Assembly: GCA_964490215.1 (NCBI GenBank)
Contig: CAZBAM010000002.1
Location: forward strand, 12,403-76,402
Reading direction: 5' to 3'
Length of the DNA: 64,000 nt
From: Candidatus Micrarchaeota archaeon
GTDB taxonomy: Archaea > Micrarchaeota > Micrarchaeia > Anstonellales > Bilamarchaeaceae
Program-made: the position numbers and the translations under genes
Notes under the pieces: model-generated
Seen by the model: the letters and a program-made list of their open reading frames with translations, nothing else
Databases searched by the model: none
Told to the model about the DNA's origin: nothing
In this document: positions 1-64,000 of the stretch, piece by piece
Layout: the number at the start of each line of letters is the position of its first letter
Numbering within the stretch: the first letter of the stretch is position 1

Positions 1-1641
1 TTCCTTCTCCCAGGCATAGGCGAATTTATCAAAACCGTTCGCCGCGTCCTCGCTCATGCAGAAACTGAAGACCTTTGTCTGGGGCGTCAGGTTGAGCAGG
101 TTGGAATACCCGGCCATCTGCTCGTACGACAGCCACATGGCGCCCGGGGGCCATTGGGAGGTCTCAACAGCTACCTTCGGGGAGACTGAAGAGGCGAAAA
201 CCGCAAGGAACAGCACCACCGCGGCAATCCACGCGTACCTCTGGAACCTGCCTTTCACGAGTTCAAGCAGCCATACCGCCCCGCTTCCGGCAAGAAGCGC
301 CACAGGTATCGCCAGGAAAACCCAGAATCGGTGGGGCACGAGCTTCAACGGGAGCACGTTCCCCTCGACGCCTATGAAGCAGTAAGCGAGCCAGAGGAGC
401 AGGACCAGTGAAACGAGGTCCGCCCTGTCCTTTTTCAACGCGGCTACGGCCGCTATTATCCCGCCCAGCACGAGGAGGCATGCCGCGATGCCGATGCCGA
501 CCGGCTGGTCCATCTTGGACGATTCCGGCGCGTTCAGGAAATCCTCGGCGCCGTAGATGAGGCCCCCTCCTGTATCCCCGTACCTGTCAGCGATTATCTT
601 CACGCTCAGGCTGAGCTTGTCCAGTACCTGGTCGGCAGTGTACATGGTGAACATCGGAATCCAGAACTCCAGGAGTGCGAGCACGAACGCGGCTGCGATT
701 ATTATAAGCGGCCACCTGAACGAGTCAATATCCACCTTCCCGGCGGCCATGAAGCCGCTTATCGCCATCGCGGCCAGATAGACGCCAAGCAGCCCAAGGA
801 ACATCGCTGCGGCCGAAGGCTGGCTTATCATAACCGCGGCGCATGCAAGCACCGTGAATATGCCGAACGATTTCCTCGTCTCATGCGAGGTTCTGAACCT
901 CTCAAGGAAATAGAGCGCCGGGAAAACGAGCGTCACTGCGAGGCTCTGGGACCATATGAAATGGCTCATGAAGCAGGGCAGCGCGGCCAGGATGAAGGTG
1001 GCCCAGAGGGCCTTGCGCTCTCCGATGAGCGTCCTCGCCCAGCAGAAGAAGAACGGTATGGCGAGGCTTATTACGAGGGCGTTGAAGAATTTCAGCACCA
1101 TCTGGAGCGAACCGCCGGAAACCTGGAACAGCACGCCGAGCAGGACGTCAAAGAACGGGGGGTAGGGGGCCAGGTAGTGTATCGGCAGGTGGGCGGGCTG
1201 GATGTACGTGCTGAATGCCGAAGCGTACTGAACTGCTGTGGCGTGCCCCCAGGGGTCGTCGTCCTCAAGCCAGGGATAACCGGTTGCCCCGATGAAATAG
1301 ACGCACAGGTGCACGACGAATAGCAGGGATATCATCACCCACGTCCTGGACACGCCTGATGCGCCGGATACGCCTGACAGCGCAGGCATCCTCAGCGAAA
1401 AATCCCATTTCCTGAAGGCCAATGCGAGAAGCACTACGGTGAGGACCAGGTAGGTGAGCCAGTTTGAGAGGTGGAGGAAGCCCAATAGCGTCGTGGCCTG
1501 CACGAAAACCACCATGCCGCCCGCTATGTAAAGGAACAGGCGCGCAACCCCGTCCTCTTCGCTGATTCCGAGCAGTTTCCATGCGGCAAGGCCCAAACCC
1601 ATGCTTATGAAAAGGAAATACAGGACGGCGATGACTAACAT
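1..1641 (-). CDS. Partial (5'-complete, continues past window start) large polytopic membrane protein; GT-C glycosyltransferase-like (possible AglB/STT3- or PMT-like; has an EDDDPWGH motif in the first extracytoplasmic loop)
   Basis: Minus-strand frame from ATG at 1641 translates without stops to position 1 (MLVIAVLYFLFISMGLGLAAWKLLGISEEDGVARLFLY...YPWLEDDDPWGHATAVQY...). Multiple hydrophobic segments. Not in the ORF track because it is edge-truncated. Confidence 0.35.
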   Translation of the reverse strand, partial: MLVIAVLYFLFISMGLGLAAWKLLGISEEDGVARLFLYIAGGMVVFVQATTLLGFLHLSNWLTYLVLTVVLLALAFRKWDFSLRMPALSGVSGASGVSRTWVMISLLFVVHLCVYFIGATGYPWLEDDDPWGHATAVQYASAFSTYIQPAHLPIHYLAPYPPFFDVLLGVLFQVSGGSLQMVLKFFNALVISLAIPFFFCWARTLIGERKALWATFILAALPCFMSHFIWSQSLAVTLVFPALYFLERFRTSHETRKSFGIFTVLACAAVMISQPSAAAMFLGLLGVYLAAMAISGFMAAGKVDIDSFRWPLIIIAAAFVLALLEFWIPMFTMYTADQVLDKLSLSVKIIADRYGDTGGGLIYGAEDFLNAPESSKMDQPVGIGIAACLLVLGGIIAAVAALKKDRADLVSLVLLLWLAYCFIGVEGNVLPLKLVPHRFWVFLAIPVALLAGSGAVWLLELVKGRFQRYAWIAAVVLFLAVFASSVSPKVAVETSQWPPGAMWLSYEQMAGYSNLLNLTPQTKVFSFCMSEDAANGFDKFAYAWEKE

Positions 1642-1722
1642 GAAATCGTTTCCGCTCCATTATTTTTAAATCGTTCCGTCGATGTCATAGGTGGTGCTTT
1701 CTTGGACAAAAGAATCCAGCTC

Positions 1723-2703
1723 ATGGTGAATCTCCTTGTATCAGTGATGTCCCTGGCGCTCATCGCCTACCTCGTGGGCGTGGACAAAATCCTGGCCGTG
1801 CTCCTGAAAGCCAGGCCTGAGCTGCTGGCCGCTGCGCTCCTTGCCTATGCTTTTCTGAACGTCGTCATGTCCTACCGTATCAAGGTCGTGCTTGAAGGCA
1901 TCGGAGAACGGATTAGTGTGTGGCAGGCCGTCCCATCCAACCTGGCAGGCATGCTCGCATCGGATTTCACTCCGGCAAGGGCAGGATATTTCTTCACCGC
2001 CTTCTCCATATCCTCGCGCAATGGCATCGCCCTTGAAAAAACCATCCTGTCCATCTTCGGCCCGCAGATGTTTGATTTTCTCATCAAGGTCACCTGCGCA
2101 GGCGTCCTGCTGCTCATGCTGCTCTCCATGGTGGAAGTGGGCGACATGACACTCAACGCCGCGTTCCTCCTGGCCTTCCTGGCCACGATTCTTTTCGTGA
2201 GCGTCCTGGTGTTCCATCCCCCTCTTCTCGCACGGCTCGCCTCCCTGGAATCCATCCCGTTCGTGCCGTTCGCGTTCGCTTTCCTGCGCAGGATGCACAT
2301 CCATTCGGACAAGGTGCTGGCGCTGAAGGAGAAAATAATACTCATCACGTTCTCATCCTGGTTCATCAAGGGCGTGGAATGGTTCTTCCTCTCCCGTGCC
2401 ATAGGCATATCGCTGTCCGGGAATCCCGTCCAGGACCTGCTGTTCATCATGGTATTCCAGGGGGCGATAACGATAATCCAGTTCCTTCCCATCCCGACCC
2501 TCGCCGGTGCCGGTGCGAGCGAAGCCGGGTTCGCAGCCATACTCATCTTTTTCGGAATCCCCTTTGAAGTCGGAGTGACCTTTGGCTTCCTGACGCGTCT
2601 CACCATGATCACGGTGGACATATTCTCGCTGCCCGTGATCCTCGCCTATCTGCGCAGCCACAGCCTGGAGGGGATGCTGAAGGGGATAACAGGCGCGCAT
2701 TGA
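1723..2703 (+). CDS. Flippase-like membrane protein of the lysyl-phosphatidylglycerol-synthase TM-region/UPF0104 family (often partnered with glycosyltransferases)
   Basis: ORF 1702..2703 begins at TTG; first ATG at 1723 (MVNLLVSVMSLALIAYLVG...). Polytopic hydrophobic protein with the family's typical conserved R/K and GxxG features. Confidence 0.5.
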   Translation: MVNLLVSVMSLALIAYLVGVDKILAVLLKARPELLAAALLAYAFLNVVMSYRIKVVLEGIGERISVWQAVPSNLAGMLASDFTPARAGYFFTAFSISSRNGIALEKTILSIFGPQMFDFLIKVTCAGVLLLMLLSMVEVGDMTLNAAFLLAFLATILFVSVLVFHPPLLARLASLESIPFVPFAFAFLRRMHIHSDKVLALKEKIILITFSSWFIKGVEWFFLSRAIGISLSGNPVQDLLFIMVFQGAITIIQFLPIPTLAGAGASEAGFAAILIFFGIPFEVGVTFGFLTRLTMITVDIFSLPVILAYLRSHSLEGMLKGITGAH

Positions 2704-2722
2704 CGCCCCCTGAGGCGAGGCA

Positions 2723-2731
2723 TTTAAAATT
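2723..2731 (+). promoter_or_regulatory. TATA-box-like element upstream of the GT-C-like membrane protein gene
   Basis: tttaaaat about 25 nt upstream of ATG 2755 (leaderless-type spacing). Confidence 0.35.
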
Positions 2732-2754
2732 TGTCCCCAAAAATCAGGAATACA

Positions 2755-4596
2755 ATGACGCTGCCAAGGGAAAGCCTGCTCATTCTGTGCGAAATCGTCC
2801 TGATCTCGCTTACAGCCTCCTATTTCTACCAGAACGAGACCCTGTCGATGGGCGTGCTGTTCGCAGCTTACTTTTTCACGCTCTCGGCTTTGTATGTCGC
2901 GTCAAAGGCCGCATTCAGTCCAGGTGCAGGGAAGAAACCCCTGAACGACTGGGTGCTTTTTCTCATCGCCCCGGTCCTGCTCGTCACCATGCCGTCCCTG
3001 GGCCTGTTCTACGGCCTTGCCCGGTACATCCCCCTCGTATCGTTATTCCTGTTCGTTCAAATCTACGTGGGGATAAAGCTGGTGGAAGCCGCGGCCAGCC
3101 CCACAGGCAGCACCACGGTCAGGAAAACCGGCGTCGTGATTTCGGACCGTGCGCTCTGCATGTTCCTCTTCCTCGTCCTGCTTGCTGCAACCCTGTCGCG
3201 CTTCGTCTTCATTGACGCGGATTTCCTCAATTACGCCAGCATCAGGCAATACCAGACGATCCTCATCGCGAAAAACTTTTACCTGGACAAGATAGACCTC
3301 ATAAGCCCGCTGACCGATTACGCGAAGGAGTCAAACCGGGTTTTCACCCTCAATGGCCTGGAATTCCAGTTCCTCCCCCTAGCCAGCCAGCCCCTGCTGC
3401 ACCTTTTCGGCATGACGAACGCGTCGTTGAGGCTCGCCCCAGTCGTATTCTCGCTGCTTTCCCTCTCGCTCTTCTACGTCCTCCAACGGAAGCGTTTTGA
3501 AGGCCGGAATATGGCGGTCATCGCGACAATCCTGTTCTCCCTGTTCCCCCTGAATCTTTTCATCGGGCGGGCTTACCTGCCGGAAGGGCTGTCGGTCCTG
3601 TCCGTGCTCCTCTTCCTCTACTTTTACGGCAGGTTCAGGGAGTCATGCACGCTCTCGTCGGGCGCCCTCCTTTTCCTTTCCGAAACGCTGCTCTTCCTTT
3701 CCAAGCCGCCCCTGGTCACGCTCGTCGTTCCATTCGTACTCTATGAGCTTTTCATCGTCAGGAAAGCCGGGCTCCGTTTCCTGGCCATCTTCGTGGCTGC
3801 GGCTTTGGTGGACGGGGTGTATTACCTCCTGCAGATAGCCGCCTACAGCTACAACAACGGCAGTTCTGTCATCGGGGATTACATGCACCTCTCCAACCTG
3901 CTCGGCGCCGACTACTACCTTTATCTTTTCTACGCCGTGGCCATCCTCGTATCCTCGGCGTTCGTCCTCATCTTCTTTTTGAAAGGGCTCCGCCTGTCTT
4001 TTGACGAATGGCGGCGTTCGGGCCCGAAAGACGCAGACCCGTACGTGCTGCTCTTCCTCGGTGTCTGCCTGTACGCGCTCGTGTTCAGCGCAGGGACCTG
4101 GGGCAACACATATTACCTGGTCCTGTGGTCCGTGCCGCTTGCGGCCATTTCCGCCCGGGGTATGGAAGGCATCCGCCGTAACGACGTCCTCCTGGCGGTA
4201 GTCGTGCTTTTTATCGCGTTCGTCCTCCCGGCCAACGTCCGCCTGCTCAGCCCTGCAGGCACAGCGCCCGCAATCCTTTCCATTTCAGGGGCAGTGTCCT
4301 CGCTTGCGGCCAACGACAGTTATTTCCTCTACGGGGACTGCTACCCGGACAAGAATAACATGTGGCCCGAAACGGTGTACCTCTCGGGCAGGAAAGCGCT
4401 GTACGTGGGGCTGGAGAACACCTCCCTCGCTTCGGTGGAATGCCTGCTCAGGGAGAACGGCCTGCACGTTTACGAAGGCCCGCTGAGCGACGGTTATGAC
4501 GGGAACCGGAGCCGCATGGTGCTTGTGGCGACCTACCCCTCGGTCAACTGCAACACCACCTACGTCCTTTTCCTCAACCGCTCCACGGGCGGCTGA
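2755..4596 (+). CDS. Large polytopic membrane protein, GT-C-type glycosyltransferase-like (ArnT/PMT-like architecture), with a C-terminal extracytoplasmic domain containing NxS/T sequons
   Basis: ORF 2731..4596 begins at TTG; ATG at 2755 (MTLPRESLLILCEIVLISL...). TATA-like tttaaaat about 25 nt upstream. At least 12 predicted TM segments followed by a soluble C-terminus. Confidence 0.4.
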   Translation: MTLPRESLLILCEIVLISLTASYFYQNETLSMGVLFAAYFFTLSALYVASKAAFSPGAGKKPLNDWVLFLIAPVLLVTMPSLGLFYGLARYIPLVSLFLFVQIYVGIKLVEAAASPTGSTTVRKTGVVISDRALCMFLFLVLLAATLSRFVFIDADFLNYASIRQYQTILIAKNFYLDKIDLISPLTDYAKESNRVFTLNGLEFQFLPLASQPLLHLFGMTNASLRLAPVVFSLLSLSLFYVLQRKRFEGRNMAVIATILFSLFPLNLFIGRAYLPEGLSVLSVLLFLYFYGRFRESCTLSSGALLFLSETLLFLSKPPLVTLVVPFVLYELFIVRKAGLRFLAIFVAAALVDGVYYLLQIAAYSYNNGSSVIGDYMHLSNLLGADYYLYLFYAVAILVSSAFVLIFFLKGLRLSFDEWRRSGPKDADPYVLLFLGVCLYALVFSAGTWGNTYYLVLWSVPLAAISARGMEGIRRNDVLLAVVVLFIAFVLPANVRLLSPAGTAPAILSISGAVSSLAANDSYFLYGDCYPDKNNMWPETVYLSGRKALYVGLENTSLASVECLLRENGLHVYEGPLSDGYDGNRSRMVLVATYPSVNCNTTYVLFLNRSTGG

Positions 4597-4645
4597 CCCC
4601 GCCGTCCAGCACGATTTAAATATCCCCAGCAGCAAACCCCATATC

Positions 4646-5362
4646 ATGCCCCAGGTCAGCATTATACTGCCCACCCGGAACGAGGCGGAATGCATCACGA
4701 CCACCCTGACTTCCATAACGAGCCAGCTCGGGGCTGATGGCCTGGATTATGAAGTCATCGTAATGGACGACGAAAGCAAGGACGGCACCCAGGCGCTTGT
4801 AGAATCATTCTCAAAGAAAAACCCGGTCATCCGGCTCGTCCGGAGGAAGCCGCCATACGGCTTCGGGTATTCCATCCGGGAGGGCGTCGCACTGTCCCGC
4901 GGGAAATTGATAGTCGTGATGATGGCAGACCTTTCGGACGACCCTGCATTCGTCAAGGACATGTGGGCTAGGTTCAACGACGGCTACGACGTCGTGGTCG
5001 GCTCGCGGTTCATCAACGGCGCGAAAATATCCAATTACCCCCGCCTGAAATACCTCTCCAACCGGCTGTTCAACCTCTTCATCATGGCGTTCTTCCTCAC
5101 CAGCGTGAGGGACACCTCCAACAACTTCAAGGCGTTCGCAGCCTCCAAAATCCGGAAGATGTCATTCGAGTCCACGGGTTTTGAAATAGGCGCCGAGATG
5201 ATGCTCAGGATGCTCCTGGGCGGCGCCCGTGTCGTTGAGATTCCGGTGAGCTGCTCAGGCCGCACGAAGGGCACAGCGAAATTCAGGCTTTCCAATACCG
5301 CTTTAAAATATTTCCTCCTTTTCCTTAGGATGCTGAAGAGGCGCTTTTTGGTGGAAAAATGA
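4646..5362 (+). CDS. GT2 family glycosyltransferase, dolichyl-phosphate sugar synthase (Dpm1/AglJ-like)
   Basis: MPQVSIILPTRNEAECI...VIVMDDESKDGT...; classic GT-A DxD. Internal ATG at 4646 within ORF 4496..5362. Stop overlaps the next start. Confidence 0.65.
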   Translation: MPQVSIILPTRNEAECITTTLTSITSQLGADGLDYEVIVMDDESKDGTQALVESFSKKNPVIRLVRRKPPYGFGYSIREGVALSRGKLIVVMMADLSDDPAFVKDMWARFNDGYDVVVGSRFINGAKISNYPRLKYLSNRLFNLFIMAFFLTSVRDTSNNFKAFAASKIRKMSFESTGFEIGAEMMLRMLLGGARVVEIPVSCSGRTKGTAKFRLSNTALKYFLLFLRMLKRRFLVEK

Positions 5363-6573
5363 AGGTGTGTGTAGTAGGTATCGGACGCGTAGGCCTTCCG
5401 CTGGCCCTTTACCTCGCTTCAAAAGGCCTGGAATCCCGCGGCTTGGACATAGACGCGAAAAAGGTGGAGCTGCTGAAGAGCGGCAGGATGCCGTTCCCTG
5501 AGGACGGGGCAGCGCCCCTGCTGGCGAAGACGCTTGGCAAGTCCTTCTTCCCGACGACCGAATTCTCTGCGGTTTCCGGTGTTGACACCATCATCATGAC
5601 GCTCGGGACGCCGGTGGACGAGTTCCTCAACCCGGATTTCTCACAGATACATTCTTCCCTTGAAGCCCTCCTGCCCCACCTGCGCGAGGGCCAGCTGCTC
5701 ATCCTGCGGAGCACGGTCTCGCCGGGCTCCACCGAGCACATAAAAAATTACATTGAATCCAAAAGCTCCTACCGTATCGGCAGGAACTTTTACCTGGCCT
5801 TCTGCCCGGAGCGCATCGCGCAGGGCAAGGCCCTCAAGGAACTCGGCGAGCTCCCTGAAATAGTCGGGGGCATAGACGAGGCGAGCACGCGCAAGGCCAC
5901 GGCTTTCTTCAAGACCTTCAAGGACGAGGTGTATCCCACCACGGCAATCAATGCCGAGCTCACCAAGCTGTTCACGAACATGTACCGCTACATAAATTTC
6001 TCAATTGCGAACGAGTTCATGATAATCTCCGAGGAATGGGGGGCCAACATTTACGAGATAACCGACCTTGCCAACCGGAAATACCCGCGCGGCGGGCCGA
6101 GGCCGCCCGGGTTCGCCGCAGGCCCCTGCCTTTTCAAGGACGGCTTCTTCCTGCTGGAGAGCATGCCATTCCCTGACCTGATAACCGCCGCATGGAAGAT
6201 AAACGAGACCATCCCTGGCTACCTGGTCCAGAAGGCGAAGAAGCTGAAGGCCATAAAGGGCGCCAAATGCGCCATACTCGGGATGGCTTTCAAGGCGAAC
6301 AACGACGACGAGCGGGCGTCGCTCTCCCACAAGGTCAGGAAGCTGTTCCAGAAGGAGATGGCTGACGTGCACACGCACGACGTGTTCAGGGACGGCAAGG
6401 ACTTTGATGCCCAGGTCCGGGGCGCCGACTTCCTCGTCATCGCGACCGTGCACGACGAATACAGGAAGCCCTTTGAATATTACCGGAAGCTCATAAAGAA
6501 GGACGCGGTCGTGATAGATATATGGAACGTCTTCGGGAAAAACCGCGTGATTTTCAGGTGTTCTGATGGCTAA
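5359..6573 (+). CDS. Nucleotide-sugar dehydrogenase (UDP-glucose/UDP-ManNAc 6-dehydrogenase family)
   Basis: N-terminal Rossmann MKVCVVGIGRVGLPLALYLA; central and C-terminal UDPG_MGDP_dh-type domains; catalytic Cys region GPCLFKDG. Confidence 0.7.
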   Translation: MKVCVVGIGRVGLPLALYLASKGLESRGLDIDAKKVELLKSGRMPFPEDGAAPLLAKTLGKSFFPTTEFSAVSGVDTIIMTLGTPVDEFLNPDFSQIHSSLEALLPHLREGQLLILRSTVSPGSTEHIKNYIESKSSYRIGRNFYLAFCPERIAQGKALKELGELPEIVGGIDEASTRKATAFFKTFKDEVYPTTAINAELTKLFTNMYRYINFSIANEFMIISEEWGANIYEITDLANRKYPRGGPRPPGFAAGPCLFKDGFFLLESMPFPDLITAAWKINETIPGYLVQKAKKLKAIKGAKCAILGMAFKANNDDERASLSHKVRKLFQKEMADVHTHDVFRDGKDFDAQVRGADFLVIATVHDEYRKPFEYYRKLIKKDAVVIDIWNVFGKNRVIFRCSDG

Positions 6574-7534
6574 TGTCCTTGTTACCGGCGGAGCGGGTTT
6601 CATAGGGAGCGCAGTGGTCAACGAGCTGCTCAAGGCAGGCCATGACGTGACGGTCGTGGACAACCTGAGCAAGGGTGCCCAGACGAACCTGGACATGAAG
6701 AAGGTGACGTTCAAGCGCGCAGACCTGTGCGACGCCTCGCAGGTGTCCTCCCTCCTGGCCGACCAGGAATACTGCTTCCATTTCGCCGCACGCATCGGGG
6801 GCATAGGGTATTTCCACAAATACCCCGCTGAAATCCTCAGGGACAACACCCTGATGTACTCCAACCTGCTTGACGAGGCACTGCGGTCCAAGTCCTTCAG
6901 GAAGATGATATACATCTCGTCGTCCATGGTTTTTGAGAGGACGGACCATTTCCCCTCAAACGAAGAGGACGTGTGGAGCTCGCCGCCGCCGATAAGCCAT
7001 TACGGGTTCTCAAAGCTCGTCGGCGAGTACTATTCGGCAGCCTACCACGACCAATACGGCCTTTCATACTCAGTGTTCCGCCCGTTCAACGCCTACGGGC
7101 CAGGCGAATCACCTGACAACGAGCCGGGCATAGCCCACGTGATACCAGACCTGATAAAGAAGATTTATTTTGACAAGCAGTATCCCGTGGAGATATTCGG
7201 GGACGGGAACCAGGTGCGCTCCTACACCTACGTCACGGACCTGGCAGAAGCGGTCGCATCGCTCTCATTTGACAAGCGGACCGACAACGCGGCCTACAAC
7301 GTCGCCAACCCCCAGCCCGTTACCGTCCTGGAACTGCTCGACAAGATATGGAAGCTCTGCGGCCCGGCAGGCAAGCCGCTCAAGATCGCGCACCTCAAGC
7401 CGTTCAAGGACGACGTGAGGAGGCGGATACCGAGCGCGGACAAGGTCTTCTCGCTCGGCTGGAGGCCGAAGGTAAACCTGGACGAGGGCCTGAAAAGAAC
7501 CTTTGAATGGATAAAAGCCAAACAGTCTTCCTGA
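6566..7534 (+). CDS. NAD-dependent nucleotide-sugar epimerase/dehydratase (extended SDR)
   Basis: VTGGAGFIGS Rossmann motif, YxxxK (YGFSKLVGE). Start overlaps the upstream dehydrogenase stop. Confidence 0.65.
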   Translation: MANVLVTGGAGFIGSAVVNELLKAGHDVTVVDNLSKGAQTNLDMKKVTFKRADLCDASQVSSLLADQEYCFHFAARIGGIGYFHKYPAEILRDNTLMYSNLLDEALRSKSFRKMIYISSSMVFERTDHFPSNEEDVWSSPPPISHYGFSKLVGEYYSAAYHDQYGLSYSVFRPFNAYGPGESPDNEPGIAHVIPDLIKKIYFDKQYPVEIFGDGNQVRSYTYVTDLAEAVASLSFDKRTDNAAYNVANPQPVTVLELLDKIWKLCGPAGKPLKIAHLKPFKDDVRRRIPSADKVFSLGWRPKVNLDEGLKRTFEWIKAKQSS

Positions 7535-7542
7535 GCCGCATC

Positions 7543-9051
7543 TCACTGCGGGCCGCCCTGGCCAGCCTCCCTGCCTGGCGACGGCGGCATCGGTGCCTGT
7601 TGCGAAGCTCCCGTGGGCTCCTTCTGCCTCATTGCCCGCAGGATTTTGCATATGCCCCTGGTGACCGCGGCATTAACCATCTTGGTCGGACCGAGCGTCT
7701 TGCCTATGGTGATGAGCTTGCCCAGCTGGGACTCGCGCGTGCGCCTGTTGCCGTCCTCCTTCAGCCGCCTGAGTTCCTCGTCGCTCATATCCGTGAAGTT
7801 GATGAGAAGGTTCTGGCTCATCTCGCCCAGGCTCTCAAAATACGCGTCCTCGTCCGGTATCTTCCCTGCGGCCCTGGCCTGCTCGTAGAGCGGCGTGCCT
7901 GGATAGGCCGTGGTGAAGAAGAACTCTGTTGCGATGCCCAGTTCCTCGCAGAAGCGGACCGTCTCCTCAATGCTCTGGGGGGTCTCACCCGGGTATCCTA
8001 TCATGAACGATGGGTTTGCGAATATGCCCGCCCTCCTGGCGGCTATCATAGCCTTGTGGGCCATTTCCTTGGTCGCCATCTTATTCATGCTCTTGAGCAC
8101 GTCGTTGTTGGCTGACTCTATGCCATATGTCAGCTGGGCCACGCCGGCCTTCGCCAGCAGCTTCAGCAACGGCTCGTCCACGGTATTGACCCTGGCGGAT
8201 ATGTGAAAGTTCACGCCCAGATTTTCCTTTATCAGCCGGTTGCAGAACTCCTCCACCCTCGTCCTGTTCACCGTGAACAAGTCGTCCGAGAATGAGATAT
8301 GCTGCACCCGGTAGCGCTTCTTGAGCTCTTTTATCTCCTTCACTATGTTGTCCACCGAGCGCCAGCGGACGTTCCTGCCGAAGACCTTGAAGCAGTAGCG
8401 GCACTGGAACGGGCAGCCGCGGACCGTGGACACGTTTATGCCCCGCAGAGGCTTGAGAAAGTCAAGGAACATGGCGTGCTGGAGCGGGTAGTTCTCCACG
8501 TACTTCTCGGTAGGGAAAAGATCCCAGGCCGGGAACGGGATACTATCCAGATTCTGGATGAACGCCCGCGGCTTGTTTATGGCGACGCCGCCGTCCTTGG
8601 TCCTGAACGCGATGCCGTCTATTTTCGCGAGCGCCTCCTCGTCCCAGCCCTTCGCCAGCGCGTTGAAAAGCTCCACTGCAGTGGCTTCGCCTTCGTCTAT
8701 GACCGCTACGTCCGCGCCAACGTGGGTGACGGTCATTTTCGGTATCGCGGTCGCCAGGGAGTTTCCCACGACTATGGGCACGCCCGGCTTCTTCGCCCTG
8801 ATGAGCGGGATCAGCGTCCTCTTGAGGTACTTGTATCTCGTGATGAGGGCGCTTATGCCGACCGCGTCGTATTCCATGGTGCCAAGGAGGCGCGCCACTT
8901 CCTCAGGCGGATGACGGTTGCCCTCTATGTCGATTACCTTTATCTCGTGGCCGTCGTTCCTGAGCACTGCCGCGATGTAAGCCAGCCCGAGGGGAAAATA
9001 CGTCGGCAATTCCGATGTACGGTACTGCGGCTGTATGAGAAGAATTTTCAT
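7543..9051 (-). CDS. B12-binding-domain radical SAM enzyme (class B radical SAM; candidate sugar C-methyltransferase or epimerase)
   Basis: N-terminal cobalamin-binding-like domain (KILLIQPQY...GLAYIAAVL...); CxxxCxxC radical SAM motif (VRGCPFQCRYC). ORF starts at TTG 9057; first ATG at 9051. Confidence 0.65.
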   Translation of the reverse strand: MKILLIQPQYRTSELPTYFPLGLAYIAAVLRNDGHEIKVIDIEGNRHPPEEVARLLGTMEYDAVGISALITRYKYLKRTLIPLIRAKKPGVPIVVGNSLATAIPKMTVTHVGADVAVIDEGEATAVELFNALAKGWDEEALAKIDGIAFRTKDGGVAINKPRAFIQNLDSIPFPAWDLFPTEKYVENYPLQHAMFLDFLKPLRGINVSTVRGCPFQCRYCFKVFGRNVRWRSVDNIVKEIKELKKRYRVQHISFSDDLFTVNRTRVEEFCNRLIKENLGVNFHISARVNTVDEPLLKLLAKAGVAQLTYGIESANNDVLKSMNKMATKEMAHKAMIAARRAGIFANPSFMIGYPGETPQSIEETVRFCEELGIATEFFFTTAYPGTPLYEQARAAGKIPDEDAYFESLGEMSQNLLINFTDMSDEELRRLKEDGNRRTRESQLGKLITIGKTLGPTKMVNAAVTRGICKILRAMRQKEPTGASQQAPMPPSPGREAGQGGPQ

Positions 9052-9153
9052 CCGCAATCACTCAATGTTGCAACGTGCTTTATTACGCCTGAGCTTCCCC
9101 GATTTATATATCGTCTTAACGCTATTTAATTCTTGCGCACCATCTCTTCTCTG

Positions 9154-10065
9154 ATGAGAGCAGTGGTCACAGGCGGAGCCGGTTTCATAGGCTCGCACCT
9201 GGTGGATAAGCTCGTTTCCGAAGGCGCCGGCGTGACGGTAATCGATGACCTGTCCTGCGGGAAGATGGAGAACGTCAGCCCGAAGGCGAAGTTCGCGCGC
9301 AAGGACGTCAGGCACGACATTTCAGATGAATTGCGCGGCATTGACACCGTGTTCCATTTCGCCGCAGACCCGGACGTCCGCTCCAGCGCCGCACTGCCGG
9401 CCAGGACGTTCAGCCAGAACGTCGCAGGCACCTTCGCCGTGCTGGAGTCGTGCAGGAAGGCTGACGTCAGGCGCGTCGTTTTCGCTTCCACCTCCACTGT
9501 GTATGGCGAGGCCGGCGTCATCCCCACCCCTGAGACGTGCCCCTGCCTGCCCATAAGCAACTACGGCGCGTCCAAGCTCGCATGCGAGGCGTATCTTTCA
9601 GCGTATTGCGGCTCCTACGGCATGAAGGGGACGTCGCTGCGCTTCGCGAACATATTCGGCGAAAGGAGCACCCACGGAGTCATGCTTGACTTCTACCGCA
9701 AGCTGAAGAAGGACCCGAACAGGCTGGAAATCCTCGGCGACGGGAAGCAGGACAAGTCCTACCTCCACGTTTCCGACTGCGTGTCAGCGACGCTCACCGC
9801 GTGGAAAAGGCAGAAAGCGGATTATGACGTGTTCAACGTGGGCAGCAGGGCCAAGGTGGACGTGGACGAACTCGCAGGGCTGATGTGCCGCCTCATGAAG
9901 GCGAAGCCCAAATTCTCACACACCGGCACGCTGCGCGGCTGGACCGGCGACGTGCGCCTGATGCTCCTCAGCACGGAAAAGATAGGGCGGCTTGGCTGGA
10001 CTGAGCAGGTTTCGTTTGAAAAAGGCGTGAAAAAATACCTGGTGTGGTTGGAGAAGAATGGCTAA
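9154..10065 (+). CDS. NAD-dependent nucleotide-sugar epimerase/dehydratase (GalE-like SDR)
   Basis: MRAVVTGGAGFIGSHLVDKL; YGASKLACE (YxxxK). ATG at 9154 inside ORF 9133..10065 (TTG). Confidence 0.65.
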   Translation: MRAVVTGGAGFIGSHLVDKLVSEGAGVTVIDDLSCGKMENVSPKAKFARKDVRHDISDELRGIDTVFHFAADPDVRSSAALPARTFSQNVAGTFAVLESCRKADVRRVVFASTSTVYGEAGVIPTPETCPCLPISNYGASKLACEAYLSAYCGSYGMKGTSLRFANIFGERSTHGVMLDFYRKLKKDPNRLEILGDGKQDKSYLHVSDCVSATLTAWKRQKADYDVFNVGSRAKVDVDELAGLMCRLMKAKPKFSHTGTLRGWTGDVRLMLLSTEKIGRLGWTEQVSFEKGVKKYLVWLEKNG

Positions 10066-11071
10066 GGATCTCATGCTGCTCGCCGGCGCGCATCCGGTGC
10101 ACCGCAAATTCGGCGAATCATGCGATGCGACCACGAAGCTCAGGGACCTCGCGGCCAAGGGCCAGCCCGCGCCGCTCAAGGCGCTCAACCTGCTGCGCTC
10201 CTCGCTTTCGGTGCCGTCCGGCTACGGCTACGTCGTATGCGAATCGTGCTACTACTACCCGGCGCTGAAACGGCGCATGGGCCTGCTCGGAAAGACGAAG
10301 ATAATCAACATGGGCTGCGGGCCGGTGTTCTACCACCTCCTGAGCAGCCGCATATCCGGCCTTGAGAGGAAAATGCTGCTGGAGCTGCTGAAGGACGTGG
10401 ACGGGCATCTCGTGTATGGCACCTACGGCATGGAGCTTCTCGCGCGCCTCAAGCAGGTCAAGCCCGCAGGCATAATCTACCCGTTCGTGGGCGACGCTTC
10501 CATGGCAGCGCTGTCCAGAGTGAAGCCTGCCCTCAGCTCGCATTCCATCGCAATCATCGCCACCAGCGACCCGTACAACAAGGGCCTGGATGCGCTTTTC
10601 CAGGCCATGGAAACAGTCCATGAGCGTTACAAGGACGCAAAACTTGAAATCGTCACCCGCATGGAGCCGGAAGAGGTTGAGGCAGTGGCCGGCTTCAACC
10701 CGGAATTCATGTCCGTCTCAAGGAACGTGCCGTCCATCGCCGACGTTTTCGCACGCTCAGCGCTTTACGTCCAGCCCACGCGGGGCGACATGTTCCCGGT
10801 GGCGTGCGTGGAAGCAATGGCTGCCGGCGTGCCCTGCATCGTTTCAGAAGAGAACGGCATGAAGGAATTCACTGCCAGGCTGGACGGCGGCATGGTGGTG
10901 CCAGTTGATTCCGGCCGCATCGCCAGCGCGATAACGGGATATTTCAACAAGCCGCAAAAAGAGAAGGAGTCGCTTTCCGCACGCTCGCGCTCGCTCGCCT
11001 CGTTCTTCAACGAAAAGGACATGGTCGCACTGTTCAGGAAAGAACTCGCAGCGCTTGAAAGGCGCATCTGA
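10058..11071 (+). CDS. Glycosyltransferase family 4 (GT-B, group 1)
   Basis: C-terminal EX7E-type region (VACVEAMAAGVPCIVSEENG), typical of retaining GT4 enzymes. Confidence 0.6.
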   Translation: MAKDLMLLAGAHPVHRKFGESCDATTKLRDLAAKGQPAPLKALNLLRSSLSVPSGYGYVVCESCYYYPALKRRMGLLGKTKIINMGCGPVFYHLLSSRISGLERKMLLELLKDVDGHLVYGTYGMELLARLKQVKPAGIIYPFVGDASMAALSRVKPALSSHSIAIIATSDPYNKGLDALFQAMETVHERYKDAKLEIVTRMEPEEVEAVAGFNPEFMSVSRNVPSIADVFARSALYVQPTRGDMFPVACVEAMAAGVPCIVSEENGMKEFTARLDGGMVVPVDSGRIASAITGYFNKPQKEKESLSARSRSLASFFNEKDMVALFRKELAALERRI

Positions 11072-11261
11072 GCGGGCGCTGGAAAAGAGGATATGAGCCG
11101 CCTTCATTACGGTTGAACTGTCCGGTGAACCCACGCGCACGACTGAAAGGAGTGCGCGTGCCAGTCCTGGGAGAAGCCGTCTAAGTGAGGGCGAAGAAAA
11201 TAGAGCGAGCGAGGCACGGCCGACGCGAGCGAACGATGTAATACCTATTGCTGGGATGACA

Positions 11262-12179
11262 TTAGAGCATCTGGCCTACGCTTTCCGCGAAGCTTATCCT
11301 GGGCTTCCACCCGGTGTCCTTCGTTATCTTCGTGGTGCTTCCGTAGGCGTCCGGCACCTCGTTTTTCCTGATGCGCGCCGGGTCGGCCTTTATCTCCGCG
11401 CGGACGCCCGCCTGTTTCATCATCAGTTCGAGCAGCTCGCCCATGCGGTGCGACTTGCCGGTGCAGACGTTGTAGATTTCGCCGGATTTCCCGCGCTCGG
11501 CTATTGCGAGGAACGCGCGCGAAGCGTCCTCCATGTCTATGAAGTCGCGTTTCGCCTCAAGGTTGCCGACGAGTACCGGGCCCTGCCCCTTGCCGTTCGC
11601 TATTTCAGCCACCTGTTTCGCGAAGGAGCCTGGCGCCATGCGTTCAGGCACCCCTCGCCCGAGCGGGTTGAACAGCCGTCCCGCAGTCACCTCGCAGCCC
11701 AGCGCTGTATAGCCTGCTGCAATCGCCGTGCGCGCGGCCATGGACATGCCGTAGCGCGTGATCGGCTTCGGCATCCTCGTTTCCCTGAGCGGCAGGTCCT
11801 TTTTCTCCACCGCGCCGTATTCGGCCGCGGAGCCGATTACGAAGACGCGGGGCCGTTTCCCGCCTTCCTGCAGCTTCACCACGGCCTCAAGCACTGCCAC
11901 GGCGGTCTGCACGTTCGCCCTCAACAGTTCGTTCCAGTCTGACGCGCCCGGGGCGCCTGCGAAATGGAATATGAAATCCGGCCTGGCCTCGGCGACGAGC
12001 GACGCAGCGGCAGCGAAGTCCGCGACATCCGCCTTCCTGTATTCAAAGCCCGGGGCGCTGAGCGTGCACTCGCCCTGCCCTGCCCCCACGATGCGCGAGC
12101 CAGGCCGTTCCTTCACCAGCAGGTCCACGAAATTCCTGCCCACGAACCCGCACGCACCAGTCACCAGATAATCAGCCAT
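11262..12179 (-). CDS. SDR-family NDP-6-deoxyhexose 4-reductase, Rmd-like (GDP-4-keto-6-deoxy-D-mannose reductase-like)
   Basis: MADYLVTGACGFVGRNF...; C-terminal IYNVCTGKSHRMGELLE...DTGWKPRI mirrors Rmd architecture. Confidence 0.45.
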   Translation of the reverse strand: MADYLVTGACGFVGRNFVDLLVKERPGSRIVGAGQGECTLSAPGFEYRKADVADFAAAASLVAEARPDFIFHFAGAPGASDWNELLRANVQTAVAVLEAVVKLQEGGKRPRVFVIGSAAEYGAVEKKDLPLRETRMPKPITRYGMSMAARTAIAAGYTALGCEVTAGRLFNPLGRGVPERMAPGSFAKQVAEIANGKGQGPVLVGNLEAKRDFIDMEDASRAFLAIAERGKSGEIYNVCTGKSHRMGELLELMMKQAGVRAEIKADPARIRKNEVPDAYGSTTKITKDTGWKPRISFAESVGQML

Positions 12180-12207
12180 TCAAACGCCCTTCCTCGTACA
12201 ATTCGTC

Positions 12208-12927
12208 TTACTCCTTGAGATATTTCTCCGGGTGCTCTTCCATCTCCTTCTGCGCCAGCTCGTAGTCGTCCGGCCTGCCTATGTCCAGCCACTCGCATCT
12301 GTCCCTGAAGCAGCAGACTGTCTCGCCCTTTTTCCTGAGCCTGAGCATCAGGTCAGGCATGCCCAGCGCCTCGCCTTTCTTTATGCTGGCCAGCGCCTTC
12401 CTGTTGAGCGCGTTCACGCCCATGCTGACCAGGAACGGCATCGTGGGCTTCTCAACATAATCCTTCAGCTTCATATCCCCGTCCGCGGTTATGACGCCGT
12501 AGTCTATCTTCTGCACGCGCTCAAACACGCCTATGGTGGCCGTCGCTTTCCTGTCCTTGTGGAATTTCATCAGCTTCCCGTAATCAAGCGTGGTGAGGAT
12601 GTCGCCGTTTATAACCAGGAAGTCCTCGTCAAGGCGTATGCCCGCGCCTTCCATGATGCCGAGCGCGCCGGCGGTGTTGAGCGGTGTCTCCTCCCGCACG
12701 TATCTTATCTTCACGCCGAGATTTTCACCGTCGCCGAAATATGCCTCTATCAGCCCTGCGAGGTGGCCGGTGGATATGACGATGTCCACGAACCCGGCCT
12801 TCTTCAGCTGGTGGATGACGATTTCAAGTATGGGCTTATCGCCCAATGGAACGAGCGGCTTCGGGAACGTGGCGGTGTACGGCCTCAGCCTCGTCCCCTT
12901 CCCACCCGCGAGTATTATCGCCTGCAT
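12208..12927 (-). CDS. Sugar-1-phosphate nucleotidyltransferase (mannose-1-P guanylyltransferase / glucose-1-P cytidylyltransferase-like)
   Basis: MQAIILAGGKGTRLRPYT...KPLVPLGDKPIL, the classic NTP-transferase signature. Confidence 0.65.
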   Translation of the reverse strand: MQAIILAGGKGTRLRPYTATFPKPLVPLGDKPILEIVIHQLKKAGFVDIVISTGHLAGLIEAYFGDGENLGVKIRYVREETPLNTAGALGIMEGAGIRLDEDFLVINGDILTTLDYGKLMKFHKDRKATATIGVFERVQKIDYGVITADGDMKLKDYVEKPTMPFLVSMGVNALNRKALASIKKGEALGMPDLMLRLRKKGETVCCFRDRCEWLDIGRPDDYELAQKEMEEHPEKYLKE

Positions 12928-12992
12928 GACAAATCAACTCCATTCGCCCGTTCGCGCTTCCCTGCGCCTTCCACGGGCACTATGCACGGACA

Positions 12993-13985
12993 CTAGATGT
13001 TGTATATGTCCGGCTTGTAGCGCGCCAAATTCGCCTTTATGTGCGCCACGGTTTCAGCGACGCCTTTCTCAAACGTGTATTCCGGCTTCCAGCCTGCGAG
13101 TTCCGCTATCTTTTTGTTGCCGCACACGAGCCGCATGACCTCGCTCCTGTCAGGCCGCACGCGCTGCCCTTCCTTCACGATAGCGGCCGCGCTGCCGGTG
13201 AGCTTCTTCGCCAGCTCCACGACCTCGCCTATGGTCCTGCCCTGGCCTGTTCCGGAATTGACCACGGTTCCGACCGTCTTCTGCGATTCAGCCACCCTGA
13301 TGAACGCCTTCACCGTGTCCTTGACGTAGGTGAAGTCCCTCACCGGCTCCAGCGAGCCGAGCGATATCTCTTTTTTCCCGGCCACCATCTGCGTTATTAT
13401 CGCAGGAATCACCGCACGCGCGGACTGGCGCGGGCCGAAGGTGTTGAACGGCCTGAGCGTGGCGACCGGCAGGTTGAACGAGGTGTAGAAGCTCTCAGCC
13501 ACCATGTCCGCGCCTATCTTGCTCGCGGAATAGGGCGACTGCCCCTGCAGCGGGTGGTTCTCGTCTATGGGGACGTATCTCGCAGTGCCGTAAACCTCGC
13601 TCGTGGAGGTGTGCACGACCTTTGCCACCTTCTCCTCAAGGCATGCCTGCATGACGTTGAGCGTGCCTTTCACGTTCGTGTCAACGAAGTCCCCGGGTGC
13701 GATGTATGAATAGGGTATGGCTATAAGCGCGGCGAGGTGGAACACTGTGTCGCAGCCCTTCACGGCCCTGCGCACGAAGAACGGGTCGCGCACGTCGCCT
13801 GCCACCACGTCCAGCGCGTCCCGCGTTTCCTTCGGCAGCAGTTCCAGGTTGCCCCAGTTGTTGCCTGAGTTGTAGTGCACCATCGCCCTGACGTCGGCCC
13901 CGAGCCTCACGAGTTCCTCTGTGAGATGGGAGCCGATGAAGCCGCCTGAGCCGGTGACAAGGACCTTCCTGGATTTCCAGTTCAT
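12993..13985 (-). CDS. NDP-sugar 4,6-dehydratase/epimerase (extended SDR)
   Basis: KVLVTGSGGFIGSHL, TSTSEVYG, YSASKIGAD (YxxxK). Confidence 0.6.
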   Translation of the reverse strand: MNWKSRKVLVTGSGGFIGSHLTEELVRLGADVRAMVHYNSGNNWGNLELLPKETRDALDVVAGDVRDPFFVRRAVKGCDTVFHLAALIAIPYSYIAPGDFVDTNVKGTLNVMQACLEEKVAKVVHTSTSEVYGTARYVPIDENHPLQGQSPYSASKIGADMVAESFYTSFNLPVATLRPFNTFGPRQSARAVIPAIITQMVAGKKEISLGSLEPVRDFTYVKDTVKAFIRVAESQKTVGTVVNSGTGQGRTIGEVVELAKKLTGSAAAIVKEGQRVRPDRSEVMRLVCGNKKIAELAGWKPEYTFEKGVAETVAHIKANLARYKPDIYNI

Positions 13986-14038
13986 GGTTCTTACTATCCT
14001 CGTTAGTATTTAAAACAGCGAGCGGGCAAGTGTTTTCC

Positions 14039-14626
14039 ATGGAAAAACCCGCCAGGAAAACGCTTCGTATCGAAGGCGGGCGCATCTACCTGCGGCCAAT
14101 CACGGTTTCGGATGTGGACGGCCCCTACTACCGCTGGATGAACGACCCTGAGGTGACGCGCTTCCTTGAGGCCCGCTTCTCAAAGAACACGAAGCCGGCT
14201 ATGAGGGAATTCGTCGCGTCAGCCCTGGAAAACCCGGGCGTGCTTTTCCTCGCCATAGTCCTGAAAGACGGCGACAGGCACATAGGCAACGTGAAGCTCG
14301 GGCCCATAAACAGGACGCACAACTGCGGCGACGTCGGCATAGTCATAGGCGAAAAGGACTGCTGGGGCAAGGGATACGCCACAGAGGCCCTGAAGCTCCT
14401 GTCCGACTACGCGTTCCGGAAGCTCAGGCTCCACAAGCTCAATGCAGGCTGCTACGCGGCCAATCTCGGCTCTACGAAGGCGTTCATCGCAGCAGGGTTC
14501 GAGCAGGAAGGCGTCCGGAAATCGCAATACCTCTCGGATGGAAAATACGTGGACGCGCTTCTTTTCGGGAAGGTCAATCCCGGCCCTTCCCCTTCTGCCG
14601 CACCTTCCCGCGGCCCCGGGCGCTGA
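14039..14626 (+). CDS. GNAT-family N-acetyltransferase (RimL-like)
   Basis: MEKPARKTLRIEGGRIYLRP...; acetyl-CoA binding region GIVIGEKDCWGKGYATEAL. ORF 14030 starts at GTG; ATG at 14039; TATA-like tatttaaaa about 25 nt upstream. Confidence 0.55.
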   Translation: MEKPARKTLRIEGGRIYLRPITVSDVDGPYYRWMNDPEVTRFLEARFSKNTKPAMREFVASALENPGVLFLAIVLKDGDRHIGNVKLGPINRTHNCGDVGIVIGEKDCWGKGYATEALKLLSDYAFRKLRLHKLNAGCYAANLGSTKAFIAAGFEQEGVRKSQYLSDGKYVDALLFGKVNPGPSPSAAPSRGPGR

Positions 14627-15713
14627 CCAGGGCGACCGCCTCGCCGATCGTCTTCGGGCAGAGCACGCCCCATCTCATGAAGACCTTCCTTATGTCCGCC
14701 TTGCCGGCGTATCCAGTTTCCTCCACGATGCTTATGGCAGTGGCGCCTGGGGCTATGAGCTTGCAGGTGCACAGCGCGGTCGTCGTATCTCCTATGGCGA
14801 ACTTTTCCCCGCCCCGCCCTGTCCAGTGCAGGAACAGCATCTCGGAAGTCGCAGACTGGTTCACCGTGGTCATCCCAATCCTCCCCTTCACTCCGAGGAA
14901 ATCCCCTTTCTCCTCGCGGGGATGGTATTTGACCACGGTCTTTATGCGCCTGCGTGCGAGCGCGTCAAGTATCCTCCCGTAGGCGTCCACTGTCCGCGCG
15001 TATCCCATCTGCACTGCCTGTTTGGAATTCGGAGCGAGCACCAGTGCCTCGCATTCCAGGTTCTTCACCCCGTAGCCTGCAAGGATGGAGCCGATGAGCC
15101 CGTCGCGGTCCAGGTGCAGGAAGACGTCGTTCGGTATTTTCACGAGGGATGCCCCTGCAGGCGGCGCGTCTATCAGTTCAGGCCTGAGCACCATTATCCT
15201 GTCAAAGTATGGATATTCTATCTGGGTTTCCACCCGGCGGTACCAGTGGCCGTAGAGCAGCGTTTTCGCCACCCTCGCGGCAAGGTGCTCGCGGAACTTC
15301 CTTTTCATGTATGCGTCTATGCCGTCCTCCACGTAGACGTTCCTCCCGCCGCGCCGGCGGTTGGAATAGGCAAGCAGCTGGCCTTCAGGCTGCTCTATGT
15401 TGAACACGTAGGCGTCCAGGGCGCCCTGGTGCGCGTCAAGGAACTTTCCTATCCTGCCAAGCCCGGTACGGATCGCCCCGATCCTGGCCACCGGCCCCTT
15501 CCCGCCCCACAGCTCGTTCACTATCTCCACGCTGGAGAAGGGGTTCTTCCCCCATCCCTTCAGGACCTTCACAAGCCTCTCAGTGTCACGGAAATGCGAC
15601 GATATGAGCAGGTGCTTCCTGCCGTTCCTGTCAATGTACGCTGCAATGGCTGCCGCAAGCAAAAAATGATACTGCGTGGAAACCAGGTACACGCTTTCCT
15701 TTGCTTCTGCCAT
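14574..15713 (-). CDS. Uncharacterised putative glycosyltransferase (GT52 sialyltransferase-like or capsule KpsS/TagF-like; conserved KYHPRE motif)
   Basis: MAEAKESVYLVSTQYHFLLAAAIAAY...VVKYHPREEKGDF...; the HP motif is characteristic of GT52 and TagF/KpsS families. No close recognisable signature beyond that. Confidence 0.3.
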   Translation of the reverse strand: MAEAKESVYLVSTQYHFLLAAAIAAYIDRNGRKHLLISSHFRDTERLVKVLKGWGKNPFSSVEIVNELWGGKGPVARIGAIRTGLGRIGKFLDAHQGALDAYVFNIEQPEGQLLAYSNRRRGGRNVYVEDGIDAYMKRKFREHLAARVAKTLLYGHWYRRVETQIEYPYFDRIMVLRPELIDAPPAGASLVKIPNDVFLHLDRDGLIGSILAGYGVKNLECEALVLAPNSKQAVQMGYARTVDAYGRILDALARRRIKTVVKYHPREEKGDFLGVKGRIGMTTVNQSATSEMLFLHWTGRGGEKFAIGDTTTALCTCKLIAPGATAISIVEETGYAGKADIRKVFMRWGVLCPKTIGEAVALVSARGRGKVRQKGKGRD

Positions 15714-15766
15714 GGCCTGAAAGCCCCAGCCAATCTTTTAAATCATCCCCCTGCCTTATCCTGTCC

Positions 15767-16723
15767 ATGCTCATAAGCCGCGGCCTGTTCCTGCTCACGG
15801 ACCCCCGCCTTCCCCTGTACTATCCCATCAACCACGGCCGCTGGAATTCGCTCAGCAGGCGCATGGAGGCAGTGGAGCTCGGCAGCAGACCGGAGCTGGA
15901 CGTCCTTTTCACGCTGGACGTGGAATACGACTACGGCTCAGCCGGTTCGGGCGGCGCGAGGCACGTCCTTCCGTTCCTGGAACGGGCAAGGGGCTTTTTC
16001 AGCGGGCAGGGCATATCAGCGACGCTGTTCGTGCAGGGCAACCTTGTTGAAAAGGCAGCGGAAGGGCTGCACGGCCTCGGCCCTAGCCACGAAATCGGTC
16101 TTCACGGATACGCGCACGAGCCCTGGGGCGCATCGTGGTTCGTAGGCGAGAAGCTTCCGCAGGTCCCGGAGCGCAGGGAACTCCTGAAAAAATCCCTGAC
16201 GGCCTTCGGAAGGGCCGGATTCCCACGGCCCCTTTCTTTCCGCGCCCCGAACATGGTGATGGACGCAGCGTCGTTCAGGCTCCTGAAGGATGCCGGGTTC
16301 GCAGCGGATTCGTCGTTCCCGTCCTATGCCGGCGGGCTCCCGCTTCGCTCCTACCCTGAGGGCATCGCCGAGATACCAGTGTCCTTTGACCCGAAGCCGC
16401 TGTTCGGGAGGTTCCTCATGGCCCGCTACCTGGTGTTCAATACGCACAACCTCGCCAACAGGGAGTTCCGGGACGGCATCGCCAGCGCAGCCATGCGCGT
16501 GGCAAAGGCGCAGGCAGCTGCAGGGCAGAAGCCGTTCGTCGTCTTCCTCAGCCACCCCTGGGAATTCTTCCGGCCGGACGCCGCGCACGACAACGAGTTC
16601 TTCGGCTATTCATCAGAAGGCAACTTCGGGGTGCTCGCGGATGCCGTGGCGAAGTTGAAGAAGTCGTTCAGGGTGCGGTTCGCCACGGTTTCCGGGCTCG
16701 CTACGGCTTCCGCGCGTAAATGA
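15767..16723 (+). CDS. Polysaccharide deacetylase (NodB-homology, CE4-like)
   Basis: FTLDVEYDYG...HGYAHEPW...; ATG at 15767 (alternative 15863) within ORF 15701..16723; TATA-like ttttaaat about 25 nt upstream of 15767. Confidence 0.55.
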   Translation: MLISRGLFLLTDPRLPLYYPINHGRWNSLSRRMEAVELGSRPELDVLFTLDVEYDYGSAGSGGARHVLPFLERARGFFSGQGISATLFVQGNLVEKAAEGLHGLGPSHEIGLHGYAHEPWGASWFVGEKLPQVPERRELLKKSLTAFGRAGFPRPLSFRAPNMVMDAASFRLLKDAGFAADSSFPSYAGGLPLRSYPEGIAEIPVSFDPKPLFGRFLMARYLVFNTHNLANREFRDGIASAAMRVAKAQAAAGQKPFVVFLSHPWEFFRPDAAHDNEFFGYSSEGNFGVLADAVAKLKKSFRVRFATVSGLATASARK

Positions 16724-17381
16724 CTATGGGGTCGCCGTGGGTGCCTGCCCTGATGAACACGTTGCGGCCGACAAGCAGTTCTGATTTCGGCAGCCGCAGC
16801 ACAGTGGAGACCCTGGCCCCAATGTTCCTGCCGTCCGACACAGCCAAGCCTGCCTTTTCCAGCAACCCTTTCCACTCGCCCACTGTCCTCGCGTTGTCGT
16901 AGGATGCGGACCGCTTTTTTCCTGAGATGGCGTCCAGCAGGCCGGAGCGCGCAGCGTTCGGGGCCGTGGCAAACAGGAGCCCTCCTGCCTCCAGCGAGTC
17001 CATCGCATTGGCCAGGAAAGCCGCGTGCCTTTCCCTGGCGACGAGCCCGAGGACCCCGAACGACATGACGAGCGAGAACTTTTTTCCGAAAGGGTTCTTG
17101 GTGCAGTCGGCCTGCTCTACGCTTATGCCAGGGAACCTTTCCCTGCACCTGGATACAGACAGCGCGGATACGTCACTGCCGAAGCACAATGCGCCAGCAT
17201 CCTGGAATCTCTTCAACAGGAGCCCCCATCCGCAGCCCAGGTCAAGGACGTTCCTGCCTGCCATCATAATCGGCGTTATGCCATACGAAGCGAGCAGGTC
17301 AAGGTTGTATTTCGCGTTGCGAGGCTCGCCTGCCTCGTACGCGTCAATCCGCTCCTGTGTGTTGAAATAAGCGTCTTCCAT
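16701..17381 (-). CDS. Class I SAM-dependent methyltransferase
   Basis: Motif I VLDLGCGWGLL; acidic motif II. Confidence 0.55.
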   Translation of the reverse strand: MEDAYFNTQERIDAYEAGEPRNAKYNLDLLASYGITPIMMAGRNVLDLGCGWGLLLKRFQDAGALCFGSDVSALSVSRCRERFPGISVEQADCTKNPFGKKFSLVMSFGVLGLVARERHAAFLANAMDSLEAGGLLFATAPNAARSGLLDAISGKKRSASYDNARTVGEWKGLLEKAGLAVSDGRNIGARVSTVLRLPKSELLVGRNVFIRAGTHGDPIVIYARKP

Positions 17382-17390
17382 GCGACCCGC

Positions 17391-18713
17391 TCAGTGCGTC
17401 AGCCGCTTGAAGCCGGTGTGGGCAACCGGCCCCTTCAGTAGCTTTTCAACGTTTCCGGAGTCAGCAGCTTTCTTCATGATGCCGAACACCTCCCCGGCAT
17501 GCTCAAGATAGTCCCGCACGTCATCGTCGTGATGGCTGTAGGAGACGTACACGCCCTTCTTGGCAGCTAGATACCCGCGCTCAAGCATCTCCTGCGTGAA
17601 CAACGTCGCCAGCGCCTGGGAAGCGTCCCCGTATTTCAGGTCAAACGCCACCAGCGGCTCAAAATCAAGCATGACCGTGAGGTCAAGGCCCTTCTCAGCG
17701 GCGAGCTTCTTCCATCCCTCGCCTATCATCCTGCCTATTTTCACCAGGTGCGCAGGCACGTTCTCCCTTTCCAGCTTCGCTATGGTCGCAAGCGCAGCCA
17801 CCGGCCCGACGCGCTCGGTCCAGTAGGTGCTGCTGATGAAGGATTCCTGAGCCACGTCCATGACCTCGCCCCTTCCTATTATCGCAGCCATGGGATACCC
17901 GTTGCTCATGGCCTTGCCATAGACGGCCAGGTCAGGCTTCATGCCCAGCAGCGCGTGCGCGCCACCGACGTTCTTCCTCCACCCGACCGTGACCTCGTCG
18001 GCTATGAGCACGATGCCGTTGTCCTTCGCAATCTTCTGAACCTTAGGCAGGAAACCCGCCTGCGGGAGATGGTGCAGCATGGGCTCCATGACTATGGTGC
18101 CGACCTCGCCCCTGTTCTTCTCTATTATCGCTTCCAGCTGTTCGGCTTTGTTGTACTCAAAAGGTATGGACGTCCCCTTCAGCCCGCGCGGCACGCCCAG
18201 CGGCTTCAGCCCGGGCAGCAGGTGCCCGTCAAGCCCCTTTTCGTCAGCGAGGTTCGCGGAAAGGTACCAATCCGACCAGCCGTGATATCCACAAAAAGCC
18301 ACTTTGTCCTTCCGTGTGAACGCCCTGGCAATCCTCACCGCAATTGCCAGCGCCTCGCCGGCTGTGCGCGCGTACCTCACCCCCCCTGCCCAGCGGTTGA
18401 GCGAAATGAGCTTCTCGGCAAGTTCAACCTCCTCAGGGCAGTTCAGGGTGCATATGCTGCCGTCCCGGACCGCCTTCACGACCGCCTCGTTCACGTCGTC
18501 GTCCGCGTAGCCGAGTATGGCAGCGCCCACGCTCATTATGCTCATGTCCTTGTACCTTTTCCCGTCAAGGTCCCATACGTCTATGCCCTTTGCCCTGGAA
18601 TAATAAGACGGCCACTGGTCAGGGAGGAACATCTCCGAGCGCTTTGAAAGGAGCTGGCTGCCCCCGGGTATGATTTTCTTCGCCTTGTTCCACAATTCGG
18701 TTCCCTTGCCCAT
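17391..18713 (-). CDS. Class III (GSA-aminomutase-like) PLP-dependent aminotransferase
   Basis: MGKGTELWNKAKKIIPGGSQLLSK... matches the N-terminus of the glutamate-1-semialdehyde aminotransferase family; internal ATG at 18713 (ORF extends to 18785). Confidence 0.65.
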   Translation of the reverse strand: MGKGTELWNKAKKIIPGGSQLLSKRSEMFLPDQWPSYYSRAKGIDVWDLDGKRYKDMSIMSVGAAILGYADDDVNEAVVKAVRDGSICTLNCPEEVELAEKLISLNRWAGGVRYARTAGEALAIAVRIARAFTRKDKVAFCGYHGWSDWYLSANLADEKGLDGHLLPGLKPLGVPRGLKGTSIPFEYNKAEQLEAIIEKNRGEVGTIVMEPMLHHLPQAGFLPKVQKIAKDNGIVLIADEVTVGWRKNVGGAHALLGMKPDLAVYGKAMSNGYPMAAIIGRGEVMDVAQESFISSTYWTERVGPVAALATIAKLERENVPAHLVKIGRMIGEGWKKLAAEKGLDLTVMLDFEPLVAFDLKYGDASQALATLFTQEMLERGYLAAKKGVYVSYSHHDDDVRDYLEHAGEVFGIMKKAADSGNVEKLLKGPVAHTGFKRLTH

Positions 18714-18823
18714 CGCTACACCTTTCCCTTCGTGTCTGTCGTTATCTGTCGTTGGGCAGAAGTAATTTAAGCCCTTTCTGGACATTACCCCTATCAGCGA
18801 TTTCTGAATGAGGTCAATGTCTT

Positions 18824-19942
18824 ATGGCAATCGTGAAGGTCGGCAGCAGGAAGATGGGCCCGGGCGAGGACATCTTTTTCATAGCCGAAATCGGCATCAA
18901 CCACAACGGCGACCTCAACCTCGCCAAAAAGATGGTGGCCGCTGCGGCTGACGCGGGTTGCGACGCTGCGAAGTTCCAGACATTCACTGCCAGGGACCTT
19001 TACATAGCGAAGGAGCATTCAGGCACCTACAGGCTGATGGGAAAGGACATCCCCATATACGACCTCCATGTGCAGCTGGAGATGCCCGAGGCCTGGATTG
19101 GCGAGCTGAACGACTACTGCAGGCAGCGCGGGATACTGTTCTTCTCCACGCCGGTTTCCCCACGCGCCGTTGACCTGCTTGACCGCCATGGCGTGCCGCT
19201 GTTCAAGGTCTCGTCCTACGACATGACCAACATCCCGCTCATAAAATACCTGAACACGAAGAAGAAGCCGGTGATTTTCTCCTGCGGCGGGGCGAAGATG
19301 AGCGAGGTTGCCGAGACAGCAGAAACGCTGGCCGCGGCAGGAACGCCATTCGCCATCATGCACTGCATAGCCAAGTATCCGGCACCCTATCATTACGCGA
19401 ACCTGGCAGTGATGGAAACCCTCAGGCGCTCGTTCGGCGTGCCGGTCGGTTTCTCCGACAACGGCTTCGCTGACGAAAAAGGCCGGATAGACTCTGGCCG
19501 CGTGCCAATCGCCGCTGCGAGCATGGGAGCTGACCTTTTTGAGATACACGTTACGCTTGACCGAAAGCTTCCGGGGCCTGACCACGGCTTCGCGACCGAG
19601 CCGGACGAGCTGAAGCGGATGGTCGCAGCCATGAGGAAAATACGCGCCGGTTACAATTCCGGCAAGCGACCCGGAGTGGAGCCGCTCCTGGCCGGAAGCC
19701 CGGTGCGCAGGACGTACGACATAGAGGAATACGTGCGCAATTTCGCGTACAAGAGCATTTTCTCCACCCGCAAAATCGCAAAGGGCGAAAGGCTGACAGC
19801 TGAAAACGCAGCAGTCCTCAGGCCTGGCGCCTCCCTGAAAAAGGGCCTGGAACCGAAATACTACGAGCTTGTGACGTCCAAGGCGTGCGCAAGGAAAGCG
19901 CTGGACGCGTGGGAACCCATAACCTGGGACAGCATACTATGA
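18824..19942 (+). CDS. pseI: Nonulosonic acid synthase (NeuB/PseI/LegI family)
   Basis: FFIAEIGINHNGDLNLAKKMVAAAADAGCDAAKFQTF, the NeuB signature; C-terminal SAF/antifreeze-like domain. Confidence 0.75.
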   Translation: MAIVKVGSRKMGPGEDIFFIAEIGINHNGDLNLAKKMVAAAADAGCDAAKFQTFTARDLYIAKEHSGTYRLMGKDIPIYDLHVQLEMPEAWIGELNDYCRQRGILFFSTPVSPRAVDLLDRHGVPLFKVSSYDMTNIPLIKYLNTKKKPVIFSCGGAKMSEVAETAETLAAAGTPFAIMHCIAKYPAPYHYANLAVMETLRRSFGVPVGFSDNGFADEKGRIDSGRVPIAAASMGADLFEIHVTLDRKLPGPDHGFATEPDELKRMVAAMRKIRAGYNSGKRPGVEPLLAGSPVRRTYDIEEYVRNFAYKSIFSTRKIAKGERLTAENAAVLRPGASLKKGLEPKYYELVTSKACARKALDAWEPITWDSIL

Positions 19943-19971
19943 GGGATGCGCGGCATTGAGGCCTGATTTGC

Positions 19972-20997
19972 ATGAAACTCCTGGTAACCGGCGGGGCCGG
20001 CTTCATCGGCTCCAACTTCGTCATCCGCGCGCTTACCGCAGGGGCCGGCGGGGCGCACGAGCCGCCGGCATCAGGCGTCAGGGTGCTGGACGCACTCACC
20101 TACGCTGCGGATTTGCGCAACCTGGAAGGCGTTTCAAAAAACAAGAACTACTCGTTCGTGAAAGGCGACGTGCGCGACCGGGCAGCTGTGGAAAAGGCGC
20201 TGGACGGCTGCGATGCAATAGTCCATTTCGCTGCCGAGAGCCACGTTGACTATTCCATCTCCAACCCGGCGCTGTTCTACGAGACCAACGTCCTCGGCAC
20301 GCTCAACCTGCTTGAGGCCGCAAGGAAGCGCGACGTCAGGTTCCTGCACATATCCACTGACGAGGTCTATGGCGACGTGCGGGAAGGCGAGAGCAGGGAA
20401 TCAGACCCGCTCGTCCCTTCCAGCCCGTATTCAGCTTCCAAGGCAGCAGCCGATCTGCTGGTAGGTGCGTATTCCCGCACCTACGGCATGGACGTGAAGA
20501 TAACGCGCACAACCAACAACTACGGGCCGTTCCAGCACATGGAGAAGCTCATACCTAAATTCGTGCTCCTCGCGCTCATGGGAAAGAAGCTCCCGGTATA
20601 CGGCACGGGCGAGTCGGTAAGGGAATGGATTCACGTGAACGACAACTGCGACGCGATACTCGCGGTCCTGGAAAAAGGCCGCTCCGGCTCGGTGTACAAC
20701 ATAGGCACGGGCGAGAGGAAGACCGTCATGGACGTCGCGAGGCTTATCCTCTCGGCCCTGGGCAGGGGCGGCTCAGGCGAGTCGCTCATCGTCCACGAGG
20801 CCCAGCGGCCCGGCGAGGACATGCGCTACGCGCTTGACAGCTCGCGGGTGCGCGCGCTCGGGTGGGCCCCGAAACTCACGTTTGAAAAAGGCATATCTGA
20901 AACCGTCCGCTGGTACGCGGAAAACCGCGCGTGGTGGGAGGGAAAGGCGAAAACACATGACCTTAGCCATAGGCATACGGAGCTTCATAAGCGCTGA
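19972..20997 (+). CDS. rmlB: dTDP-glucose 4,6-dehydratase
   Basis: MKLLVTGGAGFIGSNF; HISTDEVYGD; SPYSASKAAADLLV; TNNYGPFQHMEKLIP. Confidence 0.7.
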   Translation: MKLLVTGGAGFIGSNFVIRALTAGAGGAHEPPASGVRVLDALTYAADLRNLEGVSKNKNYSFVKGDVRDRAAVEKALDGCDAIVHFAAESHVDYSISNPALFYETNVLGTLNLLEAARKRDVRFLHISTDEVYGDVREGESRESDPLVPSSPYSASKAAADLLVGAYSRTYGMDVKITRTTNNYGPFQHMEKLIPKFVLLALMGKKLPVYGTGESVREWIHVNDNCDAILAVLEKGRSGSVYNIGTGERKTVMDVARLILSALGRGGSGESLIVHEAQRPGEDMRYALDSSRVRALGWAPKLTFEKGISETVRWYAENRAWWEGKAKTHDLSHRHTELHKR

Positions 20998-22843
20998 AGG
21001 GCTGCCGGAAGTGCTGCGGCAGGCCGCGGACGCGCGGAAGGCTTTCCCGGACGCCAGGCTCATCCTCGCCGCGTGCGGCGCGCCGGTCCCGCCTGACCTC
21101 GCCGCGCGTTTTGATTCAGTCGTGCACTACTCTGACAAGGCAGAGGGCCACGGCCGCTCCTGGTCTGTGATACTGGGCTACGCTGAGAAAAACCGCTGCG
21201 AAGACGTCATAGTAACAAACGGCAACGACCAGCACATATTCGTAGCCGTCCGCAAGGCGTATGACAGCGCCCAGCCGGGCGTCACGGTCCCTGAGCGCAT
21301 GAAGCGCGTGATATTCACGCGGGACTCCATAGACGGCCTGACGCTGGAGGACCTTGAGAACGGGTTCCTGCGCCACAAGTGGGCCATGCCGGTGCGCGAC
21401 CTGCAGAGCGGGCTCTTCATAATCAGGGGGCTGAAATACCAGGCTGGCATCGCAGCCGGCATCGGCGCCATGGACAGCTGGCTGGGCGACCTTGCGTTCT
21501 ACGACCTGCTTTTCACCAGGCACCCGGACCTGCGGATAAGCACGCCGAAAATAGAGGTCCGCAGCCAGCACTACAGCCTTTCCTCGCGGCTTTTCGTGTT
21601 CAGGACGATAGCGGCATGCGAGCTGCATTTCGGCATCACGTTCCAGGAAATCATACGGCTGGCCGAGATGGCGCCCTTCGCTTATTTCTTTGACGGCAGC
21701 ATCAGCCGCGTGGGCGAGATAGAGACCGCTTGGCTCAACTACACGAACGCTGAGAAAATCCACGGCATGAAGGCCCTCATACTCGCGGCAGGCAGGGGCA
21801 GCGGCCTGAAGCCCATAACAGACACGCGGCCCAAGCCGCTGGTGCCAGTGGCCAACAAGCCGATGATACTGTACATCGTCGAGGACATCATCAACGCCGG
21901 CATAAGCGACATAGGCATAGTCGTCAGCCCTGCCGGCGGCCCCATAAGGGAAGCGGTCGGCGACGGCTCGCGCTGGAAGGTGAGGATAACCTACATAACC
22001 CAGCCAGAGCCGCTCGGCCTTGCGCACGCGGTGCAGTGCGCCAGGGGCTTCACCGGCGCCTCGCCGTTCATACTATACCTGGGTGACAACCTGCTCAGCG
22101 GCGGTATAAGCGGTTTCGTTTCCTCGTTCGCATCCTCTTCGGACGACGCGCGGCTGATGCTCACAGTTGTGGACGACCCGGCGCGCTTCGGCGTGGTGGA
22201 GCTGGACGACAAGCTGCGGCCTGTCCGCCTCGTGGAAAAGCCCAAAAACCCGCCGAGCAACTTCGCGGTCGTTGGCATCTACGGGTTCAGGCCTGCGATA
22301 TTCGGTGCCATAGCGAAGATAAAACCGTCAGCACGTGGCGAGCTTGAGATAACCGACGCGATACAGGAACTCCTCTCGTCCTCAAAGCCTGTTTCTGCCG
22401 AGTTCGTCAGGGACTGGTGGCACGACACAGGCAAGCCGCAGTCGCTGCTGGTGGCCAACGGCCTGGTGCTTGACCACATGAAGGAAACGTTCAACGAAGG
22501 TACGTGCGCCCAGTCCGCAAGGGTGTTCGGCAGGGTGAGAATCGGCCGAGGCAGCCGGATACTTGACAACACCGAGATACGTGGGCCGGCGTGCATAGGC
22601 AGCAACTGCGTCATAGGGCCGGACTGCCTTGTCGGCCCCTACACGTCCATAGGAGATGGCGCGAAGATAAGCGGCAGCGCCCTGGAATTCTCCATGGTGT
22701 TTGACAACGCCGTGATAAAGAATGCCGGCCGCATCAGCGACAGCATAATCGGAAGCGGCTGCACTGTCACTGGAAAGGGAAAAGGCAGGCCGGATGGCGG
22801 CAGGTCCCTGGTGCTCGGCGACGGGACGAAGACAGAAGTGTGA
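20957..22843 (+). CDS. rmlA: Fusion (or translationally overlapping pair with no intervening stop): about 270-aa N-terminal domain of unknown function plus long-form glucose-1-phosphate thymidylyltransferase (RmlA with a left-handed beta-helix C-terminus)
   Basis: C-terminal half from internal ATG 21767: MKALILAAGRGSGLKP...KPLVPVANKPMI...; LbH hexapeptide repeats at the end. N-terminal half (MTLAIGIRSFISAEGLPEVL...) has no recognisable family. ATG 20957 overlaps the rmlB 3' end. Confidence 0.6.
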   Translation: MTLAIGIRSFISAEGLPEVLRQAADARKAFPDARLILAACGAPVPPDLAARFDSVVHYSDKAEGHGRSWSVILGYAEKNRCEDVIVTNGNDQHIFVAVRKAYDSAQPGVTVPERMKRVIFTRDSIDGLTLEDLENGFLRHKWAMPVRDLQSGLFIIRGLKYQAGIAAGIGAMDSWLGDLAFYDLLFTRHPDLRISTPKIEVRSQHYSLSSRLFVFRTIAACELHFGITFQEIIRLAEMAPFAYFFDGSISRVGEIETAWLNYTNAEKIHGMKALILAAGRGSGLKPITDTRPKPLVPVANKPMILYIVEDIINAGISDIGIVVSPAGGPIREAVGDGSRWKVRITYITQPEPLGLAHAVQCARGFTGASPFILYLGDNLLSGGISGFVSSFASSSDDARLMLTVVDDPARFGVVELDDKLRPVRLVEKPKNPPSNFAVVGIYGFRPAIFGAIAKIKPSARGELEITDAIQELLSSSKPVSAEFVRDWWHDTGKPQSLLVANGLVLDHMKETFNEGTCAQSARVFGRVRIGRGSRILDNTEIRGPACIGSNCVIGPDCLVGPYTSIGDGAKISGSALEFSMVFDNAVIKNAGRISDSIIGSGCTVTGKGKGRPDGGRSLVLGDGTKTEV

Positions 22844-22889
22844 TACGATACTTCAGCATTACCATCCACCAGCCCACTTTATGCCCCAT

Positions 22890-23879
22890 TTATTTTCTGA
22901 AGCGTATTGTTTCACGCATATCAGATACCACGCCATGTATATTCAGCACCCGGTCAAAAACTGTGCTCCAATTGGAATCATACGGCATTTGCTCATAGAA
23001 TTGCATGCGACCGTTTTCTAGCCGGCTGGTGCTGTTGAAGTTGTAAAAATATATATTGCCGCGCGCTTGTATTATGCGGAAATATTTCTCTATCTCATTC
23101 CATGGCATTTCAATAAGAGAAACCGAGTTTATGAAAAGCCGTATGTCCCTGGCTTGCAGCACTTCCTCAGCGAGACTGGAGGGGATGAACACAATGCAGT
23201 CCTTTGCCCGGAAGTTCTTCAGGTCGTCTTTCTTTTCAACGAAAAAGAGCCTTCTGCCAGTGCTCTGCCTGGCCAGGTAAGTCATGCTCAATGCAAGCGT
23301 TTCAAACAGGTCTATTATGTAGTAGTTGTCCAGTTTATCCTGGTTGAGGCAGAATAGTTCCGCGAAGCCTCCGTACCCCCCCCCAATCTCACAAGCCGAG
23401 AACCTGCTTTCCTGGAGGACTGGCACGTTGGCCTTTATGACCGCCAGCTGTGCCGCATAACGTCTTATGTTCGCATTGAATATTTTCCCATTGAAGGAGT
23501 AAAACAAGTCCTGAAAGTTCTTCCGGTCAGGCGGCAGGGTTATGCCTGCCTCGGTAAGGACGTTAAACTCTATTCTTGGTCTGACGGACTGAAAAGGCCA
23601 GATAAGCGCATTTCTCATCATATGGAGATATAGCCGTCTGGTTATGCCCTGTTTGCTCCCGAAGCATCTCGACAGACCGCCAATCATGTATTGCCAGGTA
23701 CATCTCACCGGCGGGTCCAGCACGCCATCTGAGAATCGCGTAAGGTAGAATTTATCCAGCTTAGCCAGTTCGGCTTTTGTTCCGGCCATATCCTTCCATG
23801 TGCCAGACAATTCAGAGGCGTATCCATCCCATTTTTCCAATACGAACTTTGCAACGTTGTCGCGCGTTATTTCGAACAT
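22890..23879 (-). CDS. Putative sugar O-methyltransferase-like protein (class I MTase-like, EIGGGYGGFAE)
   Basis: Gly-rich SAM-binding-like motif; gene is visibly AT-richer than its neighbours. Confidence 0.4.
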   Translation of the reverse strand: MFEITRDNVAKFVLEKWDGYASELSGTWKDMAGTKAELAKLDKFYLTRFSDGVLDPPVRCTWQYMIGGLSRCFGSKQGITRRLYLHMMRNALIWPFQSVRPRIEFNVLTEAGITLPPDRKNFQDLFYSFNGKIFNANIRRYAAQLAVIKANVPVLQESRFSACEIGGGYGGFAELFCLNQDKLDNYYIIDLFETLALSMTYLARQSTGRRLFFVEKKDDLKNFRAKDCIVFIPSSLAEEVLQARDIRLFINSVSLIEMPWNEIEKYFRIIQARGNIYFYNFNSTSRLENGRMQFYEQMPYDSNWSTVFDRVLNIHGVVSDMRETIRFRK

Positions 23880-23888
23880 ACCAATCCC

Positions 23889-24677
23889 CTACAGCAGCGT
23901 GAACCCGCCATCAACGACGAGGTTCTGGCCTGTAACGTATTTCGCAGCAGGCGACGCGAGGAACACCGCAGCGCCCTTCAGGTCCGTGTCATTGGCCATC
24001 CTTCCCATGGGCGTCTTGTATTCGTAGTTCTTCACGAACTCCGGCGCCTGGCTGTTGAAGAGCCCGCCGGGCGAGATGCAGTTCACGCGGATGTTGTGCC
24101 TGGCGAGATAGGCCGCAAGGTAGCGCGTCATGTGTATCACGCCTGCCTTGGTGGCCGCATAGACTTCCGAACTGTTCCTGCCTGAATCGCCGTATATGCG
24201 GTAGTCAGCGGTCGTCACGCCATAGACCGAGCCGATGTTTATTATGCAGCCGCCCTTCTGCCTCATCATCTGCGCCGCGAACGCCTGCGAGCAAAGGAAC
24301 GTGCCGGTGAGATTGACCTTCAGCGCCTTTTCAAACTCCTCCACTGTCCTGTTCTCAAAAAGCGTGAATACGCCCATGCCTGCGTTGTTCACCAGCACGT
24401 CGGCCTTCCCGAATTCGGCAAGCACTGCCTTCAGTGCCTTCTCCACTGACTTGCGGTCTGTTATGTCCATCGCCAGCCCGACGCATTTCTTCCGGCCTTT
24501 TGAGAGCGCGTTCGCGCGCTTTACGCACTCCTTCAGCGCGTCGCCGTCAAGGTCAGCGAGCACCACGTGCGCGCCTGCCTCGGAATACGCCTTCGTGAGC
24601 TGGTCGCCGACCTGCCCTGCCGCGCCAGTCACCACCACGACCATGCCCTCAAGCCTGAAGGAATCAATCACGTTCAT
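23889..24677 (-). CDS. Short-chain dehydrogenase/reductase (classical SDR)
   Basis: VVVTGAAGQVG; NNAG; YAATKAGV (YxxxK). Internal ATG at 24677 (ORF to 24710). Confidence 0.6.
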   Translation of the reverse strand: MNVIDSFRLEGMVVVVTGAAGQVGDQLTKAYSEAGAHVVLADLDGDALKECVKRANALSKGRKKCVGLAMDITDRKSVEKALKAVLAEFGKADVLVNNAGMGVFTLFENRTVEEFEKALKVNLTGTFLCSQAFAAQMMRQKGGCIINIGSVYGVTTADYRIYGDSGRNSSEVYAATKAGVIHMTRYLAAYLARHNIRVNCISPGGLFNSQAPEFVKNYEYKTPMGRMANDTDLKGAAVFLASPAAKYVTGQNLVVDGGFTLL

Positions 24678-24744
24678 GCCAATGACACCTGGATGGTTTT
24701 CACACCGCACATAATAAAACCAATACGCTGGAAATTATTGCCAT

Positions 24745-26547
24745 ATGCCCGGAGACGCAATCAGTACAATCCGCATCCTGTTCAGGTGCGACGGCGGCAG
24801 GACGCCGGAAATCGGCACCGGCCACGTTGCGCGCTGCAGCCGCCTCGCCGAAGCCCTTGCCAGCGACGGCGACGTGGAAGCGTCCTTCCTGATGGGGGAC
24901 AACGATTTCTCAAGGGCGTTTGCGTCAGGGGCGAAATGGAAGGTCCATCTTTTCCCGGAAAACGACCTGAAGGCGTGCGCTGCCATACTCTCCAAGCACA
25001 AGCCTGACATACTCGTCGTGGACCGGCTGGACTCGGACCCCGCGTTCATGGACGCGGCCCGCAAGCTTTGCAGGGTGCTGGTGACGGTTGACGACCTCGG
25101 GCCTGGCGCGAAACTCGCTGACCTGGTGATAAACGGCATAGTGGGCGACGGCAAGGGGTCCTACACAGGCCCGGCCTACGTCATAACCCCGCCCCAGCCC
25201 GGCCTCGGCTCGCAGCCCGGCGCCTCGTTGAAGGAAATCCGGCCGGTGTGCGAAAAGATATTCGTCAGCTTCGGCGGCTACGACCACCTCAACCTCACCC
25301 TCAAGGCGGCCCGGGCGCTGGAGTCCCTGGACAAGTCAAAGGACGTGCGCATAGCGGTCGGCAGTGAATACCCGTTCCAGGCAGAGTTGGACGCATTCAT
25401 GAAAAGCTCCGGGCGCCGCTTCTCTGTTTACCGTGCGCCGGAAAACTTCGCCGAACTCCTGTCAGGCTCTGACCTCGCGATAACGAACGGTGGCCTCACC
25501 CTTTTTGAGGCCATGGCTGCAGGCGTGCCAGCGCTCGTGCTCGCGCAATACGACCACCAGGCAAAGACAGGGAGCGAATACGCGAAGCGCGGCGCGTGCG
25601 GTTTCCTGGGACTGGGGGACGCGGTCCCAGGGGCTGAGATATCCAGGCGCGCAGCCGCGCTCATGTCCGACCACGAGGCTAGGCAGCGCATGTCCCGCAA
25701 GGCCAGGAAGCTGGTGGACGGGAAGGGCCTCCGGCGGGTGGCAGACCTCGTGCGTGTCGTCAGGCCCCTGAACTGGGACAGCGGCTTTTTCAGGATGAAG
25801 ATAGCCAAGGTCACAGCCTCCCGCCTCAACGAAAGGATGGCATCGTTCATAGACGACTGGTGCGCAGCCAATTCGGTCCGCTGCCTCTACTACCTGTGCG
25901 ACTGCGACCACGCGGAAAGCGTCAGCATTGCAGAGGCGCACGGCTTCCACTTCACAGACATCCGGCTCACTTTGGAGGCAGACCTGGAAGGGCATCCGCA
26001 AGTCCATCAGGGAGGCCACCCGGAAAGCCACCTGGAAGGCCATCAAGGAGGTCATCAGGAAGGCCATTCGCAGCAGCGCGGCACCGGCCCTGACATCCGC
26101 GAGTGCGCAACCCAGGATCTGCCCGGCATAAGGGCCATCGCCGGCCGGAGCTACGTCATGAGCAGGTATTACTACGACGGCCACTTCAGCAAGGAAATGC
26201 TCGAGCGGTTCTACAGCGACTGGCTTGAAGGCACCTTCCGCTCCCCGCAGGGCAAGGTCTTCGTTGCGCACAGGGACGGGAAGCCCGTGGGCTACGTTTC
26301 AGGCGAGGTTGATTCCGCTGCCGGGCACGGCAGGATAATCCTGGTCGGCGTGGACGAGGCCAGCTCAGGCGACGGCACCGGCAGGCGGCTGGTGGACGCA
26401 ATGCTGGGCTGGATGCAGGGCCGCGGCTCGTACACCGTGGAGGTTGTGACGCAGGGCCGGAACATCCCTGCCCAGCGGCTCTACCAGAAATGCGGGTTTA
26501 AGATAGTTTCAGCGCACATATGGTATCACAAATGGTTTCAGCATTAG
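24745..26547 (+). CDS. pseGH: PseG–PseH fusion: UDP-2,4-diacetamido-2,4,6-trideoxy-hexose hydrolase-like domain plus GNAT N-acetyltransferase domain, joined by a His-rich linker
   Basis: N-terminus IRILFRCDGGRTPEIGTGHVARCSRLAEAL matches the PseG start (R.DG....G.GH..RC..LA); C-terminal VFVAHRDGKPVGYVSG...VDAMLGWMQGRG...QRLYQKCGFK is GNAT; linker EGHPQVHQGGHPESHLEGHQGGHQEGH. Confidence 0.6.
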   Translation: MPGDAISTIRILFRCDGGRTPEIGTGHVARCSRLAEALASDGDVEASFLMGDNDFSRAFASGAKWKVHLFPENDLKACAAILSKHKPDILVVDRLDSDPAFMDAARKLCRVLVTVDDLGPGAKLADLVINGIVGDGKGSYTGPAYVITPPQPGLGSQPGASLKEIRPVCEKIFVSFGGYDHLNLTLKAARALESLDKSKDVRIAVGSEYPFQAELDAFMKSSGRRFSVYRAPENFAELLSGSDLAITNGGLTLFEAMAAGVPALVLAQYDHQAKTGSEYAKRGACGFLGLGDAVPGAEISRRAAALMSDHEARQRMSRKARKLVDGKGLRRVADLVRVVRPLNWDSGFFRMKIAKVTASRLNERMASFIDDWCAANSVRCLYYLCDCDHAESVSIAEAHGFHFTDIRLTLEADLEGHPQVHQGGHPESHLEGHQGGHQEGHSQQRGTGPDIRECATQDLPGIRAIAGRSYVMSRYYYDGHFSKEMLERFYSDWLEGTFRSPQGKVFVAHRDGKPVGYVSGEVDSAAGHGRIILVGVDEASSGDGTGRRLVDAMLGWMQGRGSYTVEVVTQGRNIPAQRLYQKCGFKIVSAHIWYHKWFQH

Positions 26548-26600
26548 GTTTCAGCATCAACCCTGTTAGCCCTGTTTGACGATGACTGTTTGGCGATGAG

Positions 26601-27809
26601 ATGAACAAGCCTGCGATTGACGGTGGAAAACCAGTGGCACAGGAGAAGGATTACATCCGCTTCTGCCCCCCCATGATCGAGGTCGACGACCTGCGGGCTG
26701 TCGAAGAGATCCTCAAGAGCGGATGGCTGAGCACAGGCCCGAAGGCGCAGGAGTTCGAGGCCGCGTTCATGGAATACACGGGCGCGAAGAACGCGCTCGC
26801 GCTCAACTCCTGCACAGCAGGCCTGCACCTGTCGCTCCTGGCCCACGGCATAGGCCCCGGCGACGAGGTCATAGTGCCTGCGATGACCTTCGCTGCCACT
26901 GCCAACGTGGTCGAGCTGGTGGGCGCGAAGCCTGTGCTCGCCGATTCCGTGCAGTCAGGCTTCAACATGGATCCGGCTGACGCAGCCAGGCGGATAACGC
27001 CCAGGACGAAGGCCATGATTCCGGTCCATTTCGGCGGCCTGCCCTGCGAGATGGACGCGATAGGTGCGCTGGCTGTGGAAAAGGGCCTGCACATAATAGA
27101 GGATTGCGCACATGCCATCGGTTCTGCCTACCGCGGCAAGCGCATAGGCAGCTCAGCCAACCTCTCGTGCTTCAGCTTCTACCCCACGAAAAACATGACA
27201 ACGATAGAAGGCGGCATGGTGACCGGCCCGGCAGCGGACCGGGCGCTTTTCTCCCGCATGCGCATGCTCTCACTACACGGCATGTCAAAGGACGCGTTCA
27301 AGCGGTTCTCGAAGGAGGGCGCGGCGCACTACGAAATAGAGATGCCCGGCTTCAAGTACAACATGCCTGACGTTTCAGCCGCGCTCGGTCTGAGCCAGCT
27401 GAGGAAGGTGGAGCGGTTCAACGCCCTGCGCGCCAGGTACGCGAAATACCTCGCCGACCGGCTCGAGGACGTGCCCGGCATCATACTGCCGCCGGACGTG
27501 CCGCCGCACGTGAAAAGTTCCTGGCACATGTTCCCGTTCATGGTCAACCCGGCTGAAACACGGATAACGCGGGACCGCATGCTCGAGGCCCTGAAAAAGG
27601 AAAACATAGGCGTCGGGGTGCACTACCGCTCCCTACACGTCCACAAGTACTACCGCGAGAAATACGGGTTCCGCAGGGAGGACTACCCCCGCGCGGCTTT
27701 CATCTCAGACAACACCTTCTCGGTTCCGTTCTCGCATTCCATGAGCGAAAAGGAGCTCGAGCTGGTGGCTGACGCACTGGTGAGGATAGCGAGGCACTAC
27801 AAGAAATAG
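26601..27809 (+). CDS. pseC: DegT/DnrJ/EryC1/StrS-family sugar aminotransferase (PseC-like)
   Basis: ...VDDLRAVEEILKSGWLSTGPKAQEFEAAF...; PLP-lysine region FSFYPTKNMT. Confidence 0.7.
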   Translation: MNKPAIDGGKPVAQEKDYIRFCPPMIEVDDLRAVEEILKSGWLSTGPKAQEFEAAFMEYTGAKNALALNSCTAGLHLSLLAHGIGPGDEVIVPAMTFAATANVVELVGAKPVLADSVQSGFNMDPADAARRITPRTKAMIPVHFGGLPCEMDAIGALAVEKGLHIIEDCAHAIGSAYRGKRIGSSANLSCFSFYPTKNMTTIEGGMVTGPAADRALFSRMRMLSLHGMSKDAFKRFSKEGAAHYEIEMPGFKYNMPDVSAALGLSQLRKVERFNALRARYAKYLADRLEDVPGIILPPDVPPHVKSSWHMFPFMVNPAETRITRDRMLEALKKENIGVGVHYRSLHVHKYYREKYGFRREDYPRAAFISDNTFSVPFSHSMSEKELELVADALVRIARHYKK

Positions 27810-27876
27810 CAAAAAAAACAGGCGGCAGGACGCCGTAAGGAAACAGGCGAAGAGTTGCTGGTAAGGTGCTGATTCC

Positions 27877-28683
27877 ATGGCTGTTGGCGCGATAATACAG
27901 GCAAGGATGGGCTCCACGAGGCTTCCGGGCAAGATCATGAAGACCGTCCTCGGCAAGCCGCTGCTGGCGCTCATGCTGGAGCGCGTGAAGCTGGCCCGCT
28001 CGCTGGACGTAGTGGTGGTCGCGATACCTGACACGCCTGAGAACGACGGCCTCGCAGCGCTCTGCGGGCAGTGCGGGGTGCAGGTGTTCAGGGGAAGCGA
28101 GAACGACGTGCTGTCGAGATACTACCTGGCCGCGAAGAAGTTCTCCCTTGACCCGGTGGTCAGGCTGACGTCCGACTGCCCGCTCATCGACCCGGCGCTC
28201 GTGGACCACGCTGTTTTCCTGTACCGGAAGGGCGGCTACGACTACTTCACGAACGCCATAGAGCGGACCTATCCGGACGGCCAGGACATAGAGATAATCT
28301 CCTTCCGGGCGCTTGAAACCGCGTACCAGCGGGCGACTGACACCCACGACCGGGAGCACGTGACGACATACATAGGCGTCAGGGACAAAGAGTTCAGGCA
28401 CGGCAACTTCCGCTACAAGAAAGACCTTTCAAAACTCAGGTGGACCGTTGATTATCCCGCGGATTTTGATTTCGTGGCCGCGGTCTTCAGGGAGCTTTAT
28501 CCGTCAAAAGGCGCGGCTTTCTCCATGGAGGACGTCCTGGAGCTGCTGGCCCGCAAGCCCGGGATAGGCAGGATAAACGAGAACGTCACAGGCAAGGACA
28601 ACCTCAAGATAGCGAAGGAAAGGCGGAAGAAGGGGATGCGCGGAACCGCGGCCGGCGGGAAACGGGAAACCGGAAACCAATAA
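27877..28683 (+). CDS. pseF: CMP-nonulosonic acid synthetase (acylneuraminate cytidylyltransferase family, PseF/NeuA-like)
   Basis: [23 protein letters not shown], the CTP-transferase signature. Confidence 0.65.
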
Positions 28684-28697
28684 AAACCGTCCACGAT

Positions 28698-29291
28698 ATG
28701 GTTACAACGATGAAACCATCCGATTTGTTGCAGGAGCACTTCAAAGCCTGCCAGCGCATCAGCGCCGCCGAGATTGAGGCAGTCGCATCCCCAATCATCG
28801 CCGCCCTCAAGGCCGGCAACAAGGTCCTCATCTGCGGCAACGGCGGCAGTGCCGCCGACGCCCAGCATTTCGCGGCAGAGCTCAGCGGCAGGTACGTCCG
28901 GGAAAGGAAGGCGCTGCCAGGCATCGCGCTCACTGCCGACACGTCAGTGCTGACGGCGATTTCAAACGACTACGGATTCGGGCGCGTGTTCGCACGCCAG
29001 GTGGAGGCGCTTGGCAGGAAGGGCGACGTGCTCGTGCTCATAAGCACCAGCGGCGAGTCCGAGAACCTGCTGGAGGCCGCGAACGCGGCGAAGGCGCTCG
29101 GCATGGCCACGGTCGGCCTCCTCGGGAAAGGGGGCGGGCGGCTGAAGATGCCGTGCGACAGGTCGCTCGTGGTCGCCTCGGACAGCACGCCGGCGGTGCA
29201 GGAGATGCACATACTCATAATCCACTGCATCTGCGGGATGGTGGACGACGCGTTCGCAGGGCCGTTGCGCGTAGCCCACAAAAGCGGGTAG
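28698..29291 (+). CDS. gmhA: D-sedoheptulose-7-phosphate isomerase (SIS domain)
   Basis: [22 protein letters not shown], the GmhA signature. Confidence 0.7.
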
Positions 29292-29296
29292 CTGCC

Positions 29297-30313
29297 ATGT
29301 CCAGGAAGGCGAAAATACTTGTCATCGGCGACGTTATGCTTGACCATTACGTTTACGGCTCCGTGAACCGGATGTCGCCTGAGGCGCCGGTGCCGGTGCT
29401 TGACGTGGAAAAGGAGGAGGGCTTCCCTGGCGGGGCCGGCATAGTCGCCTCAGCGCTCGCGGCGCTCGGGGCCGACGTGTCCTTCCTCTCGGCGGTGGGC
29501 GACGACGCGGCCGCAGGGGACGTTGAGAAGCTGCTGGCCAAGCAGGGCGTTTCCGCGAGCCTGGAAAAGGAAAGCGGCAGGAAAACCACGGTGAAGACGC
29601 GCTTCGTCCGCACCAATCCGCGGTTTGAGATGCTCCTCCGCGCTGACAGCGAGACCCGCGAGGGCATAAGGCCCGGGACAGAAACCGCGCTGTTCGCAGC
29701 GCTGGAGATTGAGGCTGCAGAATTGCGCGGCGTGAAGGGGCGGAAGGTTTTTGACATAATAATCGTTTCAGACTACGCGAAGGGCCTGCTCACGGGAAGC
29801 ATGATAGCGAAAGTGCTCGGGTTCGCCCGTGCGAAAGGGAAGAGGGTCGTCGTGGACACCAAGGGCGACATCCGCGCCTACAAGGGCGACAACGTCATAC
29901 TAGTGCCTAACCTGCACGAGCTCGGCCTCGCGTCCGGTAGGGAAATACCGAACGAGGACGCCGGCGTCCGGGAGGCCGCACTCGCCCTGTCCAAATCAAG
30001 CGGCAGCGTGGTTGTCGTGAAGCGGAGCGGGAAGGGCGCGAGCATAGCAGAGGCGGCATCCAAGGCGGCCGGAACCGGTTCGTTCCGCACTTATCCGTCC
30101 ATGGTGAAGCCTGAGGACGTCGTGAACGTCTCCGGCGCAGGCGACATCTTCGTCGCGATATTCACGCTCGCCCTCGCCTCGGGGAAAAGCATGGACGATG
30201 CGGTGAAGCTGGCGAACCTCGGGTGCGCGAAGGCAATCGCTAAGCAGCACCCGTCCATAACCAGTGCGGAATTGTCCGGACTCACTGCGGGTGCCGGGAA
30301 CGCGCAGGACTGA
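29297..30313 (+). CDS. hldA: D-glycero-beta-D-manno-heptose-7-phosphate kinase (HldE domain I, PfkB family)
   Basis: KILVIGDVMLDHYVYGSVNRMSPEAPVPVL...GGAGIVASALAALGA; C-terminal GAGD motif (NVSGAGDIFVA). ATG 29297 inside ORF 29153..30313. Confidence 0.7.
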   Translation: MSRKAKILVIGDVMLDHYVYGSVNRMSPEAPVPVLDVEKEEGFPGGAGIVASALAALGADVSFLSAVGDDAAAGDVEKLLAKQGVSASLEKESGRKTTVKTRFVRTNPRFEMLLRADSETREGIRPGTETALFAALEIEAAELRGVKGRKVFDIIIVSDYAKGLLTGSMIAKVLGFARAKGKRVVVDTKGDIRAYKGDNVILVPNLHELGLASGREIPNEDAGVREAALALSKSSGSVVVVKRSGKGASIAEAASKAAGTGSFRTYPSMVKPEDVVNVSGAGDIFVAIFTLALASGKSMDDAVKLANLGCAKAIAKQHPSITSAELSGLTAGAGNAQD

Positions 30314-30320
30314 TGATTCC

Positions 30321-30815
30321 ATGGGTGAACTACTTACGCTTGAAAAGCTCGCGGCCGTGCGGCAGAAGCTCAGGGACCAGGACAAGAAGGCGAAGGTCGT
30401 TTTCACCAACGGGGTGTTTGACCTGATGCACGTGGGCCACGTGCGCTTCCTGAAAAAGGCGAAATCGCACGGTGCAGTGCTCATCGTCGGCATCAACTCG
30501 GACGAGTCGGTGAAAAAGATAAAAGGCCCGTCCAGGCCCATAGTGGCAGAGAAATACCGTGCCGAAGTCCTGTGCGCGCTCTCCTGCGTTGATTACGTGG
30601 TCATTTTCGGGGAAACCACCCCGGAAAAAACGATTGAAGCGCTCCAGCCGGACATCCACGTGAAGGGCGGCGACTGGAAGGCTGACAAAATGCCCGAGAC
30701 CGGGCTCGTGCGCTCCTACGGCGGCAGGGTGGTCATAGAGGATTCCGAATCCGAGATAACCACCACTTACCTGATAAAGAAAATAATGGAAGCCTACTCA
30801 GGCGGGGTGCGGTGA
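30321..30815 (+). CDS. hldC: D-glycero-beta-D-manno-heptose-1-phosphate adenylyltransferase (HldE domain II, cytidylyltransferase-like)
   Basis: KVVFTNGVFDLMHVGHVRFLKKAK...INSDESVKKIKGPSRP (HxGH motif). Confidence 0.7.
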   Translation: MGELLTLEKLAAVRQKLRDQDKKAKVVFTNGVFDLMHVGHVRFLKKAKSHGAVLIVGINSDESVKKIKGPSRPIVAEKYRAEVLCALSCVDYVVIFGETTPEKTIEALQPDIHVKGGDWKADKMPETGLVRSYGGRVVIEDSESEITTTYLIKKIMEAYSGGVR

Positions 30816-30819
30816 GCCC

Positions 30820-31950
30820 TTGCCCCTGTTTTACGGGATTGAGCGCGTCGTGGAGAAGAACGTCCTCCCGGCGTTCTGCACGCTGCTCTCCTTCTTCAAG
30901 AGGAAGCGCCAGCCCGGCCCGGAGCCGAAGGGCATCCTCGTCCTGCGCTTCTGGGGCGTTGGCGAGACGATACTCACGCTGCCCATGCTCAAGGCGCTCA
31001 AGGCCGCGAGGCCGGACGCGAAAATCACGGTCCTTTGCACCCCGCGCAACCGCGAAGTGTTCTTCGCCCAGCCGTTCATAGACGCGTGCAGGACCGTGTG
31101 GACGTGGCAGCTCCCGGCGCTCGTGCTCGCGAACCTGTGGAAATACGACCTCGTGCTGGACACCGAGCCGCATTTCGCGATATCCGCCATCCTCGCCTTC
31201 TTCATGGGGAAGCGCTCCATCGGTTTCGGCTACGGTGAGCGGGCGAAGCTCTACGACGTAAAAGTCCCTTACAACGACCGCCAGCACGTGGTCTATACGT
31301 TCTGCGACCTGCTCCAGCCCCTTGGCATCGCTGCAAGGCCGGCCGAACTCGTCCGGTTGAAATACGGCGAGGACGCGCGCAAGGCCGCCGAGCTGCGCTT
31401 TGAGGCCAACAACATCCAGCCGAAAACCGGCAAGCCGATTGTCGGCGTGCACGCGTTCTGCGGCCCGACAGCCCCGTGGCGCGCATGGCCCAGGGAGCGC
31501 TTCGCAGAGCTGATAGATAGGATAACCGCGAAATACGGGTGCACGGTGATACTTACCGGCTCAGGGGCCGAGGCCGCAGGCAACGAGCAGATAATCTCGC
31601 TGCTGAAACGGAAGGGCTGCGTGTACAATTTCCCTGACCTCGCCTCGTCAACGCTCTTCTACCTCATAAGCCAGTACGACCTCATGATATCCAACGACAC
31701 CGGCCCGATGCACATCGCCGCGGCCCAGGGCGTGCCGGCCATAGGCCTTTTCGGCCCGAACACGCCGGAGCGCTTCGGCCCGTTCCCGCCGGGCCGCAAC
31801 GTCGCCATCTATCACCAGACGCCCGGCCACCCGGTCATAAACGTCCATCTCAACGAATTCGGCAAGTGCGACGGCGCGTGCATGCGCCTGATAACCGTGG
31901 ATGAGGTCTTCGCCGCTGCGGACGGCATCCTCGCCAGGAGAAGGGCGTGA
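30820..31950 (+). CDS. GT9-family glycosyltransferase (ADP-heptose-dependent heptosyltransferase-like)
   Basis: GILVLRFWGVGETILTLPMLKAL...; C-terminal NDTGPMHIAAAQGVPAIGLFGP, typical of the RfaF/RfaC/WaaQ family. Confidence 0.6.
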   Translation: MPLFYGIERVVEKNVLPAFCTLLSFFKRKRQPGPEPKGILVLRFWGVGETILTLPMLKALKAARPDAKITVLCTPRNREVFFAQPFIDACRTVWTWQLPALVLANLWKYDLVLDTEPHFAISAILAFFMGKRSIGFGYGERAKLYDVKVPYNDRQHVVYTFCDLLQPLGIAARPAELVRLKYGEDARKAAELRFEANNIQPKTGKPIVGVHAFCGPTAPWRAWPRERFAELIDRITAKYGCTVILTGSGAEAAGNEQIISLLKRKGCVYNFPDLASSTLFYLISQYDLMISNDTGPMHIAAAQGVPAIGLFGPNTPERFGPFPPGRNVAIYHQTPGHPVINVHLNEFGKCDGACMRLITVDEVFAAADGILARRRA

Positions 31951-31960
31951 GGCGATTCAC

Positions 31961-32995
31961 ATGCCCAGGATAGCCTTCCGCGCAGAGTCAGACCCCAAAT
32001 CAGGTTCCTGGCGGCTGCTGCGCTGCCTTGCGCTCGCGTCAGGCCTGAAGGAAACGGACCCCTCGTGCGAAATCACGTTCCTTTCGCACGCGCGCGACGC
32101 GCAGGCAATCGCGCGCAGCGGCTTCGGCCACGCCCAGTTTGGCGAGCTTAACCTGGTTTCCTGGGACCTTGAGGCGACCGCTGAGAAGTCAGAGGAGCTC
32201 GGCATCGGCATGCTCGTGGTGGACCGGCCCGGGATTGACGAGGAGTTCCTCAGTTCGCTCGCAGGGAAGGTGAGGACGCTCGCGGTCTTCTGCGACCAGG
32301 CCAGCCTCAAATCATACGCAGCCCACGCAGTCATAGACCCAGGCGTCCATGCGCACCTGGCCGAATACCCGTGCGGCGGGGCCACGTTCCTGGGCACCGA
32401 GTTCGCCCTGCTACAGCCGGAATTTGACGAATTCCAGGAGTTCAGTTGCCAGAACCCGGAGAAGGCCAGGCGCATTCTCGTGTATTTCAACGGCCCGGAC
32501 CACGCCCCGGAAGCCGTGCGCCTGCTCAAGCAGGTCCGCGCCCAGTTCTCCGCGTCCATAATCACCGGGCCTGAAGCCGCGGGGGGCGAGGAGCTGGCGC
32601 GGGAGATAGGCATCGACCCGCGTTTTGACGTCCTGCGCAATGACGGCAGCATCGCCAAACGGCTCGCGTCGTGCGATTTCGCCATCACCGGTCCTGAATC
32701 GCTCTGCGAGCCTGCGCTTTTCGCGCTGCCCACGGCGCTCATGGGTGAGTCGCCGGTTTCCGATTACGCAGCGAAGAACGGCCTCGCGCTTTCGCTCGGC
32801 GACGCAGGCTCCCTGGACGCCCAGGGCGCGAAGCCGCTTGAAGCGCTCCTCACTGACAAGCCTGCCCGGGACCGCATGTCAGCCCGCCTGAACGGGCTGG
32901 TGGACGGCATGGGCCGCTTCAGGCTCGCTGAAGAGCTGCTGGAGCTTCATCGGGGCGAAGGGCAGGCCGGCCGAAGCGAAAACGAACCGGTTTAA
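31961..32995 (+). CDS. Second PseG-like / glycosyltransferase-28 C-terminal-like (MurG-like) protein
   Basis: MPRIAFRAESDPKSGSWRLLRCLALA... resembles the PseG N-terminus; internal ATG 31961 within ORF 31901..32995. Confidence 0.45.
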   Translation: MPRIAFRAESDPKSGSWRLLRCLALASGLKETDPSCEITFLSHARDAQAIARSGFGHAQFGELNLVSWDLEATAEKSEELGIGMLVVDRPGIDEEFLSSLAGKVRTLAVFCDQASLKSYAAHAVIDPGVHAHLAEYPCGGATFLGTEFALLQPEFDEFQEFSCQNPEKARRILVYFNGPDHAPEAVRLLKQVRAQFSASIITGPEAAGGEELAREIGIDPRFDVLRNDGSIAKRLASCDFAITGPESLCEPALFALPTALMGESPVSDYAAKNGLALSLGDAGSLDAQGAKPLEALLTDKPARDRMSARLNGLVDGMGRFRLAEELLELHRGEGQAGRSENEPV

Positions 32996-33059
32996 ATTAT
33001 GCCGGGCCGTGCGCCAGCAAGTATTTAATTATACCAGCGCAAAAGTCACCTGAGTTCTC

Positions 33060-33968
33060 ATGAAAATTCTCGTTACCGGGGCGCTCGGTTTCATAGGTTC
33101 CAACATCACCGAGCGGCTCGTGAAGGAAGGGCACGAAGTGACCGCGTTGGACAGCATGCACACAGGCAGCGACGCCAACATCGCGTCAGTGAAGGGGCGC
33201 GTCCGCGTCATAAAGTCCGATTCTGGCTCTGTCGGAAAGATGGAAGAGAAGTTTGACGCCATCATCCACGAGGGCACGTATTCCTCCTCCCCGATGTACC
33301 GGAAGGAGCCGCACCTTGCAGCGAAGGTGCTGGACGAATGGATATCCATCCTGGAGCATGTCAGGAAGCACGACGGCTGCAAGCTCATCTTCGCCTCGTC
33401 CAGTTCCATATACAACGGCAACCCCGCGCCTTACCGCGAGGACATGCCTGTGAAGGTCACGGACTTCTACACCGAAGGACGCCATGCCATGGAGCGCATG
33501 GCAGACCTATACCACCAGTTCTACGGCATAAAGACGACTGCGCTGCGCTATTTCAGCGTCTATGGTCCGCACGAGGACGCCAAGAAAACCTACGCGAACA
33601 TAATAACGCAGTTCCTCTGGGCCATGAAAAAGGGCGAGCGGCCGATCATACTTGGCGACGGCAGGCAGTCCAGGGACTTCATATACGTGGACGACGTCGT
33701 GGAGGCCAACATGCTCGCTCTCCGGGCCAGCAAGCACGGCGTTTTCAACGTGGGCACAGGAAAAGCGGCAAGCTTCAACGAAGTGGTGGCCATGCTCAAC
33801 CGCCAGCTGGGCACGTCCATAGAACCGGCCTACGAGCGGAACAACATAAAGAACTACGTCGGGACCACGCTTGCCGACACCACGAAGGCAGCTGAAGGGC
33901 TCGGTTTCAGGGCCAAAACCGGGCTGGAGGACGGCGTCCGGCGTCTTCTGGCGTATTATCAAAGGTAG
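33060..33968 (+). CDS. hldD: ADP-L-glycero-D-manno-heptose 6-epimerase-like SDR
   Basis: MKILVTGALGFIGSNI; IHEGTYSS (HldD FHEGACSS); RYFSVYGPHE (HldD RYFNVYGPRE); NVGTGKAASFNEVVAM (HldD NLGTGRAESFQAVADA). TATA-like tatttaatta about 30 nt upstream. Confidence 0.55.
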   Translation: MKILVTGALGFIGSNITERLVKEGHEVTALDSMHTGSDANIASVKGRVRVIKSDSGSVGKMEEKFDAIIHEGTYSSSPMYRKEPHLAAKVLDEWISILEHVRKHDGCKLIFASSSSIYNGNPAPYREDMPVKVTDFYTEGRHAMERMADLYHQFYGIKTTALRYFSVYGPHEDAKKTYANIITQFLWAMKKGERPIILGDGRQSRDFIYVDDVVEANMLALRASKHGVFNVGTGKAASFNEVVAMLNRQLGTSIEPAYERNNIKNYVGTTLADTTKAAEGLGFRAKTGLEDGVRRLLAYYQR

Positions 33969-34038
33969 GCCAAGAGTAGGTCAAGAGCGGTAGAATCAGG
34001 CCAGGACAGGCAAAGGCAGGGGCGAAGGGCAGGCTGAC

Positions 34039-35718
34039 ATGGACGGCGACGAGGACATGGTGGATGAGGTCTCGGTCCATTCCACCGAGGTCGCAAGGGG
34101 CAGCTTCTGGAGCCTTTTCGGCGGCATGTTCTACAAGTTCATCTCATTCATTTACGTGGTACTCATAGCCAGGATGGCGTCCCAGAACGACGTGGGACTC
34201 TTTTACCTCTCGCTGGCCGTGGTGACCACGTTCATAGTGGTCAGCGACCTGGGCCTGCCCGCCTCGCTCATCAGGTACGCGCCATATTTTGAAGGGAAGG
34301 GTGAGCACGGGAAAGTGCGCGCGCTGCTGAAGTACGCGTACCTGGTCGTCAGCCTCCTGAGCGTCCTGTTCTTGGCTGCCATATGGCTGTGCGCGGACAC
34401 CATAGGCTCAATGTACCAGAACCCGCTGCTGCCCGCAGCCCTGCGCGTGGTTTCCCTGTTCCTGCTGCTGAACAACATCTTCAGGATAAACTATTCCTTC
34501 CTCAACGGCCTCAGCGACATAAAGCAGATGCAGTTCCTCCTGAACATGGACAACCTGCTGAAGTTCCTGCTCACGCTGGTCTTCTTCCTGTTCCTGGGCG
34601 CCTCTTTCATCACAATCGCCGTGCCGTTCCTGCTGGCCCACCTGCTGGTCGTGCTGATGGGCTTCGTGCTCGTCTCCAGGAAGGAGCGCACCCTGCCTTC
34701 AGGCCAGGACAGCCTGCCCTCGTTCTCATTCGTGCTGAAGGAGGTCGTTCCCTTCGGCCTGATGCTCACGGCCATATACTCGTTCAACATGGTCCTGGCC
34801 TCGTCCGACCGCATCCTGCTCGGCTACCTGGCACCGCCCTCGCAGGCAACCCAGCTCGTCGCAGTCTATTCAATATCCACGACGCTGGCCACTGTGCTCA
34901 TCATGCTGCCAGGTGCGATAGGCGCCATATTCCTCCCGGTGATGTCCCGGCTCGCTGGCAGGGAAGAGCTCGGGCAGATGCGCTCCACCATGGGCACAGC
35001 CCAGCGCTGGCTCCTGTTCATCATCCTTCCGGCAACGGCCGTCATGGTCTCCCTGCCGTCCGAACTGCTGGGCATTTTCTACGGCGAGGCATACCAGGTG
35101 GGATGGCTTGCAATGGCGATATTCACCCTCGGGATAATGATGAACGGCTTCGCCTACCTGATTTCCATGGCCCTGGCGGCCCTGAGGCAGGTCGGGCTGG
35201 AACTCAGGATATCCGCAGTCTCAGCACTGGCCAACATCGCCTTCTGCATCCTGCTCATCCCAGGGTTCGGCATGGCCGGCGCGGCCGCTGCGTCATTCCT
35301 CAGCTTCACCCTGCTCGCGCTCCTCTACCGCCACTACGGCCGGCGCCTTTACGGTTTTGCGTTCCCGCCGGAGACGCCCAGGCTGATGGTGGCCGCGGTG
35401 GCCGCATTCGCCGCCATGGTCCTGCTCAAGGGGGCCGCGTTCTCCCTGCTGGGCGCGTTCTGGCAGCCTTCCAGCGCCCAGTTCTCCATCGCCGACAAGG
35501 CAGTCTACCTTTCGTTCCTGGCCCTTCTGGCAGCGTTCGTGGCAGGCGTTTTCCTCCTCCTGGCGCTCCTGCTGAAATGCCTCAGGCGCGAGGACGTGTC
35601 GCTGCTGGAGAAAATCCTGCGCCGCGCCATGGTCCCCCAGCCCCTGGCGGCGCTGGCGCTCCGCTTCGCTTCCTATGGCACCGCCGTGCCGGAGCATGCC
35701 CCGCCCGCCCGCAAATAG
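34039..35718 (+). CDS. Wzx-like oligosaccharide flippase (MOP superfamily, polysaccharide biosynthesis protein)
   Basis: About 14 predicted TM segments; N-terminal region typical of Polysacc_synt family proteins. Confidence 0.55.
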   Translation: MDGDEDMVDEVSVHSTEVARGSFWSLFGGMFYKFISFIYVVLIARMASQNDVGLFYLSLAVVTTFIVVSDLGLPASLIRYAPYFEGKGEHGKVRALLKYAYLVVSLLSVLFLAAIWLCADTIGSMYQNPLLPAALRVVSLFLLLNNIFRINYSFLNGLSDIKQMQFLLNMDNLLKFLLTLVFFLFLGASFITIAVPFLLAHLLVVLMGFVLVSRKERTLPSGQDSLPSFSFVLKEVVPFGLMLTAIYSFNMVLASSDRILLGYLAPPSQATQLVAVYSISTTLATVLIMLPGAIGAIFLPVMSRLAGREELGQMRSTMGTAQRWLLFIILPATAVMVSLPSELLGIFYGEAYQVGWLAMAIFTLGIMMNGFAYLISMALAALRQVGLELRISAVSALANIAFCILLIPGFGMAGAAAASFLSFTLLALLYRHYGRRLYGFAFPPETPRLMVAAVAAFAAMVLLKGAAFSLLGAFWQPSSAQFSIADKAVYLSFLALLAAFVAGVFLLLALLLKCLRREDVSLLEKILRRAMVPQPLAALALRFASYGTAVPEHAPPARK

Positions 35719-35769
35719 CGCTTTTATAAACCGTTCCGCTTATTATGCTGTTTCATTTGAGGTATCGGC

Positions 35770-36621
35770 ATGTTAGAGGAAGTCATATTCGGCAAGCTTG
35801 TCATGCCCGGGGAGATGGTGCGCCTCCTTGTCGCTTTCATCGGCACCTGCGCGGCAGCGTACTACGACGTTTTCAACACCAAGAACGTGCCCAACGGCCT
35901 CCTTTACGCGTTCCTGGCCGCCGCCCTCCTGGTGGACGCCATATTCTACCAGCCTGACCTGTTCTGGTTCTCCATAGGCATGGCGGTGTTCTTCTCCGCC
36001 GTGGGCTACATCTTCTACCGCGTGGGCCAGCTCGGCGGCGCGGACATCTTCGTGCTCGTCTCCATAATGCTGCTGCTGCCCATCCACCCGTCGTTCATCG
36101 GCATGCCGTTCAACATGCCCTTCGCGTTCTCGGTGTTCATATTCTCCGGCGTGCTGTTCGCGCTCTACGTCATGGCATATTTCGGCTGGAAGCTGTCCCA
36201 GAACCCGGACGTCCGGCCGAACCTCCTCTACGGCCTCATGCTGGTCCCCTACTTCCTTTTCGCCTACGTCTATGTCAACTCGTTCATATTCTCGCCGGTC
36301 TATTTCGTCTTCATCTCGCTGCTCCTGTTCGCCACCATATTCTTCCTGATGTTCAGGGACTCGCTCAACCTGCTGCTGGCAGAGGAGCTTCCGCTGGCAC
36401 AGGTCCAGCCCGAGGACGTGCTCGCGCTGGAGATAATGAACAAGGACCTGATGGAGCGGTACAAGATACAGCGCGTGGTGACCACAGCAGAGCTTGAGCG
36501 CCTGAAGAGGACGAAGGTAACGGACGTGTGGGTATACACGAAGCTGCCGCCCTTCCTGCCCTTCATAGTGGCCGGCATGGTGCTTGCGCTGTTCTTCGCG
36601 AGGAGCCTCATCCTGATATGA
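35770..36621 (+). CDS. Polytopic membrane protein, A24-family (prepilin/preflagellin peptidase-like) aspartic peptidase candidate
   Basis: GQLGGADIFVLVSIMLL resembles the GGGD(V/I)K-type motif of A24 peptidases; multiple TM segments. Confidence 0.4.
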   Translation: MLEEVIFGKLVMPGEMVRLLVAFIGTCAAAYYDVFNTKNVPNGLLYAFLAAALLVDAIFYQPDLFWFSIGMAVFFSAVGYIFYRVGQLGGADIFVLVSIMLLLPIHPSFIGMPFNMPFAFSVFIFSGVLFALYVMAYFGWKLSQNPDVRPNLLYGLMLVPYFLFAYVYVNSFIFSPVYFVFISLLLFATIFFLMFRDSLNLLLAEELPLAQVQPEDVLALEIMNKDLMERYKIQRVVTTAELERLKRTKVTDVWVYTKLPPFLPFIVAGMVLALFFARSLILI

Positions 36622-36896
36622 TTGCCGACGTCACCGCGGTCCCCAAGTCCGGGCGTTTTTCAGTTTCCCTCAAGGACGGCAAGGTGAAGATATTCCTTAA
36701 GAGCGCAGCCGAGGGCAACAAGGCCAATATGGAGCTGGTGAAGGAGCTTTCAAAACTGCTCGGTGCGCCCGTGCGCATCGTCTCAGGCCACACGTCGCGG
36801 CGCAAGCGCATTGAAGCCGGCGTCAGCGAGGCCGAATGGGCAGCATTCATACAAAAAGCGCATGCGGCCGGGAATAGGCTTAAAAATTCCGGCTGA
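36618..36896 (+). CDS. DUF167/YggU-family small protein
   Basis: MIADVTAVPKSGRFSVSLKDGKVKIFLKSAAEGNKANMELVKELSKLLGAPVRIVSGHTSRRKRIE matches the DUF167 consensus (PvdGkAN...L..G.TSR.K). ATG 36618 overlaps the upstream stop. Confidence 0.5.
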   Translation: MIADVTAVPKSGRFSVSLKDGKVKIFLKSAAEGNKANMELVKELSKLLGAPVRIVSGHTSRRKRIEAGVSEAEWAAFIQKAHAAGNRLKNSG

Positions 36897-37027
36897 GCAG
36901 ATGGAACTGAGCAAAGGGAATAAGCTTCACAAATTAGAAAAGTCAAAATTAAAAATAAATTAAAAAGCCGAAATTAAAAAAACACGTCAAAATTTAAAAA
37001 AATTAAAAAAACAAGCGGGGTGCTTAC
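36897..37027. promoter_or_regulatory. AT-rich intergenic region with tandem AAATTAAAAA-like repeats; probable promoter region for lemA–htpX
   Basis: aaaattaaaaataaattaaaaagccgaaattaaaaaaacacgtcaaaatttaaaaaaattaaaaaaa in otherwise about 60%+ GC DNA; sits at the right boundary of the glycan island. Confidence 0.4.
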
Positions 37028-37594
37028 ATGGCAGGGGAAATCTTACTCGTCGGGCTGTGCGCAGGCGGAGTGGTGCTGGCGCTGGGCGCCTACGTGGTGC
37101 TCACGTACAACCGGCTCATCACGCTCAGGAACCGCGTGGAGAACATGTGGTCCCAGATAGACGTGCAGCTCAAGCGGAGATACGACCTCATACCCAACCT
37201 CATAGAGACCGTCAAGGGCTACATGAAGCACGAGAGGACCACCCTTGAGAGCGTCACGAAATACCGGGCCCAGCTCGTCACTGGCAGCGACGAGGAGAGG
37301 GTGAAGGCGAACAACATGCTCAGCCAGGCCCTCAAGTCCCTGTTCGCGGTGGCTGAGAACTACCCGAACCTCAAGGCCAACGAGAACTTCAAGATGCTCC
37401 AGGAGGAGCTTGCCGGCACCGAGAACAAGATTTCCTACGTCCGCACGGCTTACAACGACGCGGTGCTTGACCTGAGCAACTCCATCCAGATGTTCCCGGG
37501 CAGCATCATAGCAGGCGTGTTCGGCTTCAAGCCCAAGCCGTATTTCGAGGTGCCAGGGGCCGAGAAGGCAGCCGTGAAAGTCAAGTTTGAATGA
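37028..37594 (+). CDS. lemA: LemA family protein
   Basis: N-terminal TM helix followed by ...YNRLITLRNRVENMWSQIDVQLKRRYDLIPNLIETVKGY..., the LemA signature region. Confidence 0.7.
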   Translation: MAGEILLVGLCAGGVVLALGAYVVLTYNRLITLRNRVENMWSQIDVQLKRRYDLIPNLIETVKGYMKHERTTLESVTKYRAQLVTGSDEERVKANNMLSQALKSLFAVAENYPNLKANENFKMLQEELAGTENKISYVRTAYNDAVLDLSNSIQMFPGSIIAGVFGFKPKPYFEVPGAEKAAVKVKFE

Positions 37595-37634
37595 TGCCTG
37601 GCCGGGCCGCGTTCGGATGGCGTGAGGTTCTACG

Positions 37635-38543
37635 ATGCCGGATAAGATGCCTGAGCGTGTGAGCTTCTTTGACGCCATGGAGGCCAACAAGCGCAACACG
37701 TTCATCCTCATCGCCGCAATGTTCGTCATTTTCCTGGCGCTCATGGCCGCGCTCTCCTACGTGTTCGGGCTCGGGGTGTACGGCCCTGCGCTGGGTTTCG
37801 CATTCCTCGTTTTCTACATGCTCGTCACCTACTACCAGGGCGACGCCGTCATACTCGCCCTCAGCGGCGCAAAGCAGGCCACCCGCGGCGATTACCACTT
37901 CCTCTACAACGTCGTGGAGGGCCTGGCGCTCGCCTCCTCGGTCCCGGTGCCGAAGCTCTACGTCATAGAAGACCCGGCGCCCAACGCGTTCGCAACGGGC
38001 AGGGATCCGCAGCACGCTTCTGTGGCCGTCACCACCGGCCTGCTGTCCATGATGAAGCGCGAGGAGCTTGAGGGCGTGCTGGCGCACGAGATGTCGCACG
38101 TGGCCAACTACGACATCCGCTTCGCGATGGTCGCCATAGTGTTCGCAGGCGCCATCGCGCTGCTGGGCGAGTTCGCGCTGCGCTCCATGCTGTTCGGCGG
38201 TGCCAGGGGAGGGGACAGGCGCAGGGGCGGAGGCGAGGGCATCCTTCTCGTCGTGTCGCTTGCGTTCATCGTCCTCGCGCCCATATTCGCGCAGCTCGTC
38301 CGCTTTGCCATATCGCGTGAGCGCGAATACCTCGCAGACGCGAATGGCGCGAAACTGACGAGATACCCTCCCGGCCTCGCTGGCGCGCTGGAGAAGATAA
38401 GGGCCGCGAACATCCCGACGAAAGCAGCCACGGACACCACCGCGTCGCTCTATTTCGCCAATCCGTTCCCTAACAAGATGAACCTGCTGTTCGCGTCGCA
38501 CCCAGGCATAGACGACAGGATAAAGCGGCTCAGGGCCATGTAG
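37635..38543 (+). CDS. htpX: HtpX-like M48 zinc metalloprotease
   Basis: HEMSHVANYD (HExxH) plus downstream E; four TM segments; the LemA–HtpX gene pair is conserved. Confidence 0.7.
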   Translation: MPDKMPERVSFFDAMEANKRNTFILIAAMFVIFLALMAALSYVFGLGVYGPALGFAFLVFYMLVTYYQGDAVILALSGAKQATRGDYHFLYNVVEGLALASSVPVPKLYVIEDPAPNAFATGRDPQHASVAVTTGLLSMMKREELEGVLAHEMSHVANYDIRFAMVAIVFAGAIALLGEFALRSMLFGGARGGDRRRGGGEGILLVVSLAFIVLAPIFAQLVRFAISREREYLADANGAKLTRYPPGLAGALEKIRAANIPTKAATDTTASLYFANPFPNKMNLLFASHPGIDDRIKRLRAM

Positions 38544-38658
38544 CGCCATGCAGCCGGCGGTTTCCAGTTCGCGGCACCTGCTGCGCCGTCTGTCCCCAGC
38601 AAGTTTATAAATATCGTCAGCCAATGCACTACGCAGACCTTATTCAGAGGTGCAAAAC

Positions 38659-39375
38659 ATGTACGGTGTTTCTCCCCAGGCATATGACAGAGCGATTACG
38701 GTATTCAGCCCTGACGGCAGGCTTTTCCAGGTGGAATACGCCAAGGAGGCGGTCAAGCGCGGTGCGACAGCCGTCGGCATAACCGCCAAGGACGGCGTGG
38801 CCCTGGTTGCGTTCAAGTCCATCCACACGAAGCTCGTCGTCCCGGAATCGCTCAAGAAGGTGTTCCAGGTTGATTCTCACATCTGCGTCACGGCCAGCGG
38901 CCTCATCGCGGACGCGCGCAGGCTGGTGGACGTGGCGAGGGTGGACGCCCAGCGCCACCGCATCACCTACAACGAGATGCCGACCGTGGAGTCCATAGCC
39001 CGCAGCGTGTGCGACCTGATGCAGGTCTATACGCAATACGGCGGAATCCGGCCGTTCGGCGTGTCGCTGCTCATCGCCGGCGTGGACGCGCAGGGCCCGA
39101 AGCTGTTTGAGGCAGAGCCCAGCGGCGCCATGACAGCCTACAAGGCCGATTCAATCGGCGCGAACAAGAAGGAAGTGGACGACATCCTGGAGAAGAGCTA
39201 CAAGGACACGCTCACCGTGGAAGAGGCGATAAAAATCGCGCTTGAGGCGATCCGCACCACGCAGGAGGAGAAGCTCCAGGCTGAGAACGTGGAGATATCC
39301 TACATCCCGATAAAGCCCAAGAAGGCGCTGACGCTTTCGGACAAGGAAGTCGCGAAATACCTGAAGGGCGCGTGA
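38659..39375 (+). CDS. psmA: Proteasome subunit alpha
   Basis: MYGVSPQAYDRAITVFSPDGRLFQVEYAKEAVKRG, canonical alpha-subunit N-terminus. ORF 38650 starts at GTG; ATG at 38659 with gaggtg SD-like motif and tttataaata TATA upstream. Confidence 0.8.
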   Translation: MYGVSPQAYDRAITVFSPDGRLFQVEYAKEAVKRGATAVGITAKDGVALVAFKSIHTKLVVPESLKKVFQVDSHICVTASGLIADARRLVDVARVDAQRHRITYNEMPTVESIARSVCDLMQVYTQYGGIRPFGVSLLIAGVDAQGPKLFEAEPSGAMTAYKADSIGANKKEVDDILEKSYKDTLTVEEAIKIALEAIRTTQEEKLQAENVEISYIPIKPKKALTLSDKEVAKYLKGA

Positions 39376-39377
39376 AT
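39345..39377 (+). repeat. 33-bp direct repeat copy 1 (3' end of psmA including stop codon)
   Basis: ggaagtcgcgaaatacctgaagggcgcgtgaat; second copy at 40733..40765 with 1 mismatch. Confidence 0.7.
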
Positions 39378-39443
39378 CCTTTCGTTTCCTGTTTTGGCGT
39401 TGCCAGGCTTGGTTTTGTGTCTATATGCCCCTACAAGGGCATA

Positions 39444-39455
39444 TTTTTAATAATT
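39444..39455 (+). promoter_or_regulatory. TATA-box-like element for the inserted ATPase gene, preceded by a perfect 8-bp-stem hairpin
   Basis: atatgcccctacaagggcatat hairpin then tttttaataatt; ATG at 39474. Confidence 0.4.
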
Positions 39456-39473
39456 ATGCTCCTATAAGTACAC

Positions 39474-40703
39474 ATGGCAATCCCGACCAAGAACGAAATA
39501 ATGGATTTCTCGCCGATAAACAAAGGTGGAATCGAGAACGTCCCGGAATACCGGCGAACTGCATTCAGGGAAATAGGCACGGCGCTGGATACCGGATTCA
39601 TAGTTGCGATAACCGGCCTGCGCAGGGTCGGAAAGACCACCCTGATAAAGCAGACGCTGGGAAAGAATTCATTCTATTTCTCCTTTGACGAAAAAAGATA
39701 CGCCAATCCTGACGCGCTCAGGCAGGTGATTGAAACATTCGTGAAAGAGGGCGAAAGGCCCCTCATCGCCCTGGACGAGGTGTTCAGGGTCGGGGACTGG
39801 TCCGGTTTGATAAAGCGGTACCACGACCAGAAACTGGCGCGTTTCATAGTGAGCGGATCCTCGGCGCTGGGAGTAAAGAAGGGGGTTGAAAGCCTGGCCG
39901 GAAGGATGGTGGAGAGGTACATCCAGCCTCTCAGGTTTGAAGAATACCTGGAACTTGGGGGCGAAAAGCCCGAAAGGCCTGGGCTTGCGGACCTGTTCAG
40001 GAAAGCAAAGCGGCATGAAGCCGGGTTGGAGTCGTTCCTCAGGCGCGGCTCGTTCCCTGAACTGGCCGGAAGGAAGGAAATTGATGCAACGGAGTACATA
40101 CGGACCAGTACGGTGGAAAAAATCGTATTTGACGACATACCCTCTATTTTTAAGATAGAGAATCCTTCCAAGCTGTACGACCTGTTCCGGCTGTGTGCTA
40201 CGAATTCCTCACGGCTTTTCACAGAGGTTAATCTCGCCGAGGCGCTCCAGATGGGCAGGCACGCGGTTTCGGATTACCTCCTTTATCTCCGAAAGGCGTA
40301 CCTCCTGGACGTCGTCTATCCCCAGGGGTCTCTCCAGAAGGCGCTCAAGAAGCAGAAGAAGGTCTTCGCAAAGACGGCGAGCATCTATAACGCGATTGCC
40401 GAGAACCCGAATGCCGGCCAGGCTGCCGAAACTGCGGTTTTTGACAAGCTTTCCGGTTCCGGGCCGTCATTCTACAGGGACGCGCAGAAAAGGGAGGTTG
40501 ATTTCATCTCCTCCGTCCCCATAGAAGTGAAATTCCAGTCCATCGTCCTGCGCAGTGATATAGAGAACCTCATTTATTATGCGAAAAGGCGGAAGGCAGG
40601 GAAAGCCATAGTCGTGACCGAAAACCTTTTTGATGAGAAAGATTACGACGGAGTGACCGTTACCTTCATCCCCCTGGACGTTTTCCTGCTGTTGAAGTTG
40701 TAA
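39474..40703 (+). CDS. AAA-domain ATPase with C-terminal DUF4143 (archaeal ATPase family)
   Basis: Walker A ITGLRRVGKTTL; Walker B LIALDEV; C-terminal DUF4143-like region. Confidence 0.6.
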   Translation: MAIPTKNEIMDFSPINKGGIENVPEYRRTAFREIGTALDTGFIVAITGLRRVGKTTLIKQTLGKNSFYFSFDEKRYANPDALRQVIETFVKEGERPLIALDEVFRVGDWSGLIKRYHDQKLARFIVSGSSALGVKKGVESLAGRMVERYIQPLRFEEYLELGGEKPERPGLADLFRKAKRHEAGLESFLRRGSFPELAGRKEIDATEYIRTSTVEKIVFDDIPSIFKIENPSKLYDLFRLCATNSSRLFTEVNLAEALQMGRHAVSDYLLYLRKAYLLDVVYPQGSLQKALKKQKKVFAKTASIYNAIAENPNAGQAAETAVFDKLSGSGPSFYRDAQKREVDFISSVPIEVKFQSIVLRSDIENLIYYAKRRKAGKAIVVTENLFDEKDYDGVTVTFIPLDVFLLLKL

Positions 40704-40732
40704 TCCTGCGGGCAGCCAGACGCTCCCGGGCG

Positions 40733-40765
40733 GGAAGTCGCGAAATACCTGAAGGGCTCGTGAAT
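40733..40765 (+). repeat. 33-bp direct repeat copy 2 (displaced psmA 3'-end remnant, encodes ...EVAKYLKGS*) followed by a T-rich terminator-like tract
   Basis: ggaagtcgcgaaatacctgaagggctcgtgaat then tttcgctttcactcttttctgacttttttt. Confidence 0.7.
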
Positions 40766-40811
40766 TTTCGCTTTCACTCTTTTCTGACTTTTTTTGTAGA
40801 TTGACGAAAGC

Positions 40812-41492
40812 CTACCTTACGACAGTGCCGTTGTGCTTCTTCCCGGCTATGGCGTTCTTTATGGAGTCCATCCTGTTCCCGGCCACGAAATGCGTCTCTA
40901 TCCCTGAACGGGCGATGAGCTTGCACGCCAGCATGTCAAAAACGAAGTGCGTGCCTGCCGAGCGGCTGTCGTTCTCCGCTGCGAGCTTTATCAGCTCGTT
41001 GTAGCTCATCTTCGCGAACTTTTTCGCCTTCGGGTTCTTGTTCGGGTTGCTGTCGTAGATGCCTTCCACGTTGCTGATGTTGACGAGCCGTTTCGCCCCG
41101 GTGGCCTCGGCGAGCAGGACCGCGTCGGTGTCGGTCGTGATGCCCGGGATGGTCCCGCCCATGACGACGGCCTTGTTCCTCCTGCCCTTGGCTTCCTCAA
41201 AATCCGTTATCACGTGCCTGTAAACGTCCACGCCGGCCCCGGCGAGCGCTGTTATGAGCAGCTGCGCGTTCTGCCTCGTGGAGGTTATGCCTATGGCGTC
41301 CGCCTCGTATTCGCTGGCCCCCAGCTCCCGGGCCGCGTTGGCATACACCCTGGCGATGGAGCCGCCGCCGGTCAGTATGCCGAACTCGTTCGGGCTCTCC
41401 TTTATCATCACAGCCACTGCCTTCAGGAATTTCAGCGATGGCTTGCCCTCAGGGTTTATGGTGCTTCCGCCTATTGAAAGTACGACGCGCAT
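40812..41492 (-). CDS. pyrH: Uridylate (UMP) kinase, archaeal type
   Basis: MRVVLSIGGS...; amino-acid kinase fold motifs (GGGS, VMGGT). Confidence 0.7.
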   Translation of the reverse strand: MRVVLSIGGSTINPEGKPSLKFLKAVAVMIKESPNEFGILTGGGSIARVYANAARELGASEYEADAIGITSTRQNAQLLITALAGAGVDVYRHVITDFEEAKGRRNKAVVMGGTIPGITTDTDAVLLAEATGAKRLVNISNVEGIYDSNPNKNPKAKKFAKMSYNELIKLAAENDSRSAGTHFVFDMLACKLIARSGIETHFVAGNRMDSIKNAIAGKKHNGTVVR

Positions 41493-41538
41493 GGTATGAT
41501 TGCCCTGCTGATTTTAAAAAGCATGGGCACACGCGGCG

Positions 41539-41675
41539 CTGTAGAAAAGCTCATGCGCCTTGCCGGGCTAGTCTTATCCTAGCCTCTGGACGCCCTTTGG
41601 GCACGGGACCCACCATCCCTTCGGGATGGTTCCCCCGTGCCTGTTCATGGAGGCATTTCTTATGGGATTTCTACA
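41539..41675 (+). repeat. Structured MITE-like repeat, copy A (about 137 nt; terminal inverted repeats CTGTAGAAA...TTTCTACAA; internal UUCG-capped hairpin)
   Basis: About 93% identical to the reverse complement of 49632..49828 apart from a 55-nt indel and a 10-nt patch. Confidence 0.55.
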
Positions 41676-41711
41676 AAGCCGGCACGTGCCACCGCTTTTC
41701 GGCCGCCAGGC

Positions 41712-42413
41712 CTAGTCTATGCTCTCCAAAAACCTGACCGCGAGCTCCTCAATCCTGTCGTCTGTCGCGATGCCCTCAAATGGGTCGTCGGGCGTCACTA
41801 TGTTCACGGTCACTATGTTCGCGCCGTTGAAGGAGGCGCTCTGCGCCTGCTTGAGGTCTATGCCCCCTGCCACTGAAATCAGCACGTCGTACTTGCTCCT
41901 CACCCGCTTGACGTGGACGTATCTTATGACCGTGGAATAGGTGCTCTCCTCGTCCCTTCCCCTGTGCAGGACGACCACACGTGGCGGCTTCTTCAGCCTC
42001 AGCAGCACGCGCAGCGGGTCCGCCACGCCGAGCATGTCTATGAAGGAGTCCATGCCCGCATCCTCACATGTCCTGATGAACAGGTCAAGCGTTTCCTTCG
42101 GCGCAGCGCCGCACACGGTCGCGCCGTTCGCCCCTGCCCCGGCGGCCTCCGCAGCCTCCTCTACCGCGCCGTCCATGGTCTTGATGTCAGCGACGACGTA
42201 GCCCGGCCACATGGCACGTATGAAGCGTATGGCCCTGTCCCCCTCGCGCTTTATGTACGGGGTCCCGGCCTCCACGAGAATCCGCTGGTCGCGCGGTATG
42301 CGGGGCAGCAGCCTTGAGGCCACTGAGGAGTCCTGGTTGAACGCCAGCTGGAGATACCTGTTCCTGGCATTTAGCTCCATCTCAATCCTTCTTCCTGCCG
42401 AGGAGCGTGTCAA
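41712..42413 (-). CDS. 3-hexulose-6-phosphate synthase-like (OMP-decarboxylase fold, ribulose monophosphate pathway)
   Basis: VADIKTMDGA...GGIDLKQA, comparable to HPS ADMKTMDAG...GGVKV. Confidence 0.5.
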   Translation of the reverse strand: MTRSSAGRRIEMELNARNRYLQLAFNQDSSVASRLLPRIPRDQRILVEAGTPYIKREGDRAIRFIRAMWPGYVVADIKTMDGAVEEAAEAAGAGANGATVCGAAPKETLDLFIRTCEDAGMDSFIDMLGVADPLRVLLRLKKPPRVVVLHRGRDEESTYSTVIRYVHVKRVRSKYDVLISVAGGIDLKQAQSASFNGANIVTVNIVTPDDPFEGIATDDRIEELAVRFLESID

Positions 42414-43158
42414 CTACCTTGCCGTAGTCGCTGGGCAGGAAGAGCACGATTTTCTCGGACGGGTCAGCGGCAATGTCCCTTATGGTCTGGAGCGTCCTCA
42501 GGTGGATGGCAGCCGGGGATTTGGACAGGTTCTCAGACGCCTTCCTCAGGTTCTCGGACGCCTGCAGCTCGCCCTCGGACACTATGACGGTCGCCCTCCG
42601 TTCCCTCTCTGCCTCGGCCTGCTTGGCCATGGCCCTTTTCATCTCAGACGGAAGCTCAATCTCCTGGATTTTTATCGCGGATATGTCCACGCCCCACTCG
42701 GACGTCTCGGCATCCACGATTTTCTTTATTCCCTGCGCGATCTTCTCCCTTTCCGTGAGCACGAAGTCCAGTTCGCTGTTGCCCACGACGTCGCGGAGCG
42801 CGGTCTGGGTATATTGCCTGACGGCGAAGTCAAAGTTCTGTATTTTCAGGATCGCATCCTCTAGTTTCTCCACCTTGTAATAGACGACGGTGTTGACGAG
42901 GACCGGTATGTTGTCCTTGGTTATGACCTCCTGCTTGGGCACGTCCGCTGTCATGATGCGCATGTCAACCACGCGCAACTCCTGGATCCAGGGTATGACA
43001 ATCGTTACGCCCGGCCCGACGGTGTGCACGTACTTGCCGAGCTGGAACAGTATGCCGGCCTGGTACTGCATGAGCACCCGTATGGAGCCGAAAAGGCCAA
43101 ACCCGACCAATATGACTATTGGCAATCCACAGAACGTGATGATGTCTTCTACCGCCAT
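42382..43158 (-). CDS. SPFH/band-7 (stomatin/prohibitin-like) membrane protein
   Basis: N-terminal TM then SPFH domain (...ITKDNIPVLVNTVVYYKV...); internal ATG 43158 (ORF to 43221). Confidence 0.65.
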   Translation of the reverse strand: MAVEDIITFCGLPIVILVGFGLFGSIRVLMQYQAGILFQLGKYVHTVGPGVTIVIPWIQELRVVDMRIMTADVPKQEVITKDNIPVLVNTVVYYKVEKLEDAILKIQNFDFAVRQYTQTALRDVVGNSELDFVLTEREKIAQGIKKIVDAETSEWGVDISAIKIQEIELPSEMKRAMAKQAEAERERRATVIVSEGELQASENLRKASENLSKSPAAIHLRTLQTIRDIAADPSEKIVLFLPSDYGKVVDTLLGRKKD

Positions 43159-43209
43159 GGCACACACATTCCCTCTCAATTTTATAAGTCTATCGTCCAT
43201 TCTATTGCC

Positions 43210-43764
43210 ATGGCACTTCACATCGGCATAGACAAGATAGAGAAAAAGCTTTCAGGGATGGAAAAGGAGATGGACGCGGTGCTGACCGGTAACCGGCTCA
43301 CTGTCCGCTCGTGTTCCAACGCCATAAAGGCGCTGCACGCCCACGACATCGCCGAGGCGAAGAAATCCCTTGCCGAGGCTGAGGATGGCCTGGGGAAGAT
43401 AGCGAAATACCACGACCACTTCCCGGGACAGCTTGACCACGTCTACCAGGAATACGCAGAGGCGCGCATAGTCATGTCAGCCATAGAGCTGAAGAAAATC
43501 CCGTCCATCGGCGAGCTGAAGGTGCCTGAAGTCCCGTATCTCAACGGGCTGCTGGACGCCATAGGGGAGCTGAAGAGAGAGATGTACGAGTCGCTCAGGC
43601 GGGGCAACAGGCACGAGGCAGGCGAATACTTCAAGATGATGGAGGAGATTTACGACGAGCTGCTCCCATTGCGCTTCTCCAATGCCATCCTGCCGGAGTT
43701 CAGGAGGAAGCAGGACGTGGGCCGCATGCAGATAGAGCAGGCGAGAGGGGAACTGCTTCCCTGA
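43210..43764 (+). CDS. Translin-family protein
   Basis: Helical protein with ...VPYLNGLLDAIGELKREMYESLRRG..., typical of archaeal translin. ATG 43210 inside ORF 43024; TATA-like caattttataag about 28 nt upstream. Confidence 0.45.
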   Translation: MALHIGIDKIEKKLSGMEKEMDAVLTGNRLTVRSCSNAIKALHAHDIAEAKKSLAEAEDGLGKIAKYHDHFPGQLDHVYQEYAEARIVMSAIELKKIPSIGELKVPEVPYLNGLLDAIGELKREMYESLRRGNRHEAGEYFKMMEEIYDELLPLRFSNAILPEFRRKQDVGRMQIEQARGELLP

Positions 43765-43785
43765 CGCTATGAAGAGAGTGCCGGG

Positions 43786-44172
43786 ATGGGAATGAAAATT
43801 GAACCACGCCTTGCCGAGGGAAAATACTATTTCGCCACCGTGGAAGAATCGCAACTGATGGCCATCACCGGCTATCTGGGCAGCGTGGCCGCGATTTTCC
43901 GCGAAACTGAAGGTCTTACAGTGGTCGTTTCCGAAGACGCCAAAGACGGCATTGCCGGCCTAAGCAGGAAGAAGCTCCAGGGCCCATTCGCACTCATAAC
44001 GCTCGGTGCGCAGACCGACCTTTACCTGGTCGGCTTCCTGGCTAAAATCACCGAAGCGCTCGCAAAAGAGAAAATAGCCGTGAATGCCTTCTCTGCATAT
44101 TTCCACGACCACCTTTTTGTGCCCTATGAGAGAAAAGAAGACGCGTTGCGCGTGCTCGGCAAGCTCGTCTGA
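43786..44172 (+). CDS. Small ACT-domain-like protein
   Basis: About 128 aa, beta-alpha-beta-beta-alpha-beta pattern; no strong signature. Confidence 0.3.
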   Translation: MGMKIEPRLAEGKYYFATVEESQLMAITGYLGSVAAIFRETEGLTVVVSEDAKDGIAGLSRKKLQGPFALITLGAQTDLYLVGFLAKITEALAKEKIAVNAFSAYFHDHLFVPYERKEDALRVLGKLV

Positions 44173-45048
44173 CTACCATTTGCTCTGGAAAATGCCCGCT
44201 ATCCTGAGTTTCTGGTTGCTGGCGTCCACGATTACTATCTGCTCCCCCTTTTCAAACGCCAGCGGCTGCGACAGCGTGATGTCGCTGTCGTTAAGCGTGC
44301 CTTCCACATACTGCATGTTGGTGTAGGCGTGTATCTTCCCCTTCAGCTCGTCCCTGAAGAACGGGCTCTTGGAGAACCTGCCGTTGACCACGTTGCTTAC
44401 CTCGTAGTCGTTGCGCATTGGTGCGAGTATGCCCCTCTCAAACGGTTCGCCGCTGAATACAAGCGAGACGTGCGCGCCCGCAGCCGCCTCGTCAGCCTCC
44501 TGCCCGCAGACCTGCAGGCTCCTGACCTCTATCTCCTTCTTCTCAGGCAGCGCGAACAGCCTGTCCTGCTTGCTGATTTTCCCAGACTTGACGACGCCGT
44601 GTGCGACGTGGCCGAGCGATTTCACCTGCTCTGCCTTGTGGATTAGCGCGATTACCTGCTCGCCTGCTGCTTCTGGCTGGAGCGCCTTCACCTTCGCCGC
44701 GGCAGCTGCCAGGTCAGGCATCTTCTCGTACCTGTCCAGCACAGTGCCGCCTATGGGCAGCGGGACGTTGGACACTATCACGCCCTTGTCAAGCCTGATG
44801 CTGTTGAGCGCTATTATCAGTTCGCCCACCTTCGGGCTTAGCCCGTCCACGAGCAGGACCGCGTAGTCAGCCATGGACAGCGCATAGAGGAGCGGCTGTA
44901 TCTTCTCGGGATAATTAGTCGGCTCCACCAGCGTTATGCCGGCCTCGCACGGATAAAATGTCAGCTCGTCCTTCGCAGCTTCCTTCCCTGCCAGCTTGCA
45001 GAACTGCTCCCTTAATTCCGGCTTGTCCGATAATACGGCAACCAGCAT
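44173..45048 (-). CDS. EF-Tu/EF-1alpha-like beta-barrel-domain protein lacking a canonical P-loop (GTPase-dead paralog?)
   Basis: Internal ATG 45048 with adjacent ggtgggagg SD-like motif; C-terminal domains resemble EF-Tu domains 2 and 3; no GxxxxGK(S/T). Confidence 0.3.
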   Translation of the reverse strand: MLVAVLSDKPELREQFCKLAGKEAAKDELTFYPCEAGITLVEPTNYPEKIQPLLYALSMADYAVLLVDGLSPKVGELIIALNSIRLDKGVIVSNVPLPIGGTVLDRYEKMPDLAAAAAKVKALQPEAAGEQVIALIHKAEQVKSLGHVAHGVVKSGKISKQDRLFALPEKKEIEVRSLQVCGQEADEAAAGAHVSLVFSGEPFERGILAPMRNDYEVSNVVNGRFSKSPFFRDELKGKIHAYTNMQYVEGTLNDSDITLSQPLAFEKGEQIVIVDASNQKLRIAGIFQSKW

Positions 45049-45174
45049 CCTCCCACCTCGGAATATACTGGACGGAAAGGGATTTAACCCGTGGCACGCA
45101 GCTGGCCCCACCAGTGCCCTTTTTATTGGTTTTGTGTCAAAGTCCGTGTATTCTATGTAAGAGGAGGGATAGTC

Positions 45175-46035
45175 ATGATACCTACAGTCAAGCCGCTTAG
45201 GGAACGTTATGGAGAAGTGGACAGGCTCACCGCCGGCTACAGGAAGTCCATAAAATCTCATGACCTGCTCGTGGAGCCTGTTTTCAAGGCATGCAGGTTC
45301 AATTTCTCCAGGAGTAGGACGACTATGCTGGATGCCATGTCAGGGCCGGGCGGCCTGGGCCTGGAACTGCTGGCTATGTTTGACCGGCAGCGCCCGCGAG
45401 GCAATACCAGCGAGCTTGCGATTATATTCAATGACGTGCGCAAGGAATCAATCCAGCAGATTCTCGGTGCTTTCTCGGCTTCCTTCGGCACTTTCAATTT
45501 TGATGTTTGCGAGGTTAACGCCCCCACATGTACGTTGCCTTTCAATGTGGCAGCAATGCGCTACGGGCTCACAGAGTTGACAAAAAATGACCAGGAAGCC
45601 GCACTCAAGGCCATCTACAACTGCCTTCTTCCAGGCGGAAGGCTTGTAGTCGCTGACATGACCGCTTATAATTTCTGGCAGCAGGATGGCATCACAAGGG
45701 TGCATTCCGCAAGGCAGGGGCTTGCGGGCAGGGACGTGGAGAAAGAGGGCATATGTCATATTCCGACTATTAACGAATGGACATCGCTCGCCTTCGGTGC
45801 AGGCTTTGTGAACGTTGCCATCGCATTCACCGGTACCAATGACGTGTCTGTTTCCCAGTGGGCAGGCGAGTTCGATGACGGTCCAGAGCAGAAAATCCGC
45901 ACTATGAACCGCATAATCAAAGAAACGGCTGAGGGGAACGAGTCCTTCAAGAACGGGTGCGCGGTGGAGTTCGGCCACGCGGGTGCGAGTCTGAAACTTC
46001 CAGTTATTGTCCTCACAGGGGACAAACCTGCATGA
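45175..46035 (+). CDS. Class I SAM-dependent methyltransferase (paralog 1 of a tandem pair)
   Basis: LDAMSGPGGLGLELL; LPGGRLVVADM; gaggaggg SD-like motif upstream of ATG 45175. Confidence 0.45.
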   Translation: MIPTVKPLRERYGEVDRLTAGYRKSIKSHDLLVEPVFKACRFNFSRSRTTMLDAMSGPGGLGLELLAMFDRQRPRGNTSELAIIFNDVRKESIQQILGAFSASFGTFNFDVCEVNAPTCTLPFNVAAMRYGLTELTKNDQEAALKAIYNCLLPGGRLVVADMTAYNFWQQDGITRVHSARQGLAGRDVEKEGICHIPTINEWTSLAFGAGFVNVAIAFTGTNDVSVSQWAGEFDDGPEQKIRTMNRIIKETAEGNESFKNGCAVEFGHAGASLKLPVIVLTGDKPA

Positions 46036-46057
46036 TGTGCAGGAGAGGCACAATACC

Positions 46058-46801
46058 ATGATGAAAACAAGGTTACGTCGTGAATCCTCCTGCCCTAGCC
46101 CCTTCAAGTCCCCCCGGGTCTTAGACTTCAACAAATCCACCTATGGCTTTGCCCCGCTTCTGGAGCATGTTTTCAAGGCGTGCGATTTCCAGAAGCTCGC
46201 AATCCGGCCGGCCGTGGATTTCCTGGATGCCATGTCAGGCTCAGGAACGCTCGGGCTTGCCATCAGGGAAAAGGTCAAGGCGGCCATGGCGGATAAGTTC
46301 CATCATTTCGCATTCTATTTCAACGACGTCGCTGAGGCGCCGCTGGCAAAGCTGAGAGAGACCGCGCTAATCGCGCACCGTGACATCTGCGACATAGGCA
46401 CGCGCTTCCCTGACACTTTCCACGTAGTCGCCATGCAGAATGGCATCGTTGACCTGCCAAAAGAGCGCCAGCTCCAGGCATTTCGCTCTATTTACGACTC
46501 CATGAAGCCTGGCGGAAGGCTCGTGGTGGCTGACCTGGCTTCATTGGACGAGCAGCAACAGAGTTATTTATCCTCCTTACATTTCGTTTCCGGCACGTCT
46601 GCGGCAGCCGCCCCCAGGACCCATGAGGCATACATCCCTCTCATGAAAGAATGGCACGACCTTCTCAAGTCTGCAGGCTTTAGGGAGGCTGAGTTGCCGA
46701 TTAGTGAGTTCACAATCTACTTCAGTGGTGGCACGAACAACACAGCCGTGAGATATCCGGCGATAGTCCTAGCAGCTGACAAGCCATATCCAACGGAATG
46801 A
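46058..46801 (+). CDS. Class I SAM-dependent methyltransferase (paralog 2 of the tandem pair)
   Basis: LDAMSGSGTLGLAI; MKPGGRLVVADL; aggagagg SD-like motif upstream. Confidence 0.45.
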   Translation: MMKTRLRRESSCPSPFKSPRVLDFNKSTYGFAPLLEHVFKACDFQKLAIRPAVDFLDAMSGSGTLGLAIREKVKAAMADKFHHFAFYFNDVAEAPLAKLRETALIAHRDICDIGTRFPDTFHVVAMQNGIVDLPKERQLQAFRSIYDSMKPGGRLVVADLASLDEQQQSYLSSLHFVSGTSAAAAPRTHEAYIPLMKEWHDLLKSAGFREAELPISEFTIYFSGGTNNTAVRYPAIVLAADKPYPTE

Positions 46802-46848
46802 ACAGCACAATCGTGAGATATCTACTCGCAGGGAACAAGCCCGCGTAA

Positions 46849-48147
46849 TCAGAGGCTTTTCCCTATCAGCGCAGCCAGTTCCTTTTTCCTCGCTTCAAGC
46901 TTTTCCTTCGCCTTGTACTCCATCGTCAGCCGGACAATCGGCTCAGTCCCTGACGCCCGGATGAGGAACCAGCCGTCTTCCTCGTCAACGCGCACCCCGT
47001 CGTCGCTCCTGACTTCCCCCGTTATCCCGCTGGCCCTGACCGCCTTCACTATCCTCTCCATGGCAGCCTGCCTGTCGTGCGCAGGGAACTTCTCCCTTGC
47101 CATGAAATGCTGAGGGTAGCGTGCCTTGAGCTTTGAGAACCTGCCGTCCACGCAGAATATCTCCGCGAACTTCGCTGCCGCAAGCACCGCGTCAGGCACG
47201 TGCACCCCGCCCGCATAAATATACTCGCCGCACGGCTCGCCGCCGAAAAGCGCCTCTTGCCGTTCAAGCTCGTCGGCGACGAACGTGCTCCCGACCGGCG
47301 TTATCGCGATTTTCCCGCCCGCGCGCTTCACCGCGTCACTGACAGCCAGCGAGGCCTCCAGCGTGGAGACGATTTTTTTGTTCTTTGAGGACGCGAGCTC
47401 GTGCTCCATCATCATCGCGAGCTGGGCGTCCAGCGGCAGCATCGTCCCGGTCTCGTCAAAAACGACGCACCGGTCGCCGTCGCCGTCGTGGGCTATCGCG
47501 AAGTCCGCGCCGGCTGACCTGACTATGCCGCCGAGGTAGGAAAGGTTCTTCTCGTTCGGCTCCGAGGGCCTCGCGAACCCCTCCAGCGAGGCATTGACGC
47601 TCACCACCACGCAGCCAAGGTCTGAGAGCAGGGACGGGGTTATCACGGCCGCAGCGCCGTTGCAGTCCACAACGATTTTCGGCTTCTTACGCGCTATGGC
47701 TTCGCAGTCCACCAGGCCCATGACCATCGCCTTGTGCCTGTCCACCGCTTCCGGGTCAGTGCCCTTGCGGCCCGGCGTCCTACCCATCCTGAAATGGCTT
47801 TCCCTGTACGCCTGGGTTATCTCCTTCTCAAGGGCCTTGCCTATCTCCTTGCCCTTCTCCATGAGCTTGAGGCCGTTGTATTCAGGCGGGTTGTGGGACG
47901 CGGTCACCATTATGCCCCGGTTCGGGTAAATGGCGACCGTCGGGGTGGGCACTATGCCGAGGTCCACCACGTCCGCCCCGGATGCGAGCGCGCCGGCTGC
48001 TACGGCCTCCATCAGCGGCACGCCGCTTTCCCTTATGTCCCTTCCGGCCACCAGCGTGCCTGAGGCGAATATGTTCGCTATCTTGAGTGCAAGGCCTTCG
48101 GTGATATCCTGGCCGTAGATGCCTCTGATGCCTGAAGTGCCGAACAT
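46849..48147 (-). CDS. glmM: Phosphohexomutase (phosphoglucosamine/phosphomannomutase family)
   Basis: MFGTSGIRG...; active-site TASHNPPEYNGLK; ATG 48147 internal to ORF 46849..48516. Confidence 0.7.
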   Translation of the reverse strand: MFGTSGIRGIYGQDITEGLALKIANIFASGTLVAGRDIRESGVPLMEAVAAGALASGADVVDLGIVPTPTVAIYPNRGIMVTASHNPPEYNGLKLMEKGKEIGKALEKEITQAYRESHFRMGRTPGRKGTDPEAVDRHKAMVMGLVDCEAIARKKPKIVVDCNGAAAVITPSLLSDLGCVVVSVNASLEGFARPSEPNEKNLSYLGGIVRSAGADFAIAHDGDGDRCVVFDETGTMLPLDAQLAMMMEHELASSKNKKIVSTLEASLAVSDAVKRAGGKIAITPVGSTFVADELERQEALFGGEPCGEYIYAGGVHVPDAVLAAAKFAEIFCVDGRFSKLKARYPQHFMAREKFPAHDRQAAMERIVKAVRASGITGEVRSDDGVRVDEEDGWFLIRASGTEPIVRLTMEYKAKEKLEARKKELAALIGKSL

Positions 48148-49582
48148 GGAGATAATCACTAACGGAAACCTATTTATTCCTTCTATGCGAGGGACAGCCA
48201 GAGGTGGTTTCTTGTCTGCCATAGATGATGTCCTGAAATATATCGCCACCAACGAGATACGGTGGATAGACTTGCAGTTCTTTGACGTAAAGGGCCTGAT
48301 GCACCGCGTCAGCCTGTCCAACAGGAAAATTGAGGAGTCCAGCTTCGGCGCAGGCGTGTCCGCCGCTGACCTCACCGAGGTTTTCGGCCCGAGCGAGCAG
48401 GGTGACCTGGTGCTGCTTCCGGACCCGGACACGCTCGCCAGGCTTCCATGGGAGCCGGCCACGGTCCGCCTCGTATGCGACATACTCGCGGCCGCGAAGA
48501 AGGAGCGGTTCCTCAAGGATCCGCGCTACGTCGCCGAGAGGCTGGAGACCAGCCTCGGGGCCGCAGGCATAAAGAACGCGCTTATCGGCGCTGAGGCCGA
48601 CTGCTACATATTTGACACCGCGAGCGCGGACAAGACCACCCGCGGCAGGGGAACCGGCGTCATCATGGACTCGCGCGAGGCCAGGTGGGGGCCGTCCCCG
48701 CTTTCCAACGAGACGCGCGGCGCCTACGTGGCCACGCCCTACGACTCCATGTATTCCGCGAGGACCCAGATATGCGAGACCATGGAGGACAGCTTCGGCA
48801 TGCTGGTGGATTCGCACCGGCACGGCAGGTCACCCACGTCCCAGCAGACGTTTGAGCTTGCCGAGCGGGGCCTGAAATCCGCAGCCGACGCGCTCAACAC
48901 GCTGAAGTTCATCACCAGGAACCTCGCCACGGCCGTGAACGCCTCGGCCACCTTCATGCCATACCCGGTGGAAGGCGAAAAGGGCAACGCGCTGAACGTC
49001 GCGGTGAGCCTCTGGAAGACCGGCGACCAGAACCTCTTCTACGACGGCAAGGAGGAATACGGCCAGCTCAGCCAGGCAGGCAGGTACTACGTCGGCGGCC
49101 TGCTGGAGCACGCGGCCGCGCTCTCGCTGTTCACCGCGCCAACGCCGAACTCCTACCGCAGGCTGGCAGCCGATAACAGGAAGGCCGGCTGGAGCGCTGC
49201 GAGGAAGGACTGCCTCGTTTACGTCCCCTGTGCCAAGCGGAACGTCAAGGAGACCAAGAGGGTTGTCTATGCAGGCGCAGACCCGTCAGCCAACCCCTAC
49301 CTGGCGTATGCGGCCGTGGTGGCCGCGGGCCTTGACGGCATAAAAAGCAAGATAGACCCAGGGGAACCTGTGGAGACAGAGGGCAGGAAAGCCAGGGTGC
49401 AGAAGGCCCTGCCCGGCAGCCTCGGCGAGGCTTCGGCAGCGCTGCAGAGCGACGTGAAGTTCCTCAAGGGCGTGGTTCCGGTTGAGCTCATGGGAGACTT
49501 CATAGAGCTGAAGGAAAGGCAGCACAAGGAATCGCTGAAGGGCGTGACCGCGCTGGAGCTCCAGAAATACTACAACGTCTGA
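48146..49582 (+). CDS. glnA: Glutamine synthetase family protein
   Basis: N-terminal beta-grasp (IRWIDLQFFDVKG); catalytic-domain NSYRRL motif. ATG 48146 is divergent and base-adjacent to the glmM-like start. Confidence 0.65.
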   Translation: MEIITNGNLFIPSMRGTARGGFLSAIDDVLKYIATNEIRWIDLQFFDVKGLMHRVSLSNRKIEESSFGAGVSAADLTEVFGPSEQGDLVLLPDPDTLARLPWEPATVRLVCDILAAAKKERFLKDPRYVAERLETSLGAAGIKNALIGAEADCYIFDTASADKTTRGRGTGVIMDSREARWGPSPLSNETRGAYVATPYDSMYSARTQICETMEDSFGMLVDSHRHGRSPTSQQTFELAERGLKSAADALNTLKFITRNLATAVNASATFMPYPVEGEKGNALNVAVSLWKTGDQNLFYDGKEEYGQLSQAGRYYVGGLLEHAAALSLFTAPTPNSYRRLAADNRKAGWSAARKDCLVYVPCAKRNVKETKRVVYAGADPSANPYLAYAAVVAAGLDGIKSKIDPGEPVETEGRKARVQKALPGSLGEASAALQSDVKFLKGVVPVELMGDFIELKERQHKESLKGVTALELQKYYNV

Positions 49583-49612
49583 TTTTCTTTTTTCCCTTTT
49601 ATGTTCTTGTTC
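49583..49612 (+). terminator. Oligo-T archaeal terminator after glnA
   Basis: tgattttcttttttcccttttatgttcttg immediately after the stop. Confidence 0.45.
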
Positions 49613-49631
49613 CCCTCGTCCAGTGCCCGGT

Positions 49632-49828
49632 CTTTGCAGAAATCCCACAAGAAATGCCTCCATGAACCGGCACGGGGGAACCATCCCGAAGGGATGGTGG
49701 GTCCGGCAGAACGGCGCACCGTTCTGTGGACCAGTGAATGACGCCTCATTCACCCGGTCCCGTGCCCAAAGGGCGTCCTTACATCCTGAATAAGACTAGC
49801 CCGGCACGGCGCATGAGTTTTTCTACAG
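49632..49828 (-). repeat. Structured MITE-like repeat, copy B (about 197 nt; same family as 41539..41675 in inverted orientation, with an extra two-hairpin 55-nt module)
   Basis: Reverse complement aligns end-to-end with copy A; terminal inverted repeats TTGCAGAAAT...TTTCTACAG. Confidence 0.55.
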
Positions 49829-49876
49829 AGCCGCGCCCACAAAGCCATAAAAACCGGCGTCAGTTAAATATCCTCA

Positions 49877-50050
49877 GGGCCCATAGTCGAGTTCCGCCTT
49901 TTGGAAAAAGCGTTGCCGCAATCTCGCGGCAACATTTGACGCTCAAAGCGTCAAAGGCGGCCCAAAACTTATTGTTTAGGGCATGACGACAATGGTTAAG
50001 ACGTCGCTCTTACACAGCGAAGATCCCCAGTTCGATCCTGGGTGGGCCCA
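49877..50050 (+). tRNA. tRNA-Val (anticodon UAC) interrupted by an approximately 100-nt intron/insertion in the D-loop (between positions 17 and 18; 5' exon 49877..49893, 3' exon 49994..50050)
   Basis: 5' exon GGGCCCAUAGUCGAGUU (acceptor, U8, A14, G15). 3' exon GGUUAAGACGUCGCUCUUACACAGCGAAGAUCCCCAGUUCGAUCCUGGGUGGGCCCA: anticodon stem-loop with UAC, 5-nt variable loop, T-arm CCCAG-UUCGAUC-CUGGG, perfectly complementary 7-bp acceptor, discriminator A. The intervening 100 nt contains two perfect hairpins closed by CCGCC/GGCGG. Confidence 0.5.
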
Positions 50051-50335
50051 TTATTTTCTCCTGAGCACAGTCAGCGCCGCAATCCCTGCAAGGAGGGCAG
50101 TCGGGCCGCAGCACGACGACCCGCTTGACACGCCGAACGCGTTTTCAATGCAGCCTACGGAGCACTGGTCGTATTCGTCCGAGCTGCCACCCAGGCAGTC
50201 GCCGCCGCTGGTCCACTGGCCCCCGCTGCCGGTGCAGCAGCTCTCCAGGCAGCTTTGCAGCTGCGCTTCCTGGGCGCTCATGGCGAACCCGCTTCCGGCA
50301 AGCATCAGTCCGAACAACAATAATGCGTATTTCAT
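50051..50335 (-). CDS. Small secreted Cys-rich protein (8 Cys) with signal peptide and C-terminal CCGP–TM–RRK anchor (CGP-CTERM-like sorting signal)
   Basis: MKYALLLFGLMLAGSGFAMS... then ...SSCCGPTALLAGIAALTVLRRK at the C-terminus. Confidence 0.45.
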   Translation of the reverse strand: MKYALLLFGLMLAGSGFAMSAQEAQLQSCLESCCTGSGGQWTSGGDCLGGSSDEYDQCSVGCIENAFGVSSGSSCCGPTALLAGIAALTVLRRK

Positions 50336-50407
50336 GCAGGACTAACCAGAAAAAGCATTATCAACCTATCTGGCCGGTCAGCAGGCCGTCTGAGCCCCCT
50401 GCATCAG

Positions 50408-50689
50408 TCATTTCCTGAATGCAGCGAACGCGGCGATGCCCGCGAGCAGCAAGCCCGGCCCGCAGCATCCCATGTTGGATGTGATGCAGCTCATGGCGCA
50501 GGTGCCGTAACTCTCGGAGTTGGGGTTTTCGCTGTCTATGCTGCATTCGTTATCCCCGCTGTCCCAGGTGCCTCCGTTGCCTGTGCAGCAGGACTTGGCG
50601 CACTGTATCATCGCCTCGCCGTTCCCGCTTGAAGCCGCGAAAGCAGCGCCCAAAACCAGCAATCCGAATAAAATGGCTGCGTATCTCAT
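50408..50689 (-). CDS. Paralogous small secreted Cys-rich protein (8 Cys) with C-terminal CCGP–TM–RK anchor
   Basis: MRYAAILFGLLVLGAAFAAS... then ...GCCGPGLLLAGIAAFAAFRK; shares a C-x3-SCCTG-x-GG-W-SG-D-C core with its neighbour. Confidence 0.45.
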   Translation of the reverse strand: MRYAAILFGLLVLGAAFAASSGNGEAMIQCAKSCCTGNGGTWDSGDNECSIDSENPNSESYGTCAMSCITSNMGCCGPGLLLAGIAAFAAFRK

Positions 50690-50732
50690 GAAAAATTAAG
50701 TCCCGCAACCCTTTTAAGCGTGGTTGGTCCGC

Positions 50733-51293
50733 TCAGCGCGGCCAGGCAGACAGGGGCGGCTTGGTGAAAAGGTAATATTTCTCGTGGCCCTGCAGCTCGC
50801 TGAGTATGCGGTGGGCGAACACGCCTACCGGGTCGGTGAGTGTCGGCACGCGCTTGTGCAGATCTGCAAAGGTGTCAAAAGGCTTCGTTTCCCTTTCATG
50901 GATGATGGCCTCCATGGTCTTCTTCCCTATCCCCGGGAGCAGGTCCAGGGTGTGCACCCTGATGGAGATGGGCCTCGCGTTGTTTATGAACGCCACGAAT
51001 TCTCCTTCCCTCTCCTCCACCGCCTTCTTGAGCATGCTTGGCAGGAACTCCCTGGCCCCGTTCGTGAGGTCGTCGTAGCCTATCCTGCCCTTTATGTGGA
51101 CTATCTCCGTCCGGCCTTCCTTGCCGACGTTGACCTTCTGGCTGAGCATTATGCTGGACGCTGGGGTGACCGTGGCTTCAAGCAGGGTGAAGAACCTGGT
51201 GCCCAGAAGCTGGACTGCCGGCTCCTTCCTGAGCGCCGCGGCATGCCCTGACGGCATGTATTCAATTACCCATGCGAAGTCTTCCATAGCCAT
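50733..51293 (-). CDS. DUF655-family protein (archaeal RNA-binding-like protein commonly encoded next to rpoF)
   Basis: MAMEDFAWVIEYMPSGH..., typical DUF655 start; HhH-like C-terminus. Confidence 0.55.
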   Translation of the reverse strand: MAMEDFAWVIEYMPSGHAAALRKEPAVQLLGTRFFTLLEATVTPASSIMLSQKVNVGKEGRTEIVHIKGRIGYDDLTNGAREFLPSMLKKAVEEREGEFVAFINNARPISIRVHTLDLLPGIGKKTMEAIIHERETKPFDTFADLHKRVPTLTDPVGVFAHRILSELQGHEKYYLFTKPPLSAWPR

Positions 51294-51300
51294 CGCCCTC

Positions 51301-51615
51301 TCACGCGAGTTCCTTTATTATCTCGTTTATGTCCTCTTCGCTGAGCTCCACCTTGTCCTTGGACAGGATGGCCCTTACGGTGGCTGGATTGTCCGGCCGT
51401 ATGTCAATTAGCTTGACTGTGAGTTCCTCGCTGATTTTGCCCTTGGGCATCTTTTCCTTCAGCGCCCTGGCATCTTTCGGGTCCGCCTTGGCGGTTATCT
51501 CAAGGTTCTCCAGGGCCTGCGCCTGCTCGTACCCCAGCTCGCCGCCTTCCTTCCTGGCGGCCAGTATGGTCCGGGCTTCGGATGCGTTCACTGCCTTGGA
51601 TGATCTGGTTTCCAT
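51301..51615 (-). CDS. rpoF: DNA-directed RNA polymerase subunit F (Rpb4-like)
   Basis: Small acidic helical protein ...ISEELTVKLIDIRPDNPATVRAIL...EEDINEIIKELA; conserved context with DUF655 and L21e. Confidence 0.55.
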   Translation of the reverse strand: METRSSKAVNASEARTILAARKEGGELGYEQAQALENLEITAKADPKDARALKEKMPKGKISEELTVKLIDIRPDNPATVRAILSKDKVELSEEDINEIIKELA

Positions 51616-51619
51616 TAAA

Positions 51620-51907
51620 TCACGCTCCGAGTGCGAGGTGGATTGGGCTGACGATTAGCTTCTTGGTCTTTTTATAGTCCCTGACCGCGACCACGTAGCT
51701 CTTGCCCCTCTTTTCCACCACAATGCCGTGCCGGTTGGAATACCTTAAGTGCGGCAGGCCTATCCATTTGGCCTTCGGCCTGACCACTACCTTGTCACCG
51801 ACGTTGAACGTCCTGACGTATTCTGCCACGGTTACCGTGCTCTTGCCCTTGAGCCTGCGCGTAAGCCTGTTGAAAGACCCTTTTGAAGCTCTGACCATAT
51901 GGACCAC
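51620..51907 (-). CDS. rpl21e: 50S ribosomal protein L21e
   Basis: ...FNVGDKVVVRPKAKWIGLPHLRYSNRHGIVVEKRGKSYVV..., the L21e core. Confidence 0.7.
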   Translation of the reverse strand: MVHMVRASKGSFNRLTRRLKGKSTVTVAEYVRTFNVGDKVVVRPKAKWIGLPHLRYSNRHGIVVEKRGKSYVVAVRDYKKTKKLIVSPIHLALGA

Positions 51908-51971
51908 TAAGCATTAGTTCTCTAACGACGGTTTGTTATGAGATAGTCTTTTTAAATAGTAGTCCCCGTTG

Positions 51972-51995
51972 TATATATAAAGCCTTTAAATAAAA
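51972..51995 (+). promoter_or_regulatory. TATA/BRE-like elements of the divergent rpl21e / tbp promoter region
   Basis: tatatataaagcctttaaataaaa upstream of tbp; reverse-strand ctatttaaaaag upstream of rpl21e; aggtgg SD-like motif 5 nt before the tbp TTG start. Confidence 0.4.
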
Positions 51996-52004
51996 GGTGG
52001 TCTT

Positions 52005-52571
52005 TTGTCTAAAAAACCGGATTTTGTAATCACCAACATGGTGGCATCAGCCTCTCTCGGCCTTGAGTTGGACCTCTACGCGCTGGCCAGCAAGATAAAG
52101 GAGATAGAATACGAGCCGGAGCAGTTCCCCGGCGCCATACTCAAGTTCAAGGAGCCCAAGGCATCGCTCCTGCTCTTCAAGAACGGCAAGGTGGTCTGCG
52201 TCGGCTGCAAGCAGCGCATTCTCATAGAGAGGACGATAGACAAGACCATAAAGATGCTCACGCCATACGCCAAGAGGATAAACAGCACCAAGAAGCCCAA
52301 GATAGACATAACCAACATCGTGGCATCGGCCAATCTGGGGCTTGAGCTTGACCTCTACAAGATAGCCTCCAAGCTCAAGGACGTGGAATACGAGCCGGAG
52401 CAGTTCCCCGGCGCCATACTCAAGTTCAAGGAGCCAAAGGCCTCCCTGCTGCTTTTCAAGAACGGCAAGGTCATCTGCGCCGGTGCCAAGAACGAGAAGG
52501 AGATAAGGATAGTGCTGGACAAGGCCAAGAGGCTGCTCAGGCCGTATGCCGAGAAGGCAAGGCAGGGGTAG
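52005..52571 (+). CDS. tbp: TATA-box-binding protein
   Basis: Two tandem TBP repeats (ITNMVASASLGLELDLY... and ITNIVASANLGLELDLY...); apparent TTG start at 52005 preceded by an SD-like motif (first ATG at 52038). Confidence 0.8.
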   Translation: MSKKPDFVITNMVASASLGLELDLYALASKIKEIEYEPEQFPGAILKFKEPKASLLLFKNGKVVCVGCKQRILIERTIDKTIKMLTPYAKRINSTKKPKIDITNIVASANLGLELDLYKIASKLKDVEYEPEQFPGAILKFKEPKASLLLFKNGKVICAGAKNEKEIRIVLDKAKRLLRPYAEKARQG

Positions 52572-52573
52572 GC

Positions 52574-53089
52574 GTGAAGCGGCTCGTCGTTTTCTCCATC
52601 CTCCTTGTCCTGGCAGGCGCCCTGTCCTGCAGCCTGGGTCTCACGAGCCCGGCTGACTGCGTCGGCATAACCCGGGCATCGGAAAGCATGGAGTGCTACC
52701 ACCTCGCAGCCGTGACTGTCGCCCACATGCAGGACAAGTACCTGGCCCAGCAGACCTGCGAGAAGATATGGACGGAATGGGCCGCTGCAGCCCCGGACAT
52801 CGCGCAGCGCGCCGAGCTTGAGTCCAACAACTGCTTCTACGACATCGCGAAAATCCTCAAGGACCCGGACACCTGCGAGTTCATATCAAACCAGCCTGAT
52901 GCGGTGGCCACGAAGCTGGCTGGCCATACGACCACAAAATACCTGTGCATCCAGGAGGCCAAGAGCCTGGCTGCCCTCCATCCCGAGAACTATTTCCAGA
53001 CGCACCCGGACAGCCTGTGCAACGCCCTCTTCGTGCTGCCGCTGGTGCTCGTTGGCGCGGTATTCGCTGGCCGCAGGCTAGAAAGCTAG
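52574..53089 (+). CDS. Hypothetical secreted/membrane-anchored Cys-containing protein (signal peptide, C-terminal TM–RR tail)
   Basis: MKRLVVFSILLVLAGALSCS...; C-terminal LFVLPLVLVGAVFAGRRLES. Confidence 0.3.
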   Translation: MKRLVVFSILLVLAGALSCSLGLTSPADCVGITRASESMECYHLAAVTVAHMQDKYLAQQTCEKIWTEWAAAAPDIAQRAELESNNCFYDIAKILKDPDTCEFISNQPDAVATKLAGHTTTKYLCIQEAKSLAALHPENYFQTHPDSLCNALFVLPLVLVGAVFAGRRLES

Positions 53090-53093
53090 AAAA

Positions 53094-53384
53094 TCAGATT
53101 TCGGTATCCATTATCTCAAGGGCCTTCTTGACGCTCATGCCTTCCCTTATGCCGAGGTCCTCGGCCCAGGTGGTGGTGTACCTTATCTTGGCCTTCTTCA
53201 GGTCGTCAAGGCACTTCACGCCGGACACGAACGCGGCGATGTCGCCCACCTTCTCGGCGGTTTCCTTGTCTATGTAGCTGCAGGCGATGTATCCTTTTTT
53301 TGCCTTCACGACAATAAGGGGAAGATTTCCAATGTCCTGCTTCAGCGCCACGTACCTCTTGCCTTCAAAGGAAACCTCATCCAT
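53094..53384 (-). CDS. DUF1805/YunC-family protein
   Basis: KGYIACSYIDKETAEKVGDIAAFVSGVKCLDDL aligns with B. subtilis YunC KGYIMCGYLNVETAEKLHDAAAMVTGVKTVDQL. Confidence 0.5.
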   Translation of the reverse strand: MDEVSFEGKRYVALKQDIGNLPLIVVKAKKGYIACSYIDKETAEKVGDIAAFVSGVKCLDDLKKAKIRYTTTWAEDLGIREGMSVKKALEIMDTEI

Positions 53385-53622
53385 GGGCTTCCCTCTCCCT
53401 CCTGCGCTGCTCCTGCTGCTTCAGCCTCTCAAAAATTCCCCTGTGCTTTGCGCAGCTTATACAGTAGTAGGAGTCCCTGAAACCTGTGTAGGTCACGTTG
53501 TCCTCTTTCAGGTCCGTTGTAAAATGAGTCCTCGTGGAATATTCCACTGCCTTGTTGCGGGGGACAGCCCTGCCGCACGAAACGCACCGTTCAAGCCTGT
53601 CCCTTCCCCGCCGCGCGCCCAT
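53377..53622 (-). CDS. rps26e: 30S ribosomal protein S26e
   Basis: RCVSCGRAVPRNKAVEY...YYCISCAKHRGIFERL matches the S26e C4 pattern (CxNCGRCVPKDKAI...YCVSCAIH). Confidence 0.55.
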   Translation of the reverse strand: MGARRGRDRLERCVSCGRAVPRNKAVEYSTRTHFTTDLKEDNVTYTGFRDSYYCISCAKHRGIFERLKQQEQRRREREAHG

Positions 53623-53628
53623 GCAAAA

Positions 53629-54345
53629 TCACTTTATGGTTTTGAGTTTTCCCAGACGAGTCCCGTCCAGACGGAATACTAATGCATCGTTGAGTTTAAA
53701 TAGATTGTTGTTAAGAACGGGTCCGAGACGCTCTTCCGACGTGGAATTTATGGGCGAGCCGACCAGCGGGTTGAAGGCCGGCATGAGCACCAGCGTGATG
53801 TCATCCCGGAATTTTTTGTAATGCACGGCGACATTCCCAGCGTCCGCCTGTGCCATGAGCCACACCGGCTCGCTGTGCCGCCTGCCCAGCGTGTCTGTCA
53901 TGGTGACGAGCGGGTGCTGGTGGCCGCTGACCAGGTAATCGCACTCCATCAGCTCCTTCGCGGGCCAGGAATGGCCGTGCATCAGGCCCAGGCCCCGGTA
54001 GACGAAGCCGGCCGATGGCATTATTTTCGCGCTGCCGCACTTCTCTATGCCGCCGTCATGGTTGCCGCGTGCCACGATGACCTCACAGAGCAGCGACAGC
54101 CGCGCGAGAACGTCCGCGGTCACCGGGTCCAGCACGGTTATGTCCTCCTTCACGTCCCCCAGGAGGATGAGCCTCTTCGCCTCGTGGGCGGTTATCAGTT
54201 CCTTCAGCTTCTCAAAGAGCCGCATGCTGAACTGCCCGTCAAATATGCCGCGGCGGCGGAGCCTGTCCTCCATGCCGAAGTGCGTGTCGCCCACTATGAG
54301 CGCGTCCTTGTACAGGATGGCTGGGGCGTTGTAAAGGAACTTCAT
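53629..54345 (-). CDS. Calcineurin-like metallophosphoesterase
   Basis: GDTHFG, LLGDVKEDIT, GNHD, HGH motifs. Confidence 0.6.
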   Translation of the reverse strand: MKFLYNAPAILYKDALIVGDTHFGMEDRLRRRGIFDGQFSMRLFEKLKELITAHEAKRLILLGDVKEDITVLDPVTADVLARLSLLCEVIVARGNHDGGIEKCGSAKIMPSAGFVYRGLGLMHGHSWPAKELMECDYLVSGHQHPLVTMTDTLGRRHSEPVWLMAQADAGNVAVHYKKFRDDITLVLMPAFNPLVGSPINSTSEERLGPVLNNNLFKLNDALVFRLDGTRLGKLKTIK

Positions 54346-54418
54346 GAGGTCATCACATCCCGCTCCTGGGCGGGTAGTTTACCTGGCCCGTATCTGCCTG
54401 GCACATTTCCGCGCGCCC

Positions 54419-55789
54419 CTAAGGGCCGTAGCAGCGGACGACTACTGATATGTCCGCGGTCACCGGGATGTTCCTGTTGGGGTTGTTTATTATGAGATAG
54501 ACGGAATCCTTCGTGTCCCTGTACACGTCACCCGCCCCGCCCAGCACACCCTTGCCGCCGTAGCTGTAGCTGAACGCCGCCCCGTCCTTGTAGTCCTGAT
54601 AGCCCTCGCGGTCGGTCACGAACCAGTCCATGGACCCTGACTCGGAACGCAGCGTCACGTTGTACATGCAGAACTTGTGGACGCTGTCCCACAGGCCTGA
54701 CATCTCGCGGTAGTGCGTCCAGCCCGGGTTGATTATCTTGGTCTCCTGCACCAGCGTCCACGGGCCGTATTCCACGCGGGCTGTCTCTGGCGGGGTTGGC
54801 TCCTCGGCAGGGCCGCTGCAGGGGTCTATCTCAAACGTCTGCGTGCCGTTCAGGCACCCCTCTATGGTGTCGCCCGGGTAGTACGCGCCCGCTGTGTCTG
54901 CCAGCACCCAATACACGGTCTCGTTGTTCTCGGTGTGGTGGTAGAAGTGCAGGGTGGCGTTGGAAGCGTCCTCGTAGTGGGACCGCACGGCCTTGAAGAA
55001 CACGTCCTTGTTGCTCTCGTTCCCCAGATAGACCAGCGGGAACGCGTGGCTGCAGTCCGGCACGATGAGCACCTTGGCGCTGCCCCCTATCGCCTCTATC
55101 ATGGAGGCGACGAGGACCGCCTGGTTCTTGCAGTCCCCGGACTTCGTCTGCAGCGTCTCGTTCGGCGGGTAGGGCATGCTCATGTCCAGCGGGACGTTCT
55201 GGTAGAATACGTTCCTGTTCACCCAGTCATAGACGTCCATTATCTGGTTGACCGAGAAGGCCCCAGGATGCCCGGATATGGCCTGGGCCGCCGCGCTCCT
55301 GACCGCCAGGTCCACTGGCGTGAACCGTTCGCAGTATTGCACGTAGGTGTCGCACGGCTCGCTCGCGTTGTTGGTGTTGCACACGTAATATCCGGGTTCG
55401 TCCAGCCGCTGCGGTGCCGGGCAGTCCGCGGCCGCATACACCATCGTGCCGTCAGGGCATTCCACCATCGGCGGGCAGTCGCCCGCGCTCGCGGCCACGG
55501 TGCCGTCCGCGCACACGTACTCGTCGCTGTCGCACATGTCGTTGGCGTTCGCGTCCAGGCAGCAGACGCTGCCGCTCTTTATGTAAGGCGCGTCGCAGGT
55601 CGTGGGGTTGATGATGTCGCAGCAGCCTGCCAGCACCATGAACGCGCACGCGAGCGCGAAAACGATCGTTCGCACGGAACCATCATCAACGTAATGGAAT
55701 AAAATCCCCCCGCTCCTCACTCCGCCCCGTTCCCCTGCCAGTTCCCCCTGCGTTTCCTCTGCGGCCCACTTGTTCGGCGCTCCGAACAA
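54419..55789 (-). CDS. Secreted/membrane-anchored transglutaminase-like cysteine protease domain protein with an N-terminal Cys-rich region
   Basis: Transglutaminase core SGDCKNQAVLVASMIEAIG with downstream H (CSHAFP) and D; N-terminal TM/signal plus many Cys. Confidence 0.55.
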   Translation of the reverse strand: MFGAPNKWAAEETQGELAGERGGVRSGGILFHYVDDGSVRTIVFALACAFMVLAGCCDIINPTTCDAPYIKSGSVCCLDANANDMCDSDEYVCADGTVAASAGDCPPMVECPDGTMVYAAADCPAPQRLDEPGYYVCNTNNASEPCDTYVQYCERFTPVDLAVRSAAAQAISGHPGAFSVNQIMDVYDWVNRNVFYQNVPLDMSMPYPPNETLQTKSGDCKNQAVLVASMIEAIGGSAKVLIVPDCSHAFPLVYLGNESNKDVFFKAVRSHYEDASNATLHFYHHTENNETVYWVLADTAGAYYPGDTIEGCLNGTQTFEIDPCSGPAEEPTPPETARVEYGPWTLVQETKIINPGWTHYREMSGLWDSVHKFCMYNVTLRSESGSMDWFVTDREGYQDYKDGAAFSYSYGGKGVLGGAGDVYRDTKDSVYLIINNPNRNIPVTADISVVVRCYGP

Positions 55790-55871
55790 GGGGCCCAGGG
55801 AACGAAGCGTCGTTCCCTGCGGAAATGAGCCGGAAAAACCCGCTTAAATACCACCCCCGCAAATCTTCCCC

Positions 55872-57911
55872 ATGCCTTATTTCCGCCACGACCACGTGCG
55901 CCCCCACCAGAAGGAGCTGATGGAGGACATCTATTCGGCAATATGCGACGGCAGGAACTTCATGGCTCAGGCGCCCACGGGCAGCGGGAAGACCGACGCG
56001 GCGCTTTCGGCAGCCATAACCTGCGCCCTGGAGCGGAACCAGACGGTCTTTTTCCTCACGCCCAAGATATCACAGCACCGCATCGCGCTTGACGTCGTGC
56101 GCGGCATCGCGAAAAAGCATTCGCTCCAGCTGCGGGCCGTGGACATCGTGGGCAGGTTCCACTGCTGCATAGACCGGTCGCTCTCCCAGCTTGACAACGA
56201 GAGCTTCCAGAACGCGTGCGCCAGGAGGCGGAAGAAGCAGGAGTGCATTTTCTACGGGAACGCGCGGGGCTACGGCCGCCTTGGCGAGCTTAAGGCCGAG
56301 CTGGCGTTCAGGAAGGCCATTGGCGGCTACGGTGCAGCCAGGGGCCACGAAGAGCTCATCGCCCTCGGCATGGAGCACGGCTGCTGCCCCTACGAATGGC
56401 TGCTGAAGCTGGGCGAATCGTCCAACGTGATAATCGCGGACTACTACCACCTCATGGTGCCGAAGATACGTGACATGTTCCTGGCCAAGGTCAGGAAGCG
56501 GCTTGAGGACTCCATCGTCATAATAGACGAGGCGCACAACCTCGCCTCGCGCGTGCGCGAGAGCATGTCCAGCTCGGTGAACGGCTTCACGTTCATGCGC
56601 GTGAGGAAGGAGATGCGCTCGCTCGGCATGGACGCAGGCCCGGTGGACGAGGAGTTCGCGCTCTGGGCAGAGCGGATACTCGCCATGGACGAGGAGCGCA
56701 TCGTCTCCCCGTATTCGCTGCACGATTTCATCGCAGGCTTCGGCCTGACGCTTGACGAGATACTGCCGAAGCTGGCAGAGGCGGGTTTTGACGTCGTGGA
56801 GAAGACCGGCAGGAAGAGCGCCTGCCTGAAGCTCGCAGGCTTCCTGACAGCCTGGGGCGAGGGCGAGGACGAGTGCGTGCGCGTGCTGAAGCGGAAGAAC
56901 GGCAATTTCCACCTTTCAAAGCGACTGCTGGACCCATCGCCGGCCACTAAGGCGCTGAACGCATGCGCCTCGTCCGTGCTCATGAGCGGTACGCTGCTGC
57001 CGCTGCAGATGCACAGGGACGTGCTCGGCCTTGACCCGCAGCGGACCACGATGAAGAGCTACCAGTCGCCCTTCAGCACGGACAGCATAGTGAATATCGT
57101 GACGCCGGACGTGACGACCAGGTATTCGCGGCGCGACGAGGCTGGCTATGCAGCCATAGCAGGCAAGCTTGACCCGGTCATAGAAGCGACGCCGGGCGGC
57201 ACTGCGATATTCTTCCCGTCCTACGTCGTCATGGACGCGGTCCTCCCGCTCATGCGCCAGCGCAGCATGCTGGTTCAGAAAAGCGGCATGAGGCCGCACG
57301 AGGTCAGGCAGATGCTCAAGGACTTCAGGAACTGCCAGCCGGTAGGAGAGGGCAGGGGCATAGGCACGAAGGCCGCGGGCGGCGGGCCGGGTGCTGATGG
57401 AGTGCCGTGTGGGGACAGTGTGCCGGGCAGGGCCGGCGTGCCTGGTGCGGATGGCGTAGGTATGACGGTCGCGGACGGCGTGCCGCGTGGTGGCCGTGTG
57501 CCGTGCGGGCAGGTGCTCTGCGGGGTGCAGGGCGGATCCCTGGCAGAGGGCGTTGATTATTGCGTGGGCGAGATAAAGACCATCGTCATCGTGGGCGTGG
57601 CCCTGGACGAGATGGACGTGGAAAAACGCGCGCTCATAGACTATTACGACGGGAAGTTCGGCAGGGGCTGGGACTACGGCTACCTCTACCCCGGCACCAT
57701 AAAGGCGCTGCAGGCAGCCGGAAGGGCAAGGCGGAAGGAGGGCGACCGCGTCGCCGTGGTCTACATGGACGAGCGCTTCGGGTGGAGCAGGTACTCATGG
57801 ATTTTAAACACGAAAGAGAAAATCGTTGTGTCAGAAAGCCCGGAACACGAGGTCCGGCGCTTCTGGAAAGAAGCCGTGAAAGGAAAAGAAGCAGTGAAAG
57901 CGATGGTGTAG
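55872..57911 (+). CDS. xpd: XPD/Rad3-like (DinG-family) SF2 helicase with 4Fe-4S domain; carries a Gly/Pro/Val-rich repeat insertion
   Basis: Walker A AQAPTGSGKTDAAL; FeS Cys (FHCCID...C...C); DEAH (IIDEAHNL); insertion GIGTKAAGGGPGADGVPCGDSVPGRAGVPGADGVGMTVADGVPRGGRVPCGQ at about 57345..57512. Confidence 0.7.
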   Translation: MPYFRHDHVRPHQKELMEDIYSAICDGRNFMAQAPTGSGKTDAALSAAITCALERNQTVFFLTPKISQHRIALDVVRGIAKKHSLQLRAVDIVGRFHCCIDRSLSQLDNESFQNACARRRKKQECIFYGNARGYGRLGELKAELAFRKAIGGYGAARGHEELIALGMEHGCCPYEWLLKLGESSNVIIADYYHLMVPKIRDMFLAKVRKRLEDSIVIIDEAHNLASRVRESMSSSVNGFTFMRVRKEMRSLGMDAGPVDEEFALWAERILAMDEERIVSPYSLHDFIAGFGLTLDEILPKLAEAGFDVVEKTGRKSACLKLAGFLTAWGEGEDECVRVLKRKNGNFHLSKRLLDPSPATKALNACASSVLMSGTLLPLQMHRDVLGLDPQRTTMKSYQSPFSTDSIVNIVTPDVTTRYSRRDEAGYAAIAGKLDPVIEATPGGTAIFFPSYVVMDAVLPLMRQRSMLVQKSGMRPHEVRQMLKDFRNCQPVGEGRGIGTKAAGGGPGADGVPCGDSVPGRAGVPGADGVGMTVADGVPRGGRVPCGQVLCGVQGGSLAEGVDYCVGEIKTIVIVGVALDEMDVEKRALIDYYDGKFGRGWDYGYLYPGTIKALQAAGRARRKEGDRVAVVYMDERFGWSRYSWILNTKEKIVVSESPEHEVRRFWKEAVKGKEAVKAMV

Positions 57912-59090
57912 ATGCTTTACACAGTCAAATACGCTCCTAAGAACCTTGGCGGGCTGCTTGGCAACGAGGAGAAGGTCGCCCAGGTGAAGAACTGGGTCCT
58001 CCAGTGGCTCAGCGGCAGGAAGAGGAAGCCGCTCCTCGTCTGGGGACCGCCTGGCACAGGCAAGACGTCCCTGGCCTATGCCATAAAACAGGAGTTTGAC
58101 CTTGACCTGCTGGAACTGAACGCCAGCGAGCTGCGCAACCGCGAGCGCGTGGAGCGCATAACTCACGGTGCGTCGCTGGCAGGCGGGCTTTTCGGCCGCG
58201 GCAGGCTCGTCCTAATAGACGACGCGGACGTGCTTGCAGGCCGGGCGGACAGCGGCGGCTCAGGCGCCATTACCGACTTCCTGCGCGAATCGCCCTGCCC
58301 GACCATAGTCACTGCCACTGACGTCTGGGACAAGAAGCTGGCGCCCATACGCAATGAATGTGAAGTCGTTGAATTGAAGCGCGTGAGCAAGGTCTCCATA
58401 CGGAAGCTGCTGGCGCACATCTCTTCCACTGAGAAGCTCGGGCTCTCGGCCGATGCCATAGGCGCCATGGCTGACAACTCGCACGGGGACGTGCGCGCCG
58501 CGCTGAACGACCTCCAGGCACTCACCCCGACCTTGCGCGACACTGAAAAGGACATCTTCACAGTCGTCAGGGACATACTCAAGGCAGAGACCTACGCGGC
58601 TGCCAGGGAAGCGGTCCGCGGGGACCTGGACTACGACTACATAAAACTGTGGATAGACGAAAATATCCCGCTTGAATACGAGACCGCGGCAGACATAGCG
58701 GCCGCCTACGACTCGCTTTCCAAGGCCGACATATTTGACGGCCGGATAAAGAAGCAGAAGTGGCAGCTGCTGAAGTATTCCATAGACCTCGCGACAGCCG
58801 GCGTGGCGCTGGCGAAGTCGCGGCCCTACCGCAAGTTCACGAAATACAATTTCCCGTCCTACCTGAGGAACATGTCAAGGAGCATGGAGCGCAGGGCGAT
58901 GCTGAAGGCGATAGGGACGAAGCTGGGCGCGAGGCTGCACACCGGACGGAAGGCCGCGCTCTATTACCTGCCCCTGATAAAGGAATACGGGAAGGACGAG
59001 CCCCAGGCTGTCATGGATTTCTACGGCCTTGACGAAGAGCAGTTCGCGTTCATAATGGAGACGAGCGTCAGCCGCGTGAAGCGGAAGTAA
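57912..59090 (+). CDS. rfcL: Replication factor C large subunit
   Basis: W..KYAPK...; Walker A LLVWGPPGTGKTSLA; ELNASELR clamp-loader box. Confidence 0.65.
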   Translation: MLYTVKYAPKNLGGLLGNEEKVAQVKNWVLQWLSGRKRKPLLVWGPPGTGKTSLAYAIKQEFDLDLLELNASELRNRERVERITHGASLAGGLFGRGRLVLIDDADVLAGRADSGGSGAITDFLRESPCPTIVTATDVWDKKLAPIRNECEVVELKRVSKVSIRKLLAHISSTEKLGLSADAIGAMADNSHGDVRAALNDLQALTPTLRDTEKDIFTVVRDILKAETYAAAREAVRGDLDYDYIKLWIDENIPLEYETAADIAAAYDSLSKADIFDGRIKKQKWQLLKYSIDLATAGVALAKSRPYRKFTKYNFPSYLRNMSRSMERRAMLKAIGTKLGARLHTGRKAALYYLPLIKEYGKDEPQAVMDFYGLDEEQFAFIMETSVSRVKRK

Positions 59091-59105
59091 GCAGGTTCAT
59101 TGCGG

Positions 59106-59525
59106 CTAGCTCAGCACACGTGCGACATCGTCGTGGATGAAGCCGCTACCATCGCCGTCGCGCAGCAGCATTATCTGCCATTTTGGGTGCTTGCCAAATT
59201 GCTCGCCTGTCAATTCCATTGCAAGGACCTCGAGCGGCTTGCTGACAATACTGTCCATTGCAGCGCAGACGTTATGGCATGGATTACCCGAATCGGAACT
59301 TGTCATGGAGCAGATCATCCTCCTTTCAAGAAGAAGCGTTTTGCCATTGATTGTGGCGTATACGAGATAAGAGCCTCCATTACTGTTTCCTATACCCTCA
59401 AAAATCGGCGGGTATGGAGACCCCTCTTTGGCGAAAAATAGCCTTGCATCACGAGCATGAACCGCACCAGGAACTTCTTTCAGCCCAGTAAGCACTTTGT
59501 CAAATAATTCTTTTTTAAGTTTCAT
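59106..59525 (-). CDS. Hypothetical small protein in an AT-richer patch (possible C-x10-CH-x2-C zinc-ribbon-like motif)
   Basis: ORF with TATA-like tttttaaataaa about 25 nt upstream on the minus strand; composition differs from the neighbours. Confidence 0.25.
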   Translation of the reverse strand: MKLKKELFDKVLTGLKEVPGAVHARDARLFFAKEGSPYPPIFEGIGNSNGGSYLVYATINGKTLLLERRMICSMTSSDSGNPCHNVCAAMDSIVSKPLEVLAMELTGEQFGKHPKWQIMLLRDGDGSGFIHDDVARVLS

Positions 59526-59593
59526 GCAGATTACCCTGTGCCGTTTTATTTAAAAATCTACCACCTGTCAGACGCCGGCCACCTTGCCACCTG

Positions 59594-62500
59594 TCAGAAG
59601 TCGGTCATCTTCATTTGGCCTTCCTTCGGCTTGGGTTTTGCGGTCTTTTTCAGCTCGTCGGCGACGACGAACGAATCGTCATGCCTCCTCGCCCTGCCGG
59701 CCATCGTGTCTGCAGGAACGAAGGCCTGCGCCCTGCCCCCTGCAATCTCGCCTGCCCGCTTCATGCCGTGCAGTATGCTCTTCATCCTCTTCTCGCGGTT
59801 CTGGGACGCGTAATGGTAGTACTCGTCCCTCGTCCCCTTCGTCATCAGCACGATTACCTCGCCTTCCTTGAGGCGGGCGGCGCGCCCTCTCCGCTGGATG
59901 GTGCGTATCTCGCTGGGAACAGGCTCGTAGAATATGACCGCATCAACCGCAGGTATGTCCAGGCCTTCCTCGCCGATGCTTGACGCGACCATGGCGTCAA
60001 ACTTCCCTGCGCGGAACTCCGCGATGGTCTCCTCCTGCATCTTCCTGGTCACGCCCTCCTTCTTGCCCACGAAACGTTTCGCGCTTATGCCGTTCGCCCT
60101 CAGCACGTCCTCAATGCGCGCTATCTGCGAGCGGTACTGGACGAAGACTATCATCTTCTTCCCTGCGCCGGAGAGCCTCTTCACGGTCTCCACCAGCACC
60201 TTCATCTTGGGGTGGTCCTCGTCCTTCAGGCACAGCTCCTTCACCTTCGCCATCCCGGGCTCGTTCAGGAGCAGTTTCGCTGACTTGCCCTCCTTCGCCT
60301 CCAGCTTCGCTATGTATTCCCGCAGCGGGTAGATGCCCTGGGTCTCAAGCAGTTCGGTCATGTGGAGCAGGTGGAGCAGGGCGTAATACTGCACGAGCGC
60401 AGGGAATTTGATGTTGTGGGGGATGTTGCGTATGCGCTCGCCGAGCGCGAGGAAATTGCCCTTGTGCCTCAGCGGGGGCGGGAATCCCATGCCCGCGAGC
60501 CGCTGCGCGTGTTTTCCGGTGAGCGCGTCCAGTTCGGACTTGAGAGCCCGGAAATGGCCGGACAGGTCCACAGGCACCCAGGTTATCGTGCTTTTCTGCA
60601 CGTACGGCGAGACGTCCGCGTCGTCCTGGCCGCGTATCTCCACATTGGTTATTTTCAGGTTATTCAATACGTCATTTATTCTCTCTCTCCTGCCTCCAGG
60701 TGAGGCGGTGAGGCCCAAGATTAATGTGGTTTGCGGAAGTTTTTCTGCTATGTAAGTGTAAGCATAATCCTTAACCGCCCGATGAGCTTCATCAAATACG
60801 CATAACGAAAAATTCTCCAGGCTGATGCGATTGTTCTGAAGATCATTTTTTATGGTCTGCGGAGTGGAAAAAATCACATCGGCCTGATCATACAGTTCGT
60901 GTCTTTTCTCCGGAGCAACCTCCCCGGTGCATAGAACGAGATTAATGTCGTTTCTGATGAACTGCCTGAATGTTCCCAGGTGTTGTGAAGAAAGCGGTTT
61001 GGTAGGTGCGAGAATGAGGATTTTCTTATCGGGATGGCGGTCCAGACTATGAGCTACAATCAGAGCTGCGATTGAGGTATTATGCGAAATGAGAGCGCCA
61101 TAATCCCCAGCGATGAAATTTCCATTTTCCGTGCATATGTCATAAACCCACTGCGGTTTTTTTACATGAGAAATACTTTTTATTTTATCAAAAGCTATGT
61201 TTGCCTGAAGCAGCTGTTTAAGCATGTCTATTTTTCCGAATGAGCTGGCAGCGCATTTCCATTTTCTGTCCATATAGTCGATAAGCGATAAAAGTTTCTG
61301 CGGGTTTACTGTCGCGGGATTCACCCCCGCCCTTCTCAATTCAAAATTCGTGATCCTCATGGCTGTTATGATTCTCCCTATTCTACCCTGTAGTTCGGTT
61401 CGTTTATCAAGGCGCTTTATCCTACCAGCTGCATAAAGTAAGCGAATATAAGGTGACCCATCTTTGATTTTTGGGAAATATCTGCCCCCGCTCCATGCTT
61501 TGTACTGCTTACCGATAATTTCCGTATCTCTCAAAAAGCTTCTCGTGCCCCTCCCTGTCTTGAGTTGCCCCTTTATATCCAAAATCTCCCTGAAAACGTT
61601 TAGCGCATCCACATCCCGACTAATAGATTGTAATTCCGCCCTTCTTTCTTCCAAAACAGATACGATATACGCCAGCATGTTCCGCGAGGGATTCCGTATG
61701 CCCCTTTCATAGATTCCGAAATCAGACAATTGATTAAAGTCCTTTCCCTTCGAGGTCACAAGGCCCATGCTTTTTCTTATTTCCCCCAGTATTTTGCCGA
61801 CTGGAAGCACATCCACGTTCGTGTTGGCTATTTTTGCCGACTTTGTTATCCTAGCCAGCCGTTCCTTTCTTTCCGGTTGTTTAAAACCTATGTAATCTTC
61901 AAACAATTTGAGGTTTTCTTTGCCCTCAATGTTGATCCGGTAATACGTCCTTTCTTTTGGGTTTGGAGAATTTGTCGCTTTGGATTTTTTTGGTCTGACT
62001 CTGCATACGATGCCAAATCTTAACAAAAGATACGGCAATGCCTGCGCCATTCTTTTGCTTGCAGTCATAAATTCGATGAGCCCATCTTTCCGTACCGAAC
62101 CATCGCCGTCATATAAGCCACAAATAAAAGCGGAGACCACCCCGGCCGGTGCCCTCATTATCGCTTTTGGTACTATCTTGTCTCTTGAATGACAATTAGT
62201 TATGCCGAATGCGGATCTTAGAAAGTAAATAAGGGCAGTTGAACTGACATGTAAACCCCCATCTATTTTTGTGGTTTCCAGGCCAAAAAGGGTTCTTGAA
62301 AGAATTTCGAAATCTTTTAGGATGACCTCGTCTTCATTGTAAAAGTTTATGCCACCATCGAGACGGGCTTCCGCTGTTATCAGACCCAAAAATCGGGCCA
62401 ATTCAGGGGTCAACTCGTCAACTGGCTTCACTACGTCCTTCGAACTTCTGCCTCCTACGCAATAAACCCCCAGAACCTTTCCGTCATACCCGCTTACAAA

Positions 62501-63052
62501 TCTCTTTCCCGGTACGCTCTCAAATACTTTGCAAAAGTCTATTCTGGTTTCATGTGCCGCAGGGCTGATTTTGTTTGGGATGGCCACCCAGTCCTTCAAT
62601 TTCAATTCAGCAGCGCTGACCCATGAAAAATCTTTATCAAAACCAAGAATGAGGTGTTCCGGGGTTACCCGAACCGATATGCCCGCCTCTGTTTCTACTT
62701 CGATGATCTCATCGGCTTTGAATTTACAAAATGCTATGACCTCCGTTGCTTTAATACCATGCTCTGTGAATGAGACGACCCGCAAATCCCGTGATTGATT
62801 GAGCGTGATGGACCCATTATGCATCTGAAAGCCCGGTGAACTTGCCAGTGCTTTTTCAACAAGTTCGCCCATGTACTCCGTCTGGCCGTTTTCCAGAAGT
62901 ATTAAGTCTTCAAAACCATGACATTTTCCCAAACCCGTTGGGAGGACGACTAGTGTATTTTTATCCATTGCAGATCTTGCTATCGCTTCCTGATAATCTC
63001 GTCTCTCGATTACGTTCGGATTAATTAGTGAATGGCTGACGTATTCCTTCAT
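59594..63052 (-). CDS. hef: Hef/FANCM-type SF2 helicase (helicase-only, no ERCC4 nuclease domain) interrupted by a 615-aa intein in the P-loop
   Basis: RRDYQ; LPTGLGK|C...intein...HN|TSIAAL; DEAH (VFDEAHRA); motif VI QRRGRAAR. Extein about 537 aa. Confidence 0.7.
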   Translation of the reverse strand: MKEYVSHSLINPNVIERRDYQEAIARSAMDKNTLVVLPTGLGKCHGFEDLILLENGQTEYMGELVEKALASSPGFQMHNGSITLNQSRDLRVVSFTEHGIKATEVIAFCKFKADEIIEVETEAGISVRVTPEHLILGFDKDFSWVSAAELKLKDWVAIPNKISPAAHETRIDFCKVFESVPGKRFVSGYDGKVLGVYCVGGRSSKDVVKPVDELTPELARFLGLITAEARLDGGINFYNEDEVILKDFEILSRTLFGLETTKIDGGLHVSSTALIYFLRSAFGITNCHSRDKIVPKAIMRAPAGVVSAFICGLYDGDGSVRKDGLIEFMTASKRMAQALPYLLLRFGIVCRVRPKKSKATNSPNPKERTYYRINIEGKENLKLFEDYIGFKQPERKERLARITKSAKIANTNVDVLPVGKILGEIRKSMGLVTSKGKDFNQLSDFGIYERGIRNPSRNMLAYIVSVLEERRAELQSISRDVDALNVFREILDIKGQLKTGRGTRSFLRDTEIIGKQYKAWSGGRYFPKIKDGSPYIRLLYAAGRIKRLDKRTELQGRIGRIITAMRITNFELRRAGVNPATVNPQKLLSLIDYMDRKWKCAASSFGKIDMLKQLLQANIAFDKIKSISHVKKPQWVYDICTENGNFIAGDYGALISHNTSIAALIVAHSLDRHPDKKILILAPTKPLSSQHLGTFRQFIRNDINLVLCTGEVAPEKRHELYDQADVIFSTPQTIKNDLQNNRISLENFSLCVFDEAHRAVKDYAYTYIAEKLPQTTLILGLTASPGGRRERINDVLNNLKITNVEIRGQDDADVSPYVQKSTITWVPVDLSGHFRALKSELDALTGKHAQRLAGMGFPPPLRHKGNFLALGERIRNIPHNIKFPALVQYYALLHLLHMTELLETQGIYPLREYIAKLEAKEGKSAKLLLNEPGMAKVKELCLKDEDHPKMKVLVETVKRLSGAGKKMIVFVQYRSQIARIEDVLRANGISAKRFVGKKEGVTRKMQEETIAEFRAGKFDAMVASSIGEEGLDIPAVDAVIFYEPVPSEIRTIQRRGRAARLKEGEVIVLMTKGTRDEYYHYASQNREKRMKSILHGMKRAGEIAGGRAQAFVPADTMAGRARRHDDSFVVADELKKTAKPKPKEGQMKMTDF
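61079..62923 (-). mobile_element. Intein (615 aa) with LAGLIDADG homing-endonuclease domain, inserted between K43 and T659 of the Hef Walker A motif
   Basis: N-terminal splice residue Cys (GLGK/CHGFEDLILLENG); C-terminal block VYDICTENGNFIAGDYGALISHN/T; LAGLIDADG-like FLGLITAEARLDGG and ICGLYDGDGSV. Confidence 0.7.
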
Positions 63053-63230
63053 GCGTAAAATATTTATGAATCACATTATAAATGCTCCTAACCCAGTCGG
63101 CAATACCACTAGCGTATTGCCTTTCTGCATGATTGAGCTGTATATCGCCAGCTGGTAGGCGCGCGGGATTAGTTCCACATCAGTAATTCGCCGGGGTTCT
63201 TTTTAACCGTTGCAGGGTGCATTTCCGCGG

Positions 63231-63857
63231 CTACAGTGGCGTGCTTTTATAGGCATAGTCACGAGGTGCATCTTCAGGAGGTATCGGCGTGCCCGTCCTT
63301 TGCGCCCCCTCCTTTTTCGCCACTGCCAGCCCTCCCGCTTCTTCAGCTTCCTGTTCAAACCCGCCGTTTTTATAACAACGTGCCGCCGTGGAATACATAC
63401 TTCTGCTGCTGTAATAATCGCCAACTCTTTTCCACGTTGACGCCTTGTCAGCGCCAAGGGCTATTTCAAATATTGCAGCGGTCTCGAAGTCGCAGTCTTC
63501 TCTGGCCCGTTCCACCCTCGTCTTGAGATAATTTTTCTTTTTGAGCAGGTCCGTCCTTCCTGCCGTCACATAGCAGTCGCGTGCCTCCACTGCCCTCCCA
63601 TCCAACATATAACGGTCGCCCGCCTTCTTCCATGCCTTCTCTCCGTCCATGCCGAGGGCTATGTCGCATTCTGCCATGGTGCAATAATCACTGGTCATCC
63701 TGGCGTCATTCCGTTTTTGTTTGAGCTCCTTGCGCGCCGGTCCTGTGTCGGGCTCAGGCTTTTTCAGCCTTAAAATCAGCGCCAGCCGTCTGCCTGCCCC
63801 CCCGAACAATTCCCCCTGCAGTCCTGTGACATCTTTCTGCGTCAATGCACCAGCCAT
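63231..63857 (-). CDS. Hypothetical protein with an internal duplicated motif (CD-x4-ALG-x-D-x3-WK-x-GD-Y)
   Basis: ECDIALGMDGEKAWKKAGDRYM / DCDFETAAIFEIALGADKASTWKRVGDYYS. Confidence 0.25.
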   Translation of the reverse strand: MAGALTQKDVTGLQGELFGGAGRRLALILRLKKPEPDTGPARKELKQKRNDARMTSDYCTMAECDIALGMDGEKAWKKAGDRYMLDGRAVEARDCYVTAGRTDLLKKKNYLKTRVERAREDCDFETAAIFEIALGADKASTWKRVGDYYSSRSMYSTAARCYKNGGFEQEAEEAGGLAVAKKEGAQRTGTPIPPEDAPRDYAYKSTPL

Positions 63858-64000
63858 AAAGGAATATCCGTCATAACAGATTAAATACTGCTTGGGAACG
63901 CAGGCATGCGCCTTGCCGGAACAGTGAAAATGCGTAATGGAGTGGTTTTTAAAGGAGTTTTGTCTATATATAATACCGGTATAACGGGTGGGCGAGGCAT

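Follow-up and report, generated by a model that had tools for sequence, protein, structure and literature searches.

How a DNA helicase comes to carry a 615-residue insert between two adjacent residues of its ATP-binding motif, and by what route that insert reached a gene of such uneven composition, is the question raised by this locus. The DNA analyzed here, referred to as the window, is a stretch of 64,000 nucleotides that probably derives from a metagenome assembly. The gene lies on the minus strand, as do all features of it described below, and encodes a precursor of 1152 aa (59594–63052; ORF list, Pfam and NCBIfam) that combines a helicase-only SF2 protein of the Hef/FANCM type with an intein. 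The host protein is a DNA helicase of the Hef/FANCM family from a Micrarchaeota (DPANN) archaeon, and the gene order hef, RFC-large, XPD and transglutaminase is common to the window and to two intein-free loci, L001 and L002. Two features of the locus are the most informative: the gene is a mosaic in composition, and a native 5′ end was left behind next to it.

The Host Protein Is a Helicase-Only Member of the Hef Family

Pfam matches in the precursor comprise ResIII, DEAD, Helicase_C and RNA_helicase_helical, and the motifs GLGKT (once spliced) and DEAH, together with Helicase_C, show that an SF2 helicase module is present. The NCBIfam profile of archaeal Hef (PRK13766) is matched with 526 bits, below its equivalog cut-off of 610, and is covered only from position 44 to 510 out of 781. 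A tblastn search of the 64-kb window with an ERCC4 nuclease query returned no match, and the ERCC4 and HhH2 domains that full archaeal Hef (PRK13766) has at the C-terminus of the same polypeptide are absent here. Because of the partial profile match below 610 and a window devoid of ERCC4, the protein is a Hef-family helicase rather than a full Hef, as the initial annotation had proposed. It has the SF2 helicase module with a helical insert domain in common with euryarchaeal Hef (e.g., Hef from Pyrococcus furiosus), but lacks the ERCC4 nuclease and HhH domains of those proteins.

The helicase-only architecture is normal for Micrarchaeota and not peculiar to this gene. The nuclease is missing from all 120 of the 120 best homologues (Micrarchaeota, 449–583 aa), and in the Aenigmatarchaeota and Woesearchaeota loci examined, ERCC4 and HhH constitute a separate gene located just downstream of hef. 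The spliced extein has 537 aa, and its best matches are helicase-only proteins of Micrarchaeota with about 500 aa. It aligns with 40 intein-free homologues of this size (~500 aa) without any gap over PTGLGK-T, which disposes of the concern that the flanks might not rejoin into a contiguous helicase.

The Insert Is an Intact Class-1 Intein

As read from its sequence, the insert is a real and intact class-1 intein of an ordinary kind, in which a LAGLIDADG homing endonuclease and a helical extension interrupt the Hint splicing domain (translation, Pfam, NCBIfam, AF2 and Foldseek). It occupies 61079–62923, exactly the boundaries and the 615 aa given in the initial annotation, and corresponds to precursor residues 44–658. 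A reading of the same interval on the plus strand is ruled out by stop codons throughout. The insertion context, LPTGLGK|CHGFEDL...GALISHN|TSIAAL, places the intein between the Lys and the Thr of the Walker A motif GLGK|T. The Cys at its start and the His-Asn preceding Thr can be read directly (GLGK|C...SHN|T). The N-extein, delimited by its third-position GC content (GC3) and its N-terminal sequence, spans 43 codons (62924–63052) and ends with the Walker A residues LPTGLGK.

The splicing blocks are complete. Block A (CHGFEDLILLENG; 62885–62923) supplies the Cys1 nucleophile, which is invariant in alignments A1 and A3, and block B (VRVTPEHLILG; 62642–62674) contains the TxxH motif with T87 and H90. 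Residues T87, P88, E89 and H90 are invariant in A3, and the presence of TPEH runs against the possibility, raised beforehand, that the segment would score as a non-splicing insertion for want of block B. Block F (QWVYDICTENGNFIAG) and block G (GALISHN), the latter directly before Thr+1, lie at 61079–61153, a stretch that aligns to the C-terminal splicing part of the TliVMA intein; the window intein ends in ...VYDICTENGNFIAG...GALISHN|T. The catalytic residues C1, T87, H90, D595, H614, N615 and T+1 are all kept. Both LAGLIDADG-like blocks noticed in the initial annotation were found with their acidic residues: motif 1 (LARFLGLITAEARLDG; 62354–62401) reads GLITAEA with E185, which is invariant in A3, and motif 2 (FICGLYDGDGSV; 62093–62128) reads GLYDGDG with D274, assigned from the motif position and from Pfam LAGLIDADG_3.

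Profile and structure searches are in agreement with this organization. Pfam Intein_splicing (PF14890) matches aa 51–658 with an E-value of 1.4e-19 and 70.9 bits (cut-off 35.8). LAGLIDADG_3 (PF14528) is matched with an E-value of 4.6e-15, or 1.3e-15 over intein aa 262–346, and with 56 bits (cut-off 22.5). NCBIfam intein_Nterm is matched with an E-value of 6e-9, and TIGR01445 with 36.7 bits against a cut-off of 24.5. The AF2 model of the intein has a pLDDT of 84.9 and a pTM of 0.83. Its best Foldseek match is the TliVMA intein (7qss; E 2.9e-26, TMt 0.83), followed by PI-PkoII, PI-PfuI and PI-SceI, and matches were also obtained to I-DmoI and to the endonuclease domains of PI-PfuI and PI-SceI. 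Residues 173–344 of the model run in the order α-β-β-α-β-β-α, the arrangement of a pseudo-dimeric LAGLIDADG fold.

The intein would leave the precursor by the standard route, that is, an N-S acyl shift at Cys1, transesterification to Thr+1, and cyclization of Asn615 aided by His614. Splicing should restore the P-loop, and the helicase should be able to bind ATP only afterwards. Hef-type helicases would then join the repair ATPases in which protein splicing controls the P-loop.

Inteins at the Same Site and in Other ATPases

The identical insertion site (G-x-GK|C...HN|T) is occupied by an intein in about 13 other DPANN hef alleles, and these inteins are homologous to that of the window over its whole length. 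The closest is 43% identical, and the range is at most 43–45%. The loci include Aenigmatarchaeota-like (L004, L005 and L006), Woese/Nanoarchaeota-like (L007 and L045–L047) and low-GC Micrarchaeota (L067/P0122) alleles, and so far this family of Hef P-loop inteins is confined to DPANN archaea. In the loci with a readable 5′ end (L004, L005, L006, L007 and L067), hef begins at a start codon of its own and continues as one ORF across the P-loop and on into the intein, and L067, the composition of which was checked, shows no mosaic.

Among inteins of known structure, TliVMA and PhoVMA (7QSS, 7QSU and 7QST), PI-PkoII (2CW7), PI-PfuI (1DQ3) and PI-SceI have in common with the window intein a Hint fold with a two-motif LAGLIDADG endonuclease, and phmmer relates it to the solved inteins of the TliVMA type with an E-value of 7.8e-23. 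By contrast, identity to the solved archaeal inteins is only 14–19%, the host gene is a different one, and the window intein has, between endonuclease core and block F, an extra helical region of about 200 aa that those structures lack, the query-normalised TM-scores being only 0.46–0.59. The P-loop inteins of ATPases that have been surveyed are RFC-S site a, MCM site a and DnaB site b (Novikova et al. 2016, PMC4760082). These likewise lie inside the Walker A motif of a replication or repair ATPase and make ATP binding dependent on splicing. The top intein hosts of the survey do not include a Hef/FANCM-type helicase, and its main text nowhere contains the words Hef, ERCC4 or XPF (PMC4760082). 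Our literature search found no paper on a Hef intein.

The Gene Is a Mosaic of Two Compositions

A GC3 change point divides the precursor gene at codon 803 (support 797–809), which corresponds to window position 60643 (60625–60661). GC3 is 0.453 on one side and 0.834 on the other, with a gain of 77.6 lnL units. The low-GC, foreign side (~60643–63085; GC3 0.45) comprises a 33-nt leader, the N-extein (GC3 ~0.40), the intein and the first ~145 codons of the C-extein (60643–61078), the last being delimited by the change point and by nucleotide identity. The remainder of the C-extein (59594–60642), with helicase lobe 2 and the tail, is native Micrarchaeota sequence with a GC3 of 0.72–0.95, and neighboring genes have values of 0.78–0.83. 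In L001 and L002, the GC3 of hef is nearly uniform (0.60–0.86, mostly ~0.8). Because it is high throughout these genes with no 5′ dip, native heterogeneity of the hef 5′ end is ruled out as a cause of the low GC.

Sequence identity follows the same division. Over the N-terminal two-thirds of hef, the tract included, the native-type L001 and L002 genes have an identity of 0.8–0.9 to one another. The nucleotide identity of the window gene to them is 0.46–0.56 in codons ~40–160 of the spliced gene, 0.66–0.68 nearing the crossover, 0.8–0.93 after codon ~200, and ~0.57 in the variable C-terminal tail. At the protein level, extein aa 189–480 are 87–91% identical to the homologues P0001–P0003. The entire N-extein and ~145 C-extein codons thus have donor composition and donor sequence, as a co-conversion tract does.

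The N-terminus, VSHxxINPxxIExRxYQE, is like that of Aenigmatarchaeota Hef and unlike the native Micrarchaeota MELIPRAYQ. From extein residue ~85 onwards, however, Micrarchaeota are nearer to the foreign tract than Aenigmatarchaeota are, and on this ground the donor was not firmly attributed to Aenigmatarchaeota. The foreign extein may be layered, Aenigmatarchaeota-like beside the intein and Micrarchaeota-like farther out; if so, an intein gathers extein baggage in serial invasions and drives the formation of mosaic host genes. Searches for the donor (protein search, genome and metagenome scans) gave at best 43–45% identity for the intein and 55–57% for the foreign extein piece, and a scan of GTDB representatives gave no intein match better than 43%.

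A Stranded Native 5′ End and Two Unequal Junctions

Upstream of the precursor gene, blastn, alignment and translation identify a remnant of the native hef 5′ end (VELIPRAYQLAIYSSIMQKGNTLVVLPTGLG; 63086–63178), consisting of GTG and 30 further codons (31 codons in all). It matches the very beginning of hef in L002 with 94% identity over 87 nt (blastn, E 2e-33), and its match to L001 is contiguous as well. The native sequence breaks off 3 nt, a single codon, short of where the intein is inserted, a proximity that a random breakpoint would attain in ~0.5% of cases in a 1.5-kb gene, and the frame continues as a dead ORF to a TGA at 63071–63073. Between this stub and the precursor gene lies the imported AT-rich leader (GCATTTATAATGTGATTCATAAATATTTTACGC; 63053–63085, 33 nt), with a TATA-box-like element (TTTATAAT) at −30 to −23 from the ATG. 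The same element, TTTATAA(T/A), is found similarly far upstream of hef in L004 and L007, and from its position the element in the leader is a putative promoter.

The two ends of the foreign tract differ in kind. Donor and native N-exteins agree exactly over no more than 6 consecutive nt, whereas on the other side an exact match of at least 20 nt first occurs at spliced nt 591, just where GC3 switches. The junction on the left is non-homologous and leaves a duplicated native N-extein stub, unlike scar-free, two-sided homing.

A second, unrelated low-GC insert (59091–59593) adjoins the gene. We rejected the ideas that the ORF at 59106–59525 belongs to the event that shaped hef or is a mobile gene of a known type; it has no homologue in the fetched loci, Pfam, PHROGs or plasmids.

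Proposed Route of Invasion and Alternative Explanations

We favor, with a probability of about 0.7, the interpretation that the gene holds an intact P-loop intein in a helicase-only Hef, brought by recent, endonuclease-initiated, one-sided homing from an unsampled low-GC DPANN relative. The resident intein-less hef would have been cut by the endonuclease at its P-loop codons. The downstream end would then have recombined with the diverged donor allele and been resolved ~435–460 nt into the C-extein, the exchange point falling at the start of the first long identical stretch (DVSPYVQK). Since no more than 6 nt of the upstream end matched the donor exactly, an illegitimate junction would have linked this end to donor DNA at a point 33 nt ahead of the donor start codon. 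In the resulting chimera, everything from the TATA-like element and start codon through the N-extein and the intein to C-extein codon ~145 would come from the donor, the rest of the gene would be native, and the first 31 native codons would be stranded upstream as a stub. We know of no demonstration of an end-joining pathway in DPANN archaea. The direction and the recency of the transfer are read from composition, because the searches gave nothing closer than 43% identity for the intein and 55–57% for the foreign extein piece. Native and donor-type homing sites have only 31–33 of 60 nt in common, so that this endonuclease may fail to cut the native site.

Three other explanations were weighed. 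Homology-facilitated illegitimate recombination after DNA uptake leaves one homologous anchor and one illegitimate junction. Foreign DNA with the 5′ half of an intein-containing hef could have entered in this manner, the intein being real, the endonuclease uninvolved and the breakpoint coincidental. The pattern at this locus is also the one that such a mechanism leaves, the target sites of native and donor alleles are only ~50% identical, and the low-GC insert at 59091–59593 alongside implies that the locus does take up foreign DNA. It is nevertheless unlikely, given that native sequence ends 3 nt from the exact insertion site (the ~0.5% coincidence above) and that the endonuclease retains both of its acidic residues and is intact.

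The mosaic might also be an assembly artefact in which the contig switched to the hef of a co-occurring low-GC archaeon and back, as two composition switches within one gene could suggest; public collections contained no identical protein, and metagenome contigs no copy of the 40-nt junction. A switch at shared k-mers, however, would join native PTGLGK codons to donor PTGLGK codons rather than to a donor 5′ leader, and would not duplicate the N-extein. Neither junction has long repeats, the right-hand switch is in frame and results in a complete helicase, and the left-hand one falls at the biological insertion site, all of which renders an artefact improbable. Least credible is that the insert is a decayed, non-splicing relic, and the gene a pseudogene or a helicase with a permanently broken P-loop. 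LAGLIDADG motif 1 does read AEA where relatives have AEG or GEG, and the relative L006 is frameshifted, but in the window every catalytic splicing residue from C1 to T+1 is kept, the 615-codon frame is open throughout where the remaining frames are full of stops, and the AF2 model is confident.

For one-sided homing there is a laboratory precedent. Homing of the T4 td intron with limited exon homology proceeds by one-sided, illegitimate double-strand-break repair (Parker et al. 1999, summarised in PMC2988022). Homology on one side, an illegitimate junction on the other and entry into a poorly matching allele are common to both cases, but the td case is an intron in a phage/plasmid system, whereas the present one concerns an intein in a natural archaeal chromosome, where the proposed junction also imported the donor start codon and a promoter-like element. 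We lean slightly towards regarding the gene as a natural fossil of an intein jump between distant DPANN lineages, in which a poorly matching allele was cut, homeologous recombination and end-joining brought in ~190 extein codons with a promoter element and a start codon, and a chimeric repair helicase resulted.

The scar is worth more than the intein itself, natural cases of entry into alleles too diverged for two-sided homing being rare. Donor tract, crossover point, illegitimate junction and displaced native 5′ end are still legible in one gene. This opens to testing how diverged a target site the endonuclease can accept, how much homology repair requires in archaea, and whether homing spreads extein sequence, and even promoters, among genome-reduced symbiont lineages.

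A Helical Extension Found in Long Alleles

The initial annotation had described a large extra region in the intein, with a possible DNA-binding role. The region is real: alignments and AF2 secondary structure delimit an all-helical extension (intein aa ~360–575; 61199–61846) between the endonuclease core and block F. The DNA-binding role gained no support, since neither a family nor a fold match was obtained. Searches of Pfam (E up to 10) and PHROGs gave no match, the domain model has a pLDDT of 68, and Foldseek against the PDB found no match below an E-value of 0.2, those to the XRE-type repressors Stl and PrgX being weak and not significant. An hhalign comparison with the HTH-containing intein protein P0140 gave a probability of 0.8%. 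An HTH or other DNA-binding domain is thus left unproven. HMMER searches of 1.84 billion representatives yielded three matches to the extension, none of the three over its inner part. This inner part of ~135 aa (intein aa ~427–562; 61238–61645) is missing from the inteins of 511–521 aa at the same site and is found in long alleles only, the same-site alleles of 630–654 aa sharing this helical insert.

Identity and insertion site of the intein

The hef precursor is encoded on the minus strand (59594..63052; 1152 aa) and contains an insert of 615 aa (precursor residues 44-658; 61079..62923, minus strand) between LPTGLGK and TSIAAL. The junctions read ...LPTGLGK|CHGFEDL...GALISHN|TSIAAL..., with a Cys at the start and HN before Thr, which places the insertion at the GK|T of the Walker A motif, as proposed in the initial annotation. 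The interval assigned there is exact when read on the minus strand; a plus-strand reading of 61079..62923 was ruled out, its translation being full of stops. Once the insert is removed, the two flanks align with helicases continuously and without a gap. With TxxH also present in block B, neither of the two findings named in the initial annotation as refuting an intein was obtained.

A complete set of splicing and catalytic motifs was found. Cys1 occupies the nucleophile position, block B reads VTPEH and supplies the TxxH residues T87 and H90, and the two LAGLIDADG motifs, LARFLGLITAEARLDG and FICGLYDGDGSV, carry the acidic residues E185 and D274, respectively. Block F is QWVYDICTENGNFIAG, and block G is GALISHN, followed by Thr+1. 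Pfam returned Intein_splicing (1.4e-19) over aa 51-658, a split match that is the pattern expected of an endonuclease-interrupted Hint domain, together with LAGLIDADG_3 (4.6e-15), and the NCBIfam matches comprise intein_Nterm and many intein-containing 'exception' models. The solved structures matched by phmmer are the TliVMA and PhoVMA inteins (7.8e-23), PI-PkoII and PI-PfuI. An AlphaFold2 model of the intein built on 20 relatives (mean pLDDT 84.9, pTM 0.83) retrieved the TliVMA intein first in Foldseek (E 2.9e-26, TM 0.83 on target), with PI-PkoII, PI-PfuI and PI-SceI next. Motifs, profiles, phmmer and modeled structure all bear out an intein with a LAGLIDADG homing endonuclease, as originally suggested. 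Judged from its sequence, the element is a LAGLIDADG intein in the P-loop, intact by its motifs and open frame; with these features preserved, a dead intein is very improbable.

The large extra region noticed in the initial annotation is real: in the AlphaFold2 model, intein aa ~360-575 are entirely helical and link the endonuclease core to block F. All inteins at this hef site share the first ~65 residues of the region, and the inner ~135 residues (aa ~427-562) are restricted to the long alleles, namely those of the window, of the Aenigmatarchaeota-like loci L004, L005 and L006 (protein P0121), and of the Woese/Nanoarchaeota-like locus L007. The extension has no match in Pfam or PHROGs, its domain model (pLDDT 68) gave no significant PDB match, and an hhalign comparison with the HTH-bearing intein protein P0140 was negative. 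HMMER, run exhaustively against 1.84 billion proteins, returned three matches, none over the inner part of the extension. A role in DNA recognition is plausible from its position, but unproven.

The host helicase

The spliced extein is a 537-aa Hef/FANCM-type SF2 helicase with ResIII, DEAD and Helicase_C domains and a helical-bundle insert. It matches the NCBIfam Hef model PRK13766 with 526 bits, below the cut-off of 610, and only over positions 44-510 of the 781 in the profile. No ERCC4 domain is encoded within the 64-kb window, and the description of the host as a helicase-only protein holds. The best 120 extein homologues are Micrarchaeota proteins of 449-583 aa; the nuclease is absent in all of them, and the intein in all save one fragment. 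The hef helicases of the Aenigmatarchaeota-like and Woesearchaeota loci likewise lack the nuclease, which is encoded there, as ERCC4+HhH, in a separate small gene just downstream (L004:9211-9894; L006:9100-9825; L007:4546-5202), with one small ORF intervening in L004 and L006. The two genes of these loci contrast with euryarchaeal Hef, in which the ERCC4+HhH nuclease is fused to the helicase. Helicase-only Hef is therefore a lineage trait rather than an oddity of this gene. Several Aenigmatarchaeota proteins named 'DEAD/DEAH box helicase', such as P0153, are only ~200-220 aa long, on long contigs of up to 71 kb; in some DPANN lineages, two genes may together encode the hef helicase.

The neighbors of hef are an XPD-like helicase and the RFC large subunit, in an order that is kept in the intein-free Micrarchaeota loci L001 and L002. 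This arrangement, with hef convergent with RFC-large, is seen across high-GC Micrarchaeota (window 55872-59090, L001/L002), and hef still lies beside RFC-large in the low-GC locus L067. Rfam matches across the 64 kb are limited to a single tRNA gene (49979-50050, plus strand).

A mosaic gene

GC3 is ~0.45 over precursor codons 1 to ~800 versus ~0.83 thereafter, and 0.78-0.83 in the neighboring genes. A likelihood change point, which improves the fit by 77.6 lnL units, was located at codon 803 (support 797-809), corresponding to window position 60643 (60625-60661). The low-GC tract exceeds the intein, taking in all of the N-extein on one side and the first ~145 C-extein codons on the other. No 5' dip is seen in hef of L001 or L002, where GC3 stays high from end to end (between 0.60 and 0.86, mostly ~0.8); over the N-terminal two-thirds, tract included, these two genes share 0.8-0.9 identity with each other. 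By contrast, identity of the window gene to L001/L002 is 0.46-0.56 at codons 40-160 and 0.8-0.93 after codon ~200. Extein residues 189-480 are 87-91% identical to the Micrarchaeota proteins P0001-P0003, and residues 44-188 only ~50%. The low-GC tract is donor-derived over ~2.44 kb (63085..~60643), and the unameliorated GC3 contrast argues that the invasion was recent.

The best matches of the foreign extein piece are Aenigmatarchaeota proteins, at only 55-57% identity. Residue by residue, it lies nearer to Aenigmatarchaeota Hef as far as ~72 and nearer to Micrarchaeota Hef between ~85 and ~190, with low GC throughout. This low identity and mixed affinity indicate that the donor is unsampled and may itself be layered. 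The apparent layering of the foreign extein (62924-63052 and 60643-61078) may reflect co-conversion tracts nested by successive transfers of the intein.

A blastn comparison of the locus with L001/L002 revealed that the first 87-93 nt of native hef persist ahead of the present start codon, at 63178..63086 (94% identical to L002, E 2e-33). The remnant reads GTG-ELIPRAYQLAIYSSIMQKGNTLVVLPTGLG and then diverges to AFIM-stop. In native hef, codons 29-32 encode GLGK and the intein site directly follows them; the remnant stops after codon 31, 3 nt from that site. It is followed by a 33-nt AT-rich leader, GCATTTATAATGTGATTCATAAATATTTTACGC, and a new ATG at 63052. The leader contains a putative TATA-like element, TTTATAAT, and since hef in L004 and L007 is preceded by TTTATAA(T/A) at a comparable spacing, the donor's element seems, from its position, to have been imported along with the leader. 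The donor-type intein-less site would be CTAGTCGTCCTCCCAACGGGTTTGGGAAAA|ACCTCAATCGCAGCT..., as compared with ...CCGACCGGGCTGGGCAAG|ACGCTCATAGGA... in the native L002 type, and the longest exact match between donor and native N-exteins is 6 nt. The left junction is non-homologous. The first match of at least 20 nt to native-type sequence is GACGTCTCGCCGTACGTGCAGAA (DVSPYVQK), which begins at spliced nt 591, shortly after the switch in composition, and places the right-hand exchange at the first well-conserved block.

Proposed route of invasion

The observation and the interpretation of the initial annotation are both correct; the main interest of the locus is that the scar of the invasion can be read, in a co-converted extein, an imported leader and start codon, and a leftover native 5' end. 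We propose that the resident allele was cut by the homing endonuclease. The right end would then have entered the diverged donor by strand invasion, with resolution at DVSPYVQK, and the left end, without homology, would have been end-joined to donor DNA just upstream of the donor TATA-like element. These events would leave a chimeric gene that is functional, with the native stub stranded upstream of it. Experiments on the T4 td intron with limited exon homology gave the same outcome, in which homology served one side and the other end was repaired illegitimately (Parker et al. 1999, as summarised in PMC2988022).

DNA uptake followed by homology-facilitated illegitimate recombination would yield the same architecture with no endonuclease; it leaves unexplained why the breakpoint falls within 3 nt of the insertion site, a coincidence with a chance of ~0.5%, and we consider it unlikely. 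The mosaic could also be an assembly chimera, which is less likely still: an assembler is expected to switch at shared k-mers, neither an N-extein duplication nor a join of native P-loop to donor leader is expected from it, and no long repeats lie at either junction. If the mosaic is true, the locus records, in unusually explicit form, a natural entry of an intein into a diverged allele.

Related hef inteins

An intein occupies exactly the same site (G-x-GK|C...HN|T) in about 13 other hef genes. Their hosts are without exception DPANN archaea (GC 0.28-0.51), and the inteins, where a complete one is readable, measure 511-654 aa. Full-length identity is highest, at 43%, for those in L004, L005 and L006. 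L067, a low-GC Micrarchaeota locus, has the same gene order and a clean insertion. The closest named relative (L006:4854-8260; Ca. Aenigmatarchaeota JACPJX010000049.1) is frameshifted just before block F and hence annotated as a hypothetical protein of 648 aa (P0121); either the allele is decaying or the frameshift is a sequencing error. In P0116, a Micrarchaeota-type hef fragment on a JGI contig of 1551 bp, an intein lies inside helicase motif II (DE|CH, ...LIVHN|CHRSVGDYAYTYV), so that inteins have at least two points of insertion in hef. Inteins are well known to insert in P-loops (PMC4760082), and Hef is absent from the main text of that survey. Our literature search found no paper on a Hef intein; as far as could be found, this DPANN family is present in public data but undescribed.

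A second insert beside hef

A stretch of ~500 bp with lower GC (0.45-0.49; 59091-59593) separates the RFC-large and hef stops. Because the two genes abut in the syntenic loci L001 and L002, it represents a second insertion at the locus. It contains an ORF of 139 aa (59106..59525, minus strand), for which Pfam, PHROGs and plasmids gave no match. Two direct repeats of 25 nt in tandem (59561-59585 and 59587-59611) are 84% identical; the second copy comprises the last hef codons and stop, the first lies immediately downstream, at the edge of the insert, and the pair may be a junction duplication from this insertion.
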